Below, piece by piece: positions 1-57,912 of a stretch of DNA of 57,912 nucleotides. This stretch comes from Coleofasciculus sp. B1-GNL1-01. GTDB taxonomy: Bacteria > Cyanobacteriota > Cyanobacteriia > Cyanobacteriales > Coleofasciculaceae. The stretch is from NCBI GenBank assembly GCA_040220235.1, contig JAVJTO010000012.1. One strand, written 5' to 3'. The position numbers were made by a program, and so were the translations under genes. The notes beneath the pieces were generated by a model, which worked only from the letters and a program-made list of their open reading frames with translations, had not been told where the DNA came from and did no database searches. The stretch's first letter is position 1. Each line of letters begins with the position of its first letter.

Positions 1-747
1 CGCCGTCACCATCGAATAGGTTTCTTCGGCTTGGGTGGGGTTAAACGCCCGGAAGGTGTTTGACCCTTCACCGTCTTCAAACAAGGTGTTTTCTACCGTT
101 GCACCGTGAATGGCACACAGCAGCGCTCCACCTAAGATACCTGCCACTCCCATCATGTGGAAGGGGTTCAGTGTCCAGTTGTGGAACCCTTGGAAGAACA
201 GCAAGAAGCGGAAGATACCGGCGACGCCAAAACTCGGAGCAAAGAACCAAGAGGATTGCCCCAAGGGATACATCAAGAATACGCTGACAAATACCGCGAT
301 CGGTCCACTGAAGGCAATGGCATTGTAGGGACGAATGCCCACGACGCGGGAAATTTCAAATTGCCGCAGCATAAAGCCAATTAAGCCAAATGCACCGTGC
401 AGGGCGGTAAATGTCCAAAGCCCACCGATTTGACACCAACGGGTGAAGTCGCCTTGGGCTTCAGGTCCCCACAGTAGTAGTAGGGAATGACCGAAGGTAT
501 CGGCGGGGGTGGAAACCGCCACAGTCAGGAAGTTACAGCCTTCCAAGTAGGAAGAGGCTAAACCGTGGGTATACCACGAGGTAACAAAAGTTGTACCGGT
601 TAGCCAAGCTCCAACCGCCAAGTAGGCGCAGGGGAGCAGGAGTAGACCTGACCAACCGATGAATACAAAGCGATCGCGCTTTAGCCAGTCATCGAGTGCG
701 TCAAACCATCCTCTTTGGCTGGGAGCGCGTCCGACAGCTATGGTCAT
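1..747 (-). CDS. psbD: Photosystem II D2 protein (5' part; runs off the window edge)
   Basis: Manual minus-strand translation from ATG at 747: [34 protein letters not shown]...[16 protein letters not shown]...[15 protein letters not shown], the canonical D2 sequence. Absent from the ORF track because it has no stop in the window. Confidence 0.98.
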
Positions 748-823
748 CGTTTCAAATCCTCTTACATTAAGGGTTTACAAGGATTTTTCCCTTGACAGTT
801 CCACAGCGATAGACTGGGAATTT

Positions 824-1185
824 TTGACACTCTCCCTTCTAGAAGAAGGGAGATTCTATGGAAATTTCGTTCCATATATCCCGCTGAACGGGTTCCCAGG
901 CACACGACTCAAAGCCATAAGGGCATCGTGTTATCTCCTAACCCCTGTTAATTCAGGGTTGGGCGTTTCAAACCTTCACGGCTTGGGTTTCGCCGAGTCC
1001 CGGCGTACCTTAATTAACTGTGAGAAAGTCAGCCGATTTGACTAACTTTGCCTGAATACAGGGTGTGTCAAGCACCCTAGCGCTACCAGCTTATAATTTA
1101 ACTGGCGTGGACTTAATTTTTCTTAAACTATCATATTTTTACACGAATCCTCGATTTTCGCTAGGGAGAGTAGGGGATTCAGTGC
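824..1185 (-). mobile_element. Non-autonomous IS200/IS605-like element / TnpB omega-RNA-like structured RNA
   Basis: The minus strand ends ...GAATCTCCCTTCTTCTAGAAGGGAGAGTGTCAA (hairpin 831-853 plus TCAA), the typical IS605 right-end form. There are many internal hairpins, a far-end hairpin at 1145-1180, and no credible ORF. Confidence 0.6.
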
Positions 1186-1541
1186 TTGAATACCATAATA
1201 GTAGACACTGAAAAATTTACAAATTGATACATCTGACTCAGAATTGCCCTTGAGCAGCACGAGGGGTCATCGGTTGGCTTAAGACTTATGAGCGGCTACC
1301 TGTTGGCTTTCAGCCCAAGTCTGTGACCCTATCCAGGACGGAACCAAAAATGGCATTGTAAATAATTCTCCAATGTACGTGACTTTATTTGCTATTATTT
1401 TCTATTGGGTCAAGCTAAGATGACATAAAATAACCGAAGCGGCTCTTGGGGGGGTGAACCCTTGAACAATAAAGTATTTATCAACGGATTCAGGGGTTTA
1501 AAAAGCGTCAAAAGCATACCCACGCCGAAATAAAATCTCGG

Positions 1542-1931
1542 TTGGGTCATGCCCTGAAGCAAGTTGATTGGTCTTCGATAAAAGTTCTCAGTATAGAGGA
1601 CTTGAAGAAGGTTAAACAGGGAAAACGAGGGACGTTCTCTCGCCTGTTTAACAGGCGGCTGTCCCATTGGCTGTATAGAACTTTGGTGCAGTTGTTGGAA
1701 AGGAAGTGTGAGGAGGAGGGGATTCAGCTAGTGGTGAAAGACCCCTTCAAAACCTCGCAGTTCTGCTCGAGCTGCAACAGATGGGATAGACGAAACCGAA
1801 AAGGTGACAGGTTTAGGTGTGTTCATTGTGGCTACCTTGCCCATGCTGACCACAACGCGGCACACAACCTGGAGCTTTTAGGCGTGGCGGGAGTTTATGG
1901 TCTCCGTTCCTACTTAAGTTCAAAAAGTTAA
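1542..1931 (+). pseudogene. tnpB: TnpB (IS200/IS605 OrfB) C-terminal fragment
   Basis: RuvC-II IEDL, TSQFCSSC...FRCVHCG zinc ribbon and RuvC-III HADHNAAHNL motifs are present. An in-frame stop lies just upstream, so the N-terminal part including RuvC-I is missing. Confidence 0.85.
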
Positions 1932-1992
1932 AGTTTTGGATAACCATAGTAATAGGCGGAGCGTATTGTAGAGAGTGAAGGAACAGGATAGT

Positions 1993-2559
1993 ATGACAGC
2001 CACCCCAACCCAACAAGAGAACAAAATACTGCGTCAATCTGTTTTAGGCTCTCGGCGATTGAGCAACTACTGGTGGGCGGTAGTCGCCTCAATCGGTGGT
2101 ACAGGATTTCTTTTAGCCGGACTTTCCAGTTATTTTCAACGGGATCTCTTGCCTGTGGGTGATACCAGAGGTTTACAGTTTATCCCTCAAGGCATCGCTA
2201 TGAGCTTTTACGGGATTGCTGGCTTGCTCTTTGCCCTCTACCTCTGGCTAGTGATCCTCTGGGATGTTGGCGGTGGATACAATGAGTTCAACAAGGAAAG
2301 CGGAATGGTTAAAGTTTTCCGTTGGGGCTTTCCAGGCAAAAACCGCCAGGTCGAGTTTAGCTGTCGCCTTCAAGATGTGCAATCGATTAAAGTTGAGATC
2401 AAAGAAGGGCTTAATCCCAGCCGCACTCTCTACCTGCGCGTCAAAGATCGCCGGGAGGTTCCACTCACTCGTGTAGGACAGCCTTTGTCCCTATCGGAAC
2501 TGGAAAACCAAGGTGCAGAACTGGCTCGTTTCCTCGCTGTCCCCCTAGAAGGCATGTAA
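1993..2559 (+). CDS. ycf4: Photosystem I assembly protein Ycf4
   Basis: [43 protein letters not shown] and [12 protein letters not shown] motifs. ATG at 1993 preferred over GTG at 1975. Confidence 0.97.
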
Positions 2560-2677
2560 TCGGACATCCCGGTTAACTATTTCCTTTTTGGTAGAGAAAA
2601 GGCAGAGGGCAGAAGACTCTAAGGCAGAAGGCAGAATGATTAAGTAGCGTAAGCTACAAGAAGGTAGGTTAATAAAT

Positions 2678-3460
2678 ATGCAAGTAATCGTCCGGCGCTG
2701 GTTCCTGGTTGTGGTAGTGATTGTTGGCTTAAGTCTCGGAGCTTGTAGTTCGTCCAAGGTGGCATCCCAAAACACGACAGATTCCTCAACAGCAGCCACA
2801 ACAGAAACGTCGGTAGCTCAAGTCACTAATCCTCAAATTAGCAGCTTACCCCAATTAGAGGGAAAAGCGACCGTTGTTTTAACGGTTAAAGATTCTCCGA
2901 TTACCATTGAGGTCGATGGCACAAATGCCCCAATTACAGCCGGGAATTTTGTCGATCTGGTCGAGCGGGGTTTTTATGACGGCTTAGTATTTCACCGAGT
3001 CGTGCGTGAACCCCAACCCTTTGTGGTTCAGGGAGGTGATCCCCAAGGGAAAGACCCCAATGTTCCGGTAGAGCGTCTGGGAACCGGGAGTTTTACTGAC
3101 CCGAAAACAGGGCAGCCTCGTTATATTCCTTTAGAAATAAAGCCAAAGGATGCCGAGGCTCCCATCTATAGCAAAACGTTGGAGCAAGCTGGAATTTCTG
3201 CTCCTCCGGAGTTGCAGCATACTCGTGGTGCTGTGGCGATGGCACGCTCATCGATGCCAGATTCAGCCTCATCCCAGTTTTATATCGCACTATCGGATCT
3301 GTCTTTTCTAGATGGAAGTTATGCGGTGTTCGGCTATGTTAAAAATGGCATGGATGTGGTAGATACTATCCAAGTGGGCGATCGCATCGAGTCAGCCGAA
3401 GTCACCCAGGGACTGGAAAATCTGAAACGACCTGAGTCTGAAGCAGAAGAATCTCCCTAG
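2678..3460 (+). CDS. Cyclophilin-type peptidyl-prolyl cis-trans isomerase (lipoprotein)
   Basis: Lipobox LGAC; APITAGNF, FHRVV, VQGGDP, GAVAMARS, SASSQFYI and FLDGSYAVFG motifs. Typical neighbour of ycf4. Confidence 0.95.
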   Translation: MQVIVRRWFLVVVVIVGLSLGACSSSKVASQNTTDSSTAATTETSVAQVTNPQISSLPQLEGKATVVLTVKDSPITIEVDGTNAPITAGNFVDLVERGFYDGLVFHRVVREPQPFVVQGGDPQGKDPNVPVERLGTGSFTDPKTGQPRYIPLEIKPKDAEAPIYSKTLEQAGISAPPELQHTRGAVAMARSSMPDSASSQFYIALSDLSFLDGSYAVFGYVKNGMDVVDTIQVGDRIESAEVTQGLENLKRPESEAEESP

Positions 3461-3503
3461 TGCATCTTGGCAAGGGGAACTGAAGGAGCTGAGGTGCAGA
3501 TGT

Positions 3504-3565
3504 GTAGGGGCGGGTTTTACAGATAACGTTTTGGAGACAACCAATAACTTCACTAAACCCGCCCT
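3504..3565. repeat. REP-like palindrome GTAGGGGCGGGTTT...AAACCCGCCC (representative copy)
   Basis: Related intergenic copies at about 13916-13978, 15968-16032, 32282-32378, 36981-37041, 46978-47040 and 49929-49988. Confidence 0.85.
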
Positions 3566-3595
3566 TCTAGAGCCTCGGTTCAATAATCGCAGGAA

Positions 3596-4810
3596 TTGAA
3601 AGGTCAAAATTTGGGTTTGCATTCGGTTGTTGTTACAGGAATTGGTCTAATCTCAGCATTAGGGGGTTTAGAACAGAGTTGGCAACGACTGCTTAATGGT
3701 GAGTCAGGGATTCGCTCTTATCAACCCTTTCCAGAACTACCTGTTCGACCCTTGGCGCTAATCAATTCCGTGCCAAGTTCATTAACGACGTTGACTCAGG
3801 TCGTCGTCGCCGATGCTCTGGCTGATGCCAATCTTCGGACACCGATGCCGAATTGTGGTGTGGTGGTTGGCTCTAGTCGTGGCTGTCAGGCGTCTTGGGA
3901 AGAGTTGATCAGAGCCGCTCTTGAGCAGGGAAGTGGTGGCGTAGGGGAGCTATTCTCTAGTCACCATTCCTCCCGGCTGAAGCAAGAGACTTGGTTAGAA
4001 ACATTGCCACACCAAGCCGCGATCGCAACGGCTCGTCAAATTGGCTCGATGGCACCTGTGTTGGCACCCATGGCAGCTTGTGCAACGGGAATTTGGGCGA
4101 TCGCACGGGGGGTTGAACTGATCCAAATCGGTCAATGTCAACGGGTTGTTGTCGGTGCAGTGGAAGCCCCGATTACCCGGTTAACCTTGGCAGGATTTGA
4201 CAAAATGGGGGCTTTGGCAAAAATAGGGGCTTATCCCTTTGACCAACGACGAGAGGGTTTAGTGTTGGGTGAAGGGGCAGCGGTTTTGGTGTTGGAGTCA
4301 GCGGAATTAGCCTTAAGTCGCGGTGTGCCAATTTATGGGCAAATCTTAGGCATGGGATTAAGTTGTGATGGATACCATATTACTACGCCAAAGTCAAGTG
4401 GCAAGAGTGCGATAACCGCAATTCAGCAATGTTTAGCTCGAAGTCATCTTTCCTCCACTGAGATTGACTATATTCACGCTCATGGCACAGGGACTCGATT
4501 AAACGACGAGAATGAAGCCCAGTTAATGGATGATTTGTTTACCCATAGAGTAGCGGTAAGTTCAACCAAGGGAGCCACGGGTCATACCTTAGGTGCATCG
4601 GGCGCGATCGGTGTCGCGTTTTGTTTGATGGCACTCAAGCATCAGATATTACCGCCTTGTGTAGGATTGGGCAAACCCGCGTTTGATTTAGATTTGGTGA
4701 CCCAAGCACGTCGGCACAAGGTTCGCCAGGTATTATGTTGGAGTTTTGGGTTTGGGGGGCAAAATGCAATCCTGGCTTTGGGGAAGTATAGAAGTACCAA
4801 GGCTGGTTAG
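3596..4810 (+). CDS. Beta-ketoacyl-ACP synthase (FabF-like)
   Basis: VVVTGIG, AACATG (catalytic Cys), HAHGTGT, KGATGHTLGA and SFGFGGQN motifs. Confidence 0.92.
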   Translation: MKGQNLGLHSVVVTGIGLISALGGLEQSWQRLLNGESGIRSYQPFPELPVRPLALINSVPSSLTTLTQVVVADALADANLRTPMPNCGVVVGSSRGCQASWEELIRAALEQGSGGVGELFSSHHSSRLKQETWLETLPHQAAIATARQIGSMAPVLAPMAACATGIWAIARGVELIQIGQCQRVVVGAVEAPITRLTLAGFDKMGALAKIGAYPFDQRREGLVLGEGAAVLVLESAELALSRGVPIYGQILGMGLSCDGYHITTPKSSGKSAITAIQQCLARSHLSSTEIDYIHAHGTGTRLNDENEAQLMDDLFTHRVAVSSTKGATGHTLGASGAIGVAFCLMALKHQILPPCVGLGKPAFDLDLVTQARRHKVRQVLCWSFGFGGQNAILALGKYRSTKAG

Positions 4811-4897
4811 GATATTCTTTACTGTTCCCTGTTTTCTAGTCCTCATACTCAACGTTAATTGTGTCCGACTACTTAAATTTAAATGCCTGACAGCTTA

Positions 4898-5497
4898 TTA
4901 GTTTTGAGTGTGACTATCTGCAGTCAAGGACGTTGGGTTACTCATTTGCAGTGCCGTTTTCGTATCCATACCTGTCTTTTCCCAAATTGCCTCTAACACA
5001 GAATTTTCATCCAGTTCTGCACTAATGTAAGTGATATTTTCGCTAGCCACGATTCCCTGGGCTTGGGCGGCGATATCAGGATATTTTTGGAAGACGGCTT
5101 GGAGAACTTTATCTCGGCATTGGAAAAGTTCGTCATAGCCAAAAACGCGATCGCACTCCCAGAATTGAACCGCTAATTGGTGTCCGGCTAACGCTGATTT
5201 AACAGTGGCTAGAATCTCAGCATCCCCGTAGGCATTTTCGACGATAGGTGTCAGATCACTGATATCTTCACCATATTCTTTGGGATGAATATCACCTTCA
5301 ATTTTGATTTGGATCACACGCAATTCCTCAAGCGCTGTTTCCAGAGGGGGTGGAATGACAGGGGGTGAGGTTTTGTTGGCGATTTGGTCTGAACGATTGG
5401 CATCTGTACTTTCCGAACGCACGGATAGTATACTCAGCACACAGCTTACGAGTAGGGTAACTGTCATGAAGATCAGCGCTAATTTCTTAAATTGCAT
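4898..5497 (-). CDS. Hypothetical exported protein
   Basis: 199-aa ORF with an N-terminal hydrophobic/signal segment; no family recognised. Confidence 0.7.
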   Translation of the reverse strand: MQFKKLALIFMTVTLLVSCVLSILSVRSESTDANRSDQIANKTSPPVIPPPLETALEELRVIQIKIEGDIHPKEYGEDISDLTPIVENAYGDAEILATVKSALAGHQLAVQFWECDRVFGYDELFQCRDKVLQAVFQKYPDIAAQAQGIVASENITYISAELDENSVLEAIWEKTGMDTKTALQMSNPTSLTADSHTQN

Positions 5498-5871
5498 CTG
5501 TCAAACTATTAAACTAAATGGATTAGCAGCCCGCTTGAGTTTATTATTCCCAAGTCACTAGCCGAAAATCACCAAAGCCATTTTAAGGAAACGAGTTTTA
5601 ATCGTGAGACTAAAGCAAGAAAGCCTGGTGGCTCAATCTTAACATTATCTTTGAGCCTTATGGTGATTTTATTTTGCTGTGAATCTATCCATAATCGTTA
5701 AGTTTCCAGAAATATCTTATAATCCTATTTTTAAAGCAAAGTATTAAATATTTTGGAGTCTTAAATATATCTTAAAGTTTCCATGATTTATTTTTTTAGT
5801 GAAGATATATAAGCTCTTAGACTAATCTCTTCAAACTTAGGCATACCGAGGAGTTGCTGATTGAAAGATAG

Positions 5872-6011
5872 TAAGTAGTCGGACAAAAGAAAAAAGCACG
5901 CCCACCGCTTGTTTTGTCAACAAGCCTCAAACCCTTACAGACAAAGGACGTAGCTTACTTCTCGCTTGCGCGAGTTTTTCACCGTTCACGTTAATTGTGT
6001 CCACCTACTTA
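5872..6011. repeat. MITE-like element with TAAGTAG(T/G)..GGACA terminal inverted repeats
   Basis: TAAGTAGTCGGACA...TGTCCACCTACTTA ends. Related termini occur at about 4857-4875 and 41980-42091. Confidence 0.55.
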
Positions 6012-6049
6012 ACCTCTCTGCCAACAGGCTTATGCCTAAGGCATCAGAT

Positions 6050-6274
6050 TTATAAATGTGTGAAGCTGATACCCGCGATCGCGAGTTTTTTGATCACCAT
6101 TGGTGCGAGTACAATTAACACCTTAAGCCAAACAGGGGCAAGCACCAGGCTAACCAACAGGCAAATCATGGCGATAAACACGGCGGCAAGTTGGATGATT
6201 TCTTCTGTCGTGTTAACAACCACACAAACTGCTGCGAAGGTGATTGTTAAGGTTATCAATAAAACCAAAAGCAT
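6050..6274 (-). CDS. Small hydrophobic membrane protein
   Basis: 74-aa ORF with 2-3 hydrophobic segments. Confidence 0.6.
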   Translation of the reverse strand: MLLVLLITLTITFAAVCVVVNTTEEIIQLAAVFIAMICLLVSLVLAPVWLKVLIVLAPMVIKKLAIAGISFTHL

Positions 6275-6695
6275 AATAACTCACCAGGGTAGATTCGATT
6301 GAGTGATGGTTTGTGTTCCTGGGACTGATAAGACTTATGCCTGTCTCTCCACTCTCATTTTGACTGGCGACTGGGTTGTGATGCGAGGAACAATTAAACC
6401 TCCTCTCTTAACGACTACAAATTTTTAGATGGGAGTGTCAAGAGTTATCCAGGGTTTCACACAAGCTTCATCAAAGCTTCATAAAGACCTCATGAAGTCT
6501 TAATAATAGGATTAGGGGTAGCCAACCTCGAATTGCCACACTTGGCTAAATCACATCGAGTTTCATCCCCCAGTGAGTTGCGCGATTACCCCAGAGATGT
6601 TTTTGGACTGACGCATGGAAATAAGTCCTATAGGAGAGGTTAGCTCTAGCCACTGACTCTTACAATTTATGAAGAATTAACCCACAAAGCTATAT

Positions 6696-7238
6696 ATGAT
6701 TCTCTCTACTGATATCCAGATTCCCTTTTCTCGTTCCATTGTTTTTGCGACCTACCGTGATAGGTTAATGGAGTTAATCCCCTATATGACTAATGTTCGG
6801 AGCATCGAGGTGAAGTCCCGTCATCAAGACAATGCATGTATTCACGCCGTCAACGAGTGGCACGGTGGTGGTGATATTCCAGCCCCGGTGAGAACACTGT
6901 TGAGCAAAGATATGCTGAAGTGGACAGAATATAACACCTGGAATGAGTCAGATTTTACTCTGGTATGGAGTATCAAGACTCACGCCTTTACTGAAGCTGT
7001 TCACTGCGCTGGCAAGAATCGCTTTTTGAATGATCATGGTCAGACGTTAATTGAAAGTCGTGGCGAAATAAGAATTGATCCTAAGCGGATTCAGGGCGTT
7101 CCACCGTTGTTAAAACACAAGGTTGCATCAGCGGTTGAGGATTTCCTCAGCAAAAAAGTCGAACCCAACCTGCTACAGATGAGTGAAGGGGTACGTCAAT
7201 ATCTAGACCAACAAACCATTAAATACAAACTTGCTTAA
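6696..7238 (+). CDS. START/SRPBCC-like hypothetical protein
   Basis: 180 aa with a helix-grip-like pattern (VFATYRDRL...NEWHGGGDIP...WTEYNTW...C-terminal helix). Confidence 0.65.
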   Translation: MILSTDIQIPFSRSIVFATYRDRLMELIPYMTNVRSIEVKSRHQDNACIHAVNEWHGGGDIPAPVRTLLSKDMLKWTEYNTWNESDFTLVWSIKTHAFTEAVHCAGKNRFLNDHGQTLIESRGEIRIDPKRIQGVPPLLKHKVASAVEDFLSKKVEPNLLQMSEGVRQYLDQQTIKYKLA

Positions 7239-7846
7239 AGCGGCTTTATGGTTTGACGAAGGTTATTTTTTACCAAATCATGTCGGCTAACTTATATCAT
7301 GTCCGCCTCAGCGGTACAATTCTGGTAGCGGTGGACGTGCCAGAATCCGCCGTGGGTCAGGTAGCAACGACTGGAGAACCGCCGATTAAGAAACTTGATT
7401 GCAGCTTTAATGTAATCCAGACGTTAATTGAATTATTTCCGCGATCGCTTGGGGGATTAAATCTATATTTACCTGCAATCTGCTGCAATAACAGCAGTGC
7501 GTTAGCGTAGTGGCGTGGCACACCTTAATTGGTGGATTAGAATTGTAGGGGCGCACCGACGTGCGCCCGATTTAACGATAAATCTATTCCACTATTTTAG
7601 CTGTGCCACGCCAGTAGGGTGCGTTAGGCGTTGATTTAGTGTCAATTGTGAGGATTAAATTAGTTAGCGCCGTAACGCACCAATTCTGGGATAGGATAAC
7701 TACATCTTGCTAAACTCGATGTAGTCTTAGTAGACCCGATTAAATTCAACTGGTGTATTGAATCCTGGGTGCGATTCACCGACGCTATCGCTTGACTTGA
7801 CAGGCTTTGGAGAGGGTAGACAGAAGGGGCGATCGCTTACTTCCCT

Positions 7847-8010
7847 TCAACTTTCCTCATCACTTTTGAGGAAATCACCCACGTACAATCGGATAAATTC
7901 TGCTGCTGCATCAGGATTGAGACTATGAAGTGCCTCAGCAATCTGCACCACGGTTTCGGCTGAGGGATCTCGATTTTCGTGAAACCAGTGAAATACAACT
8001 GAACAATTTG
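7847..8010 (-). pseudogene. C-terminal half of an XRE-family HTH regulator
   Basis: SVVFHWFHENRDPSAETVVQIAEALHSLNPDAAAEFIRLY matches the second half of cyanobacterial XRE-HTH proteins; the upstream part of the ORF does not. Confidence 0.55.
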
Positions 8011-8102
8011 GAATTAAATTTAACTGTTGCTCAGGTATTTGGTTGGTTAAAGACAGGCAAATATTGAGACTACAGCAATTGATATAGCCATTGTGTATTA
8101 TT

Positions 8103-9290
8103 TTACTCATCTTTTGGTAAAAACAAGGTATTTTCAATTTCCTCTCTGACCGGACGAGTTACATTAGAATTGCTATTCAGCTCCTCCACCAGACATCTAT
8201 TGGCATTATAATATTGCTTCAGTAAATCCCGTTGATCGTCGTTCAACTGTAAATCGTGACCTAAAATCTTTCTTATTTTATCCACCCAGTCTTGACCATT
8301 ATTTTGCCGCCAATCTTCAAAACGATCTTTCTCTTTATCAATATCACGCAGTTCAGCTTGAATTTGTTGTAATGCTTGCTTCAATTCCGGCTCAAAGTCA
8401 AGGGCAAAGACAGAAACAATAACATTTGCTGGATCAGTATTAGCGTTATCAAAAAAGGCAATATCAAGAACAACGTCACAGGCACGATTAAAGCAAGAGA
8501 AAAATCGACGAGCTTTACCAGGTGAACAATTAGGGTCAAGTTTACGGGCAAATGTAAGACCAAGCAACCAAATGAGAGCCAGGTAAAATGCTCGGACTTT
8601 TACGGGTTGGTAATGAGGTTCAGTTTGAAGAGATTTTTTATTTACCCACGTAAGAAGTTCTTGTAATTTCTCATTGTTAGCTATTAGCGCATCAGCTTCT
8701 GCTTTCTTTTGCCATAAAGTGGCTTCGTCAGCGTTTACGGTACTAGCTGTCTGTGAACTATCTTCGGATGATTCTTTGTCGGTTGCTCCAAGTTCTTTCA
8801 GCTCATCCACAGACTGTTTGATAAAGTGATTAACTAACCAATCACGGGCAGGAGAGAAGTTGCGATCAAAATTCAGATATATCGCGCCTACTAATGCCTC
8901 GAACATCTCACCAAATAGATCAACTTGTTTGCTTATCTCTTTATCTTTTTCACTTCCTCCAAGTCTACAGATATTCCTTAAGTTTAACTTGTATGCAAAT
9001 TCACAAGCTTTTTTCCGGCGCACCAGGTTACTTTTTAATTCAGTAATTTTACCTTGATTTAGAGTAGAGTCATTTTCATGTAAATAATCAACTACAACAG
9101 CATTAAGAATTGCATCGCCCAGAATTGCCTGTCTTCTGTAATCACACTCCTGCTTGTGTTTTTGCTGCGAATTTAAGTTGCGGTCTTCATAGATATATGA
9201 AGGATGCGTCAGGGCAATTTCCAGCAACTCCGTATGGTTAAAATCAGCAATGTTGATTGCCTTTTTAACAGCCTCTATATTTATATCCAT
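8103..9290 (-). CDS. RNase III domain fused to a NACHT-associated C-terminal helical (NCH2-like) domain
   Basis: N-terminal ALTHPSY, RRQAILGDAIL, KSNLV and FGEMFEALVGAIYL form an RNase III domain; no dsRBD. The C-terminal KLQELLTWVNKKS...VRAFYLAL...LLKQYYNANRCLVEELNS...VREEIENTLFLP matches the tail of cyanobacterial NACHT proteins. Confidence 0.85.
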   Translation of the reverse strand: MDINIEAVKKAINIADFNHTELLEIALTHPSYIYEDRNLNSQQKHKQECDYRRQAILGDAILNAVVVDYLHENDSTLNQGKITELKSNLVRRKKACEFAYKLNLRNICRLGGSEKDKEISKQVDLFGEMFEALVGAIYLNFDRNFSPARDWLVNHFIKQSVDELKELGATDKESSEDSSQTASTVNADEATLWQKKAEADALIANNEKLQELLTWVNKKSLQTEPHYQPVKVRAFYLALIWLLGLTFARKLDPNCSPGKARRFFSCFNRACDVVLDIAFFDNANTDPANVIVSVFALDFEPELKQALQQIQAELRDIDKEKDRFEDWRQNNGQDWVDKIRKILGHDLQLNDDQRDLLKQYYNANRCLVEELNSNSNVTRPVREEIENTLFLPKDE

Positions 9291-9343
9291 AATTCAAACT
9301 ATAAATTGAACTGATAGTAGCAATTTTATGTGCAATCTAGGTT

Positions 9344-9832
9344 TTAAATTTCCTTAAATTTTCCATCTGAGTCAACATATCCAACGACTCGTGAAGATTT
9401 AGTAACACTGTTGGACTGTAATTCGGTTAGGTCTCTTTCTAAATTCAGTGCAGTTTTACAATTTTCACTAACAAAAACTACGAAACAATCAAAATCATCT
9501 TTCTTGCTATCACTAGCAATATCTTTGATTTTTATTTCCAATAGGGTTTTGTAATTAGCTATCGAAGAATTCATTATATGGACTTTTATACTCTTGAGTT
9601 TTTCGTCCTTGTCTGTGATTAGAAACTTTAAACGCTTGTCCGGAACCTTGATAATGTCCTGGTGAGGATTCTGACGCTTTAACCACTCAAAAATGGCTGC
9701 TTCTACTGTTGCTACCGAGTCATAGACTCTATCTGCATAAGCATAGAAAGCCCTATCGTCATCTCGATGAGCCAGCAAATAGGAGCGTAATTCCTTTTTG
9801 CTCATTGTCTGAAAATTAGGTTGCATTGTCAT
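9344..9832 (-). CDS. DUF6887-like N-terminus plus an unknown alpha/beta C-terminal domain
   Basis: MQPNFQTMSKKELRSYLLAHRDDDRAFYAYADR is the DUF6887-type motif; it is followed by about 120 additional residues. Confidence 0.75.
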   Translation of the reverse strand: MTMQPNFQTMSKKELRSYLLAHRDDDRAFYAYADRVYDSVATVEAAIFEWLKRQNPHQDIIKVPDKRLKFLITDKDEKLKSIKVHIMNSSIANYKTLLEIKIKDIASDSKKDDFDCFVVFVSENCKTALNLERDLTELQSNSVTKSSRVVGYVDSDGKFKEI

Positions 9833-10001
9833 AAATTAACTCACCATCAGGGTCAATTAATATTTCTATATCGTCCCCAGCCAGAATAAACAGATTGCCT
9901 GTCCGTTCATCAATGCGAACAAGGAAAATAGGCTGGTACATCTTGGTTAAAGCATAACAAACTAAGTAACACTTCGATGCCTGGGCTGCCGTTGGAAAAA
10001 T
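9816..10001 (-). CDS. DUF6888-like small protein (ATT start or frameshifted)
   Basis: Manual translation: IFPTAAQASKCYLVCYALTKMYQPIFLVRIDERTGNLFILAGDDIEILIDPDGELIYDNAT*. GGAGG lies 7 nt before ATT at 10001, and the ORF overlaps the start of the DUF6887-like gene. Confidence 0.7.
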   Translation of the reverse strand: MFPTAAQASKCYLVCYALTKMYQPIFLVRIDERTGNLFILAGDDIEILIDPDGELIYDNAT

Positions 10002-10104
10002 TTTTCATCCTCCATCCACTTCAGTCTATCTAGTTTACATTTTTCCAGCCCTTGACACTTTAATCCTGACCCTATAGCTACACAACGATCGCCCGGACAG
10101 AATG

Positions 10105-11955
10105 TTAAACTGACTGCCAAAGCTTAATTTTGCGATCGCTCCCTGCACTGACAAGAATATCCCCATGGGGACTAAAGGCTAAAGAACGAACGGGTTGAGA
10201 ATGCCCTGACAACTTGGTTAATCGTTGACCATTTTGAACATCCCATAGTTCAATTAGCGCACCACTTCCACTGGCGAGAACTTGACTATCGGGACTAAAT
10301 GCCAAAGCCGTCACACCTGGAGACTCTGGTGCAAACGTCCGTATTGATTTACCGGTTTGGGGATTCCAGAGGGTGATTGCTCGACTGCTACCACTGGCAA
10401 GCATCAGACCATCTGGGCTAAATTCTAGACAGGTAATGTTTGTAGACTGATTGGTAAACGTCATTAACGGTTTACCATTATGAGGATTCCACAGTTCTAG
10501 AGTGCCATTTAAACTGCCCACGGCACAACTATGACCATTCGGATTAAAGGCAATATGTCGGGCTGAATCTGAATTTCCGGCTAAAATACGCAGCAATTTG
10601 CCTGTCCGTACTGCCCAAAGTTTAATTTCCCAATCCCCGCTACTAATTAATATCTGACCATTGGGACTAAATACAATATCTCGCACCCGATCCGCACGAC
10701 TGACTAAGGTATTAATCAATTTTCCGGTGCTAAGTGACCACAGTTTAATCGTTTTATCAAAACTGCCACTGGCTAAAATCTGACCATTTGGACTAATTGC
10801 CACACAGGTTACACGGTGGCTATGTCCAGTTAAGTTATGCAAAGGTTTGCCGAGGCGTAATGCCCACAGTTTAATGCTTTTGTCATAACTGCCACTGACT
10901 AACGTCTTACCGTCTGGACTGATAGCAATGGCACGAATCTCATCTGTATGTCCAGAAAGAGTCCGACGCAGTTTCACCTTTTCCCAGGGATTGGGTGAGG
11001 TGGAAATGGGCAATAACTGAGTAATTAGAGACATCAGTCCTTTGGCTTTGGACTGACTTGGCGATCGCGTCTTGATCAGAATCGGTGCTGGTGGCGGTAA
11101 CTCAGGCTTGGGCGCAATAATGTCTTCAATACAACGGCGAATCATGGCTGGGGTCTGCGGTCGCTGACCAGGAAACGTCGCCATGAGATAATCTATTAAA
11201 TCGGCTAATTCTTTGCTAACTTGCGACGCACTCTCTCGCCATTGCAACTTACCCGTCCGGGGGTGAGACTCAAAATCGTTGGGAGATTTGCCTGTGAATA
11301 AATAGACAAAGGTGCGACCTAGGGCAAAGAAATCTGATTGCGCTACGGCTTTACCCTCCATTTGTTCCGGTGGTGTATATCCACTGGAGATAATCACGGT
11401 GCCTGTTTCATCTTGTTTTTGCCGTTGTAAGTAGGTTTCGGTGATCTCGCGCACCGCCCCAAAGTCAATTAATGCCAGTTGTCCATTGGGTCGCAGGATA
11501 ATATTGGAGGGTTTGATATCTCGATGGATTAGCTCTTGTTGGTGCAGTTGTTCTAAAATATCCACCAATTGTTTCAACCACGCGATCGCTTGGTCTTGAC
11601 TGAGAACAGGTTTTTTGCGACCGGATCGCCACTGCTTCAACGTGATCCCCTCAATTTTCTCCATGATTAAGCAGTGCAGGGAGACGTCTGTCCCCTGCGA
11701 CCAGACAAAATAGCCATCTGACTTAACTCTGGGAATACCAGGATGTTGAAGCCGACTCAAGACCATAGCTTCACGCTGGAACAAGGATACAGCTTTTTCT
11801 TTAGCGTCATAGCTGTAAAACCGATCCAGATTCAGAACTTTCAGGACTTTGGCAATTCCCTGATCATCGACTTCAAAGGTTTGACTAAACCCACCTTTAC
11901 CGAGTGTTCGCAGGACTCGATAACGGTTTTGAAGCAACAGGTTGGGGTATATCAT
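10105..11955 (-). CDS. Ser/Thr protein kinase with 7 C-terminal WD40 repeats
   Basis: LGKGGFSQT, VLKVL, IHRDIKPSN, LIDFG and GYTPPEQ motifs; repeated GH...V..IAISPDG..L.SGS.D..IKLW units. Confidence 0.96.
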   Translation of the reverse strand: MIYPNLLLQNRYRVLRTLGKGGFSQTFEVDDQGIAKVLKVLNLDRFYSYDAKEKAVSLFQREAMVLSRLQHPGIPRVKSDGYFVWSQGTDVSLHCLIMEKIEGITLKQWRSGRKKPVLSQDQAIAWLKQLVDILEQLHQQELIHRDIKPSNIILRPNGQLALIDFGAVREITETYLQRQKQDETGTVIISSGYTPPEQMEGKAVAQSDFFALGRTFVYLFTGKSPNDFESHPRTGKLQWRESASQVSKELADLIDYLMATFPGQRPQTPAMIRRCIEDIIAPKPELPPPAPILIKTRSPSQSKAKGLMSLITQLLPISTSPNPWEKVKLRRTLSGHTDEIRAIAISPDGKTLVSGSYDKSIKLWALRLGKPLHNLTGHSHRVTCVAISPNGQILASGSFDKTIKLWSLSTGKLINTLVSRADRVRDIVFSPNGQILISSGDWEIKLWAVRTGKLLRILAGNSDSARHIAFNPNGHSCAVGSLNGTLELWNPHNGKPLMTFTNQSTNITCLEFSPDGLMLASGSSRAITLWNPQTGKSIRTFAPESPGVTALAFSPDSQVLASGSGALIELWDVQNGQRLTKLSGHSQPVRSLAFSPHGDILVSAGSDRKIKLWQSV

Positions 11956-12045
11956 GAGGGGGGTTAGAAACAGTAATCTTGGCTACGTCGCAGTATCACT
12001 TATCTCTTTTTGCTTCGCCACTTATACCAAACCTCTAGGGTCTGC

Positions 12046-13671
12046 TTACAATCTGCCTTCAATCGCATCCAGTAAGTTGATCGTGTTAAGTCGTGCATAT
12101 CCCACCATTTGGTCAGATGTTCCTTCTAGTATAGAAAGAATCGCTTTAAGTTGATCATCTAGGCGCTCTGTGTCTTTTAACACATACAATCGATCCCTGA
12201 CGCGAGTAAGAATTAGGCGAATTTGTAGCGTCTTCAGATCATCGGATACCTGTTCTTTGACTAGGGCATGACTCCTGAGTAGCCCCAGTTGACTTACGGA
12301 TTTGGTTTGACAAACAGTTGCAATTTGCTGACACACCTGGTCAATAAATTGATTGGTGGCATACTTCAACAAAGCCGGCTGAATGGTAAAAATCGCTTCA
12401 TTAGCTTCGGCATTGGGTTCTTTCTCCAACAGAGATCGGCGTTTGAGGGATTCCAACGCTGCCAGGAGTTTCGATAAGGATGTCACCGAAAACTTCATTG
12501 CCTCTTTTAATTCCGAAATTGAAAGCGGCTGATTTTCCAGTGCCAACCAATAAATGATTTCCTGTTCTAAAGGAGATAAACGTTGGAATTGTTGATTAAA
12601 AACATTCGGTAGAATATCACCAATAATTAATGTACTTTGCTCTAAAAATTCCGAAATATTTCCGTCAAATATTTCTTGGATAGTTGTCGCCATGATTTTT
12701 AGGGCTAACGGATTGCCGCGATAAAGCTGAATCAGGGCATCAGCACTTGACTTTAAGGAAGAAAATCCTTTCGTTTCTAAAATGCGTTTAGCATCCTCCG
12801 CACTTAAGCCTTTGAGTTTGAGTTCTCGAACCGGGAGTTTTGTACCCGCTAATGAGGCAATTTCTATCGGTTTTTCCCGACTAATCAGCAGTAAGCAACT
12901 TTGATGGCGTTCTTCAGCCATGCGCCGAATCAGTTCCCCATAGTCTTGATACCCGTCTCGATAATGTCCGGCTAACCTGCCACTACTCATGATAGTTTCC
13001 ACATCATCGAGGAGCAACAAACAGCGATGGCGTTGGCAGTAGTCCATCAGTTGCGAAATTTGACCGTTAGTGGTATCTGGTGACTCTCGTTCCTTACCCT
13101 CCGATAAAAAGTCGATGATCTCAGTGAGGAGATCACCCAAGGGTGAAGCATGACGTAGCGATCGCCAGATCACATATTCAAAGGACGATTGTACCTGTTC
13201 AGCTACCTTCGCTGCCAGGGCGGTTTTACCGATTCCCCCCATTCCCAGGAGTGCTACGATACGACAGCGTTCTTTGACAATCCATTGGTCTAGCTGTTTG
13301 AGTTCCGACGTGCGACCGTAAAAGATGGAGATGTCAATGGTTTCTCCCCAATCTTGACGGCTACGACTATTGGAGGGTGTCGTCTTGCCTTGATCGACAA
13401 TTTCTTCCCAGTTGAGTCCTAAAACGTGACAATATGCTTTAAAGGCATGAGCGCTAATGGGTTGTCTTCCGGCTAAAAACCGCTTCCATGTTCCTTGGGA
13501 GAGTCCAGTGGCATAAGGTCCCCCAGTATACCACGGTTTATCCGGTTCCAGTATTCGACTAGCCTCAAGCAAGCAGGTGTCGTCATCGTCAAGACTCCAA
13601 CTCCACCCCTTTTCGTTTCTGGCTTGCTTGATTTTAGCGAGTCCCCATTGAGAGGCTTTAAGAGTCGGCAC
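12046..13671 (-). CDS. NB-ARC/STAND NTPase with N-terminal HTH-like domain, lacking C-terminal WD40 repeats
   Basis: DWGE..D...FYGR, Walker A GMGGIGKT, Walker B LLLLDDVE, GNPLALK and LESLKRRSLL winged helix. The protein ends at GYARLNTINLL, where homologues normally continue into repeats. Confidence 0.9.
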   Translation of the reverse strand: MPTLKASQWGLAKIKQARNEKGWSWSLDDDDTCLLEASRILEPDKPWYTGGPYATGLSQGTWKRFLAGRQPISAHAFKAYCHVLGLNWEEIVDQGKTTPSNSRSRQDWGETIDISIFYGRTSELKQLDQWIVKERCRIVALLGMGGIGKTALAAKVAEQVQSSFEYVIWRSLRHASPLGDLLTEIIDFLSEGKERESPDTTNGQISQLMDYCQRHRCLLLLDDVETIMSSGRLAGHYRDGYQDYGELIRRMAEERHQSCLLLISREKPIEIASLAGTKLPVRELKLKGLSAEDAKRILETKGFSSLKSSADALIQLYRGNPLALKIMATTIQEIFDGNISEFLEQSTLIIGDILPNVFNQQFQRLSPLEQEIIYWLALENQPLSISELKEAMKFSVTSLSKLLAALESLKRRSLLEKEPNAEANEAIFTIQPALLKYATNQFIDQVCQQIATVCQTKSVSQLGLLRSHALVKEQVSDDLKTLQIRLILTRVRDRLYVLKDTERLDDQLKAILSILEGTSDQMVGYARLNTINLLDAIEGRL

Positions 13672-14211
13672 TGTTTCACCTTAGTTTTGCCATTTGTCAA
13701 GATCGATTTTAGAGCAATTTCTAACGTTATGGATAAAAGCACACATTCAAAGGTGTCATGACCCAAATAATGGAGTCACGCTCATTATGCCCTGAACTAA
13801 AGTAATCTTCCAGAAGGCTGGCGCTCATTGTGACAATTTTATCCTATATACTCTTGAGCTAAAGGGCAATTACCTGGTACTGTCCAATACCAAATCGGGC
13901 AAAGCCTGTTAATTGTAGGGGCGGGTTTAGCCATTCCAGCTAACTTTTTATTAATAACTGAACAACAAAACCCGCCCTGATTGAGGATACTCAATCTGGT
14001 TTGACTATCCTCTGTATAATTTAGTCCGCGCAGGCGGACTTTGTTTATGTAGCTGTGACTTCCTCCTCACCAGGGCAATGAAATTTTTGATAACTTTCTC
14101 TTAACGATCTAGGGCTAAAGCCCTGACTACGGACTCTCTATTTTAATCTTCAAAGAGACGCGATCGCCTACACTAGAGTTATAATACCTAGTCATTGATG
14201 TAGAGGCTTCT

Positions 14212-15924
14212 ATGCATCTGCAACCTCGCCCATTAATCACTCGCCTTACGGCTGTCCTCAGCCTTCTACTCCTCAGCGCTTGTAACGGGAGTAACACGAA
14301 TCCAGACAATTTCAGTGGTCTCACCATTAAATTCCTAGCAGGTAGCGCCTTGGGAGACTTCTGCAACCAAGCGGCGGAAAACTTCAATCAACAACAGCCC
14401 CAACTTGATAATGGCACCGCCATCCGCCTAACTTGTGAATCGATGGGGAGTGGCGATATTGTTACTAGCTTGGTTTCTCAAGCCGAACAACTCAAAAATG
14501 GCACTCTGGAAGCCGAGTCTGCGGAATTGCCCACCTTGATTTCCGTTGATGGCGAGATTTATCAAAGTCAGTTAATCTACCGGATGAATCAGCTATTTCC
14601 CGGACAAAACTACATTCCAGAGATTCCCGACTCCCCCCTGCTGGCAAATAGTCCGATGGTCTTTATGGCACAGGAGGATGTTGCAACAGGATTGAAGAAC
14701 ACAGCTAATCCGTTCAAAGCCCTAGTCACGGCTGAAACCCATCAAGATATTGACCCTGCCAGTCCCCCCTTAGCCGTTCACTACGTCCATACCGCACCCA
14801 CCCGTTCTAATTCTGGCTTACAAACCTTAGTCGCCCAATATGCGGCGGTTTCGGGGAAGCGTCCCGAAAATTTAACGGCGGAAGATGTTAAGAACTATGA
14901 ATCCCAAGTTCAGCAAATCCAAAGCAAAATTACTCGGTATGGCGTTTCCACTGATTCTCTAGCGGAAGCCATGGTGCAAAATGGACCGTTTTGGGCATCT
15001 GTGGGTTCAGTTTATGAGTCTTCAGTGATTGCGGCAAATGCGAACCCCCAACCGAATCAACCCCGTTACCAAGCCGTTTATCCCAACGCCACCTTTACCT
15101 CAAATATGCGGGCGATTATCCCCAATGCGCCTTGGGTGAGTGAGGAAGAAAAAGCCGCCGCCGAGAAGGTTGTTACTTATTTACAATCGCCTGAAGCCCA
15201 ACAAATTGCCACGGAACTGGGTTTGCGTCCGGGAACCCCAGGCGTCGCTTTAGGACCGAAGTTTATTCCAGAGTTTGGTGTGAATCCCCAAGCGAAATAT
15301 GATTCCTATCGTCCCCCGCAACCCGAAGTTGTTGAGGCAATGTTAACCTCCTGGCAAGAGGTGGCAAAGAAACCCTCCCAGGTGGTTGTGGTAGTGGATA
15401 CATCGGGTTCGATGCAAGGAAATAAATTACCTGCTGTACAGAATACACTGCAGAACTACATTAACAGCCTCGGATCTAAAGATAAGATTGCCCTGATTGA
15501 TTTTAATGATGAAATCAGCCAACCTGTGTTGGTCGAGGGAACCGATGCCGGACGGAATCGTGGTTTGGAGTTTATTAGTGGTCTTCAAGCTTATGGAGGG
15601 ACTAAACTCTATGATGCGGCACTTTATGCCCGTAACTGGTTACAAGACAATCCTCGCCCGGATGCGATTAATGCGGTGCTAATTCTCACCGATGGGGAAG
15701 ATTCGGGGTCTCAGATTAATCTGAATCAACTAGAACAAGAATTGCAACAAAGTGGGTTTAATAGTGATCAGCGAATTGCATTTTTTACCATTGGTTATGG
15801 TAAGGAAGGTGATTTTGATCCGGAGGCGCTGAAGGCAATTGCTGACCTGAATGCAGGCTATTACCGTAAAGGAGATCCCGAAACGATTGCGACGGTTATG
15901 GATGATTTACAGGTTGAATTCTAA
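14212..15924 (+). CDS. Lipoprotein: extracellular solute-binding domain plus vWA domain
   Basis: Lipobox LLSAC; SPMV and PTRSNSG motifs of the SBP_bac_11 type; MIDAS VVDTSGSM, T.LYDA and LTDGED. Confidence 0.9.
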   Translation: MHLQPRPLITRLTAVLSLLLLSACNGSNTNPDNFSGLTIKFLAGSALGDFCNQAAENFNQQQPQLDNGTAIRLTCESMGSGDIVTSLVSQAEQLKNGTLEAESAELPTLISVDGEIYQSQLIYRMNQLFPGQNYIPEIPDSPLLANSPMVFMAQEDVATGLKNTANPFKALVTAETHQDIDPASPPLAVHYVHTAPTRSNSGLQTLVAQYAAVSGKRPENLTAEDVKNYESQVQQIQSKITRYGVSTDSLAEAMVQNGPFWASVGSVYESSVIAANANPQPNQPRYQAVYPNATFTSNMRAIIPNAPWVSEEEKAAAEKVVTYLQSPEAQQIATELGLRPGTPGVALGPKFIPEFGVNPQAKYDSYRPPQPEVVEAMLTSWQEVAKKPSQVVVVVDTSGSMQGNKLPAVQNTLQNYINSLGSKDKIALIDFNDEISQPVLVEGTDAGRNRGLEFISGLQAYGGTKLYDAALYARNWLQDNPRPDAINAVLILTDGEDSGSQINLNQLEQELQQSGFNSDQRIAFFTIGYGKEGDFDPEALKAIADLNAGYYRKGDPETIATVMDDLQVEF

Positions 15925-16051
15925 TGGGTCATTGGTATTATTTCATTGGTCATTCGTCAAGTAAGTAAAGGGCGGGTTTTGTAGCCAAGCTAGGGAAAAG
16001 AATCAACATTAGTCCCTAAACCCGCCCCTACATACTCAAAACTCAAACCTT

Positions 16052-16774
16052 ATGAAACTGGCAAATCCACTTAACTACCCTTTAGCTGTACTCGCTGGCG
16101 GAATTGTTCTTGTTGTCGGCGTTCGTCTGGCTAACTTATCCAGTGTGGTCATGTTACCCTTTGCCGCCGTTATTGCCACAGGCGGCGCGATCGCACTCAA
16201 ATCGAAAGAACCGGAAACGTTGAATCTAGAGAACCCGGAACTGGCGCGGGAACTGCAATTGGTCAAACAGCAAGCCCAGACGTTAGCAGGGAAAGCAGAG
16301 ATATTGCGATCAGAAGCCACTAAACTCTTAAGCGATGGCTTAGAAGTCGAGTTACTCGCCGCCGTTCAGTATGCGTGCGATCGCGCCTCTGAATTACCTG
16401 CTAAAGTTGACCAGTTGACTCAACGCTTTCAGGGGGCTGATTCCCTACTATCCGTCAGTGATTTACAACAGCAACTCGAACAGGTCAATCACAAACAAAC
16501 CCAAGCGAGTGGTGTTGCTAAAGACCAACTTAATAAACTTACAGAAAGCTTGCAGCGTAATCTCCAGTTAGCGCGTCAGGGACAAGATGCGCGTCAAGCA
16601 CAAGTTACCAGCCTTTCGACTATGATTGCTGATGCAGCTGGGGTGTTACAGCAACTCCAAAATAAGCTAAGAACTGCCGATTTAAATGACTCCGAACAAG
16701 CCAGAGAACTCCGTTCCTTGAGTGAAGAACTTCATAGTTTAGAAGAGAGTTTCGATCTATTGGTAACAAAATAA
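16052..16774 (+). CDS. Two-TM coiled-coil protein
   Basis: Two N-terminal hydrophobic helices followed by a long Q/E/L heptad region; lies between two SBP genes. Confidence 0.8.
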   Translation: MKLANPLNYPLAVLAGGIVLVVGVRLANLSSVVMLPFAAVIATGGAIALKSKEPETLNLENPELARELQLVKQQAQTLAGKAEILRSEATKLLSDGLEVELLAAVQYACDRASELPAKVDQLTQRFQGADSLLSVSDLQQQLEQVNHKQTQASGVAKDQLNKLTESLQRNLQLARQGQDARQAQVTSLSTMIADAAGVLQQLQNKLRTADLNDSEQARELRSLSEELHSLEESFDLLVTK

Positions 16775-16792
16775 TCCAAGTACACCAGAACA

Positions 16793-17917
16793 ATGGCAAC
16801 CAAAACTCGTCAATCTCAAAACCCAACCCGGCTGTTAACCTCCATTGGCATTATCCTGGTATCTTTAGGTTTAACTTATGCCCCTTTACCTGGATTCAAC
16901 CAGACTGTTGTGGTGGTTAGTGGAACTGAACTGGCTGAACCCCTGCAAAGTCTAGAAGCCAAGTTTGAAGAAGAAAATCCGGGAATTGACTTAGAACTCA
17001 AGTTTCAAGGTTCCCAGGATATGGTAAATAACTATATTGATAACCAGAACGACTTCCAGCCTACGGTACTCATTCCCGCCAGTAGCGAGATTGTACAGGA
17101 ATTACGCGATCGCATTCAGGCGCAACAGAATGGTGAACCTTTCTACAATACGCCTCAACCTATTGCCAAAACGATCCTTGTGGGTGTGGCTTGGACTCAA
17201 CGTGGCACTATTCTGTTTCCCAACGGGCGTTTCCAATGGCAACGGGTTGAACAAGCCATGCAAGCAGGAAACTGGGAAGAAATTGGCGGGAATAACGATT
17301 GGGGGAGTTTTGATTTTGTGATTACAGATCCTACCCGTTCTAATAGTGGTCAGGTAACGTTAGGACTATGGGCGCAGTCTAAATTAGGCGGACGTCTACT
17401 CAGCAGCGCTGCATTAAACAATCCTGAAATTAATTCTTTATTTAGTTTAATTAAGCGTTCCGTCTATCAGCCGCCCCGTTCAACTGACATATTACTACAA
17501 GAATTTATCAGTCGGGGTCCTAATGATGCAGATGTGGCGACCGTGTATGAAAGTATTGCCCTTTATCGTTGGCAGCAATCAGCCGCGAATCAAGGCAAAC
17601 CCTACCAAATTTATTACCTTGATCCGACAATTGAAACGGTATCTACCGCAGCCATTGTACGACGTAATGTGAATGAAGGTAAGGCAAAAGCTGCCCAACA
17701 ATTTTTAGAGTTTCTGACTCAAGCGCCCCAACAGGAAGTGTTTGTGCAGTACGGTTTCCGTCCCGTTAATAATACCGTTGATTTACAAACCGTTGCCAAT
17801 AGTCCTTGGTCTCAGACTATTCCAGGTGCTGAGATAAATCCCCCTGGAAACGTGATTCCACCCCCGGATAAGCAAGTGTTAACTGAAATTCAACGGTTGT
17901 GGGAGAGGGCAAATTAA
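16793..17917 (+). CDS. Extracellular solute-binding protein (SBP_bac_11-like)
   Basis: N-terminal anchor; DPTRSNSG, VYES and GFRP motifs shared with 14212-15924. Confidence 0.85.
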   Translation: MATKTRQSQNPTRLLTSIGIILVSLGLTYAPLPGFNQTVVVVSGTELAEPLQSLEAKFEEENPGIDLELKFQGSQDMVNNYIDNQNDFQPTVLIPASSEIVQELRDRIQAQQNGEPFYNTPQPIAKTILVGVAWTQRGTILFPNGRFQWQRVEQAMQAGNWEEIGGNNDWGSFDFVITDPTRSNSGQVTLGLWAQSKLGGRLLSSAALNNPEINSLFSLIKRSVYQPPRSTDILLQEFISRGPNDADVATVYESIALYRWQQSAANQGKPYQIYYLDPTIETVSTAAIVRRNVNEGKAKAAQQFLEFLTQAPQQEVFVQYGFRPVNNTVDLQTVANSPWSQTIPGAEINPPGNVIPPPDKQVLTEIQRLWERAN

Positions 17918-18228
17918 TGAAGTCATTTGTCATTCGTCATTTGTCATTTTTCATAGGAACCATAACGTACCATTTCAGCAAGCCGTCATAAAAAACCGTG
18001 GAACTTTCTAAGTCCCACGATATTTGGCATGAGGAGTTTTAGCTTTACCTTCGATTCTAAAATCCCTCACTCTTTAATATGTCCCCGTAACCATTTTGGT
18101 AACGAGATGTTAGAAAAAGTTATTTGTGTTGATTGTTTACCGTTCATTGTTCATAGACTAATGCATAGGATCTATCTGTAGAGTGCGTTAGCGTAGCGTA
18201 ACGCACCATTGTCGCTACACCCTGTATC

Positions 18229-20208
18229 TTAATCCTCTAATTCAGGTGGTGAATCAGGGATAGACTCAGGCTGTTCTATCGGTTGAGGAGGCGAAAAGCG
18301 ATCGCGCATTTGTTTGAATGCTTGGGGATTGAGTAGCCACTGGGCAATAAACACAGCAGCGCCCGCCGAGAGGATAATCAACAGTATCCCAAAAACTCCG
18401 ATGATGATCTTGAACCAATCCTGACTAGAGGATGCGACTTCAACATCTATAGGTTCGGACATTTCCTCGTCTTCCTCACCAACAGGTTCCTCTGTGGTTG
18501 GCAATTGAGTCTCTAACTCGATAGTCTGGGCATTATTTTCCAGTTGTAATCCTTCCAGATTCAACACCACTGGATATTGTGGAGAAACACCACAATAGGT
18601 GAGAACAACGGAAGCATTATCATAACCATTCCGTTGATTTGCCTGATCAACCAGAAACTGTACTGCTGCTTCTAGAGATAGCTTGCCACTGAACACATCT
18701 TTGGCAAAATCCGCATAAACAGACTCGATCAAATTGTTATCACTTACCCCATCGGAACAGAGCAACAATAAACCATCTTCCTCTAAAATCAAGCGGCGTA
18801 CATGGGGATAAAGAGACTCTGCATCCTTGGTTCCTACGGCTTGGGTCAATGCGCCAGAATCTGGGCGCTGTAAGGCATGACGGTAAAAACTTCGACCCAT
18901 CCTGACTTCCCGCGTTGCCACATCATCATCGACAGTAAGCTGTTGGCAGTAGTCGGGAGTGATCCAGTAGGCACGACTATCCCCGACACTGGCAATGTAG
19001 AGTTCGTGACTATTGCCTTCGCTATCCGATTGAATCACCGTTTGCGGCAATTGTAGGGCTAGGGTTAAAGTTGTACCCATACGCCGCCGGGATTCTCGTT
19101 CTTGTTGGTCGTTCTTGGAGGCAATAAGATTATTGACAACTCGAACAATTGCCGATAGTTGTTGTGCCACTAAATCCGGACTCATCAGTTCCGGATCTTC
19201 GAGTAACTCAGCTAGTAACGCCCGCACCTGAATTTTCACCGACTGCATGGCGATATGGCTAGCGACTTCGCCGCCTTCATGTCCGCCAATCCCATCACAG
19301 ACGAGGGAGAGATGGGAAATCAGGGGATCAGGTTCGGCGGTCAAATCCGATTGCAGGGGATAGCAGCTATCCTCATTGTGGTCATGTAAGGGACCGATAT
19401 CCGTGAGTCCAGCTACTTCTAAACGTAGGGGTTGTCGCGAAGATTGAGCCAACAGAAGCTGATTAAGCTGAACGGCAATTGCCTCAAAGGAGGGGTTAGG
19501 CGTTTGCATTTGCTGGGCGATATCTCGCAGTTGATCCGCTACCGCCACGGATGCTGTGCGACACCAAGATTCCCAACATTTTCCTAGCTGTTGCAGACTT
19601 GCCTGAGTTCGGGAGTGGGGTAGGGTTGTTGTACCTCCAGACGCACTGGTTGATGAGTCGGTTTTTTTACCTCTGACTGACAGGGGGACAGGTGCGGGAT
19701 CAGAATCCGTCGTTTCATTCCTAACCAGTTCCCGCAGTCGCACCCGCCAGCCTTCGACTCGCATCTGTTCGGGATCAACCAGGGTGGCGGCTACGCCTAA
19801 TTCAACTAACGGTTGCCATAACTCTAAAATTTGCCATAACCAATAGATCTGACGTACAGGGGAGGCTTTTGACCATTGTGAAGTAATCGCCGGATAGAGT
19901 TCGCCGTTGTTGTCAATTGGGACATTTTCCAGCAAAATAATCGGCGTAGTCGATTGAGAGTCTACCCCGGAACAAACCCCATAAACCTCTGGAACGTGCA
20001 AACGATGGGGATATAGGCGTAGATAGGGGAGAAACATTCCACTTATGCGATCGGGAGCCTGGGGTAACTCCTCTGGGTGCAGATCCAGCCAAATTTGGGG
20101 CGCGACGACTTGATACCGTTCGGCAACCATTTCCCCCACCGGGATCGACGCAGCCGTTGCACCTACTGCCCACAGATAACGATTAGTTTGCGGCTGATCA
20201 GTACTCAT
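18229..20208 (-). CDS. PP2C-family Ser/Thr phosphatase with C-terminal TM
   Basis: TDIG...HNEDS, VCDGIGGHEGGEVAS, MGTT, VGDSRAY, LLCSDGVSD and GYDNAS motifs. Confidence 0.93.
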   Translation of the reverse strand: MSTDQPQTNRYLWAVGATAASIPVGEMVAERYQVVAPQIWLDLHPEELPQAPDRISGMFLPYLRLYPHRLHVPEVYGVCSGVDSQSTTPIILLENVPIDNNGELYPAITSQWSKASPVRQIYWLWQILELWQPLVELGVAATLVDPEQMRVEGWRVRLRELVRNETTDSDPAPVPLSVRGKKTDSSTSASGGTTTLPHSRTQASLQQLGKCWESWCRTASVAVADQLRDIAQQMQTPNPSFEAIAVQLNQLLLAQSSRQPLRLEVAGLTDIGPLHDHNEDSCYPLQSDLTAEPDPLISHLSLVCDGIGGHEGGEVASHIAMQSVKIQVRALLAELLEDPELMSPDLVAQQLSAIVRVVNNLIASKNDQQERESRRRMGTTLTLALQLPQTVIQSDSEGNSHELYIASVGDSRAYWITPDYCQQLTVDDDVATREVRMGRSFYRHALQRPDSGALTQAVGTKDAESLYPHVRRLILEEDGLLLLCSDGVSDNNLIESVYADFAKDVFSGKLSLEAAVQFLVDQANQRNGYDNASVVLTYCGVSPQYPVVLNLEGLQLENNAQTIELETQLPTTEEPVGEEDEEMSEPIDVEVASSSQDWFKIIIGVFGILLIILSAGAAVFIAQWLLNPQAFKQMRDRFSPPQPIEQPESIPDSPPELED

Positions 20209-20500
20209 AAATCTTAAAAAATAATTTGGGAATGAATGGGCAACTGGAGTATTTCAATACCAAGCTTGCCAATTCAGAATTGAATTCTGTGTCATTCCCC
20301 TCGAATTAATAAGCATAATCAAAACACGGCGCTGTGTCTATAGTTTGTCCGTTGTTATTGACCAATTTTCACAAGCTGTTGCTTCCCCACCTCCCAGACG
20401 TGCCATGGCACGTCTCTACATTGCTTCCCAAGAATGGCACAGTGGCAAACTAAACTAGAAGAACAAAATCCTTTCAACCCAGGATACACTGGATTTTTAT

Positions 20501-20929
20501 ATGTCACTCAATCCTTCCCTACTCTGGCTCCTGGCAGGATCAATGCTTTGTCTGGTGGAGCTATTCGTGCCGACGGCGTTTGTTGCCTTTACCATGGGAA
20601 TTAGTGCTTTAGTCGTGGCGATGGTGGCGTTAATTATTCCCCTGTTTCCGGTACAAGTGGTGCTATGGTTGGTGCTATCGACGGCGCTGGTTATCGCATC
20701 TCGTCGCATTCTCCCAGCCGCCAAAATAGCTAGACGTCTCGATGCCGTGGAAGCTCGAACCCTGACCGAAATTCCTCCCGGAGAAACGGGACGCATCCTC
20801 TATGAAGGCAATTCCTGGCAAGCGCGTTGTGATGATGAAACGGCGGCGATCGCACCTAATCAAAATGTTTATGTTGTCCGCCGTCAAGGGAACACACTCA
20901 TTGTGGTTCCCCAGACTCTCTTACACTAA
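20501..20929 (+). CDS. NfeD-family membrane protein
   Basis: Hydrophobic N-terminus plus OB-fold C-terminus (GRILYEGNSWQAR...VYVVRRQGNTLIV); directly upstream of an SPFH gene. Confidence 0.9.
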   Translation: MSLNPSLLWLLAGSMLCLVELFVPTAFVAFTMGISALVVAMVALIIPLFPVQVVLWLVLSTALVIASRRILPAAKIARRLDAVEARTLTEIPPGETGRILYEGNSWQARCDDETAAIAPNQNVYVVRRQGNTLIVVPQTLLH

Positions 20930-20999
20930 ATTTTTCGTTTGAAATACTCTGGCTACTCTTGACGGGTGGCATATTATCAAAATTCTAGGAGGTAATACC

Positions 21000-21995
21000 A
21001 TGAATCCATTCGCTTGGCTCATTATTTTGGTGCTTGGCGGTTCCGGAATTGCTAGCTCCATTAAGATTGTCAATCAAGGGAATGAAGCTTTGGTTGAGCG
21101 ATTGGGGAAATACAGTGGCAAAAAGCTGGAACCTGGCTTGAATATTATGGTTCCGGTTCTGGATCGCGTCGTATTCAAGGAAACGATTCGGGAAAAAGTT
21201 CTTGACATTCCTCCCCAAAAATGCATCACTTGCGATAATGTTTCCATCAGCGTGGACGCCGTGGTCTATTGGCGGATCATGGATATGGAAAAAGCTTACT
21301 ACAAGGTAGAAGATCTGCAAGCAGCCATGGTGAATTTAGTGCTGACTCAGATTCGTTCAGAAATGGGCAAACTGGAACTGGATCAAACCTTTACGGCGCG
21401 TTCTGAAGTGAATGAAACCTTGCTGCGGGAATTGGATATTGCCACTGATCCTTGGGGCGTGAAAGTGACACGGGTGGAATTGCGGGATATTGTGCCGTCC
21501 AAGGCGGTACAAGACTCGATGGAGTTGCAGATGTCAGCCGAACGGCGCAAACGGGCGGCAATTCTCACTTCCGAAGGGGAACGGGAATCAGCAGTGAATA
21601 GTGCCAGAGGGAACGCGGAAGCCCAGGTGCTAGATGCAGAAGCGCGACAAAAGGCGGCGATTTTAGACGCAGAGGCGCAACAAAAGGCGATTGTCCTCAA
21701 AGCCCAAGCCGAACGCCAGCAGTCCGTTCTCAAGGCGCAAGCTACCTCTGAGGCGCTGCAAATTGTGGCGAAGACACTCAAGAGTGATCCCGTTGCCCGT
21801 GATGCCCTACAGTTCTTACTGGCACAGAATTATCTGGACATGGGTAAAGAGATTGGCAGTAGCGATAGTAGCAAGGTAATGTTTATGGACCCCCGTGCGA
21901 TTCCGGCTACGATTGAGGGGATTCGATCCATGGTTGGCGATCGCGAATCGTTGGATTCGGAAGCGTTCAATTTTGAGTCGCACAATACCCGTTAA
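21000..21995 (+). CDS. SPFH/stomatin (band 7) protein
   Basis: [39 protein letters not shown] and [16 protein letters not shown] motifs. Confidence 0.95.
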
Positions 21996-22084
21996 GCTGG
22001 TAAAGGATCATTTGTTATTTGTCATCGTTTTCGGGTGGGCTATGCCCACCTTTTTTTGCTGTCTCAAGTGGGGAGAAATTGTTC

Positions 22085-23050
22085 ATGGAAACCCGCCAAT
22101 CTCAAGTCCTCGCCGGACTCCTGGGAGTCTGTGTGGGCGATGCGTTGGGTGTACCTGTGGAATTTACCACTAGGGAGGAACGCCTGCGATCGCCTGTTAC
22201 GACGATGCAGGGCTATGGAACCTATAATCAGCCCCCAGGAACTTGGTCTGATGACAGTTCTCTCACCTTCTGTTTAGCCGAAAGCCTCTGTCAGGGATTT
22301 TCCCTCGACGCGATCGCCGAATCCTTTTGTCGTTGGCATGATCAAGACTATTGGACGCCTCACGGTATTGTATTCGATATTGGCATGACCACAGCAGCCG
22401 CCCTGCGTCGCCTGCGTTGGGATCATGTTTCACCCTTGGACTCAGGGGGTAGGGATGAACGGAGTAATGGCAATGGGTCATTGATGCGAATTTTACCCAT
22501 GGCTTTTTATTATAAATTCCTAGAGTTTCCAGATTTAATTCAGAGAGTTCATCAGGTTTCTAGTATTACTCATGCCCATCTCCGTTCTCAGATGGCATGT
22601 GGGATTTATATTAGTATAGCGATTCGATTACTAGAGGGGGATGATCCAGCAACGGCTTATTTTAAAGGAATTAAACGGATTCAAAAACTCTACAATCAAC
22701 CCCCCTACACCTCAGAACTGGATAACTTTGCCAGAGTCTTCAATGGAGAAATTGCCCAGTTGCCTATGGAGGCAATTCAATCGGGAAGCTATGTTGTTCA
22801 TACCTTGGAAGCAGCATTGTGGTGTTTTTCAACCAGTACATCCTATTCCCAATCTGTGTTAAAAGCCGTTAATTTAGGCAGTGATACGGATACCACAGCA
22901 GCAGTTACCGGAGGATTAGCAGGACTATATTATGGTGTCGAAGCAATTCCCCAAGACTGGCTCGACCAAATTGCTCGGAAAGACGATATTGTTGACCTTG
23001 CCAAGCGTTTAGCTGTTAGTTTCAAAAAGAGCAAACATCTGGAGGAATGA
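22085..23050 (+). CDS. ADP-ribosylglycohydrolase (DraG/ARH family)
   Basis: [28 protein letters not shown] and [13 protein letters not shown] motifs. ATG at 22085 preferred as start. Confidence 0.93.
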
Positions 23051-26000
23051 CAGGACAAATTTGCTGTGGGATGGGATTGCCACTGAGTAAAAGTGACTCT
23101 AGATTGATAAGTTTAGAGAGAGAACTGACATCTTTTATTTGGTTATCATTGAGAAACAGCTCAGTCAGATTGGTAAGTCCAGAGAGAGGACTGACATCTT
23201 TTATTATGTTAACGCTGAGGTCAAGTGACCTTAGATTGGTAAGTCCAGAGAGAGGACTGACATCTTTTATTTGGTTAGATGCGAGGTGAAGCTCAGTCAG
23301 ACTCGATAGAATTTCATCAGCTTGAGAACAATTACTTGTGCCTGCTTTTTCTAACAGTACTTCAACTGTTTTTCTTAAAGGAGTTGACAAACTGGTTTGT
23401 TGGAGACACCACTCTCTAAAAGAACTCCCTAGACCGGGGTTAGCAGTTTGAGCAACTATTGAATCTGAGGGACGGAAGAGTGTGCCAATTGAATCTGAGG
23501 GACGGAAGAGTGTGCCAATTGAAGGGGGAGTACCAATTGAATCTGAGGGAGGAGGGAGTGTGTTACGTGGAGGGAGAAATTGGTCAAGTGAATCTGAGGG
23601 AGAGGGGACAGGGGGGAACGTGTTACATTCTACAAGTCGCCGCGAGAGATAATAAACGGCTCCTTGCTCCCCCGCGAGTCCTACACCCCAATAATAACTT
23701 CCCGTCGCCGGGAGATGTCCTTCCACGGCTTCATTGGGATTAAATACACCTTCCTCATATTTAATAGGACTGCCTTCCCTCCTCCATTCTATCTTTTCAT
23801 AATACCCAGCCCAGTCGATCTCATTTAAACGATAATGACCAGGCTGCGATGCAAATTGATCTAAAATAGACTTTTGCACACTGAAGCCAAACTTCTCATT
23901 TGATCGTTTTCTCCAAAGCCTATCTATAGTATTCAAATCTCGACAAGAGAGATTATCTAAGAAATTAAACTCTTCTTCAGTCGGGCTAGCAAAAATAATT
24001 AAATCAAAGCTTTTTTGATCAGCCTCTTTCCAGTTTCCTGATTCCATTAAAAAGTTGATTTGTGCTAGAAAGTGGCGTTTAAGCGATTCTTTTATCTGGA
24101 AATTATCTTGACCTGCTTTTTCCAGCAATGCCATGAATTCACTGTGTAAGTTTTCAATAGCATTAGCAGAAAGAATCGGTTGTTTCTGCGGAAGATACTG
24201 CGGGATAGGAATCTCAGTGTCTATATCAACATTTGGTAATTGTTTCCAAGCCACCTCCAGCCAGTTAAAGGCTTGCCGATACGCCTCTATTGCCTTTTGC
24301 CTTTCTCCCTTTTCCTGATACCAACTGCCCTGCACTCGCTGGACATGGACACGAATTGACCATTGTGCAAGGCTCTCTCTAGTAATTGTTGACGGTAATA
24401 ACTTCTGACTTTGTTCAATCGCTCGTTGAGCTTTAATCCGATATTCTCGCGCTTTTTTAGACTGATCCAATTCCTGATATTTTTTACTCAGTTGCAAAGA
24501 AGCTAAAGAAATAGAGGCTTGCAGCATGGCTTGCTTTAGCTCCCGAGTTTCCTCTTTTTCCAAGACTTCGTTAGTCGCTTGACTCGCTTGACTCCAAGCT
24601 TCTTGAGCATCATCAGAGAGTCCATTGTTGTGCAATTCTGCCGCTAGTTTGGATAATAGGGATACCGTCTCAATTTCTGTTTCAACCTTGTCTAAGGAGG
24701 CTTGACTTTGTTCATATTTTTTTTTGACAATCGCTAAATTATTGTTTGCTTCCCTTTGCTCCTTTTGTGCTATCCTCAGTTCCTCTGCTTTCTGCTTTCC
24801 AGCTTGATTTAACTGTTGAATATTCTGTTTGGCTGCTTTAACCCGATTCTGAGCTTCTCCTAGCTTTTTTTGAGCCTGTAGACTTTCTTGAGCGGCTTGT
24901 TGAGCTCGTTTCTCTAACTGTTGGAACTTTTGACGGGAACCTTCCAGGTTTTCGTTCGCTTCGGCTAAAGCTGTCTGTGAGGCTTCCACTTTCTGTGCTG
25001 CATCTTCAGCACTTTTCTGCATCAGTTTCTCATTTTTTATCGCTTGTTCTTCTCGTTTCTGAGCTTCTGTTGCTCTTTGGTTCGCTTCGGCTACCTGAGA
25101 GTTTGCCTTTTCAACCTTAGAATTGGCTTCAATAACCTTATTTCCGGCGATTATTCCTGAAATTACCGCCCCCAACACCGAGACAATTAACACGACAACG
25201 CCAATCTGAATCCGCCGTTTTGCCTTCCGATTCGCCTCAGTAAGTACCTGATTTCTTTTATCTGCTGCTTCCCTATCTTTCCTCTCCCTCTCTAACTCCG
25301 CTTCTTTCTTCTCTGCTGCAATCTGCTCCTCTATTCCCTTCTTCTCACTTGCGGCTAAAAACTGTTGATCCCAATAACTTAAATTCTTCTCCTTCCCCCA
25401 AGCTTGAGCATCCTGCAACGCCTTCCCTCGCAACAACCGCGATTCATCTAAGCATCCCGACGCCACCCAAGCTCTAAATGCTTCAGAATAAGGTCGTAAT
25501 GCGGCTAACTCTTGCTCAATCCAGTCTTGATTAAAGACTTCATAATAGATGCGATTGTAAACCTGAAGCACTGGAGACGTTCCCTCTCTGTGCTTCACCA
25601 CCAACCCCGATAACTGTAACTTCCCCTCCTCAAAACTGTTATTCGCAATCACTTCCCCCTGCTGCCACACCTGCTGATACAATTCCAACAAATAAGCCGC
25701 TCGCTGCTCATTCGAGAGAATGCGATTCCGTATTGTCTTCAGATGTTCGGGTTCATCGTTCTTTTCCCAGTCTGAAGTAATATGGACTCGCACTAATTCC
25801 TCAATCCCCATCCTCTCAGCACCAACGGGAATAGCATGACCAGAATTACAAACCAACTGACAAAGCTTTTGAGTTAAAAACGGCTGTCCTCCTGTCCAAT
25901 TTAATATCTCTTGAATAACCGCCTCTGGATGACTAACCCATCCCTCCAACCCCTTAACTAATGGCTCAACTTCATGCCATTGAAACCCATGTAACTCAAT

Positions 26001-26609
26001 CGCCCGTCCAATATTAAACGGAGTTCGGTTTTTATCTTCAATCAAATCCCCTGGTGTGGCGACTCCCAATAACACAAAACTGAGGCGGTTATAGGCTTTA
26101 TTTTCGGCACGATTGTTGAAACAGGCTCGAATGAGGGCAAAAAAGTCATCCTTAAACCCCAATTGCAGAACACTATCAATTTCATCAATAAAAATAACAA
26201 TCGGTTCGGTAATTTGTGTCAGCAATACCTCTTCGATAAACTCTCGAAAAAACTGGACTGGGGGAATATCCTTATGTTCATCGCGCCAAGTCCGAAATGA
26301 GAACTTCCCCTCTAACCCCAATCGACTCACCAGCGTTTTAGTTAAGCCGCCGTACCACTTCTCTGGCGTAACCTGCTGGGTTCCTAACTCGGTAATATCA
26401 ACCGATGCACAGGCTAACCCATCTTTTTGCAGCCGTTTCATCGTTTGCACTTTCAGAGAAGATTTCCCCATCTGCCGAGAATTCAACACATAGCAAAATT
26501 CCCCAGCCTGCAATAGCTTGTAGAGTTCCTCATCGGCAGAACGCTTGACATAACTCTTCGCATCAAGGGGTAAACATCCCCCAACCTGATAGGTGCTGGT
26601 ATTCATCAC
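23022..26609 (-). CDS. AAA_35 ATPase-like + TM + coiled coil + GUN4-like + LRR protein
   Basis: [29 protein letters not shown] and [15 protein letters not shown] near aa 467-487; GUN4-like WKEADQ...IDRLW...KFGFSVQK; LRRs of the form [16 protein letters not shown]. Confidence 0.88.
23458..23600. repeat. 30-bp in-frame tandem repeat ([10 protein letters not shown] linker)
   Basis: ATTGAATCTGAGGGACGGAAGAGTGTGCCA occurs twice, followed by degenerate copies, inside the CDS. Confidence 0.85.
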
Positions 26610-27901
26610 AATTCTCCAAGATGCTCTCTAAAATACTGTCGATATAAATCACAACTTAACCTCACCTCATTTCCCTGTTTTTTCACCAACCCCATGCTGT
26701 ATAACTTATAAGCTTGCAGCGATTCCAGACGCACAGGAAAGTCAGCTTCAACCACTTTCAGCAGTGCTTTAGCTAAATCGGGATGTTGTTGCAGGATGCG
26801 CCAAAGATGTCGTAGGTGATTGGCATAGATTCCCGCATCCGTGGGGGCAGTTTGCAGTAGTGATTCTAACGAACCCTTACCCTTGAGTTGATAGTAGGAG
26901 AAAGCTTGCTCAACTAAATAAGGATGTCCTCCTACCATTGCCATCAGTTGCTCAACTAAAGATTGACTCCAAGTCTGTCCATGTTGTCGGGCTAATTCCT
27001 GGACTTGGGATAGGGTAAATTCCGGCAATTCAAGGGGCAGTCCCACATTAAACGGAGATTCATTAATATTGAGGGGAATATAAACTTCTGTGGAATGGAC
27101 AACTACTAACCGCAGCCGCTGCCAAACCTTTTCCACTTTGCCTCGTTCGTGCCATGCCCTGAGTAATCCTAAAAATTCCGAGGCGACTTCACGGTAAGGA
27201 AACACTCGGTCTACTTCATCTAAGCATAAAACTACTGGAGAACCAGCTTGAGGCAACAGATATTTCTCAAAATATTCGGTGCAATCCACTTTAGACGTGG
27301 AAAACTCTTCATCCCAATACTCCGCTAACCGATTCGGTATTCCTAAGCTTTGACCAACACTGATACAAAACCACTTAAAAAATTCATCTACATTGGTCAA
27401 ATCCGTGCGATTGGCTAAGTGAAGATTTAAATACGCCGTTCGGTAGCTATCTTGAGCAAGCCTATCCAGCACTTTAGCCATGAGTAAGGTTTTCCCCATC
27501 AGACTGGGGGCTTTTATCCTCACCAAAGCACCGGGACTTTTTAGCGTTTCATAGCAAGATTCTTCAATCGGAGGACGTTTGACATAAATCAAGGGTGACT
27601 CGTCCTCAAAGTCGTCTGTGATTACCCTGGTTGCGTCTTCCTCACCGTTGACTGAGGTGGTATGATCAAGAGTATCTGGAAAAAGCGCGATCACTTTCCA
27701 ATCCTGCCCCAATCGTTCGCTAATTTCTTGAAAATTCAGGATATCTACAGCTCGACCATTGAGATAAGCCCCCAGGGTTGAGAGTGATATCATTAACTCC
27801 TCAGCTAAGTCTTTCTGGCGAGGATAGCCGTTTCGCTTAACGGCTGATTTTACCGTTGAAACATAATCTGGATGAACCCTAAGTGAGCGAGACATGATCA
27901 A
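26606..27901 (-). CDS. HTH + AAA_35 ATPase-like protein
   Basis: N-terminal [42 protein letters not shown] and VGGHPYL. Its stop overlaps the start of the downstream AAA_35 gene. Confidence 0.9.
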
Positions 27902-28195
27902 GAAGGATGTAGGGAGTGAGCAGTAGGCAGTCGAAAAGCCCTTGAGCTAAAAAGGGGCAAGCTAAATATTGATAAAACTTTGATTGTTTGTCAGTTTCAC
28001 CAATCTTACCACTTTGCTGAATATTCAAACTATAACCGTTTTTCCTAGAGACTTAGCCCAACTCCAGTACAACTCAACTACAAGTCAGTAATCCATTAAA
28101 ACTCAGTGATAACTCACCTCAGCTCAAAACTTTTCCCCGCCTGAACTCCATTAGCCGCAAGCTTTGATCAGGGTGTAGCCCATTCAAACAACCTC

Positions 28196-28351
28196 ATGGA
28201 CAACCTCAAAAGCTTCCACACCCTTCTCGAACTTATTATCTTGATTCTCACCCTCTCAAGTCAATCCCCTTGGTTAGGGGTTATCGCTATTGTTGGTGCA
28301 TTATTATGTTTGTTCATCGACGACGATGTTTTTGGAGCAGGGGATAGATAA
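28196..28351 (+). CDS. Possible 51-aa hydrophobic protein
   Basis: Manual translation MDNLKSFHTLLELIILILTLSSQSPWLGVIAIVGALLCLFIDDDVFGAGDR*; no homology recognised. Confidence 0.3.
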   Translation: MDNLKSFHTLLELIILILTLSSQSPWLGVIAIVGALLCLFIDDDVFGAGDR

Positions 28352-28665
28352 CTGTATACCGTAGGGTGGGTTGAGCAAAGTCGAAACCCACCAGCCTTAA
28401 GTTAGCGCCATTCAAATTAAGCTGTTTGGCATTTAAACCTTAATGTCAATAATGACGAAATCATTGGTGTGCGAGCATCTTGCTCGCTACGGATTCCCAA
28501 TTTAAATGCGTGACAGCTTACTCGACCATTTACAGACTGTTAATTTAAGAGTCTATTACAATAGAGAGTAGCTCAATGGGGAAAAGTTTGAACCTTTGAA
28601 CTGTGGGCGAGTACTAGGGACTCTACTCTCAACAGCACAACGGTTCGCTATCTTTAACTCCTATC

Positions 28666-31600
28666 ATGTATGAATATAAAGTTGGTGGCAGTCTCCCGGC
28701 TGATTCTCCCACCTACGTCTGGCGACAAGCCGATCGCGCTCTCTATACGGCATTAAAAGCAGGACTTTTTTGTTATGTCCTGAATTCTCGACAGATGGGG
28801 AAGTCTAGCTTGCGTGTGCAAACCATGACGCGACTCCAGTCAGAAGGAATTGCCTGTGCTGCGATTGATTTAACTGAAATTATTAGTCCCGATATTACGC
28901 CGAGTGAATTTTATGGCAGTATTACCTATACCCTAGCTGATAGTTTTCATCTATTGGAGAAAATTGGCGACTTTGATAGCTGGTGGAGCAACTATGAAAC
29001 TCTGTCCAGTACACAGGGATTGGTGCGATTTATTAAAGATGTCCTGCTCAGACATGAGTCACTTCTTGGCAAAAAAATAATTATTTTTGTCGATGAAGTA
29101 GACAGTGTTCTACGTTTGCCTTTTTCCGTGAATGACTTTTTTGGTTTAATTCGCGCTTGTCACAATAATCGCGCCGATCAACCGGAATATAACCGCCTCA
29201 CGTTTGCGATTTTAGGTGTGGCGTCGCCAACAGATTTAATTCGTTCCCAAGCCTATAGTCTTCCCTTCAACTGTGGAAAAGCCATTGAACTTACGGGGTT
29301 TCGCTTAGACGAAGCCGAACCCATTACTAAAGGGTTAACCGTCAAATCTGCCAATTCCCAGGAACTGACAAAAGCGGTACTCAGTTGGACACAGGGACAG
29401 CCCTTTTTAACCCAAAAACTCTGTAAGCTAATCGTCGAAGCGGAGGATGCACCACCGCTAGGACAAGAATCCAACTGGGTTGAGCAACTGGTGCGATCGC
29501 GCATTTTGGAAAACTGGGAAAGCCACGATGAACCCGAACATTTACGCACCATTCGCGATCGCTTACTCCGAAATGAACAACGCAGTCGTTCCCTGTTAAA
29601 ACTTTACCAAAAAATTCTATCTTCGTCTCATTCCTCTGCCATTCATGGGATATCAAACTTCGGCAATTCCCCGAATCGATACGGAGAAATTATTGATAAT
29701 GATAGTCCTGAAGAAATGGAACTGCGCTTGTCGGGATTAGTGGTCAAACAAGGAAGTATTTTAAAGGTTCACAATCGCATTTATCGGTCAGTTTTTAACC
29801 CCAGTTGGGTAAAAAAACATCTAGCGGCATTAGAACCTGAACCTCAATATTCGCAATTTCAGAAAACTCTGGCTGAACTGGAGCGGAAACTGTTAGTCTC
29901 TCAACTCGCTTGTGTTGCTGATGGTAGAGATTCGGTGCAGGCGTTGTATGAGGTGTTGCGAGACGTAACCTTACGCATTGGTGATTTACTCAGCGCCGAT
30001 CGCGCGACTATCTTTTTGCTCAATGAAGACAAAACTGAACTTTGGTCAGTCGTGGCTGAAAATGAAGGGAGTGAATTTCTGGATATTCAGGTACGATTAG
30101 GGGAAGGAATTGCAGGTCAAGTGGCAAAAACGCGAAAATCTATTAATATTCGCTCGAATGTTTATCAAGATTCTCGCTCCGAATTGGTGAAGGCTTATGA
30201 CGAAAAATATAACTATTATACTTATAATGTCTTGGCATTGCCAATTATTAAAGAAAATCAGCAAGTTATTGCTGTCATTCAATTACTCAATAAATTAAAG
30301 CGACCCAAAAACTCAAATAATCAAGGAAATTGGTTAATCAATCGCCACGGCTTTAGTCAACGGGATCAAAAGCAACTAGCAGAATTTGTTCCGGCAATTC
30401 GCCGAATTCTGGAAAGCTGTCAATCCTGTTATCGTGCCACAAAGAAACTGCGAGCAACCGCTGCTTTAGCAGAAGCCACTCGTTCCCTAGATAAGAGTAG
30501 TTTAGATATTCAAGAAATCCTCCCACGAGTCATGGATGCGGCGAAGAAACTGATGAATGCTGACCGCAGTACCTTATGGCTTTTGGATCGCGATCGCCAG
30601 GATTTATGGACAAAAATTCTCCAAGCTGATGGTTCCTTAACCCAAATGCGAGTTCCTGTCGGTGTGGGATTTGTGGGTAAGGTGGCTAAAACAGGTCAAC
30701 CCCTGAATATTCCCTTTGACCTCTACGATCATCCTGATGCAACCAATTCTCGAAAATTTGACCACACCACAGGTTATCGCACCTGTAGTTTGCTCTGTAT
30801 GCCTGTATTTAACGCCGATGGTGAATTAATTGGCGTGACCCAATTGGTTAATAAACGTAAACCCGGAAATTTTCCGTTCTATAAACATGAAGATTGGCCC
30901 CAACCACCCGAACAATTTCAAGCCAGTTTTGATGAGCATGACTGTCAGTCCATGCAAGTGTTTAATGAGCGAGTGGGTGTAATTTTGCAATATGCAAAGA
31001 CTCATGAAACTTTAAAGCAATTTACCCAAATTCAACCTAAAGAAGGGGTTCACAATACCCTGGTGATGCTTAATCAAGCCGTGGGCAACCATAGCGATGA
31101 AGTGATACATAACATGCTAAGTTTTATTGCAAAATCCGTGACCAAGACCCTGGATACTGAACAGACTACGATTTTTGTCTTGAATAGCGAAAACCAAGCG
31201 TTTTGGTCATTAATTGTTGATCATGAAACGGGAAAATTAAGAGAAGTTCAGCTTGCTACTGATGGAAGCGAGTTAGCCTCTATCTCTAAACCAATACGAC
31301 ATCGAATTAGTCAGGAGCATCCCCGCCTCTCGACGTTAATTCAAACCGCTACTCCTCAGTTTAAGGATTATCTGATTCACAGTTATTTAGTCTATCCTAT
31401 CGTCAATTCGCAGCAGACTGTGGTAGCACTGATTGAATTAATTAATAAACTCAAACCTACTAGCGATCGCGGCGCACCATTATCTGAACGTATTGACCCT
31501 AAAGGGTTTAGCAAAGCCGATGAAAAGCAACTGGCTCAATCTGTCCCCTCAATTCTACCGATTCTGGAAGGCGTACAATCCTTTTATCGAGAAATGCGGA

Positions 31601-32211
31601 TCATTCAGGGGCGACAAGCGATCGATGCGTTATGGTTAGCGATTAGTTCGATTAGTCAAGGGAATTGGACATCTCAGGAAATTCTGCAAAAAGTCATGGA
31701 TGCGGCGCAAAGGTTGACCAATGCTGATCGCAGTATCCTGTGGTTAGTTAACCGTCAACACGGTGACTTATGGACTGAACTTGCTGGTGTTGGCGAAATT
31801 CGCTGTGAAATTGGTATGGGGTTTGCGGGTCAAGTGGCAGCATCTGGTAAGCTAATGATGATTCCCTATGACTTGTATGACCATGATGGCGCATTACACG
31901 CCAAACAAATGGATTTAGCAACCGGATATCGCACCTATAGTTTACTCTGTATGCCTGTTTTAAGTCGCGATGGGGAATTATTGGGGGTGACGCAGTTACT
32001 CAACAAGCGCAAACGGGGGAATTTCCCGGAGGATCACCCTGCTGATTGTCTTGATGTTCCTGATTATTTTAAGACGAGTTTTAATGAACGCGATCGCCGA
32101 TATATGGAGATATTTAATAATCAAGTCGCCGTGATTGTTCAAAGCAATCAACAGCAGGATGTCTTGAAAAGTGAAATTTTGGGGAGACTATCTAGAGCGT
32201 CAGTTCAGTAA
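28666..32211 (+). CDS. AAA_35 domain plus four GAF domains
   Basis: N-terminal AAA_35 motifs as in 23022-26609; repeated ADR.T.W/F...G.G.AG.VA..G...LL.NK...F...D units typical of PDE/CyaB-type GAF domains. No output domain is visible. Confidence 0.88.
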
Positions 32212-32496
32212 CTAAAGTTAGGGATTAAATCCATTGTCTGGTTTCCCTTTAGACACGGTAGGGGCTGGGTTTTGCACAATTGTAGGGGCGGGTTTAGGGA
32301 CTAAATTCCGCTATTTACCGATAACGGAACAACAAAACCCGCCCTCCTCACCACTAACGGAACAACAAAACCCGCCCTCTCTCACCGATAACCGAATGAG
32401 GACAAGATCCCCGACTTCTTGAAGAAGTCAGGGATCTGAGCATCTAGCATTTCACAACTCAAACAGGATGGCTATATTAAACCTGTACTTGGTAAT

Positions 32497-32637
32497 TTAT
32501 CGCCCTTCCTTGGGGCGATCGCCTTCAAAGGGTTGAACACCTGTATCTGGATATTCATCATCGTTAGCGCCGAAAATTCGCTTGACGCCTCCCCAGAGGT
32601 AATCAAACATCTCCTGTACTCGTTCTACAACTGTCAT
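32497..32637 (-). CDS. Conserved cyanobacterial small protein (46 aa)
   Basis: MTVVERVQEMFDYLWGGVKRIFGANDDEYPDTGVQPFEGDRPKEGR*, with a GGAGG RBS. The RIF...DDEYP.TGVQPFEGD motif is recognised from other cyanobacteria. Confidence 0.75.
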   Translation of the reverse strand: MTVVERVQEMFDYLWGGVKRIFGANDDEYPDTGVQPFEGDRPKEGR

Positions 32638-32949
32638 AGCTTTCCTCCACAGGTTATCGTCAAAACCGATTTAAAATACGTTATTGATAAATAAGGGTGA
32701 ACACCCATCCCCAATTTAGGATAAAAGAAGACGTTGTGTCTAGTTCGCTTAACCGAATCCTAGTTTTCACGCTTGTTGACGTGAGTCAACCTCTGGGTAT
32801 TTATACTCAAAGCAAGTGATAACTTAAGATCAAGCGGGGATGAGTTATCCTATCATAACCGTATTGCCCTTAAATATAGCGCTAACCTATCATCCTCTCA
32901 AAGAGGTACTCTGACAATCCTAGCGATTTCCAGCAATACAGCATTGTCC

Positions 32950-33315
32950 TTACTCCATCTCAAGTTCAGGTTCTCGTTGAGCAAAGTAGTTACTCAAGAA
33001 GGTATTAACCAGAGATAGGACAATCGGACCAAAAATAAACGCGGGTAAGCCCTGAACGGCAAATCCAGGTACAGCTACAGCAGCTAACCAAAAACACAAT
33101 CCATTGACCACCAAAGAAAATAATCCGAGTGTCACGATATTCAATGGGAGAGATAGCACAGACAGAATTGGCTTAATAAATGAGTTCACCACGCCAATGG
33201 ATGCAGCCCCTAATAAAGCCGCTATAAACGTGGCTAGGTCAACACCTGGAACAATTAGATCAACAACCAATAAACTCAAGGCTGTGGCTAACAAGGTAAA
33301 AAAGAATGCCTTCAT
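32950..33315 (-). CDS. YvlD/phage-holin-4-like 4-TM membrane protein
   Basis: VNSFIKPILSVLSLPLNIVTLGLFSLVVNG motif; ATG at 33315. Confidence 0.88.
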   Translation of the reverse strand: MKAFFFTLLATALSLLVVDLIVPGVDLATFIAALLGAASIGVVNSFIKPILSVLSLPLNIVTLGLFSLVVNGLCFWLAAVAVPGFAVQGLPAFIFGPIVLSLVNTFLSNYFAQREPELEME

Positions 33316-33661
33316 AAATTTTTCCTCACTTGTAATGTTCAAATATCTGAAAAAACGATACTACTGTTAGTATCTATCGCTATGGGTCTGATTGTCATCT
33401 CTACAGAGATAGATTTTGCCACCTGTTAGATTAGCTGGATAAACTGAGGTCGGTTGGGTCGAGGGATGAGACTCCACACAAGCTGGCTTTAGTCTGTTGG
33501 GTTTCACGTCGTTCAACCTAACCCACCCCGGTAAGACACAGGAGTTGATTCACCTTGCCACCCGACAATTATGAAAAAATCATTCTCCAGATGGAGGTTA
33601 AGAACTGAGTTTAGCCGTTAATCTTTATAGAGTAACCGACAAACTTAATTTATTAATCCTT

Positions 33662-33835
33662 ATGAAATTACTCCGAATAGTTTTGGGAATCCTGCTCCCA
33701 CCTGCGGGTGTTTTTATGACCACAGGAATTAGTTCAGCCTTTTTAATTAACATTTTGTTAACTTTACTGGGTTGGCTTCCGGGTTCCATTCATGCGGTTT
33801 GGGTCATTGTCAAACATGAAGAAAGATACGCTTAA
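33662..33835 (+). CDS. YqaE/Pmp3-family proteolipid
   Basis: MKLLRIVLGILLPPAGVF...LINILLTLLGWLPGSIHAVWVI; below the ORF-track length cutoff. Confidence 0.92.
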   Translation: MKLLRIVLGILLPPAGVFMTTGISSAFLINILLTLLGWLPGSIHAVWVIVKHEERYA

Positions 33836-33890
33836 TACCGCCGCCTTGTCTTGTAGAGACGTGCCATGGCACGTCTCTTTTTTTTCTTTT

Positions 33891-34793
33891 TTAGTCTTGC
33901 TGCATTGGCACGAAAACCGTTAAACCTCCAGGAATACAGTCCACCTTAATGGGAGTTTCACCAATAATTTCTCCATCCAAGACAATTTTCTGGGCAGGTT
34001 TCGCGGTCACTTTAACGTAGCGAGTTCTGATATACTTAACATCCTCATGGTCTGCACTTTCCCCAAAAATCGCCGATTGTAGAAGTTCATAAGAGGCGGC
34101 AATTGCATTGGTTTGATTTTTGGGAGTGACGACGGTTAAATCAAGAAGTCCATCATCATAAACAATACCGGCTGGTCCTTGAGCTAAAATTGAGGTCGGC
34201 GGTGCGGCATTAGCTATCGTTACTGCCGTTGCTGTAATGGTAACGGTATTCTCGTCGGTTTCAATCGTTGCCTCAAAAGGTTCCAACTCACCGAGCTTTT
34301 GTAGTCCTGATACGACATAAGCGAGCATACCAAAATTATTTTTTAATTCTCGATCTGCCTCTTCAACAGTTTTCGCTTCAAAGCCAATTCCGGCTAGCAG
34401 TACCATAGGCTTATCATTACATCGACCCACATCAATTTTCTTTATTTTTCCGTCTAATATAGTTTGACACGCTGCTTTAATCGTGTCATGAATTCCCAAA
34501 GCTGAGGCAATAGCGTTAGCCGTTCCCCGGGGAATAATACCCAAAGGAATACCTGTTTCCACCAGTGCGCCAGCCGCCGCCGAGAGCGTCCCGTCTCCTC
34601 CAGAGGCAATGATAGTCTTCACACCTCGCTCAACGGCAGTTTTTGTCAGTTGAGCCGCATCCTTTTCTGGCGTGGTGCATTGAACATCGAGTTCAATTTC
34701 TGGCTCCAAAATATTAACAATTTTATTTAAATCTTCATCGGGGTCGCTTTGACCAGCAACAGGATTGAAAATTAGGCACGCTGAACGAGTCAT
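33891..34793 (-). CDS. YegS/Rv2252/BmrU-family lipid (DAG) kinase
   Basis: IFNPVAG, ASGGDGT, IPRGTANA and VLDGE motifs. Confidence 0.92.
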   Translation of the reverse strand: MTRSACLIFNPVAGQSDPDEDLNKIVNILEPEIELDVQCTTPEKDAAQLTKTAVERGVKTIIASGGDGTLSAAAGALVETGIPLGIIPRGTANAIASALGIHDTIKAACQTILDGKIKKIDVGRCNDKPMVLLAGIGFEAKTVEEADRELKNNFGMLAYVVSGLQKLGELEPFEATIETDENTVTITATAVTIANAAPPTSILAQGPAGIVYDDGLLDLTVVTPKNQTNAIAASYELLQSAIFGESADHEDVKYIRTRYVKVTAKPAQKIVLDGEIIGETPIKVDCIPGGLTVFVPMQQD

Positions 34794-35011
34794 GACTATT
34801 AATATACTGCCTCAATAGTTTTGAGTGGGCTAGGGCGAGGTGGAAAAATAATGCCGTTAGTTAAGGTTAAGTTTATACTATTGTAATAGCTAGCCTAAAC
34901 TATTGCTATCTATAATAATACCTATTTCTAAAGGTGTACGTCTTCAGCTAGAAGTATAAGTATACCGGAGTCGATATAATTTATGGTGTAGAAGTTAATA
35001 AATATATCACT

Positions 35012-35194
35012 ATGAGTACTGAAGATCGAATGAAAGCCACAGCCAAAAACATTGAAGGGAAAGCCCAAGAAGCCATAGGAGAAATTACGGGCGATCCTGA
35101 AGATAAGGCAGAAGGTCAAGCGAAACAAACCGAAGCTCAAGTACGACATTCGGTGGAGAATGTAAAAGAAAAAGTCAAGAAAAAAATTGACTAA
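35012..35194 (+). CDS. CsbD-family stress protein
   Basis: EGKAQEAIGEITGD....AEGQAKQ motif. Confidence 0.92.
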   Translation: MSTEDRMKATAKNIEGKAQEAIGEITGDPEDKAEGQAKQTEAQVRHSVENVKEKVKKKID

Positions 35195-35373
35195 TCTGTG
35201 TAATTTTTTATACCAAGTAGAGGCAATTCACTTAGTGAATTGCCTCTACGATTACTCAAGCCTCGATAGATAAAAAACAAATAAAATAGCTAGAGAGACG
35301 TTGGCACTACTGTCTCTCATTTCCCGTTCCCTGTTCCCTCCCCTCACCACAAGACTTCTTCAACAACCTCTAA

Positions 35374-36888
35374 TTACATCCGACGAATTTTCCTGCCAAT
35401 CATTTTGCCTACGCCACCTAGGGGCCAAGACAGCAACAGCAGTACGGGAATAATCTCCAAGCGTCCCATCCACATAAAAAGAATCAACGTCAACTTACCT
35501 AGCCACGGCAAATTAGGATGGGTAATACCTGTAGACAAACCGACACTTCCTAGGGCAGAGGCGGCTTCAAAGATAATGTCACTTAAATTATATTGAGGTG
35601 TGACGATATGGAGTAAAACTACAACACCGATCGCGATTGAACTTATCCAAAGTATTGCCAGAACAGCCGCCGACTCAATCCGACGATTCGCTTCATTTTC
35701 CTTAATGACTTTGCCATCTAATTTATAGCGCATCATCTGATGAGGTTTGAGGGTAATGCGTTGAAAGCGCCACAGAATCCCTTTGAACAACGATACGATC
35801 CGAGTCAGTTTTAACCCACCGACTGTAGAACCGGAAGCCCCACCGCAAATCATGCCAAAGGTTAATAAGAGTTTAGTTGTGGGACTCCACAATCGCAAGT
35901 TTGTCGTACTAAAACCACAAGTTCCGAAGGCTGAAGCCCACTGGAATATACTATCAATCCACCGAATTTGACCTCTAAACCAATAGTCTTCGAGAACCAG
36001 GCTCACGATACCCCCAGCTAGCAGTATCCACAGCGCCCGATGTTGAGTATCCTGCCATAATGCTGATAGCTTTCGCTGGCGAAGCAATTGATAGTGAATG
36101 GGAAAACTAATCGCCCCCGCGATCATAATCGGGATAACAGCTAACTGGATTTGGGGACTATAGGAACCAATACTATTATCAGTTATGGCAAACCCCCCCG
36201 TAGAAATCCCAGTCATGCCATGATTTAGCGCATCCCACCATGGCATTCCGACTAAGCGCAACCAGACGACACTCACCACCGTGTAGAGGAGATAAATCCA
36301 CCAAATTTGACGTACTGTTTCTGTAATCGTTAAACCAATTCGCTTCTGGCGTCCTTCAGCATAGTAAAGTTGATAAGCATCGGTACTGGGTTCTAAAACT
36401 GAAACCATCAACACAATCACACCCACACCACCAATCCATTCCATAAAGGAACGCCACCACTGGATGCTACGTGGCAAATCACTCGATCGCAGCGCCATGC
36501 TTAGTCCTGTACTCGTAAACCCCGAAAACGCTTCAAATAAAGCATTCCAGGGTTCCTGAAAATTCAGCATAGTCATGGAAGGAAGAGTAACATTGGCTAA
36601 ATGAGACGCAATTAAGACCAATGGAACCGCACCAAAAAAGGGAATTAGCCCCCAACTGAGGGCAACAGCCACCAACGCATGAGGTAGGCGTGAGGCTTGT
36701 GCATGGCGAAACAGACGATAAAGTCCTTGTCCTGCCGCTAATGACGCTAATGCTGTCCAAAAGAAGGGCAATATCGCATAATATTCACCCAACAAAATGG
36801 CGATAGGTATAGACACTAATGCCATGACTCCTGGGACATAAAGAAATAAACCTAGGTCACGTAGGATTGTTTTAATATGTCGATTCAC
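35374..36888 (-). CDS. trkH: TrkH-family potassium uptake membrane protein
   Basis: Four pore-loop motifs (FEAFSGFTSTG, ISTGGF, FGTCGF, LGSVGLSTG), plus GGASGSTVGGLK and MWMGRLE. Confidence 0.92.
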   Translation of the reverse strand: MNRHIKTILRDLGLFLYVPGVMALVSIPIAILLGEYYAILPFFWTALASLAAGQGLYRLFRHAQASRLPHALVAVALSWGLIPFFGAVPLVLIASHLANVTLPSMTMLNFQEPWNALFEAFSGFTSTGLSMALRSSDLPRSIQWWRSFMEWIGGVGVIVLMVSVLEPSTDAYQLYYAEGRQKRIGLTITETVRQIWWIYLLYTVVSVVWLRLVGMPWWDALNHGMTGISTGGFAITDNSIGSYSPQIQLAVIPIMIAGAISFPIHYQLLRQRKLSALWQDTQHRALWILLAGGIVSLVLEDYWFRGQIRWIDSIFQWASAFGTCGFSTTNLRLWSPTTKLLLTFGMICGGASGSTVGGLKLTRIVSLFKGILWRFQRITLKPHQMMRYKLDGKVIKENEANRRIESAAVLAILWISSIAIGVVVLLHIVTPQYNLSDIIFEAASALGSVGLSTGITHPNLPWLGKLTLILFMWMGRLEIIPVLLLLSWPLGGVGKMIGRKIRRM

Positions 36889-37135
36889 GATAACTAAAAA
36901 AAATGAGGTCTGAGTTTTGACACATGGCTTCGTATGAGGGAACCAGTTTTTGGATGTAGAGACATGCTTTTGAAGCGTCTGTAGGGGCTGGTTTCACTAT
37001 TATCGTTTAGGGCTGTACCTAAATGCAACTCAACCCGCCCAGACCGAGTTTTGACTTGCCGAGTGGGATTTAATTGTAATGGTTTAACCTATTCGGTCTG
37101 ACCAATCAGTAGGAAACTTCCCCAGGCTTTAACTT

Positions 37136-37546
37136 TTATTCATTGTCAGAATCTTCCATCATCCGATAGAGAGATTTAGCAACAATCATTTCTGGCTTGA
37201 TGAGAATCTGTACTCCCAAACGTTCAAAAAGAGACTGATGATTGGATTGATTGACCATGCTAATTAGCGTCTTAATTTCGTACTCTTTTCCCAGAAACAT
37301 CGCCATCAGATTAGCTGAATCATCACTCGTTGCGGCGATCAGGGCATCAGCCCGATCCGCGCTGGCTTCTTCCAGGAGATTACCCTTGGCAATATCCCCT
37401 TGAAATACATTAATATCATGGCTTTTGAGAACCTTTCTGGCTCGTTCTGCATCCTCTTCAATCAGGGCGACCTCATGACCATCTTTAAGGGCTAAGTCAA
37501 TTAAGCTAGCCCCCTCCGGTCCTGCGCCTAAGACAATCAAGTACAT
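37136..37546 (-). CDS. TrkA-N (RCK) regulatory subunit
   Basis: IVLGAG Rossmann start, GD.....L.EA, and AATSDDSANL; single domain, adjacent to trkH. Confidence 0.88.
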   Translation of the reverse strand: MYLIVLGAGPEGASLIDLALKDGHEVALIEEDAERARKVLKSHDINVFQGDIAKGNLLEEASADRADALIAATSDDSANLMAMFLGKEYEIKTLISMVNQSNHQSLFERLGVQILIKPEMIVAKSLYRMMEDSDNE

Positions 37547-37646
37547 GACAATTGTTATCTAAACAAGCAAGCAATAGCAGATAGCAAATTTTTTACCCGA
37601 AAATGTTTTGAGCGATCAGTTCCAAAATCCAAAATTAAGATAGAGT

Positions 37647-38462
37647 TTACGCCCGAATTCGCCGATATTCTGCCTGAACAAACATGTGAATTCCGTAGGC
37701 AATTAAACCAATCGCCACAATTCCCAGTAACCAAGGTCCATAAGGTTGTCGAGACAGTGTGTCTAACGCCCCATCCAGTCCTCTGACTTCACTCGAATCA
37801 TACTGACGACCTGCCTGAATTGCAAAGAAACCAATCATCACAAAGACTACACCCCGCGCCGCTAAACCCAGTCTGCCCGCACGAGTTGCCCATGTTTCCT
37901 CAGTATTACTCATCTCGTACAACTTCAGCTTTTTGCGGAATTTAGCTTTGTAAGCTTTATAAAATTGGTAAAAGCCATAACCAATAATAATTGCCCCAAT
38001 TATACCCACTAACCACTGACCAAAGGGTTGGGCAAGCAGGCGGGCTGTCCACGTTTGCTTTTTACTCCCATCGCTAGCACTCTGAGTCGCACTCACAATG
38101 ATTTGAATCGCACTGAAGGCTAAACTTGCATAAATCAAACCACTAATTCCGTAACCAATACGTCTGACAATATCATCAGCATCATTACTTTTGCCTGTAT
38201 GGTCGGGGTCTTGAATCGCTTGGACAAAACGCCAAACTACGTATCCAATCAGACCCAAGGCGACTACCGCTAACATGAACTGACCAAAGGGCTGGGCTGC
38301 AATTGTGCCTAAAGCGCCTTTGCTATCTGTGGTTTTCCCACCGTTGCCTAATGCAGCTTGTACCGCTAATAAGCCAATAGTTGCATACACAATTCCTTTG
38401 GCGGTATATCCAACTCTAGCCAGTTTGTCGATCCATGTACTTTCACTATGTACTTGAGACAT
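37647..38462 (-). CDS. DUF1206 membrane protein
   Basis: Three repeats with AR.GY..KG.VY, QPFGQ and GL.ARG motifs. Confidence 0.85.
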   Translation of the reverse strand: MSQVHSESTWIDKLARVGYTAKGIVYATIGLLAVQAALGNGGKTTDSKGALGTIAAQPFGQFMLAVVALGLIGYVVWRFVQAIQDPDHTGKSNDADDIVRRIGYGISGLIYASLAFSAIQIIVSATQSASDGSKKQTWTARLLAQPFGQWLVGIIGAIIIGYGFYQFYKAYKAKFRKKLKLYEMSNTEETWATRAGRLGLAARGVVFVMIGFFAIQAGRQYDSSEVRGLDGALDTLSRQPYGPWLLGIVAIGLIAYGIHMFVQAEYRRIRA

Positions 38463-38672
38463 AACAATACTTTGCCCTCAACTCTTCTCTTTGGGAATGT
38501 ACAAAGATTATCGATTTACAGACAAAATCATATCTATCGCCGGGATGAAATTTAACCCTCGGTTCTATCTACCAAAATGATGAGGGTGTGTGGTAAGTAT
38601 TCCCAACTCGATCCCTGACTTGTTAAAAAAGTCGAGGATCTGGAGTACCTCACTGATGCCTTTGATTCTCAA

Positions 38673-40436
38673 TTAACTATCTCTGCCAAACTTATTTGTA
38701 ATCCAGGCTGATTGGTAAGGTTGTAGCGTAAACGTATCATGGATATCGGGAATAATTTGCCCACTAATCAAGTCATACCACTCATCCGTGGCAATTAAAT
38801 TTAATTCCAATAACGGTAAGCTTTGGGGCTTATCGCTCAAATTATGGATCGAGAAAATACTTTGATTTCGCTTCATACTCTGTCGCCAAAACACTAATAG
38901 TGCCTGACTTGAGGGATGTAGTGTATACTGCGTCGCATTGGGATGAAATGCCTGCTGACGGCGACGAATTTGAATCAATCGAGACAGTTCCCGAAACACG
39001 ATCGCGTGGGGTGAGTTTGCCTGTTCTAACTCCCGCTCTAGTTCCTCGATATGCCAACGGTGGCGGTTGATTGAGCGCTTTCTTCCCGTCTGCTGCATCA
39101 GGGCGCGATCGCTACCCGTCCCTAGCAGACTGTGAATGTAAAAGGCAGGAATTCCTTCTAAGGACATCATAATCGTTTGTGAGCAGATAAAACGCTGAAT
39201 TTGCCATTGATCTTCCCCCTTTACGGTTCCTTTAAGGGCATCAAATAAAGCAATATTAATTTCATAAGGAGTTTCTGTCCCATCGGGTTGGCGGCGATAG
39301 CTAATTTCTCCGCCAAATTGAGTCATACATTGAAGTAACGTCTCATATTCATCATCCGACAACAATCCCTCTGCCGGACGCAAACCGATGCCATCATGAG
39401 ATGCGGTAAAATTTAAATAGGCACAGCCCATTGGTGCAGGTGGCATACTCATCATCCAGGTTTTTAGATGAGCAGATTTTCCCTGAAGTAAAGCATTAAG
39501 CAACAGTGGCGGTAAACTAAAATTGTAAATAATATGCGCTTCATTTCCGTTACCCAAATAACTCAAGTTTTCTCGGTTTGGTACATTGGTTTCCGTAATA
39601 ATTACCACCCCTGGATCAACGAGTTGTAACAGTTCTCGCAGTAGCCGGATCAAGGCGTGAGTTTCGGGTAAATGGATACAGGATGACCCGATGCGTTTCC
39701 ACAAATATCCCACGGCATCCAGTCGAATATAGTTAGCGCCAATAGTGACAACATAAAATAACAGAATTTTGACATACTCCACCAACAGATCCGGATTGGC
39801 AAAATTGACATCAATTTGGTCATCGCTAAACGTCGCCCATACATGCTTTTCGCCGTTTATGGTATCCACTTTGACCAATAAAGGGCTACTTCGGGGACGC
39901 ACTACTTGGGATAAATCAGTCGTTGGGTCAACGTCAAGAAAATAATTACATCCTGGTTTAAGTCCCTGTTTAAACTGTTCAAACCAGACATTTTTACTGG
40001 AAACATGATTGAGGACTAAATCCAGCATCAAATCAAAGGTTTGGGCAATGGTTTGAATATCTTCCCAGGAACCCAATTCTGGATTAACTTGCAGATAATC
40101 AATGATGGCAAATCCATCATCGGAACTGTAGGGACAAACGGGTAAGATATGAACGCCAGTTATTGTGTCCTGAAGATGGTGTTCGAGAAACTGTTTCAGT
40201 GTCACTAAGGGGTTTTGATCCCTCGGACGATAAATGCTGTCGCCATAGGTAGTCAGTAATATCTGCTGTTCATCCCACTTATCGGGATTTTCCTCTGCTG
40301 AATCGGAACAGTGGGGGCGCAGCAACTGCAATAAGCACTCCGCTAGTTGCTCGATATCCGCCTCTGGATAGATGACTTTCAGCAGGGGCTTGATACGTGA
40401 CTCAAAAGAGTTGATTAGTTGGCTTGACGGCAACAT
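38673..40436 (-). CDS. GH13_18 sugar phosphorylase, probably glucosylglycerate phosphorylase
   Basis: TYGDS, HILP..PYSSDDGF, DLVLNHVS, IRLDAVGY (nucleophile), TETNVP, ASHDGIG and PYEIN motifs. Confidence 0.88.
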   Translation of the reverse strand: MLPSSQLINSFESRIKPLLKVIYPEADIEQLAECLLQLLRPHCSDSAEENPDKWDEQQILLTTYGDSIYRPRDQNPLVTLKQFLEHHLQDTITGVHILPVCPYSSDDGFAIIDYLQVNPELGSWEDIQTIAQTFDLMLDLVLNHVSSKNVWFEQFKQGLKPGCNYFLDVDPTTDLSQVVRPRSSPLLVKVDTINGEKHVWATFSDDQIDVNFANPDLLVEYVKILLFYVVTIGANYIRLDAVGYLWKRIGSSCIHLPETHALIRLLRELLQLVDPGVVIITETNVPNRENLSYLGNGNEAHIIYNFSLPPLLLNALLQGKSAHLKTWMMSMPPAPMGCAYLNFTASHDGIGLRPAEGLLSDDEYETLLQCMTQFGGEISYRRQPDGTETPYEINIALFDALKGTVKGEDQWQIQRFICSQTIMMSLEGIPAFYIHSLLGTGSDRALMQQTGRKRSINRHRWHIEELERELEQANSPHAIVFRELSRLIQIRRRQQAFHPNATQYTLHPSSQALLVFWRQSMKRNQSIFSIHNLSDKPQSLPLLELNLIATDEWYDLISGQIIPDIHDTFTLQPYQSAWITNKFGRDS

Positions 40437-40497
40437 AATGTTCCAACACGGAGCATTGGGAAATAGTTTGTCAGGAGGATATCAGATAAACCAGGAA

Positions 40498-40553
40498 GGC
40501 ACTAAAGTGCCTACTACGTACCTTTATGGCACTAAAGTGCCTACTACGTACCT
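40498..40553. repeat. Tandem duplicate GGCACTAAAGTGCCTACTACGTACCT
   Basis: Two direct copies with an internal hairpin, between the divergent genes. Confidence 0.8.
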
Positions 40554-40653
40554 ACGAACCCTGTTCCCTGTTTCCAGTTTGTATAGATTATCACAGCATA
40601 ATTTTCAAATTAATTGAATAATCAAACGGTTGTGCAGAGGTGTCATCAGTCTG

Positions 40654-41982
40654 ATGGACTATAAGCAAGAATTAATCACAACGATTCATGACTTTGGCTG
40701 TAATCTGGATGCTCTTTTAACCCGATTGACCCGCTTAAGTGAAGAATCTCCCACGGCGGTTTTAATTCCAGCACTCTACGAGGAACTCAAACGACCCGCG
40801 TTAACTAAAATTCGCGATCATCTCGCTACTTGCGAGTTTGTCAAGACGGTTATCGTTTGTGTGAATGCGCCAACGGTGACTGATTATGCCAAAACCTTAC
40901 AATTTTTTCAAACCCTACCGCAAAAAACCCTAATTATTTGGGAAAATGGTCCACGAGTTACTCAGCTTTTAGCCGATGTGCGGGAGAGGGGGCTGGATTT
41001 ACTCAAGTATAAGGGTAAGGGGTTAGCGGTTTGGTTAGGCTTAGGCGTCGCGTCTCTGAGTGCTGATGCGATCGCACTCCATGATGCTGATATTATTACC
41101 TATGACTACTCCTATCCACTCAAACTGCTGTATCCCCTGCTGGATAAGGAATTCGGCATTGCCTTTAATAAAGCTTACTATACCCGTTTAGGCAATTATC
41201 CCCAGAGTTTTCATGGACGAGTGGTGCGTTTGTTTATTGCGCCATTACTCAATGTTTTAAAGGAGGTGTTCGGCGAAAAGGACTACTTACGCTACCTGAG
41301 TGCTTATCGTTACCCTCTAGCTGGTGAATTTGCCTTGACTAGCGATTTAGCCCTACACACCCGCATTCCGGCAAATTGGGGTTTAGAAATTGGCTTACTT
41401 GCCGAAGTCTATCGCAGTATGCCATCTAAACGCATTGCTCAAGTCGATTTAGGTATTTTTGACCACAAACATCAACCCTTGGGTGAAGATGTGAATTCGG
41501 GGTTGCAAAAAATGTGTCGCGATATTTTCCGTTCCATCCTGCGAACCTTAACCGAAACGGAACAAGTGGTGATTACGTGGGAGCATATCCATGCGCTGCG
41601 CGTCAAATTTCGCCGGGAAGCTCAAAGCTTCACCCGTAAGTATTTTATCGATGCTCGCTTTAACGATTTATTCTATGATCGCCACCAAGAAGAGATTGCG
41701 ATCGAATGTTTTGAACAGGTTATTTCGCACGCAGGTGAGCAGTATTTTAATGATCCAGTAGGCGCTCAAATTCCCGATTGGACGAGAGCCTTAGCGGTTA
41801 TGCCTGATCTGCGCGAACGACTCATCTCTTGTGTTCAAAAGGATGTTTCTCAAGTTACCGCCCAAGTTTTAGCGTCAACTTTGACACCTAAGCGGGTAAA
41901 TTCCTTGCATCGTGAATCGCCAGTATTGCCCGCAGAAACCATGGAATTGAAAAACGACGCCGGAATTCCTATTTCTCGATAA
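40654..41982 (+). CDS. gpgS: Glucosyl-3-phosphoglycerate synthase (GpgS-type glycosyltransferase)
   Basis: ITTIHD, GKGLAVW, HDADI, FNKAYY.R, GRVVRLF..PL, YPLAGEF, WGLEIG.LAEVYR and DHKHQ motifs; divergent from the GH13_18 gene. Confidence 0.8.
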   Translation: MDYKQELITTIHDFGCNLDALLTRLTRLSEESPTAVLIPALYEELKRPALTKIRDHLATCEFVKTVIVCVNAPTVTDYAKTLQFFQTLPQKTLIIWENGPRVTQLLADVRERGLDLLKYKGKGLAVWLGLGVASLSADAIALHDADIITYDYSYPLKLLYPLLDKEFGIAFNKAYYTRLGNYPQSFHGRVVRLFIAPLLNVLKEVFGEKDYLRYLSAYRYPLAGEFALTSDLALHTRIPANWGLEIGLLAEVYRSMPSKRIAQVDLGIFDHKHQPLGEDVNSGLQKMCRDIFRSILRTLTETEQVVITWEHIHALRVKFRREAQSFTRKYFIDARFNDLFYDRHQEEIAIECFEQVISHAGEQYFNDPVGAQIPDWTRALAVMPDLRERLISCVQKDVSQVTAQVLASTLTPKRVNSLHRESPVLPAETMELKNDAGIPISR

Positions 41983-42166
41983 GTACCGGACATAAATTAT
42001 GTACGCTGTCCTAAGAAATGTTAAGGAGGCTTAACTCCTTACTGTTCTTTCCTAATCTCAACCCTTAACTTGAGTTTGGTCCGACTACTTAATGTAGATC
42101 TTTAGATAGTTTCATCGGTTGAGTCGGTAGGTTTAGTTTGGGTAATAAGACTCAAATCATATACTC

Positions 42167-42427
42167 ATGATTCATAATGATGATCAGACTCAACCCCAGA
42201 CTCGATACACCTTAATCAAGATAGGAGCCGCCTTAAGTGCGATCGCGGCTATCCTAGCGATTTGGTGGGCATTCCGCACGCCATCCGAATCTCCGGTATC
42301 TCCATCCAATGTCTCACCCGCCTCACCCTCTCCACCCGCTTCGCCACTGACTCCAGAGTTGGTTCCCCCGCCTTCAGCGTCACCGGCGTTATCTGGAGAA
42401 CCAACAAATCCAGAAAATCAAAATTGA
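42167..42427 (+). CDS. Small Pro/Ser-rich single-TM protein
   Basis: One TM segment followed by a low-complexity PS tail. Confidence 0.5.
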   Translation: MIHNDDQTQPQTRYTLIKIGAALSAIAAILAIWWAFRTPSESPVSPSNVSPASPSPPASPLTPELVPPPSASPALSGEPTNPENQN

Positions 42428-42475
42428 TGCTTTTGTTCAGACTCAGATCCCCAACTTCTTCAAGACGCCAGGGAT

Positions 42476-42940
42476 CTAATTCTTCCCCTTTTTCTTCTGC
42501 TTTTTCTTCTGCTTCTCCTGAGTCTCTTCTTTCTGGTGTTGGACTTCGATGACGGTGTGTACATTTCCCCGTGGGGAAAAATCGCCTTTTATCGTTACCT
42601 TTAACGGATCACAAGCGTCTACAAAGTCATCCAAAATCTGATTAACGGATTCTTCGTGAGAAATATAGCGATCGCGGAAACTATTGATATACAGTTTAAT
42701 CGCTTTGAGTTCTACCACCCGCTCATTGGGAATGTAGCGGATATGGATGGTAGCAAAGTCGGGATAGCCAGAAAATGGGCATTTACAGGTAAACTCTGGC
42801 AATGTGATATCGATGTGGTAACGACGCCCAATCCGAGGGTTAGGGAACGTGATTAGCTGTCCTTCAGCAATGGCACGTTCACCATATTTCATCGTCGGTA
42901 CATCTGAGACAGCAGAGTTCTGAGTTGGGGGATAAGTCAT
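42476..42940 (-). CDS. queF: preQ0 reductase (preQ1 synthase)
   Basis: PEFTCKCPFSGYPDFA, VELKAIKLY, ISHE and PRGNV motifs. Confidence 0.96.
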   Translation of the reverse strand: MTYPPTQNSAVSDVPTMKYGERAIAEGQLITFPNPRIGRRYHIDITLPEFTCKCPFSGYPDFATIHIRYIPNERVVELKAIKLYINSFRDRYISHEESVNQILDDFVDACDPLKVTIKGDFSPRGNVHTVIEVQHQKEETQEKQKKKQKKKGKN

Positions 42941-43000
42941 AAGCCGCGAAGAGGATGATTTGTTATTGGGTCAGAGGTAGGGAACCTATCGCCGGAATCG

Positions 43001-43411
43001 CTAAAATGGGTTAAAGTCATCATCGATAGAAGGATTTGATTCCCAGTCTGGGCAATTGTCACCATCCCAACCATAGGGATGCATTCCACAGACTAATAAA
43101 TTTCCGCCATAGACTTGACCGTGGTAATGACGACAACCGATACAAGCCGGATGTCGTTCCGGCGTCGGATCTCCGGGATAGGTAAAGCCCATGTCCGAAT
43201 CCGTCGTCATATCTATCTCGTCATACTCTAAATAGATCTCAATAATGGGTTCAAAGATATCCTCTAAGCATTTATCTATTTCGGCACCAATGGTATTTTG
43301 CCATTCTTCAGCAAAGTCTTCGATGATGTCCGCGACTTCCACGACAACCTCATCGACGACATCTACCAATGATTCTAGGGATTCCAAAAAACTTTTAGAC
43401 CACTCATCCAT
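43001..43411 (-). CDS. Conserved cyanobacterial acidic protein with Cys/His motif
   Basis: ACIGCRHYHG...LVCGMHPYG....CPDW motif. Confidence 0.8.
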   Translation of the reverse strand: MDEWSKSFLESLESLVDVVDEVVVEVADIIEDFAEEWQNTIGAEIDKCLEDIFEPIIEIYLEYDEIDMTTDSDMGFTYPGDPTPERHPACIGCRHYHGQVYGGNLLVCGMHPYGWDGDNCPDWESNPSIDDDFNPF

Positions 43412-43588
43412 AGGGGAACGGATAGAAAAAACTCCGAGTTGGGCAAATGCTCCCTTAGCTAGAGGTCAAGGTCATGGCTAAGGGGGTGTTTGTTTAAGAT
43501 AGTACAACCATAGCTAATTGTGAGGGATTGAGTCGAATCCTTTGTGCTGACACCACCATCCAAACAAGTTAGATTAAGCTGTCGTGTA

Positions 43589-44112
43589 GTGAAGTACCCC
43601 AACTTGTTTTTAGAAGTTGGAGCTTCCAACTTCTAAAAACAAGGACGGTTTTATTCGTCTTCGGGATTTCCCGTTTCATCCGCCGATGCCACGTTGGGTA
43701 CTTTCAGCAACGAGAAAGTCCGGAACTAAATCCGGTGATGGTCTTACTCAGCATCAACAGGCAGCCGTCCGCCTCCCGCAGACAGTGATATTTTGTTAGT
43801 CCGCTTGGTTTTCGCGGTTTATGGTTAGAGTTCTAACCGGATAATGCCATTAGACATCTTGCGCTATTCTTTTCTGGACGCTTTCACGAACGGTGGTCGA
43901 GTTCATTAACGCGCAAGGACTACATCTCTATCACACCTAGCCCAACCATCTTTAGCCCATGCATTACCATGTAGACCTAGGAGGGTTACTGTTATTATAA
44001 CACTAAAAAATAGAGTTTAAATCATGTAATTTGGAAATTTCGTGCCTCAATTTTCCGATGTCCATCCTCACCCTACTATTGTTGAGGGTGAGGACTTCCG
44101 CGATTACGTTAA
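43589..44112 (-). mobile_element. Non-autonomous IS200/IS605-like element carrying a structured RNA (omega-RNA-like)
   Basis: The minus strand ends hairpin + GGGGTACTTCAC; the opposite end has hairpin TCCTCACCCT/AGGGTGAGGA (44065-44094). An extended -10 TGTTATAAT lies at 44002-43994. No credible ORF. Confidence 0.6.
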
Positions 44113-44198
44113 ATTTGCACGTTTTCACTTATTTAAATGTAGGGACTGATTCTCTCCCTGTTTCCAGACGTAGCAGGCTACGTCTCTACATGGCTCTA

Positions 44199-44576
44199 TT
44201 ATTCACGCTTGAGCCGACGTAGTTCCTCTTGCATCGCCTGAACCTGTTGGCGCATAGCGTCAATATTCTGTTCTTCGCTAGCGGTTTGCTCCTCGTCGTC
44301 AGAAATAATTTCAATCCGGCGGGGTTCAGTTCCCGTCTTGTCAGGTTGCGGAGGTTGAGCTGATTGCTGCTGCTGTTGAGCTTGTTGCACCATATCATCA
44401 ACCATCTTGCGAGCTTCTTCAGTGGTCATTTCACCACGAGCAACCAGTTCATCTGCCAGCTTTTGAGCTTGAGTTCGCAGTTCCCCGATTGTTCCTCCAG
44501 CTTTCTCACTCGCATACGAGGCTAAACCAACGCCCAGATAAAATGCTTTTTGAAACAGATTTCCCAAGTCCGCCAT
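44199..44576 (-). CDS. Phasin-like conserved cyanobacterial protein
   Basis: QKAFYLGVGLA...ELVARGEMTTEEARKMVDD motif with a C-terminal coiled coil. Confidence 0.85.
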   Translation of the reverse strand: MADLGNLFQKAFYLGVGLASYASEKAGGTIGELRTQAQKLADELVARGEMTTEEARKMVDDMVQQAQQQQQSAQPPQPDKTGTEPRRIEIISDDEEQTASEEQNIDAMRQQVQAMQEELRRLKRE

Positions 44577-44693
44577 AATAACTGATGCTCCTTTAAGTAC
44601 GCAAGAACCCTTTTCTAGGATACGAGTGACGCTGGCAAACTGCCTACTTCTATAGTGTATAGAGAAACATGGGGGGATGGGAAAGGATGCAGC

Positions 44694-45233
44694 TTACGCC
44701 AACAACTCATCCACAGACACGGTAAAACCCTGTAAGACGTTCTGTGTCCTCACCTGTTGACCCGATGTAAACATCAATCCCTGATTTGCTGTCATCACCA
44801 TTACCCAGCGACTCTCCGGAAACACCAGCCACACTTCTTCACCCCCCGACTCTAAATACTCCTGGGCTTTGAGCAACACCGTCTCGGCTATATCCGTTGG
44901 CGAAACAATCTCAGCACATAAGGGAAAACTCTGAGGCAACGTAGCAACATTGCCAAACTGTGCCACCAGTGCCGGGGTCAGATATGCCACATCAGGAGAA
45001 CGTCCCTGCTTATTGGTGCGACAAGGCACATCAGTATAAACTTTTCCACCTTGTCCACTGGAGTTTTTGTAATCGTCCCAGTAACGACCTAGCTTCAGTT
45101 GAATTTCACCATGTCTGAGTGTCATACCGTTTTTTTCCACCAGTTGACCATTTACCCACTCCATTTTCTCAGGCGGATTGACCATAAAGTCGTCCAGTGA
45201 GAATTTGTCTGGGATAAGAGTTGCTGTTCCCAT
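44694..45233 (-). CDS. Uma2-family PD-(D/E)XK endonuclease
   Basis: EWVNGQL, RSPDVAY, AEIVSPTD and K.QEYL..G.EEVWLV.P motifs. Confidence 0.92.
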   Translation of the reverse strand: MGTATLIPDKFSLDDFMVNPPEKMEWVNGQLVEKNGMTLRHGEIQLKLGRYWDDYKNSSGQGGKVYTDVPCRTNKQGRSPDVAYLTPALVAQFGNVATLPQSFPLCAEIVSPTDIAETVLLKAQEYLESGGEEVWLVFPESRWVMVMTANQGLMFTSGQQVRTQNVLQGFTVSVDELLA

Positions 45234-45441
45234 TGTTATTTCCTCGTCCTGATTACGCTTTCGAGTATTTCCCTATTCTAATTTATCCAAAACTAACAAC
45301 TCTAACCTGGATGGAACGAGCTTTGAGCCTAGGAACGAACCTTGAGCCGAGAACTAAAGTTCTGGCTTAAAGCTTAAACCCGTTAAAACGGGTTCAACGA
45401 TTTACTCAGCAAGCTACATTATTACTTGATATTTCTGGTTT

Positions 45442-46713
45442 CTATTTGGGTTCTCGAATGGAACCCATGAATAAAATTGTTCCCGTTTGATTATCGCGAA
45501 TCGCACAGAAAAAGGGACGGTCAACCACCATCTCGAAGGGGGTTTGGGTAAAAGAAGCAGAGGTGAGAACTATGCCAACAGAAGTCGCTGCTGCCGCTTC
45601 TGTTCCTTCTTCATTGACTTCGACAAAGGTTTTATGCTTGACTTGATTAATTAAAATATCTGCCTCTGTCATATTAGAAAAATCAGCCCGACGATCAAAA
45701 GCAACGTCCATCCCCAAGGCTTTTAAGGCTTCATTGAGTTTAATTTCGTACTCCAATTTGAAGCGCGGTAGTACGATTGAGCCATCCCGTTTACCGAACC
45801 GATTCATCCATTGTTGCCAGTTTTCTGGAGTGAGTTGCTGCTCAAAGGTATCTAGACTCACAGTTTCACGGGGAAGAAAGACATAGAAACTTAGGCGTCC
45901 TTTACCGTAAGGTAAGCTGATGGCTTGTACGCTGTCATCTTCATAATATTGATACTCTCCCGATTGAGACATCATCGGGTGTTGTTTCTGAGTTCCATCG
46001 GCTAAATAAAAGGGACGATCTTCCGTTTTATCTTTGTCAAATTGCTCCATCCAGTTGCCTTTAAAATAGATGGCATTAATCAAAAATAGAAGATCATCGG
46101 GTTGGATGTCGCTAATAATTTGCGGTATTTTGCCGTTAGTCTTTTCTTTGACCCAGTTATTGATGATACGTTTAGCTTCAGGGTTAGCAAAGTCTAGGTC
46201 AGTTACTTGAGCATCGTAGAATTGCTGATTGCGTTGCAGGAATTCAGGTTTAAATGAGACGCCTTGTTTTGCCCAAAGCGAGTTAGCGATGGAAAGCTGA
46301 ATATCAGAGTCGGCGTTTTCTAAGGTAGTTTTTAATGCTTCATTTGCCTGGTTAACCTCTGACAGACTCATCCCTTGAAGTTCTAGCGCGTTTGCCATAG
46401 CTGCTTGGGTTTCACCGCTCGCCCCATTGTAGGTCATGGCTAGGGCGATCGCGATGCTGGTTGGCGAGATAAAAACGTTCTTATTGCTATCTTCCTGAAG
46501 AATCTCAGAAAATAACTTAAATCCAAATTTGGTATTGGCTTCAACGAGTTGGGTATTCACAGACGGGTTGGGTTGCTGTGCGGTTAACTCTGGCTTTTGA
46601 GGGTTTGGGGCGTTTTGGGCATTGATTTTTTGGCTGATTAACCCTGCTAGGAATCCGGCTAAAACGATACCTGCGGTGATAATCCCTGTGCGACGGAGTG
46701 TCTTTTGATTCAT
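45442..46713 (-). CDS. Serpin (secreted)
   Basis: NVFISPTSI, INAIYFKGNW, EVNEEGTEAAAAT hinge and VVDRPF; N-terminal signal/anchor. Confidence 0.96.
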   Translation of the reverse strand: MNQKTLRRTGIITAGIVLAGFLAGLISQKINAQNAPNPQKPELTAQQPNPSVNTQLVEANTKFGFKLFSEILQEDSNKNVFISPTSIAIALAMTYNGASGETQAAMANALELQGMSLSEVNQANEALKTTLENADSDIQLSIANSLWAKQGVSFKPEFLQRNQQFYDAQVTDLDFANPEAKRIINNWVKEKTNGKIPQIISDIQPDDLLFLINAIYFKGNWMEQFDKDKTEDRPFYLADGTQKQHPMMSQSGEYQYYEDDSVQAISLPYGKGRLSFYVFLPRETVSLDTFEQQLTPENWQQWMNRFGKRDGSIVLPRFKLEYEIKLNEALKALGMDVAFDRRADFSNMTEADILINQVKHKTFVEVNEEGTEAAAATSVGIVLTSASFTQTPFEMVVDRPFFCAIRDNQTGTILFMGSIREPK

Positions 46714-47054
46714 TAGTATACCTCAATGACCCATGTTCTGTTTAAGGATGACCGATTTGGGTTAAAGGTGTTCCACAGGTTGCTGTTTTGGTAACGAATC
46801 AGCAAGAGGAGGCGATTGAAATCGCTGCTACACAAACAAAGTCCGCCTGCGCGGACTGAGTTATAACGGGGGTAGCTAACCCGGATTTGGTATTAACAAT
46901 AGGAATCCGCTCAATTTGCTTAGTCTCCCCACTTTTTCCACTGACTATTCAGTTTATTTCTCAATTTAAACCTTGGTCGGGGCGGGTTTATTCACATCTG
47001 GGTGAGATAATACACGATAATAGTGAAACCCGCCCCTACACAATAGGCAAAACT

Positions 47055-48710
47055 CTATCGGTCTGGTACTGTCCACCAGGCTAAGGCGTAAGGTTGAGAG
47101 TTTTCATTCTCCTGTTGACGATATTGAACCCGGATTTTATAGCGACCTGAAACCGGAACGGGACAGAATATATGTTCCACACTATCCACTTCACTTACAG
47201 AAGCGCAGGCACTTTTACGGGTATCATTTTCATCAAGAGGTATCAGGTAAAGGTCGAGATTATTTAAACCGCGATCGCGGAAACTTTCGCCAACATCATA
47301 CACCTCATTTCCATTCTCATCCTTTAACTCAACTAACCGATCCCACGCCAGTGTCAGCGCCACATAACTATCTGCCTTTAAAGGTTTTTCTAAGACATAA
47401 TCCTGAAACGATTTAGCCTTAACTGAACTATAATCCCAACCCACAGGCGGTACAGCCCCCGTTGAACTCCACTGTCCGGGACTAAATTGTTGATAGGCGC
47501 GGAAAACATTGAGATGTCCGGTTCCCATTTGCATATCCAGGGGAATTTTGGTGTTGAGATAAGCATCCGATTCTACCCAGGTGTAATTATCTTTGCTCAA
47601 TAGGGTGCGACTCATCCCTAGATGCAACCCATCCCCCTCGTCTTGGATTTTGTCAGCCGAATTGAGTAACACCGCTTTCATCACTTCATGGCGTCTGGAA
47701 TCGGTAGTCCATTGGGGTTGATTGGCGTTGAGTTGGCGATCGCCAAATTCTTGAATTAGGGCGACTGAGGCGGTAATATGCGGCGCGGCGAAACTTGTCC
47801 CACTCACTTCGACAATTTTTCCATCCAGGTCGTAGACTAAAATACGACTTCCTGGTGCAACTAAATTAATGGCACGGCGAGTTCCCTGGTTAATTTCCCG
47901 TTGAATTAAACGCCGACCAATTCCCTCTGGCAGATCACTCAAGTTGGCAAAGTCTACCTTGGTAAATAGCCCTTGGCGTTGGGTGGTATAGGCAGTGGTA
48001 ATCCCGTTATAGTGATCCGTGGGAATGGGAATGCCACCTTTGCCTTGATTGCCTGCAATCACGTAGAGAACATTATGAGTCCGGGCTGACCAATCAATAC
48101 ATTTTGTTAACAGGGCATTGCCATCAAGCGCCGCTTGTGATCCTCTGGCATCTCGTTGCAGGGATTCACCAAAACTGAAGTTAATTGCCCGCACATCACC
48201 ACTATTTTGCCGAGCAACATGCTGGGAGGACAGGCATTCTTCCGGCTGTCCACTGCGGATTGGGGAACCGACAGCCGAAGCGTAGAGTCTGGCTCCTGGT
48301 GCGACTCCGGGTAAGGTTTTATCCTTACTCACCATGACACCCGCCACCATTGCTGCATGAGTATCCACATCCGTATCCGCTTTCGCGGGTCGATCACGAT
48401 AAAAAACCCGCTCAAGTGCGATCGCGGGATTCCAAGATACAGCTTTATCAACGCCAAATAAGCCCGGTCTACCGATTTCCACCTGACCAATGGCTACTTT
48501 ATGACCTCTCAAGTTGTAGGGGGGAGCATGGAGTCGCAACGCATCAATTCCAGCTTCTCCAATCGAAATCGGTGACGCTAAGATTGGGGTGGTCAGGGTA
48601 GAGAGTCCTACACCTCCAATCATCCATCCCAGTTTTTTGATCAGCGACCGCATAGCCAAGGCAGGTTCTCCTAACTTGAAATATAGTTTTGTCGGGGTGG
48701 GTTTAGCCAC
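47055..48710 (-). CDS. S8 subtilisin-like serine peptidase (start may be ATG at 48653)
   Basis: HAAMVAGV (His), AGN oxyanion and SGTSFAAPH (Ser); Glu in GQVEIG at the usual Asp position. Confidence 0.9.
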   Translation of the reverse strand: MAKPTPTKLYFKLGEPALAMRSLIKKLGWMIGGVGLSTLTTPILASPISIGEAGIDALRLHAPPYNLRGHKVAIGQVEIGRPGLFGVDKAVSWNPAIALERVFYRDRPAKADTDVDTHAAMVAGVMVSKDKTLPGVAPGARLYASAVGSPIRSGQPEECLSSQHVARQNSGDVRAINFSFGESLQRDARGSQAALDGNALLTKCIDWSARTHNVLYVIAGNQGKGGIPIPTDHYNGITTAYTTQRQGLFTKVDFANLSDLPEGIGRRLIQREINQGTRRAINLVAPGSRILVYDLDGKIVEVSGTSFAAPHITASVALIQEFGDRQLNANQPQWTTDSRRHEVMKAVLLNSADKIQDEGDGLHLGMSRTLLSKDNYTWVESDAYLNTKIPLDMQMGTGHLNVFRAYQQFSPGQWSSTGAVPPVGWDYSSVKAKSFQDYVLEKPLKADSYVALTLAWDRLVELKDENGNEVYDVGESFRDRGLNNLDLYLIPLDENDTRKSACASVSEVDSVEHIFCPVPVSGRYKIRVQYRQQENENSQPYALAWWTVPDR

Positions 48711-48764
48711 TTCGTATTGCTACTAATGATAACGTTTCTACACAACCTTCCTTGCCGAGTTTTG

Positions 48765-48869
48765 AGTGCGATCGCGGGATTCCAAGATACGGCTTTATCA
48801 ACGCCAAATAAGCCCGGTCTACCGATTTCCGCCTGACCAATGGCGAATTTTATGACCTCTCAAGTTGTA
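48765..48869. repeat. Near-identical duplicate of 48415-48518 (internal piece of the S8 gene)
   Basis: Direct comparison shows AGTGCGATCGCGGGATTCCAAGATAC...ATGACCTCTCAAGTTGTA in both, with a few substitutions and one indel. Confidence 0.92.
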
Positions 48870-48960
48870 AAGGAAAAATTAGGTCACGTTTTGTTAGGGG
48901 ATTGCTAAAGACTTTGTTAAGATAAAATCTAACAGAGGACTTAGGAGACTATCACCAGTT

Positions 48961-49668
48961 ATGACCCAAACGCAATCCCAAAAACCCATCGTCGTTGCCC
49001 CCTCCATTTTATCAGCCGATTTTAGCCGACTGGGGGAACAAGTGCAGGCAGTGGATGCTGCTGGTGCTGACTGGATTCACGTTGATGTGATGGATGGGCG
49101 GTTTGTCCCCAATATTACAATCGGTCCTCTAATTGTCAAAGCGTTGCGCCCGGTTACCCAAAAGCCTCTGGATGTCCACTTGATGATCGTGGAACCGGAA
49201 AAGTATGTTGAGGATTTTGCCGAAGCTGGGGCGGATATTATTTCGGTTCATGCGGAACATAACGCTTCCCCCCATTTGCACCGCACCCTGACTCAGATTC
49301 AAGAATTGGGTAAGCAAGCGGGTGTGGTTCTCAATCCCTCCACCCCGTTAGAGTTGATTGACTATGTGTTAGATGTCTGCGACTTGGTGTTGATTATGAG
49401 TGTCAACCCTGGTTTTGGCGGTCAAAGCTTTATTACTGGCGTACTTCCCAAAATTCGCAAGTTGCGTCAGATCTGCGATGAACGCGGACTCGATCCCTGG
49501 ATTGAAGTCGATGGTGGACTCAAAGCCGACAACACCTGGCAAGTTTTGGAAGCTGGGGCTAACGCGATCGTTTCTGGTTCTGGTGTGTTTAAGCAGGATG
49601 ATTACGCCAAGGCGATTACCGGAATTCGCAATAGCAAGCGTCCCGAACCGGAATTAGCCACGGTTTAA
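48961..49668 (+). CDS. rpe: Ribulose-phosphate 3-epimerase
   Basis: [40 protein letters not shown] and EVDGG motifs. Confidence 0.98.
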
Positions 49669-50027
49669 AAAGGAAAAGGTGGAATCGTAACATTCCCCGC
49701 TTTGATGTCAACTTAACCTGAAAGCCAGAAAAACTCACATCTTGCACCCGTCTCACCAACCGCCTTGGCTTAAAACCCAAGGAACCCAAGCGAAAGTCAG
49801 AATCGAGTTGACTGGATAACAATTGCAGTCGTCTTTAGACGACTTGTGCTTTTAGCCAAGAACTTGAGTTCTTGGCTAGCGTCAAGGCTTACCGACTCTC
49901 GGTGTAAGATATCAGAAAAACCGATTTGCCGGGGCGGGTTTTACCGATAAGGTTTAGCAACAACCGATAACGTCACGAAATCCGCCCTGCTTAGGTTATC
50001 CCTATCTACGCTTTTTCCCGATCAGCC

Positions 50028-50651
50028 ATGGAAGCAATAACCTTGCATGTTCCCACCACGGTAACTCTAACCGATGAGCAATTCTATCAGTTGTGCATAG
50101 CAAATGAAGAACATCGGATGGAACTAACGGCTGAAGGAGACTTGATTATTATGCCGCCAACGGGTGGAGAAAGTGGGATTAGAAATTCGGATTTAAATGC
50201 TGATTTGGTCATCTGGAACCGCCAGACTCGACTCGGTGATGTGTTTGATTCCTCGACTATTTTTAAATTACCTAATGGTGCGAAACGATTCTCCTACGGA
50301 GACGCTTCGCGAACGCCTGATGTTTCTTGGGTGATTCGAGAACGATGGGAAGCGTTATCTCCGGACGATAGACGCCGATTTCCACCCCTGTGTCCAGACT
50401 TTGTGATTGAGTTGCGTTCTGAAACCGATAACCTACCCCCCCTGCAACGCAAAATGGAGGAGTATCTTGCCAATGGTTTACGGCTAGGTTGGTTACTTGA
50501 TCCCCAAACGCCTTTAGCAGAAATTTACCGTCCTGATCGAGAGGTGGAAACGTTGAATTTCTCCACTCAACCAATATCTCCTATTTTATCAGGGGAATCA
50601 GTACTTCCTGAATTTATTCTTGATTTGACTTCTATTTTTAATTTTGAGTGA
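50028..50651 (+). CDS. Uma2-family endonuclease with an 8-aa insertion
   Basis: ELTAEG.LIIMPPTG, FDSST.FKLPNGA, PDVSW, CPDFVIELRS and KMEEYL.NG.RLGWL motifs. Confidence 0.92.
   Translation: MEAITLHVPTTVTLTDEQFYQLCIANEEHRMELTAEGDLIIMPPTGGESGIRNSDLNADLVIWNRQTRLGDVFDSSTIFKLPNGAKRFSYGDASRTPDVSWVIRERWEALSPDDRRRFPPLCPDFVIELRSETDNLPPLQRKMEEYLANGLRLGWLLDPQTPLAEIYRPDREVETLNFSTQPISPILSGESVLPEFILDLTSIFNFE
50290..50313. repeat. 24-nt small dispersed repeat inserted at a HIP1-like site
   Basis: Removing TCTCCTACGGAGACGCTTCGCGAA restores CGATCGCCTGAT (R-S-P-D). Confidence 0.75.
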
Positions 50652-50683
50652 ACCGATTTGAGTGATGATACCAAATTTTCATA

Positions 50684-50718
50684 ACAAATGACAAATGACA
50701 AATGACAAATGACAAATG
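50684..50718 (+). repeat. Heptamer tandem repeat (ACAAATG)x5, STRR-like
   Basis: Five exact copies; the last contains the ATG of the next gene. A related tract lies at about 17921-17950. Confidence 0.9.
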
Positions 50719-52002
50719 TACCAAGTCCCTTACGGAAAAACGTTTCTAGAATTTGATTTACCGCCAGGGATGCGGGGGACATTAGTGAAGTCTGAAGCCG
50801 TCCAACCCCTAACAGATGTTGAGGGGGCGATCGCGAAAACTCTCTCAACCCCGATCAATTCCCCATCCTTAGACAAATTAGCACATCCAGGCGATCGCGT
50901 TTGTATTGTGTTTACAGATATTACTCGCGATAGTCCTGATCAGGTATTGATTCCACCCCTATTACAGCAGTTAGAAAAAGCTGGAGTACGTGACCAAGAT
51001 ATTACCCTATTGTGCGGGATTGGTATGCATCGCCCTAGCACCATGGCGGAAAAGGTGACGAAGTTAGGACAAGGGGTGGTTGATCGGTATCGGGTGATTG
51101 ACCATGAACCGCAAAACCCAGATCAATTAGTCGATTTAGGCGTAATTAATGGTATCCCTTTATCGGTTAACAAAATAGCATACCATGCCGATATCCTCAT
51201 CGCGACTGGAATTGTCGAACCTCATCAATATGCTGGCTATTCGGGTGGGTGTAAAACGGTTGCTGTGGGTGCGGCTGGAGAACCCTTAATTGCCTATAGT
51301 CATGGTCCTGAGTTTATTGATCATCCCAACTGTCGTCTGGGTAAACTTGAGGGAAATCCGTTTCAGCAGGCGGTGACAGAGGCAGCAATGCGGGCGGGAT
51401 TGAGATTTATTATTAATGTGGTTCTTGATGACCAAAAACAGATTGTCTCAGTATTAGCAGGAGAACCCATAGAAACCCATAAACAACTGGTCGAACAAGC
51501 GAAAACCTTTAATCAAGTCTCTATTTCTCAGCAATACGATGTGGTCATTGGTGGGGTTGGATTTCCCAAAGATGCTAACCTCTATCAAGCCAGTCGTGCA
51601 GCGAGTTATCTGTTTTTTGCACCAACTCCCGTTGTGCGTCCAGGGGGTTATTTCATTATCCCCGCACAATGTCCAGAAGGTGTAGGTGAAGGAGTAGGAG
51701 AACAGCGTTTCTTGGCGGCGATGCGAGATATTCCTTCTGTACAACAGATTCTGGAAGATGGACGTAAACATGGGTATCCGCCGGGTCAACAACGTGCGTT
51801 TGTCATGGCAAAGGTGTTAGAACAGAATTCGGTGATTATTGTCGGCAGTGATTATCCAGAGGTTGTGGAGGCGTGTAAAATGTTGCCTGCGGCGACAATG
51901 GATAAGGCTTTAGCAATAGTGGCTGCTGACTTAGGCAAGGATTTGGATGTTTTAGTTGTTCCTCATGCTTTGTTGACGTTACCTGTAATTAATCATCAAT
52001 GA
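50716..52002 (+). CDS. larA: LarA-family nickel-pincer racemase/epimerase
   Basis: VPYGK, FTDITR, CGIGMHR, VEPHQYAGYSGG.K, NLYQA and CPEGVG motifs. Confidence 0.85.
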   Translation: MYQVPYGKTFLEFDLPPGMRGTLVKSEAVQPLTDVEGAIAKTLSTPINSPSLDKLAHPGDRVCIVFTDITRDSPDQVLIPPLLQQLEKAGVRDQDITLLCGIGMHRPSTMAEKVTKLGQGVVDRYRVIDHEPQNPDQLVDLGVINGIPLSVNKIAYHADILIATGIVEPHQYAGYSGGCKTVAVGAAGEPLIAYSHGPEFIDHPNCRLGKLEGNPFQQAVTEAAMRAGLRFIINVVLDDQKQIVSVLAGEPIETHKQLVEQAKTFNQVSISQQYDVVIGGVGFPKDANLYQASRAASYLFFAPTPVVRPGGYFIIPAQCPEGVGEGVGEQRFLAAMRDIPSVQQILEDGRKHGYPPGQQRAFVMAKVLEQNSVIIVGSDYPEVVEACKMLPAATMDKALAIVAADLGKDLDVLVVPHALLTLPVINHQ

Positions 52003-52085
52003 TTTATCTCAATAGACTATGAAATAAATTGTAGGTTGGGTTGAGCGAAGTCGAAACCCAACAAATCTAAGGCTTAAGCATTGAC

Positions 52086-55000
52086 TTAAAAACAAGGAGA
52101 ATTATTCGGTGTTATTCCATTTAAATTAGTAGTTGCAGTATTGCTGTTTTCGCTGAAATACACGCAAATTTTACTATCATTATTGCTTTCAACTACGATA
52201 TCAGTAGAAACATTCATGAGTATATTTGATAAAATATTTGCCAAAACTTGTGTGTCGTCAGATAATTCAAAATTAATGCCTTGTTCAACATTATCTTCAA
52301 TTGTATTATTTTCAATAATTGCTGCTTGAATTATCGCCGTAGAATTTGGAATCGGAATCGGACTCAATGAAAAATCTAATGATGCAAGGCGAATATCAAT
52401 TCCTTCATCACCATTATTCCTAATTGTATTCCCGGAAATGGTCAGATTTCCGATGATTGTATTACCTTCCAGACCAATGCCAATACCATCACCTCGGGTT
52501 GGATTAGTGCCGCCATTATTTTCTATTGTATTTCCCTCAATTGTCAAATTGACCATGGGATCGCCGAAAGGAACACCTAAGCCGATCAGGATGGCATCTT
52601 CGTAATTATCAAACAATGAATTGTTTGAAAGCGTTATATTCACAGAACCTGTATCATTGTTGATCACAATACCTTGTCCACTTGGAGGGATTTGAGGGTC
52701 AGGCTTAAAACCCATTGTACCAGAAATTGTATTTGTACTAATTTCAATGTTTCCTGTAACATTATTGAGTAAAATACCTTGACCTGTTAAGGGTAAAACA
52801 GTATTATTATCAATTGTCCCTGAAATAATATTGTCAGTAATATTGACTTTTTCATTCACATTTTCAAGGAAAATTCCTTGATTAGTTGCCCCTTCAATGC
52901 GGTTATTTGTCAGGGTAACATTACTGAGATCTGTTCCAGAAATGCCGCTATCATCAGTATTCCGAATCTCAAATCCAGAAATAGCGATCGCACCTGTAGA
53001 ATCAGAGAGTTCAATGCCTTGATTTGCCTGAGTAATTTGGCTTCCCTCATTGGCGGCTATATTTACTTTTCCTGTAACATTGCTAACGAATATGCCATCA
53101 ACGTTATCAAGTGGATCAGTAATCGTGATCGTGCTATTGCTAATATCAACTGTACCACTAATTCCGTTAAGAGAGATACCTTCTGTTGATGAATTGGTAC
53201 TAGCAAGATTGCTATCTAAAATTGTGGCATTATTAATAGTAGTCCCGACTAAAGCAGCACCATTAGTACTATTTACCTCTAATCCGGTTAAATTGATTGT
53301 TCCCAAACTTTCAGCGAGTAAGATTCCCGCGTTAGCTGTTGTTGTTGTAATTTGACTTCCTGGATTGGCTGCAATTGTAGCAGTTCCTTGGATATTCGTG
53401 GCGAGGATACCGTTACTGGCTGGATTTTCAATCGTGATTGTACTATCGCTAATCTCGAAATTCCCGTTAACTGTGTCTAGAGAAATCCCTTCTGTAGCCG
53501 AATTTGTGCTGGTGAGAGTGCTGTTCGCGATCGCGCCATTATTAATATTACTTACCTCCACAACTGCACCCTCTGTACTTGACACGGTTACGCCGGATAA
53601 ATTAATTTCACCTGTACTTTCAGTGAGGGAAATTCCGGCTTGATTTCCTTCAGTCGTAATTTGACTTCCTGGATTGGCTGCAATTGTAGCAGTTCCTTGG
53701 ATATTCGTGGCGAGGATACCGTTACTGGCTGGATTTTCAATCGTGATTGTACTATCACTGATCTGGAAATTTCCGCTAACTGTGTTCAGAGAAATCCCGT
53801 CTGTGGCGGAATTGCTACTGGTGAGAGTGGTATTCGCGATCGCGCCATTATTAATATTACTCACTTCCACAACTGCACCCTCTGTACTTGACACGGTTAC
53901 ACCGGATAAATTAATCACACCTGTACTGTCAGTTAGGGAAATTCCGGCTTGATTCCCTTCAGTAATAATTTGACTTTCTGGATTGGCGGAAATTGTGGCG
54001 GTTCCCTCGATAGCTGTGGCTAGGATACCGTTACTGGTGGGATTTTCAATTGTAATTGTACTATCGCTAATCTTGAAATTACCGCTAACTGTGTCCAGAG
54101 AAATCCCTTCGGTTGCGGAGTTTGTACTGGTGAGAGTGGTATTCGCGATCGCGCCATTATTAATATTACTCACTTCCACAACTGCACCCTCTGTACTTGA
54201 CACGGTTACACCGGATAAATTAATCTCACCGATACTTTCAGTTAGGGAAATTCCGGCTTGATTCCCTTCAGTCGTAATTTGACTTCCTTGATTGGCTGCA
54301 ATTGTAGCGGTTCCCTGAATATTCGTGGCGAGGATAGCGTTACTGGCTGGATTTTCAATCGTGATTGTGCTATCACTAATATCGAAATTCCCGCTAACTG
54401 TGTCTAAAGAAATCCCTTGAGTTGCGGAATTTATGCTAGTGAGAGTGCTAGAAGTAATCGCAACATCATTAACCGATGTAACACTTAAACTAGGAACGCC
54501 ATTTCCCGCGATCGCACTATTGGTAAATGATATAAAACCTCCAGTATTTTCCAGTAACACCCCAGCTTGACGGGAACTGCTAATTATACTGTCTCGCACT
54601 TCCCCATTTTGAATACCCCTAGCGACAATTCCTGGATTAGTTACTCCAGTTATTGTAAATCCGGATAACACCGTATTATTTCCCAACCTTACTGTATCCG
54701 TTACCTGAGGAAAAACGCCAGCATCGGATAACGGAAGTTGTACGCGATCAAATTCCACTGTATCCAGTTGCTGAATCGGTCCTGTGGACAAAACCTGCAC
54801 CTGATCAGGAATTATAAAAGCCGGAATACCGGGATTCGTTCCCCCTTGTACATAAACAATATCGTTCCCATCAGATCGCGTCGCGGCTAGCGCTGAATCG
54901 ACTGTTCCAAACGGTGTTTCAACTGTACCATTTCCGCCACTCGCACCTAAATTAACGTGCTGAAATACATAAGGTTCACCGGTTTTGGGATTCGTTGCGG

Positions 55001-56036
55001 CGGTAGTAATTTCTTCGCTGAAAAAATCCGATTCTGTTTGACTATCAACCGTGATACTGGAAGTACGTCCCACGCCATCCCCTAAACGGGATAAAATACT
55101 AGCATCTCCTGAGGAACGAGTTTTCCCGAAAATTGCCCCTACGCTAACGATTACATTTGTACCAAATATTTGATCTTCTTGTACCGCCACACCGAAATTT
55201 AAGCTATCCGTGGGTTGTACTTCCAATCGCATCCGCCAACCCAGACTAGAATCACTTCCGGTTGCGTCATAATAATAAAGTCCACCATACCCTCGTAATC
55301 CTCCCTCTTCACCCCATTGCGCCAATCTTGCACCGACTTCCAGATCAAACCCCGTCATGGCGGCTTCAAAGTGGCGCACTTGTCCCCGTTGTCGTTGTCC
55401 CTGAACCACTAAAAAATGGTCAGAAAAAAAACGATCGGTCAGTTGAAATCCGGTATCAAATGCTGTTTCATCGACTAAATCGCGAGTATCACCCAGAGGA
55501 AAATAACCATTGAGGCGCACATCCCAAACCTCTCCCAAGGTTTCTAACCCCACACCGAGTTGATTGAATGTACTATTTCCCGTATCTCGATGATCAAAAC
55601 CCACATAACCGCCAAAAATACGATTCAGGGACTGATTATAAAAGCGGTGTCCCAATAAGAGATTTCCACCGAGATTTGCACTATTATCTAACTGCAATCG
55701 TCCCTCTAAAAATGTCAACGTACTACCGGGATTTTGTAGCAACGGGAGAAAACTATCCAAGCGGGTAAAACCGTCGTATCCCGCACCGGACGTACTGTAC
55801 CCAATTCCCCAGCGAGGTTTAATCGTTAGACTGGTTAAATCTGGAGAGGTAGACGGGGGAGAATCTGGCGTTTGCGCTTGAAGCAGACTTCCCCAAGGAG
55901 GGGTGATATTCAGGACATCGGCTTTGGGAAGTGATGGAATCTCCGTTTGGGCTATAGCCGCCGGAATCAAGAGAGGGGTGAAACAGAAGCTAGTCCAGAG
56001 TAATCTAACCAAGCTGTTCATACACGCGATCGCCAA
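52086..56036 (-). CDS. Inverse-autotransporter-like beta-barrel plus right-handed beta-helix surface protein
   Basis: Signal peptide; barrel motifs GGNLLLGHR...IFGGY.GFD.R...QLGVG.E...NGYFP; G.GT.E.PF motif, then long N/T/S/I/G beta-helix repeats. Confidence 0.85.
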   Translation of the reverse strand: MAIACMNSLVRLLWTSFCFTPLLIPAAIAQTEIPSLPKADVLNITPPWGSLLQAQTPDSPPSTSPDLTSLTIKPRWGIGYSTSGAGYDGFTRLDSFLPLLQNPGSTLTFLEGRLQLDNSANLGGNLLLGHRFYNQSLNRIFGGYVGFDHRDTGNSTFNQLGVGLETLGEVWDVRLNGYFPLGDTRDLVDETAFDTGFQLTDRFFSDHFLVVQGQRQRGQVRHFEAAMTGFDLEVGARLAQWGEEGGLRGYGGLYYYDATGSDSSLGWRMRLEVQPTDSLNFGVAVQEDQIFGTNVIVSVGAIFGKTRSSGDASILSRLGDGVGRTSSITVDSQTESDFFSEEITTAATNPKTGEPYVFQHVNLGASGGNGTVETPFGTVDSALAATRSDGNDIVYVQGGTNPGIPAFIIPDQVQVLSTGPIQQLDTVEFDRVQLPLSDAGVFPQVTDTVRLGNNTVLSGFTITGVTNPGIVARGIQNGEVRDSIISSSRQAGVLLENTGGFISFTNSAIAGNGVPSLSVTSVNDVAITSSTLTSINSATQGISLDTVSGNFDISDSTITIENPASNAILATNIQGTATIAANQGSQITTEGNQAGISLTESIGEINLSGVTVSSTEGAVVEVSNINNGAIANTTLTSTNSATEGISLDTVSGNFKISDSTITIENPTSNGILATAIEGTATISANPESQIITEGNQAGISLTDSTGVINLSGVTVSSTEGAVVEVSNINNGAIANTTLTSSNSATDGISLNTVSGNFQISDSTITIENPASNGILATNIQGTATIAANPGSQITTEGNQAGISLTESTGEINLSGVTVSSTEGAVVEVSNINNGAIANSTLTSTNSATEGISLDTVNGNFEISDSTITIENPASNGILATNIQGTATIAANPGSQITTTTANAGILLAESLGTINLTGLEVNSTNGAALVGTTINNATILDSNLASTNSSTEGISLNGISGTVDISNSTITITDPLDNVDGIFVSNVTGKVNIAANEGSQITQANQGIELSDSTGAIAISGFEIRNTDDSGISGTDLSNVTLTNNRIEGATNQGIFLENVNEKVNITDNIISGTIDNNTVLPLTGQGILLNNVTGNIEISTNTISGTMGFKPDPQIPPSGQGIVINNDTGSVNITLSNNSLFDNYEDAILIGLGVPFGDPMVNLTIEGNTIENNGGTNPTRGDGIGIGLEGNTIIGNLTISGNTIRNNGDEGIDIRLASLDFSLSPIPIPNSTAIIQAAIIENNTIEDNVEQGINFELSDDTQVLANILSNILMNVSTDIVVESNNDSKICVYFSENSNTATTNLNGITPNNSPCF
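53340..54450. repeat. About 3.5 tandem 309-bp (103-aa) repeats inside the adhesin gene
   Basis: Near-identical shadow ORFs start at 53365, 53674 and 53983 (309-bp period); a further partial unit starts near 54292. Confidence 0.9.
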
Positions 56037-56124
56037 TCGTTTTTTTTACCTTAACCTACACTCAACAGAAGGTATAAGAATAATTCCTAAAACGAATCGC
56101 ACACTACATATCATAGATATAGTT

Positions 56125-57360
56125 TCAACGCCCTAATTTATTAGTAATCCCATCACACCCTCCTGGAATCGTTCGGCGAGACTGTTCCCCGCACCAGGAA
56201 CAGCAGTATCGACGTTGTTCCTCTCCTAACCGTTGTACCCCAGTAAAATTTGCTCCCTCAACCACAGCACCCGTGTGAATTCCAGTGCGATAATCAGGCG
56301 GTTCAGTACGACTGCGGGGACTGGCGGTTTCCACTGATCCATAAAACAGCCATACTCCCTTGAGATCAGAGTTGAATAAATTCGCTTTATAGAGAATCGT
56401 GCGAGACAAATTTGCTCCGGCTAGGTCACAATTGCTCAGATCCGCTTGAACCATATTGGCTTCACTTAATTCCGCCCAGCGTAGATCCGTACCTGCCAAA
56501 TCCGCCCCGGCTAACATAACATTTAGAGCAATAACTCGTACACCATAAACCCGATCTTCTTGATACCCGCCATGACCATCTAAAATAGGACGTCCCAAAT
56601 GGCGATCGCGTTTTAAGGGTGTGAGTAATCGGGATTGCGACAAAAACCGTAAAACTTTTGCTTTACCTGCGGCGTCTACGCTCTTAAGAATAGCAGCAGT
56701 TCGTCCTTCACAAAACGCCCGTTCTTGGGGCCAATCTTCTAGCAATCCTTCATCGTCTAAAGCCAGGTCACAAATTCCCTGAAAGTAAGCATCAATGGTT
56801 TGTTGCTGGGTAATTGTATTTTGCTGAATGGTGAGATCCTTAGAAATAACATACTGACGCCAAGCAATATAGACAGCGAGAATGGCAATTAGAATTTGCC
56901 CTAACGCACCAATCCACTCCGCTAACGAACCCACCGAATCAAACGCTTTGGTAAATCCGGTTAACGCCGCAATCCCAACAATTGCCACAATCACACCACA
57001 AACCGCAATCAGTTGCGATCGCTGCTTTTGAGAGAGAGATTTCTGAAACCATTGTTGTAAGGGTGACCAAATCACCGATACAGAGAGGAGTAACGTGACA
57101 ATGACCCCGGCGAGAATCACCCAGTTGTTATCCAGAACTAAGCCAACAATCAAAACCGCGATCGCACTCAGGGTGATAATGGAAGGATCAGCCAATGCTT
57201 TACTGTTAGTATTCTGTCGATCAGAGAATTGAGTCGGGGACACTACCGACACCTGATCAGAAGCCTGGGATGAGATTGGCTCAGGATTAGGGTGGATTGA
57301 CTGGATGGCTGGATTAGACGGAGAAGGATCGGGCGGGTTGGTCATAGTTTGCCAGATCAA
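56125..57360 (-). CDS. Membrane protein with pentapeptide repeats
   Basis: Four TM segments, QQQTIDAYF motif, and A(D/N)LxX repeats (GADLAGTDLRWAELSEANM...). Confidence 0.9.
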   Translation of the reverse strand: MIWQTMTNPPDPSPSNPAIQSIHPNPEPISSQASDQVSVVSPTQFSDRQNTNSKALADPSIITLSAIAVLIVGLVLDNNWVILAGVIVTLLLSVSVIWSPLQQWFQKSLSQKQRSQLIAVCGVIVAIVGIAALTGFTKAFDSVGSLAEWIGALGQILIAILAVYIAWRQYVISKDLTIQQNTITQQQTIDAYFQGICDLALDDEGLLEDWPQERAFCEGRTAAILKSVDAAGKAKVLRFLSQSRLLTPLKRDRHLGRPILDGHGGYQEDRVYGVRVIALNVMLAGADLAGTDLRWAELSEANMVQADLSNCDLAGANLSRTILYKANLFNSDLKGVWLFYGSVETASPRSRTEPPDYRTGIHTGAVVEGANFTGVQRLGEEQRRYCCSWCGEQSRRTIPGGCDGITNKLGR

Positions 57361-57519
57361 GCAGATAGGTAGGATAGAAGTTTCTGGCTATTTTTCTCAA
57401 TGCAGGGGAGCAAGGGAGCGAGTAGTTTTAGCTGGTCAGTTATTTCTGTCATACTGCACTAGGAATCTGCTACTCTATTGTGCAAGTACGGAAAGCTAAA
57501 CACTGATCCACTACTAGTA

Positions 57520-57773
57520 TCAGCTCAACCACCATTTTGGAGCAATGGGAGATTTTATTGCCTCAGAATTAATAAATAATGCATTACCAAAAACCAATCC
57601 AAATGAATCATCCTTATAAAAATGATGAAAATAGTCATACAAAGCATATAGTCTAAACCCTTTGGGGATTAGATAGGAATAAATATCTAGGAAAAACGTA
57701 TGTCTCTTGTCAGTTTCCAGCCAACCCACTTCAGAATAAATAAATTTTATTCGTTTTTCGTCTAAATAACGAC
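57520..57773 (-). pseudogene. C-terminal fragment of an FkbM-like methyltransferase
   Basis: YLDEKRIKFIYSEVG...IYSYLIPKGFRLYALYD...GNALFIN. The frame closes at a repeat terminus, TATAGCAATCCTAAAT (57774-57789). Confidence 0.55.
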
Positions 57774-57912
57774 TATAGCAATCCTAAATAGATTGTGGCA
57801 AAATTCCGTACTGAAAAATTTTTGGGAACTCGAATATTTGACCATCAGCAAAAAACTTAAATAGCCACTTAACTATTTTAAAAGAGCTGCAAAGATGATA
57901 AAATTGTCTAAT

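Follow-up and report, generated by a model that had tools for sequence, protein, structure and literature searches.

The cyanobacterial bNACHT proteins of the HTH-NACHT-NCH2 type (Kibby et al, 10.1101/2022.07.19.500537) contain an N-terminal domain in the effector position, a central NACHT NTPase with Walker A/B motifs and a C-terminal tail that starts directly behind the winged helix and includes NCH2. In the available parts of that preprint, Schlafen and HEPN are given as example RNase effectors in the supplementary discussion, where RNase III is not mentioned, and the term NCH2 does not occur in the main text; statements on published work below likewise refer to the available parts of the sources cited. 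Literature searches returned no reported function of NCH2. Enzymatic effectors carried on a STAND-type C-terminal region without an NTPase are also known, as Dsr1 and a Streptomyces HEPN protein share the Avs7 sensor in the absence of the STAND NTPase (PMC13581612). Among the RNase III enzymes of cyanobacteria, a review of cyanobacterial RNases recognises, in the part available, the canonical RNase III and Mini-III only (PMC10989914).

We analysed a stretch of 57,912 nucleotides from Coleofasciculus sp. B1-GNL1-01 (contig JAVJTO010000012.1; hereafter the window), in which a minus-strand ORF of 395 aa (8103-9290) codes for an RNase III domain joined to a NACHT-type tail. The fusion has the same tail as the HTH-NACHT-NCH2 proteins and likewise has an enzyme in the N-terminal effector position, but the central NTPase is absent and the protein is therefore not a bNACHT. 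It resembles Dsr1 and the HEPN protein in carrying an enzymatic effector on a STAND-type C-terminal region without an NTPase, and differs from them in both parts: their sensors are large, TPR-type and have a capsid protein as the proven trigger (PMC13581612), whereas the tail here is ~210 aa and the effector is an RNase III domain. In literature searches that covered mainly open-access papers, no paper on an RNase III–NACHT-tail fusion was found, and the conserved fusion is apparently undescribed.

Two-part architecture of the fusion protein

The original prediction had described an RNase III domain without a dsRBD, joined to a C-terminus resembling the tail of NACHT proteins with no NTPase in between, and HMM searches upheld each of these points. 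Pfam assigned Ribonucleas_3_3 to aa 21-157 (E 3.5e-20), Ribonuclease_3 to aa 55-140 and NCH2 (PF22727) to aa 303-392 over 96/96 profile positions (E 2.9e-25), and gave no NACHT, AAA or dsrm match to the 395-aa protein at E<=1. The nuclease domain with its class-1-type fold spans aa 1-165 (8796-9290, minus strand); the score against TIGR02191 for class 1 RNase III was 98.8 bits vs a cut-off of 166.25. It is followed by an acidic low-confidence linker at aa 166-188 (8727-8795, minus strand; net charge -5, pLDDT <50 at 170-185), by the NACHT post-winged-helix helices and the middle segment (together aa 189-299; 8394-8726, minus strand) and by NCH2 (8115-8384, minus strand). The space between aa 165 and 186 is too small for an NTPase. 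In the full-length model (pTM 0.52) the linker was disordered at aa 170-185, so that the predicted mutual orientation of nuclease and tail is not fixed. The fusion protein gave no PADLOC match, and scans for promoters and terminators gave only chance-level results. Parts of the window were present in 8 metatranscriptome runs; the four inspected consisted of contigs in which the flanks were covered like the gene, and they are thus no demonstration of its transcription.

The tail at aa ~186-393 aligned in BLASTP with all of the sequence after the winged-helix motif of the host's own HTH-NACHT-NCH2 proteins (best E 1e-20), and this homology begins near aa 186, well upstream of NCH2. The host genome has 8 NCH2 matches including the fusion. 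A separate 219-aa frame consisting of a NACHT tail with NCH2 only was seen at G000:C44:136294-136950. When modelled alone, the tail formed nine helices and was all-helical (pLDDT 85.8, pTM 0.80); Foldseek gave no match at E<=0.001, ESM Atlas gave no usable match, and the best structural match (Z 6.5) was to generic helical bundles, which shows neither novelty nor relation of the fold. An Avs7-type TPR sensor was not recognised by PADLOC, nor did the structure search with the tail model give a clear match. The tail is net acidic and would thus be a poor RNA binder.

From 274 tails, 95 were sampled for a tree (FastTree, midpoint root, SH-like support), in which the RNase III-linked tails (23 single and 9 tandem) together with 4 tail-only proteins made up one clade with a support of 0.992, separate from 56 other NACHT-type tails including those of the host. 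From this single clade it follows that the fusion arose once and is old. An RNase III-NACHT-NCH2 ancestor was not found among 519 candidates of 693-2000 aa, which is weak evidence. An origin by rearrangement on the spot with one of the host's NACHT genes was considered and rejected, as the family has many members and its tails form their own clade.

The middle of the tail is variable in bNACHT proteins and fixed in the fusion. The segment aa 238-299 showed 21% identity and a length of 0-167 aa in 59 other NACHT-type tails, against 53% identity and 59-66 aa in 23 single fusions, while the flanks of this segment showed 47-48% and 55-65% identity, respectively; the NACHT tail set is more diverged overall, and the contrast in the middle segment still exceeds that in the flanks. 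Thus, the fusion family has conserved a segment in which NACHT tails are hypervariable, which would not be expected of an arms-race sensor. We infer a sensor role for the tail by analogy with its place in NACHT proteins.

The nuclease domain and its active site

The reading of the class 1 signature ERLEFLGD as RRQAILGD, with E41 lost, D45 kept and E/E at D114/E117, was confirmed when the protein was aligned to E. coli RNase III. Positions E38-D45 correspond to R52/R53/Q54/A55/I56/L57/G58/D59 (aa 52-59; 9114-9137, minus strand), E65 to Q79, and D114/E117 to E128/E131 in the second acidic motif (aa 128-131; 8898-8909, minus strand). The model of aa 1-169 matched E. coli RNase III (7r97) with a Z of 19.2 (rmsd 2.5, 151 residues aligned) and Mini-III (4oun) with a Z of 9.9. 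The domain shares with class 1 RNase III (rnc) the fold, the N-terminal ALTHxS motif and D45/E117, and differs from it by the missing dsRBD and by E38R, E41A, E65Q and D114E; lacking both the dsRBD and E41, the protein falls outside this class.

These changes were examined in an alignment of 121 single-domain-plus-tail proteins, from which 4 fragments were removed to leave 117 spanning both motifs. A55, D59, E128 and E131 were each present in 117/117, that is, the class 1 catalytic set E41, D45, D114 and E117 reads A, D, E, E in every member; R52 was found in 116/117 and Q79 in 105/117. The nuclease domain of the query has 24 acidic positions, and D59, E128 and E131 are the only ones invariant in the family (n=117). 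Judged from these sequences, the active site looks rebuilt and not decayed. Tandem relatives have lost D45 in 31/37 forms with a tail and 46/47 without, which indicates that the fold alone does not fix this residue.

The E41 position is also Ala in B. subtilis Mini-III, an enzyme that cleaves dsRNA without a dsRBD (PMC4357697), and the loss of E41 alone is thus not a mark of a dead enzyme. The fusion shares with Mini-III (MrnC) the absence of a dsRBD, the Ala at E41 and the retention of D45 and E117, and differs from it by the acid at 114, a 230-aa C-terminal extension and an accessory rather than universal occurrence. Cutting by Mini-III requires its alpha5b loop region (PMC4357697), which in the alignment is absent from the fusion family; BLASTP of the fusion against the host Mini-III was not significant (E 0.22), and no Mini-III was present among 41 PDB sequence matches to the fusion. 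With its extra tail and its place in another clade, the protein does not count as a Mini-III either.

The E. coli structure shows E41 and E117 as the ligands of metal A and D45 and E117 as those of metal B, and D114 makes no direct metal contact (PMC9291653). E. coli RNase III tolerates mutation at D114 and no substitution at E41, and is inactivated by deletion of the dsRBD (PMC10037077), while E41A was described as "weak" in vitro (PMC8708148). The double mutant E38A/E65A is active and binds long dsRNA more stably (PMC9291653). The Glu at D114 is invariant in the fusion although E. coli tolerates mutation there, which would fit a new role of this residue as a metal-A ligand. On these residue patterns, the RNase III domain of the fusion is probably catalytically active.

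Family, distribution and gene context

The protein search gave 163 matches among 3643 candidates; nearly all of the best 120 of the 163 contained both domains and had a length of 384-445 aa. Those of the 120 that carried a name were cyanobacterial, with the closest among the matches listed coming from Coleofasciculus, and databases already label family members automatically by one domain or the other. In the alignment set, 114/117 members fall within 384-445 aa, and identity among the 114 full-length members ranges from 39 to 100% (median 57%). Selection was estimated as Nei-Gojobori dN/dS over the gene for chosen pairs, with rounded values. It was about 0.12-0.33 in 8/8 distant pairs; in the five closest sequences, which have L40 replaced by Gln, it was 0.56 for the whole gene and 0.72 for the nuclease domain. 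The original prediction would have fallen had the fusion been a single degraded instance, and this architecture survey refuted that possibility: it is a conserved family under purifying selection.

Among 34 genome loci, the single fusion was intact at 20 and broken at 3 (3/23 single-fusion loci), a tandem form was present at 1, and the remaining 10 had a short form without the tail. Profile and region searches found the subfamily domain alone in proteins of about 160-220 aa; some of these end in an acidic tail, and some are plasmid-borne. Tandem forms pair a complete domain with a shortened one and occur both with the NACHT tail and without it. Fusion of this nuclease subfamily to GUN4, which is named as a C-terminal NACHT sensor in cyanobacteria (10.1101/2022.07.19.500537), was seen in 2/120 of the matches listed; one of the two was located in a genome. 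In a small tree, the subfamily (own support 0.80) fell with class-1-type domains and the tandem RNase III domains of cyanobacteria (support 0.984), away from Mini-III, so the Ala at E41 is probably convergent with that of Mini-III. The host also encodes a canonical RNase III and a Mini-III.

Several variant proteins were seen in the course of this survey. A plasmid-borne Chroococcidiopsis protein (L080:4491-5972) is a more divergent tandem RNase III-GUN4 that adjoins a methylase-helicase pair; in its first domain, too, E41 is replaced by Ala and D114 by Glu. A 318-aa tandem RNase III without a dsRBD (G000:C53:109285-110238) has degenerate acids in both domains, and in its relatives P0175, P0205 and P0224 the first domain is intact or nearly so. 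The Planktothrix-type members of 207 aa (L030-L035) occupy a fixed locus and carry Ser at D45. The Microcoleus tandem pseudo-RNase III (L100:1205-6569, L096, L101 and L102) also sits at one fixed locus and is 588 aa with the NACHT tail and ~335 aa without. At L011:5995-7605, the fusion frame continues into an antitoxin-like ORF before a RelE-like gene and reaches 536 aa; in L007 the fusion and the antitoxin-like ORF are separate. One 389-aa protein (G000:C150:6303-7469) has an N-terminal region resembling a NYN/LabA domain, followed by a canonical RNase III and a dsRBD-like end, and its GC3 is among the lowest 1.5% of long ORFs.

The gene is accessory. At E<=1e-36, the nuclease-domain profile detected the subfamily in 44/401 genomes of the order and in 3/6 other genomes of the genus; single fusions account for 12 of the 44, the genome of the window included, and are likewise present in 3/6 of the genus. 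The loci of 30/44 were inspected, the remainder having other frame lengths, and since named loci and genome handles may be the same records, these counts are not summed. The phylum count of 2/401 is a lower bound, as only 4 candidates were scored per genome. Viral copies were not found in IMG/VR by a pattern scan, and matches covering 80% of the query numbered 0/12 in phages and 0/59 in plasmids.

The slot itself varies among close relatives. In G620, 8130-9323 of the window is replaced by about 100 bases with a Uma2 gene alongside, whose 3' end and downstream flank survive in the window as a remnant at 8007-8130 (plus strand). In G454, PIN/RelB-like and HTH genes occupy the slot, and a remnant of the 3' end of this HTH gene lies at 7840-7987 (minus strand). 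In G546, 7255-9678 is missing, a deletion that leaves a 57-aa form of DUF6887. In the window, the upstream neighbours of the fusion are a gene of DUF6887 plus ~125 unassigned residues (9344-9832, minus strand) and its partner, a DUF6888 frame (9816-9998, minus strand) with no in-frame ATG at the expected start and an ATG-started ORF only from 9941. The DUF6887 gene is kept in G620, which has no RNase III gene, and is thus not an obligate partner. The wider surroundings hold a short MITE-like element at 7506-7625 with 37-nt inverted arms and many copies in the genus. They also include an HTH-NB-ARC gene that has no repeat sensor and, after it, a kinase-WD40 gene (10105-13671, minus strand); relatives conserve these two genes whether or not the RNase III gene is present. 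A split system of the fusion with the HTH-NB-ARC gene (12046-13671), the kinase-WD40 gene or DUF6887/6888 was rejected because these candidate partners persist without the fusion gene and are missing at distant loci.

At other loci the gene is solitary behind sufS, aroB, hemN, glycosyltransferases and others, in about a dozen neighbourhoods. By raw occurrence, not enrichment, housekeeping genes make up most of the neighbours, alongside generic Uma2, toxin-antitoxin and IS genes, with Uma2, PIN, RelE-like, Imm1 and IS genes frequent nearby. The neighbour scan covered 93 genes (87/108 listed neighbours and 6 slot genes); their PADLOC matches were mostly to generic domains and none was a NACHT gene. 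The gene context is not a defence island. Of the earlier proposal of a sensor-RNase defence protein, the effector-plus-NACHT-tail architecture, the fusion, its conservation and its accessory distribution stand, while a PADLOC match and defence-island neighbours are absent. Two relatives have other surroundings. A tail-less form with an acidic C-terminus (L028:2916-3578) immediately follows a type IIG/DrmMI methyltransferase gene and precedes a helicase-like one. The Microcoleus tandem lacking D45 is flanked by a vWA-PP2C pair on one side and a kinase on the other, which is the gene order of the TerY-P triad linked to defence (PMC11090510); PADLOC gave no match to these vWA-PP2C-kinase genes, and the same gap also holds Uma2 and IS genes.

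The region had been noted as AT-rich, and the gene is indeed of 38.3% GC vs 45.5% in the genome, in the lowest 2.7% of 1.2-kb windows and the lowest 3.2% of 2932 long ORFs; the GC was below that of the flanks in 14/14 loci, in one marginally. The reported gap in HIP1 sites is real (7829 to 10132) but uninformative, as gaps of at least this length make up 14.9% of the 6840 and HIP1 is missing from 41% of the 835 ORFs with 350-450 aa. Foreign origin on the basis of this gap was rejected for its ordinary length.

Putative function and alternatives

We tentatively favour the possibility that the protein is a stand-alone, tail-gated dsRNA nuclease of filamentous cyanobacteria acting in defence or stress-linked shutdown. 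In the proposed mechanism, the RNase III domains would pair to form a catalytic valley, dimerisation being assumed from the family. Glu128, one carbon longer than Asp114, would stand in for the lost Glu41 at metal A, and Asp59 with Glu131 would hold metal B. With Arg52 and Gln79 replacing the acidic E38/E65, the valley might grip long dsRNA without a dsRBD. The NACHT-derived tail on its flexible acidic linker may block or license the nuclease until it binds a partner, which might be a protein of a phage, a ligand made under stress or a NACHT-NCH2 protein of the same cell, and the released enzyme would then cleave structured host or invader RNA and arrest the cell within the filament. Against a defence nuclease, the losses of E41 and the dsRBD each cripple E. 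coli RNase III, which may apply here by analogy; the conserved middle of the tail, the missing PADLOC match, the mostly housekeeping neighbours, the dN/dS of 0.72 in the nuclease domain of the five closest sequences and the broken loci also stand against it. The tail-less forms that persist at 10/34 loci indicate that the tail is not always needed as a restraint.

The conserved, fixed-length tail and the housekeeping neighbours would also suit a constitutive accessory RNA-processing enzyme, in which the nuclease is active, the tail replaces the dsRBD for targeting or partner binding and there is no immune switch. The tail might then bring the enzyme to ribosomes, antisense pairs, toxin mRNAs or plasmid RNAs, as L3 does for Mini-III, which depends on it (PMC8708148), and cyanobacteria have several RNase III paralogues, one of which affects plasmid copy number (PMC10989914). 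Such a role is nevertheless unlikely in view of the patchy presence of the gene in about a dozen neighbourhoods, its clean absence in near relatives, the canonical RNase III and Mini-III already in the host, and the acidity of a tail that would bind RNA poorly. Quite unlikely, too, is a pseudo-nuclease that binds metal and dsRNA or dimerises without cutting, and signals as adaptor or decoy through its tail to NACHT-NCH2 proteins, by dsRNA sensing or by pairing with the host RNase III. The joint loss of E41 and the dsRBD, each crippling in E. coli (PMC10037077), the persistence of tandem and Planktothrix-type forms after the loss of D45, and the 7 other NCH2 proteins in the host speak for it. 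Yet the equivalents of D45, D114 (as Glu) and E117 are invariant in 117/117 members while the 21 other acidic positions vary, and Mini-III provides the precedent for Ala at E41. The dN/dS of 0.56 in the five closest sequences, the 3/23 broken loci and the low GC relative to flanks could be taken for a nearly neutral domain-shuffling chimaera, drifting among variable slots and decaying; one old clade, a nearly fixed length, an invariant active site and, above all, the purifying selection in distant pairs largely refute this, and we regard it as very improbable.

Beyond the tail-gated nuclease that we favour, a wider claim can be put forward that is rather doubtful as a whole: the subfamily would be an undescribed class of RNase III with a three-carboxylate site, in which D114E makes up for E41A, and a valley that is charge-reversed and works without a dsRBD. 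It would serve as an immune effector in multicellular cyanobacteria, joined directly and with no NTPase to NACHT-type C-terminal modules (the NCH2 tail and GUN4), and either phage or NACHT proteins of the same cell would activate it. If the nuclease is active, RNase III would join the list of bacterial immune-type effectors, and the fusion would represent a second natural route, besides Mini-III, to cutting dsRNA without E41 and a dsRBD. The NCH2 tail, common on cyanobacterial NACHT proteins, is here isolated on a small protein that has only two domains and offers a simple readout, which makes what this tail does or senses directly testable.
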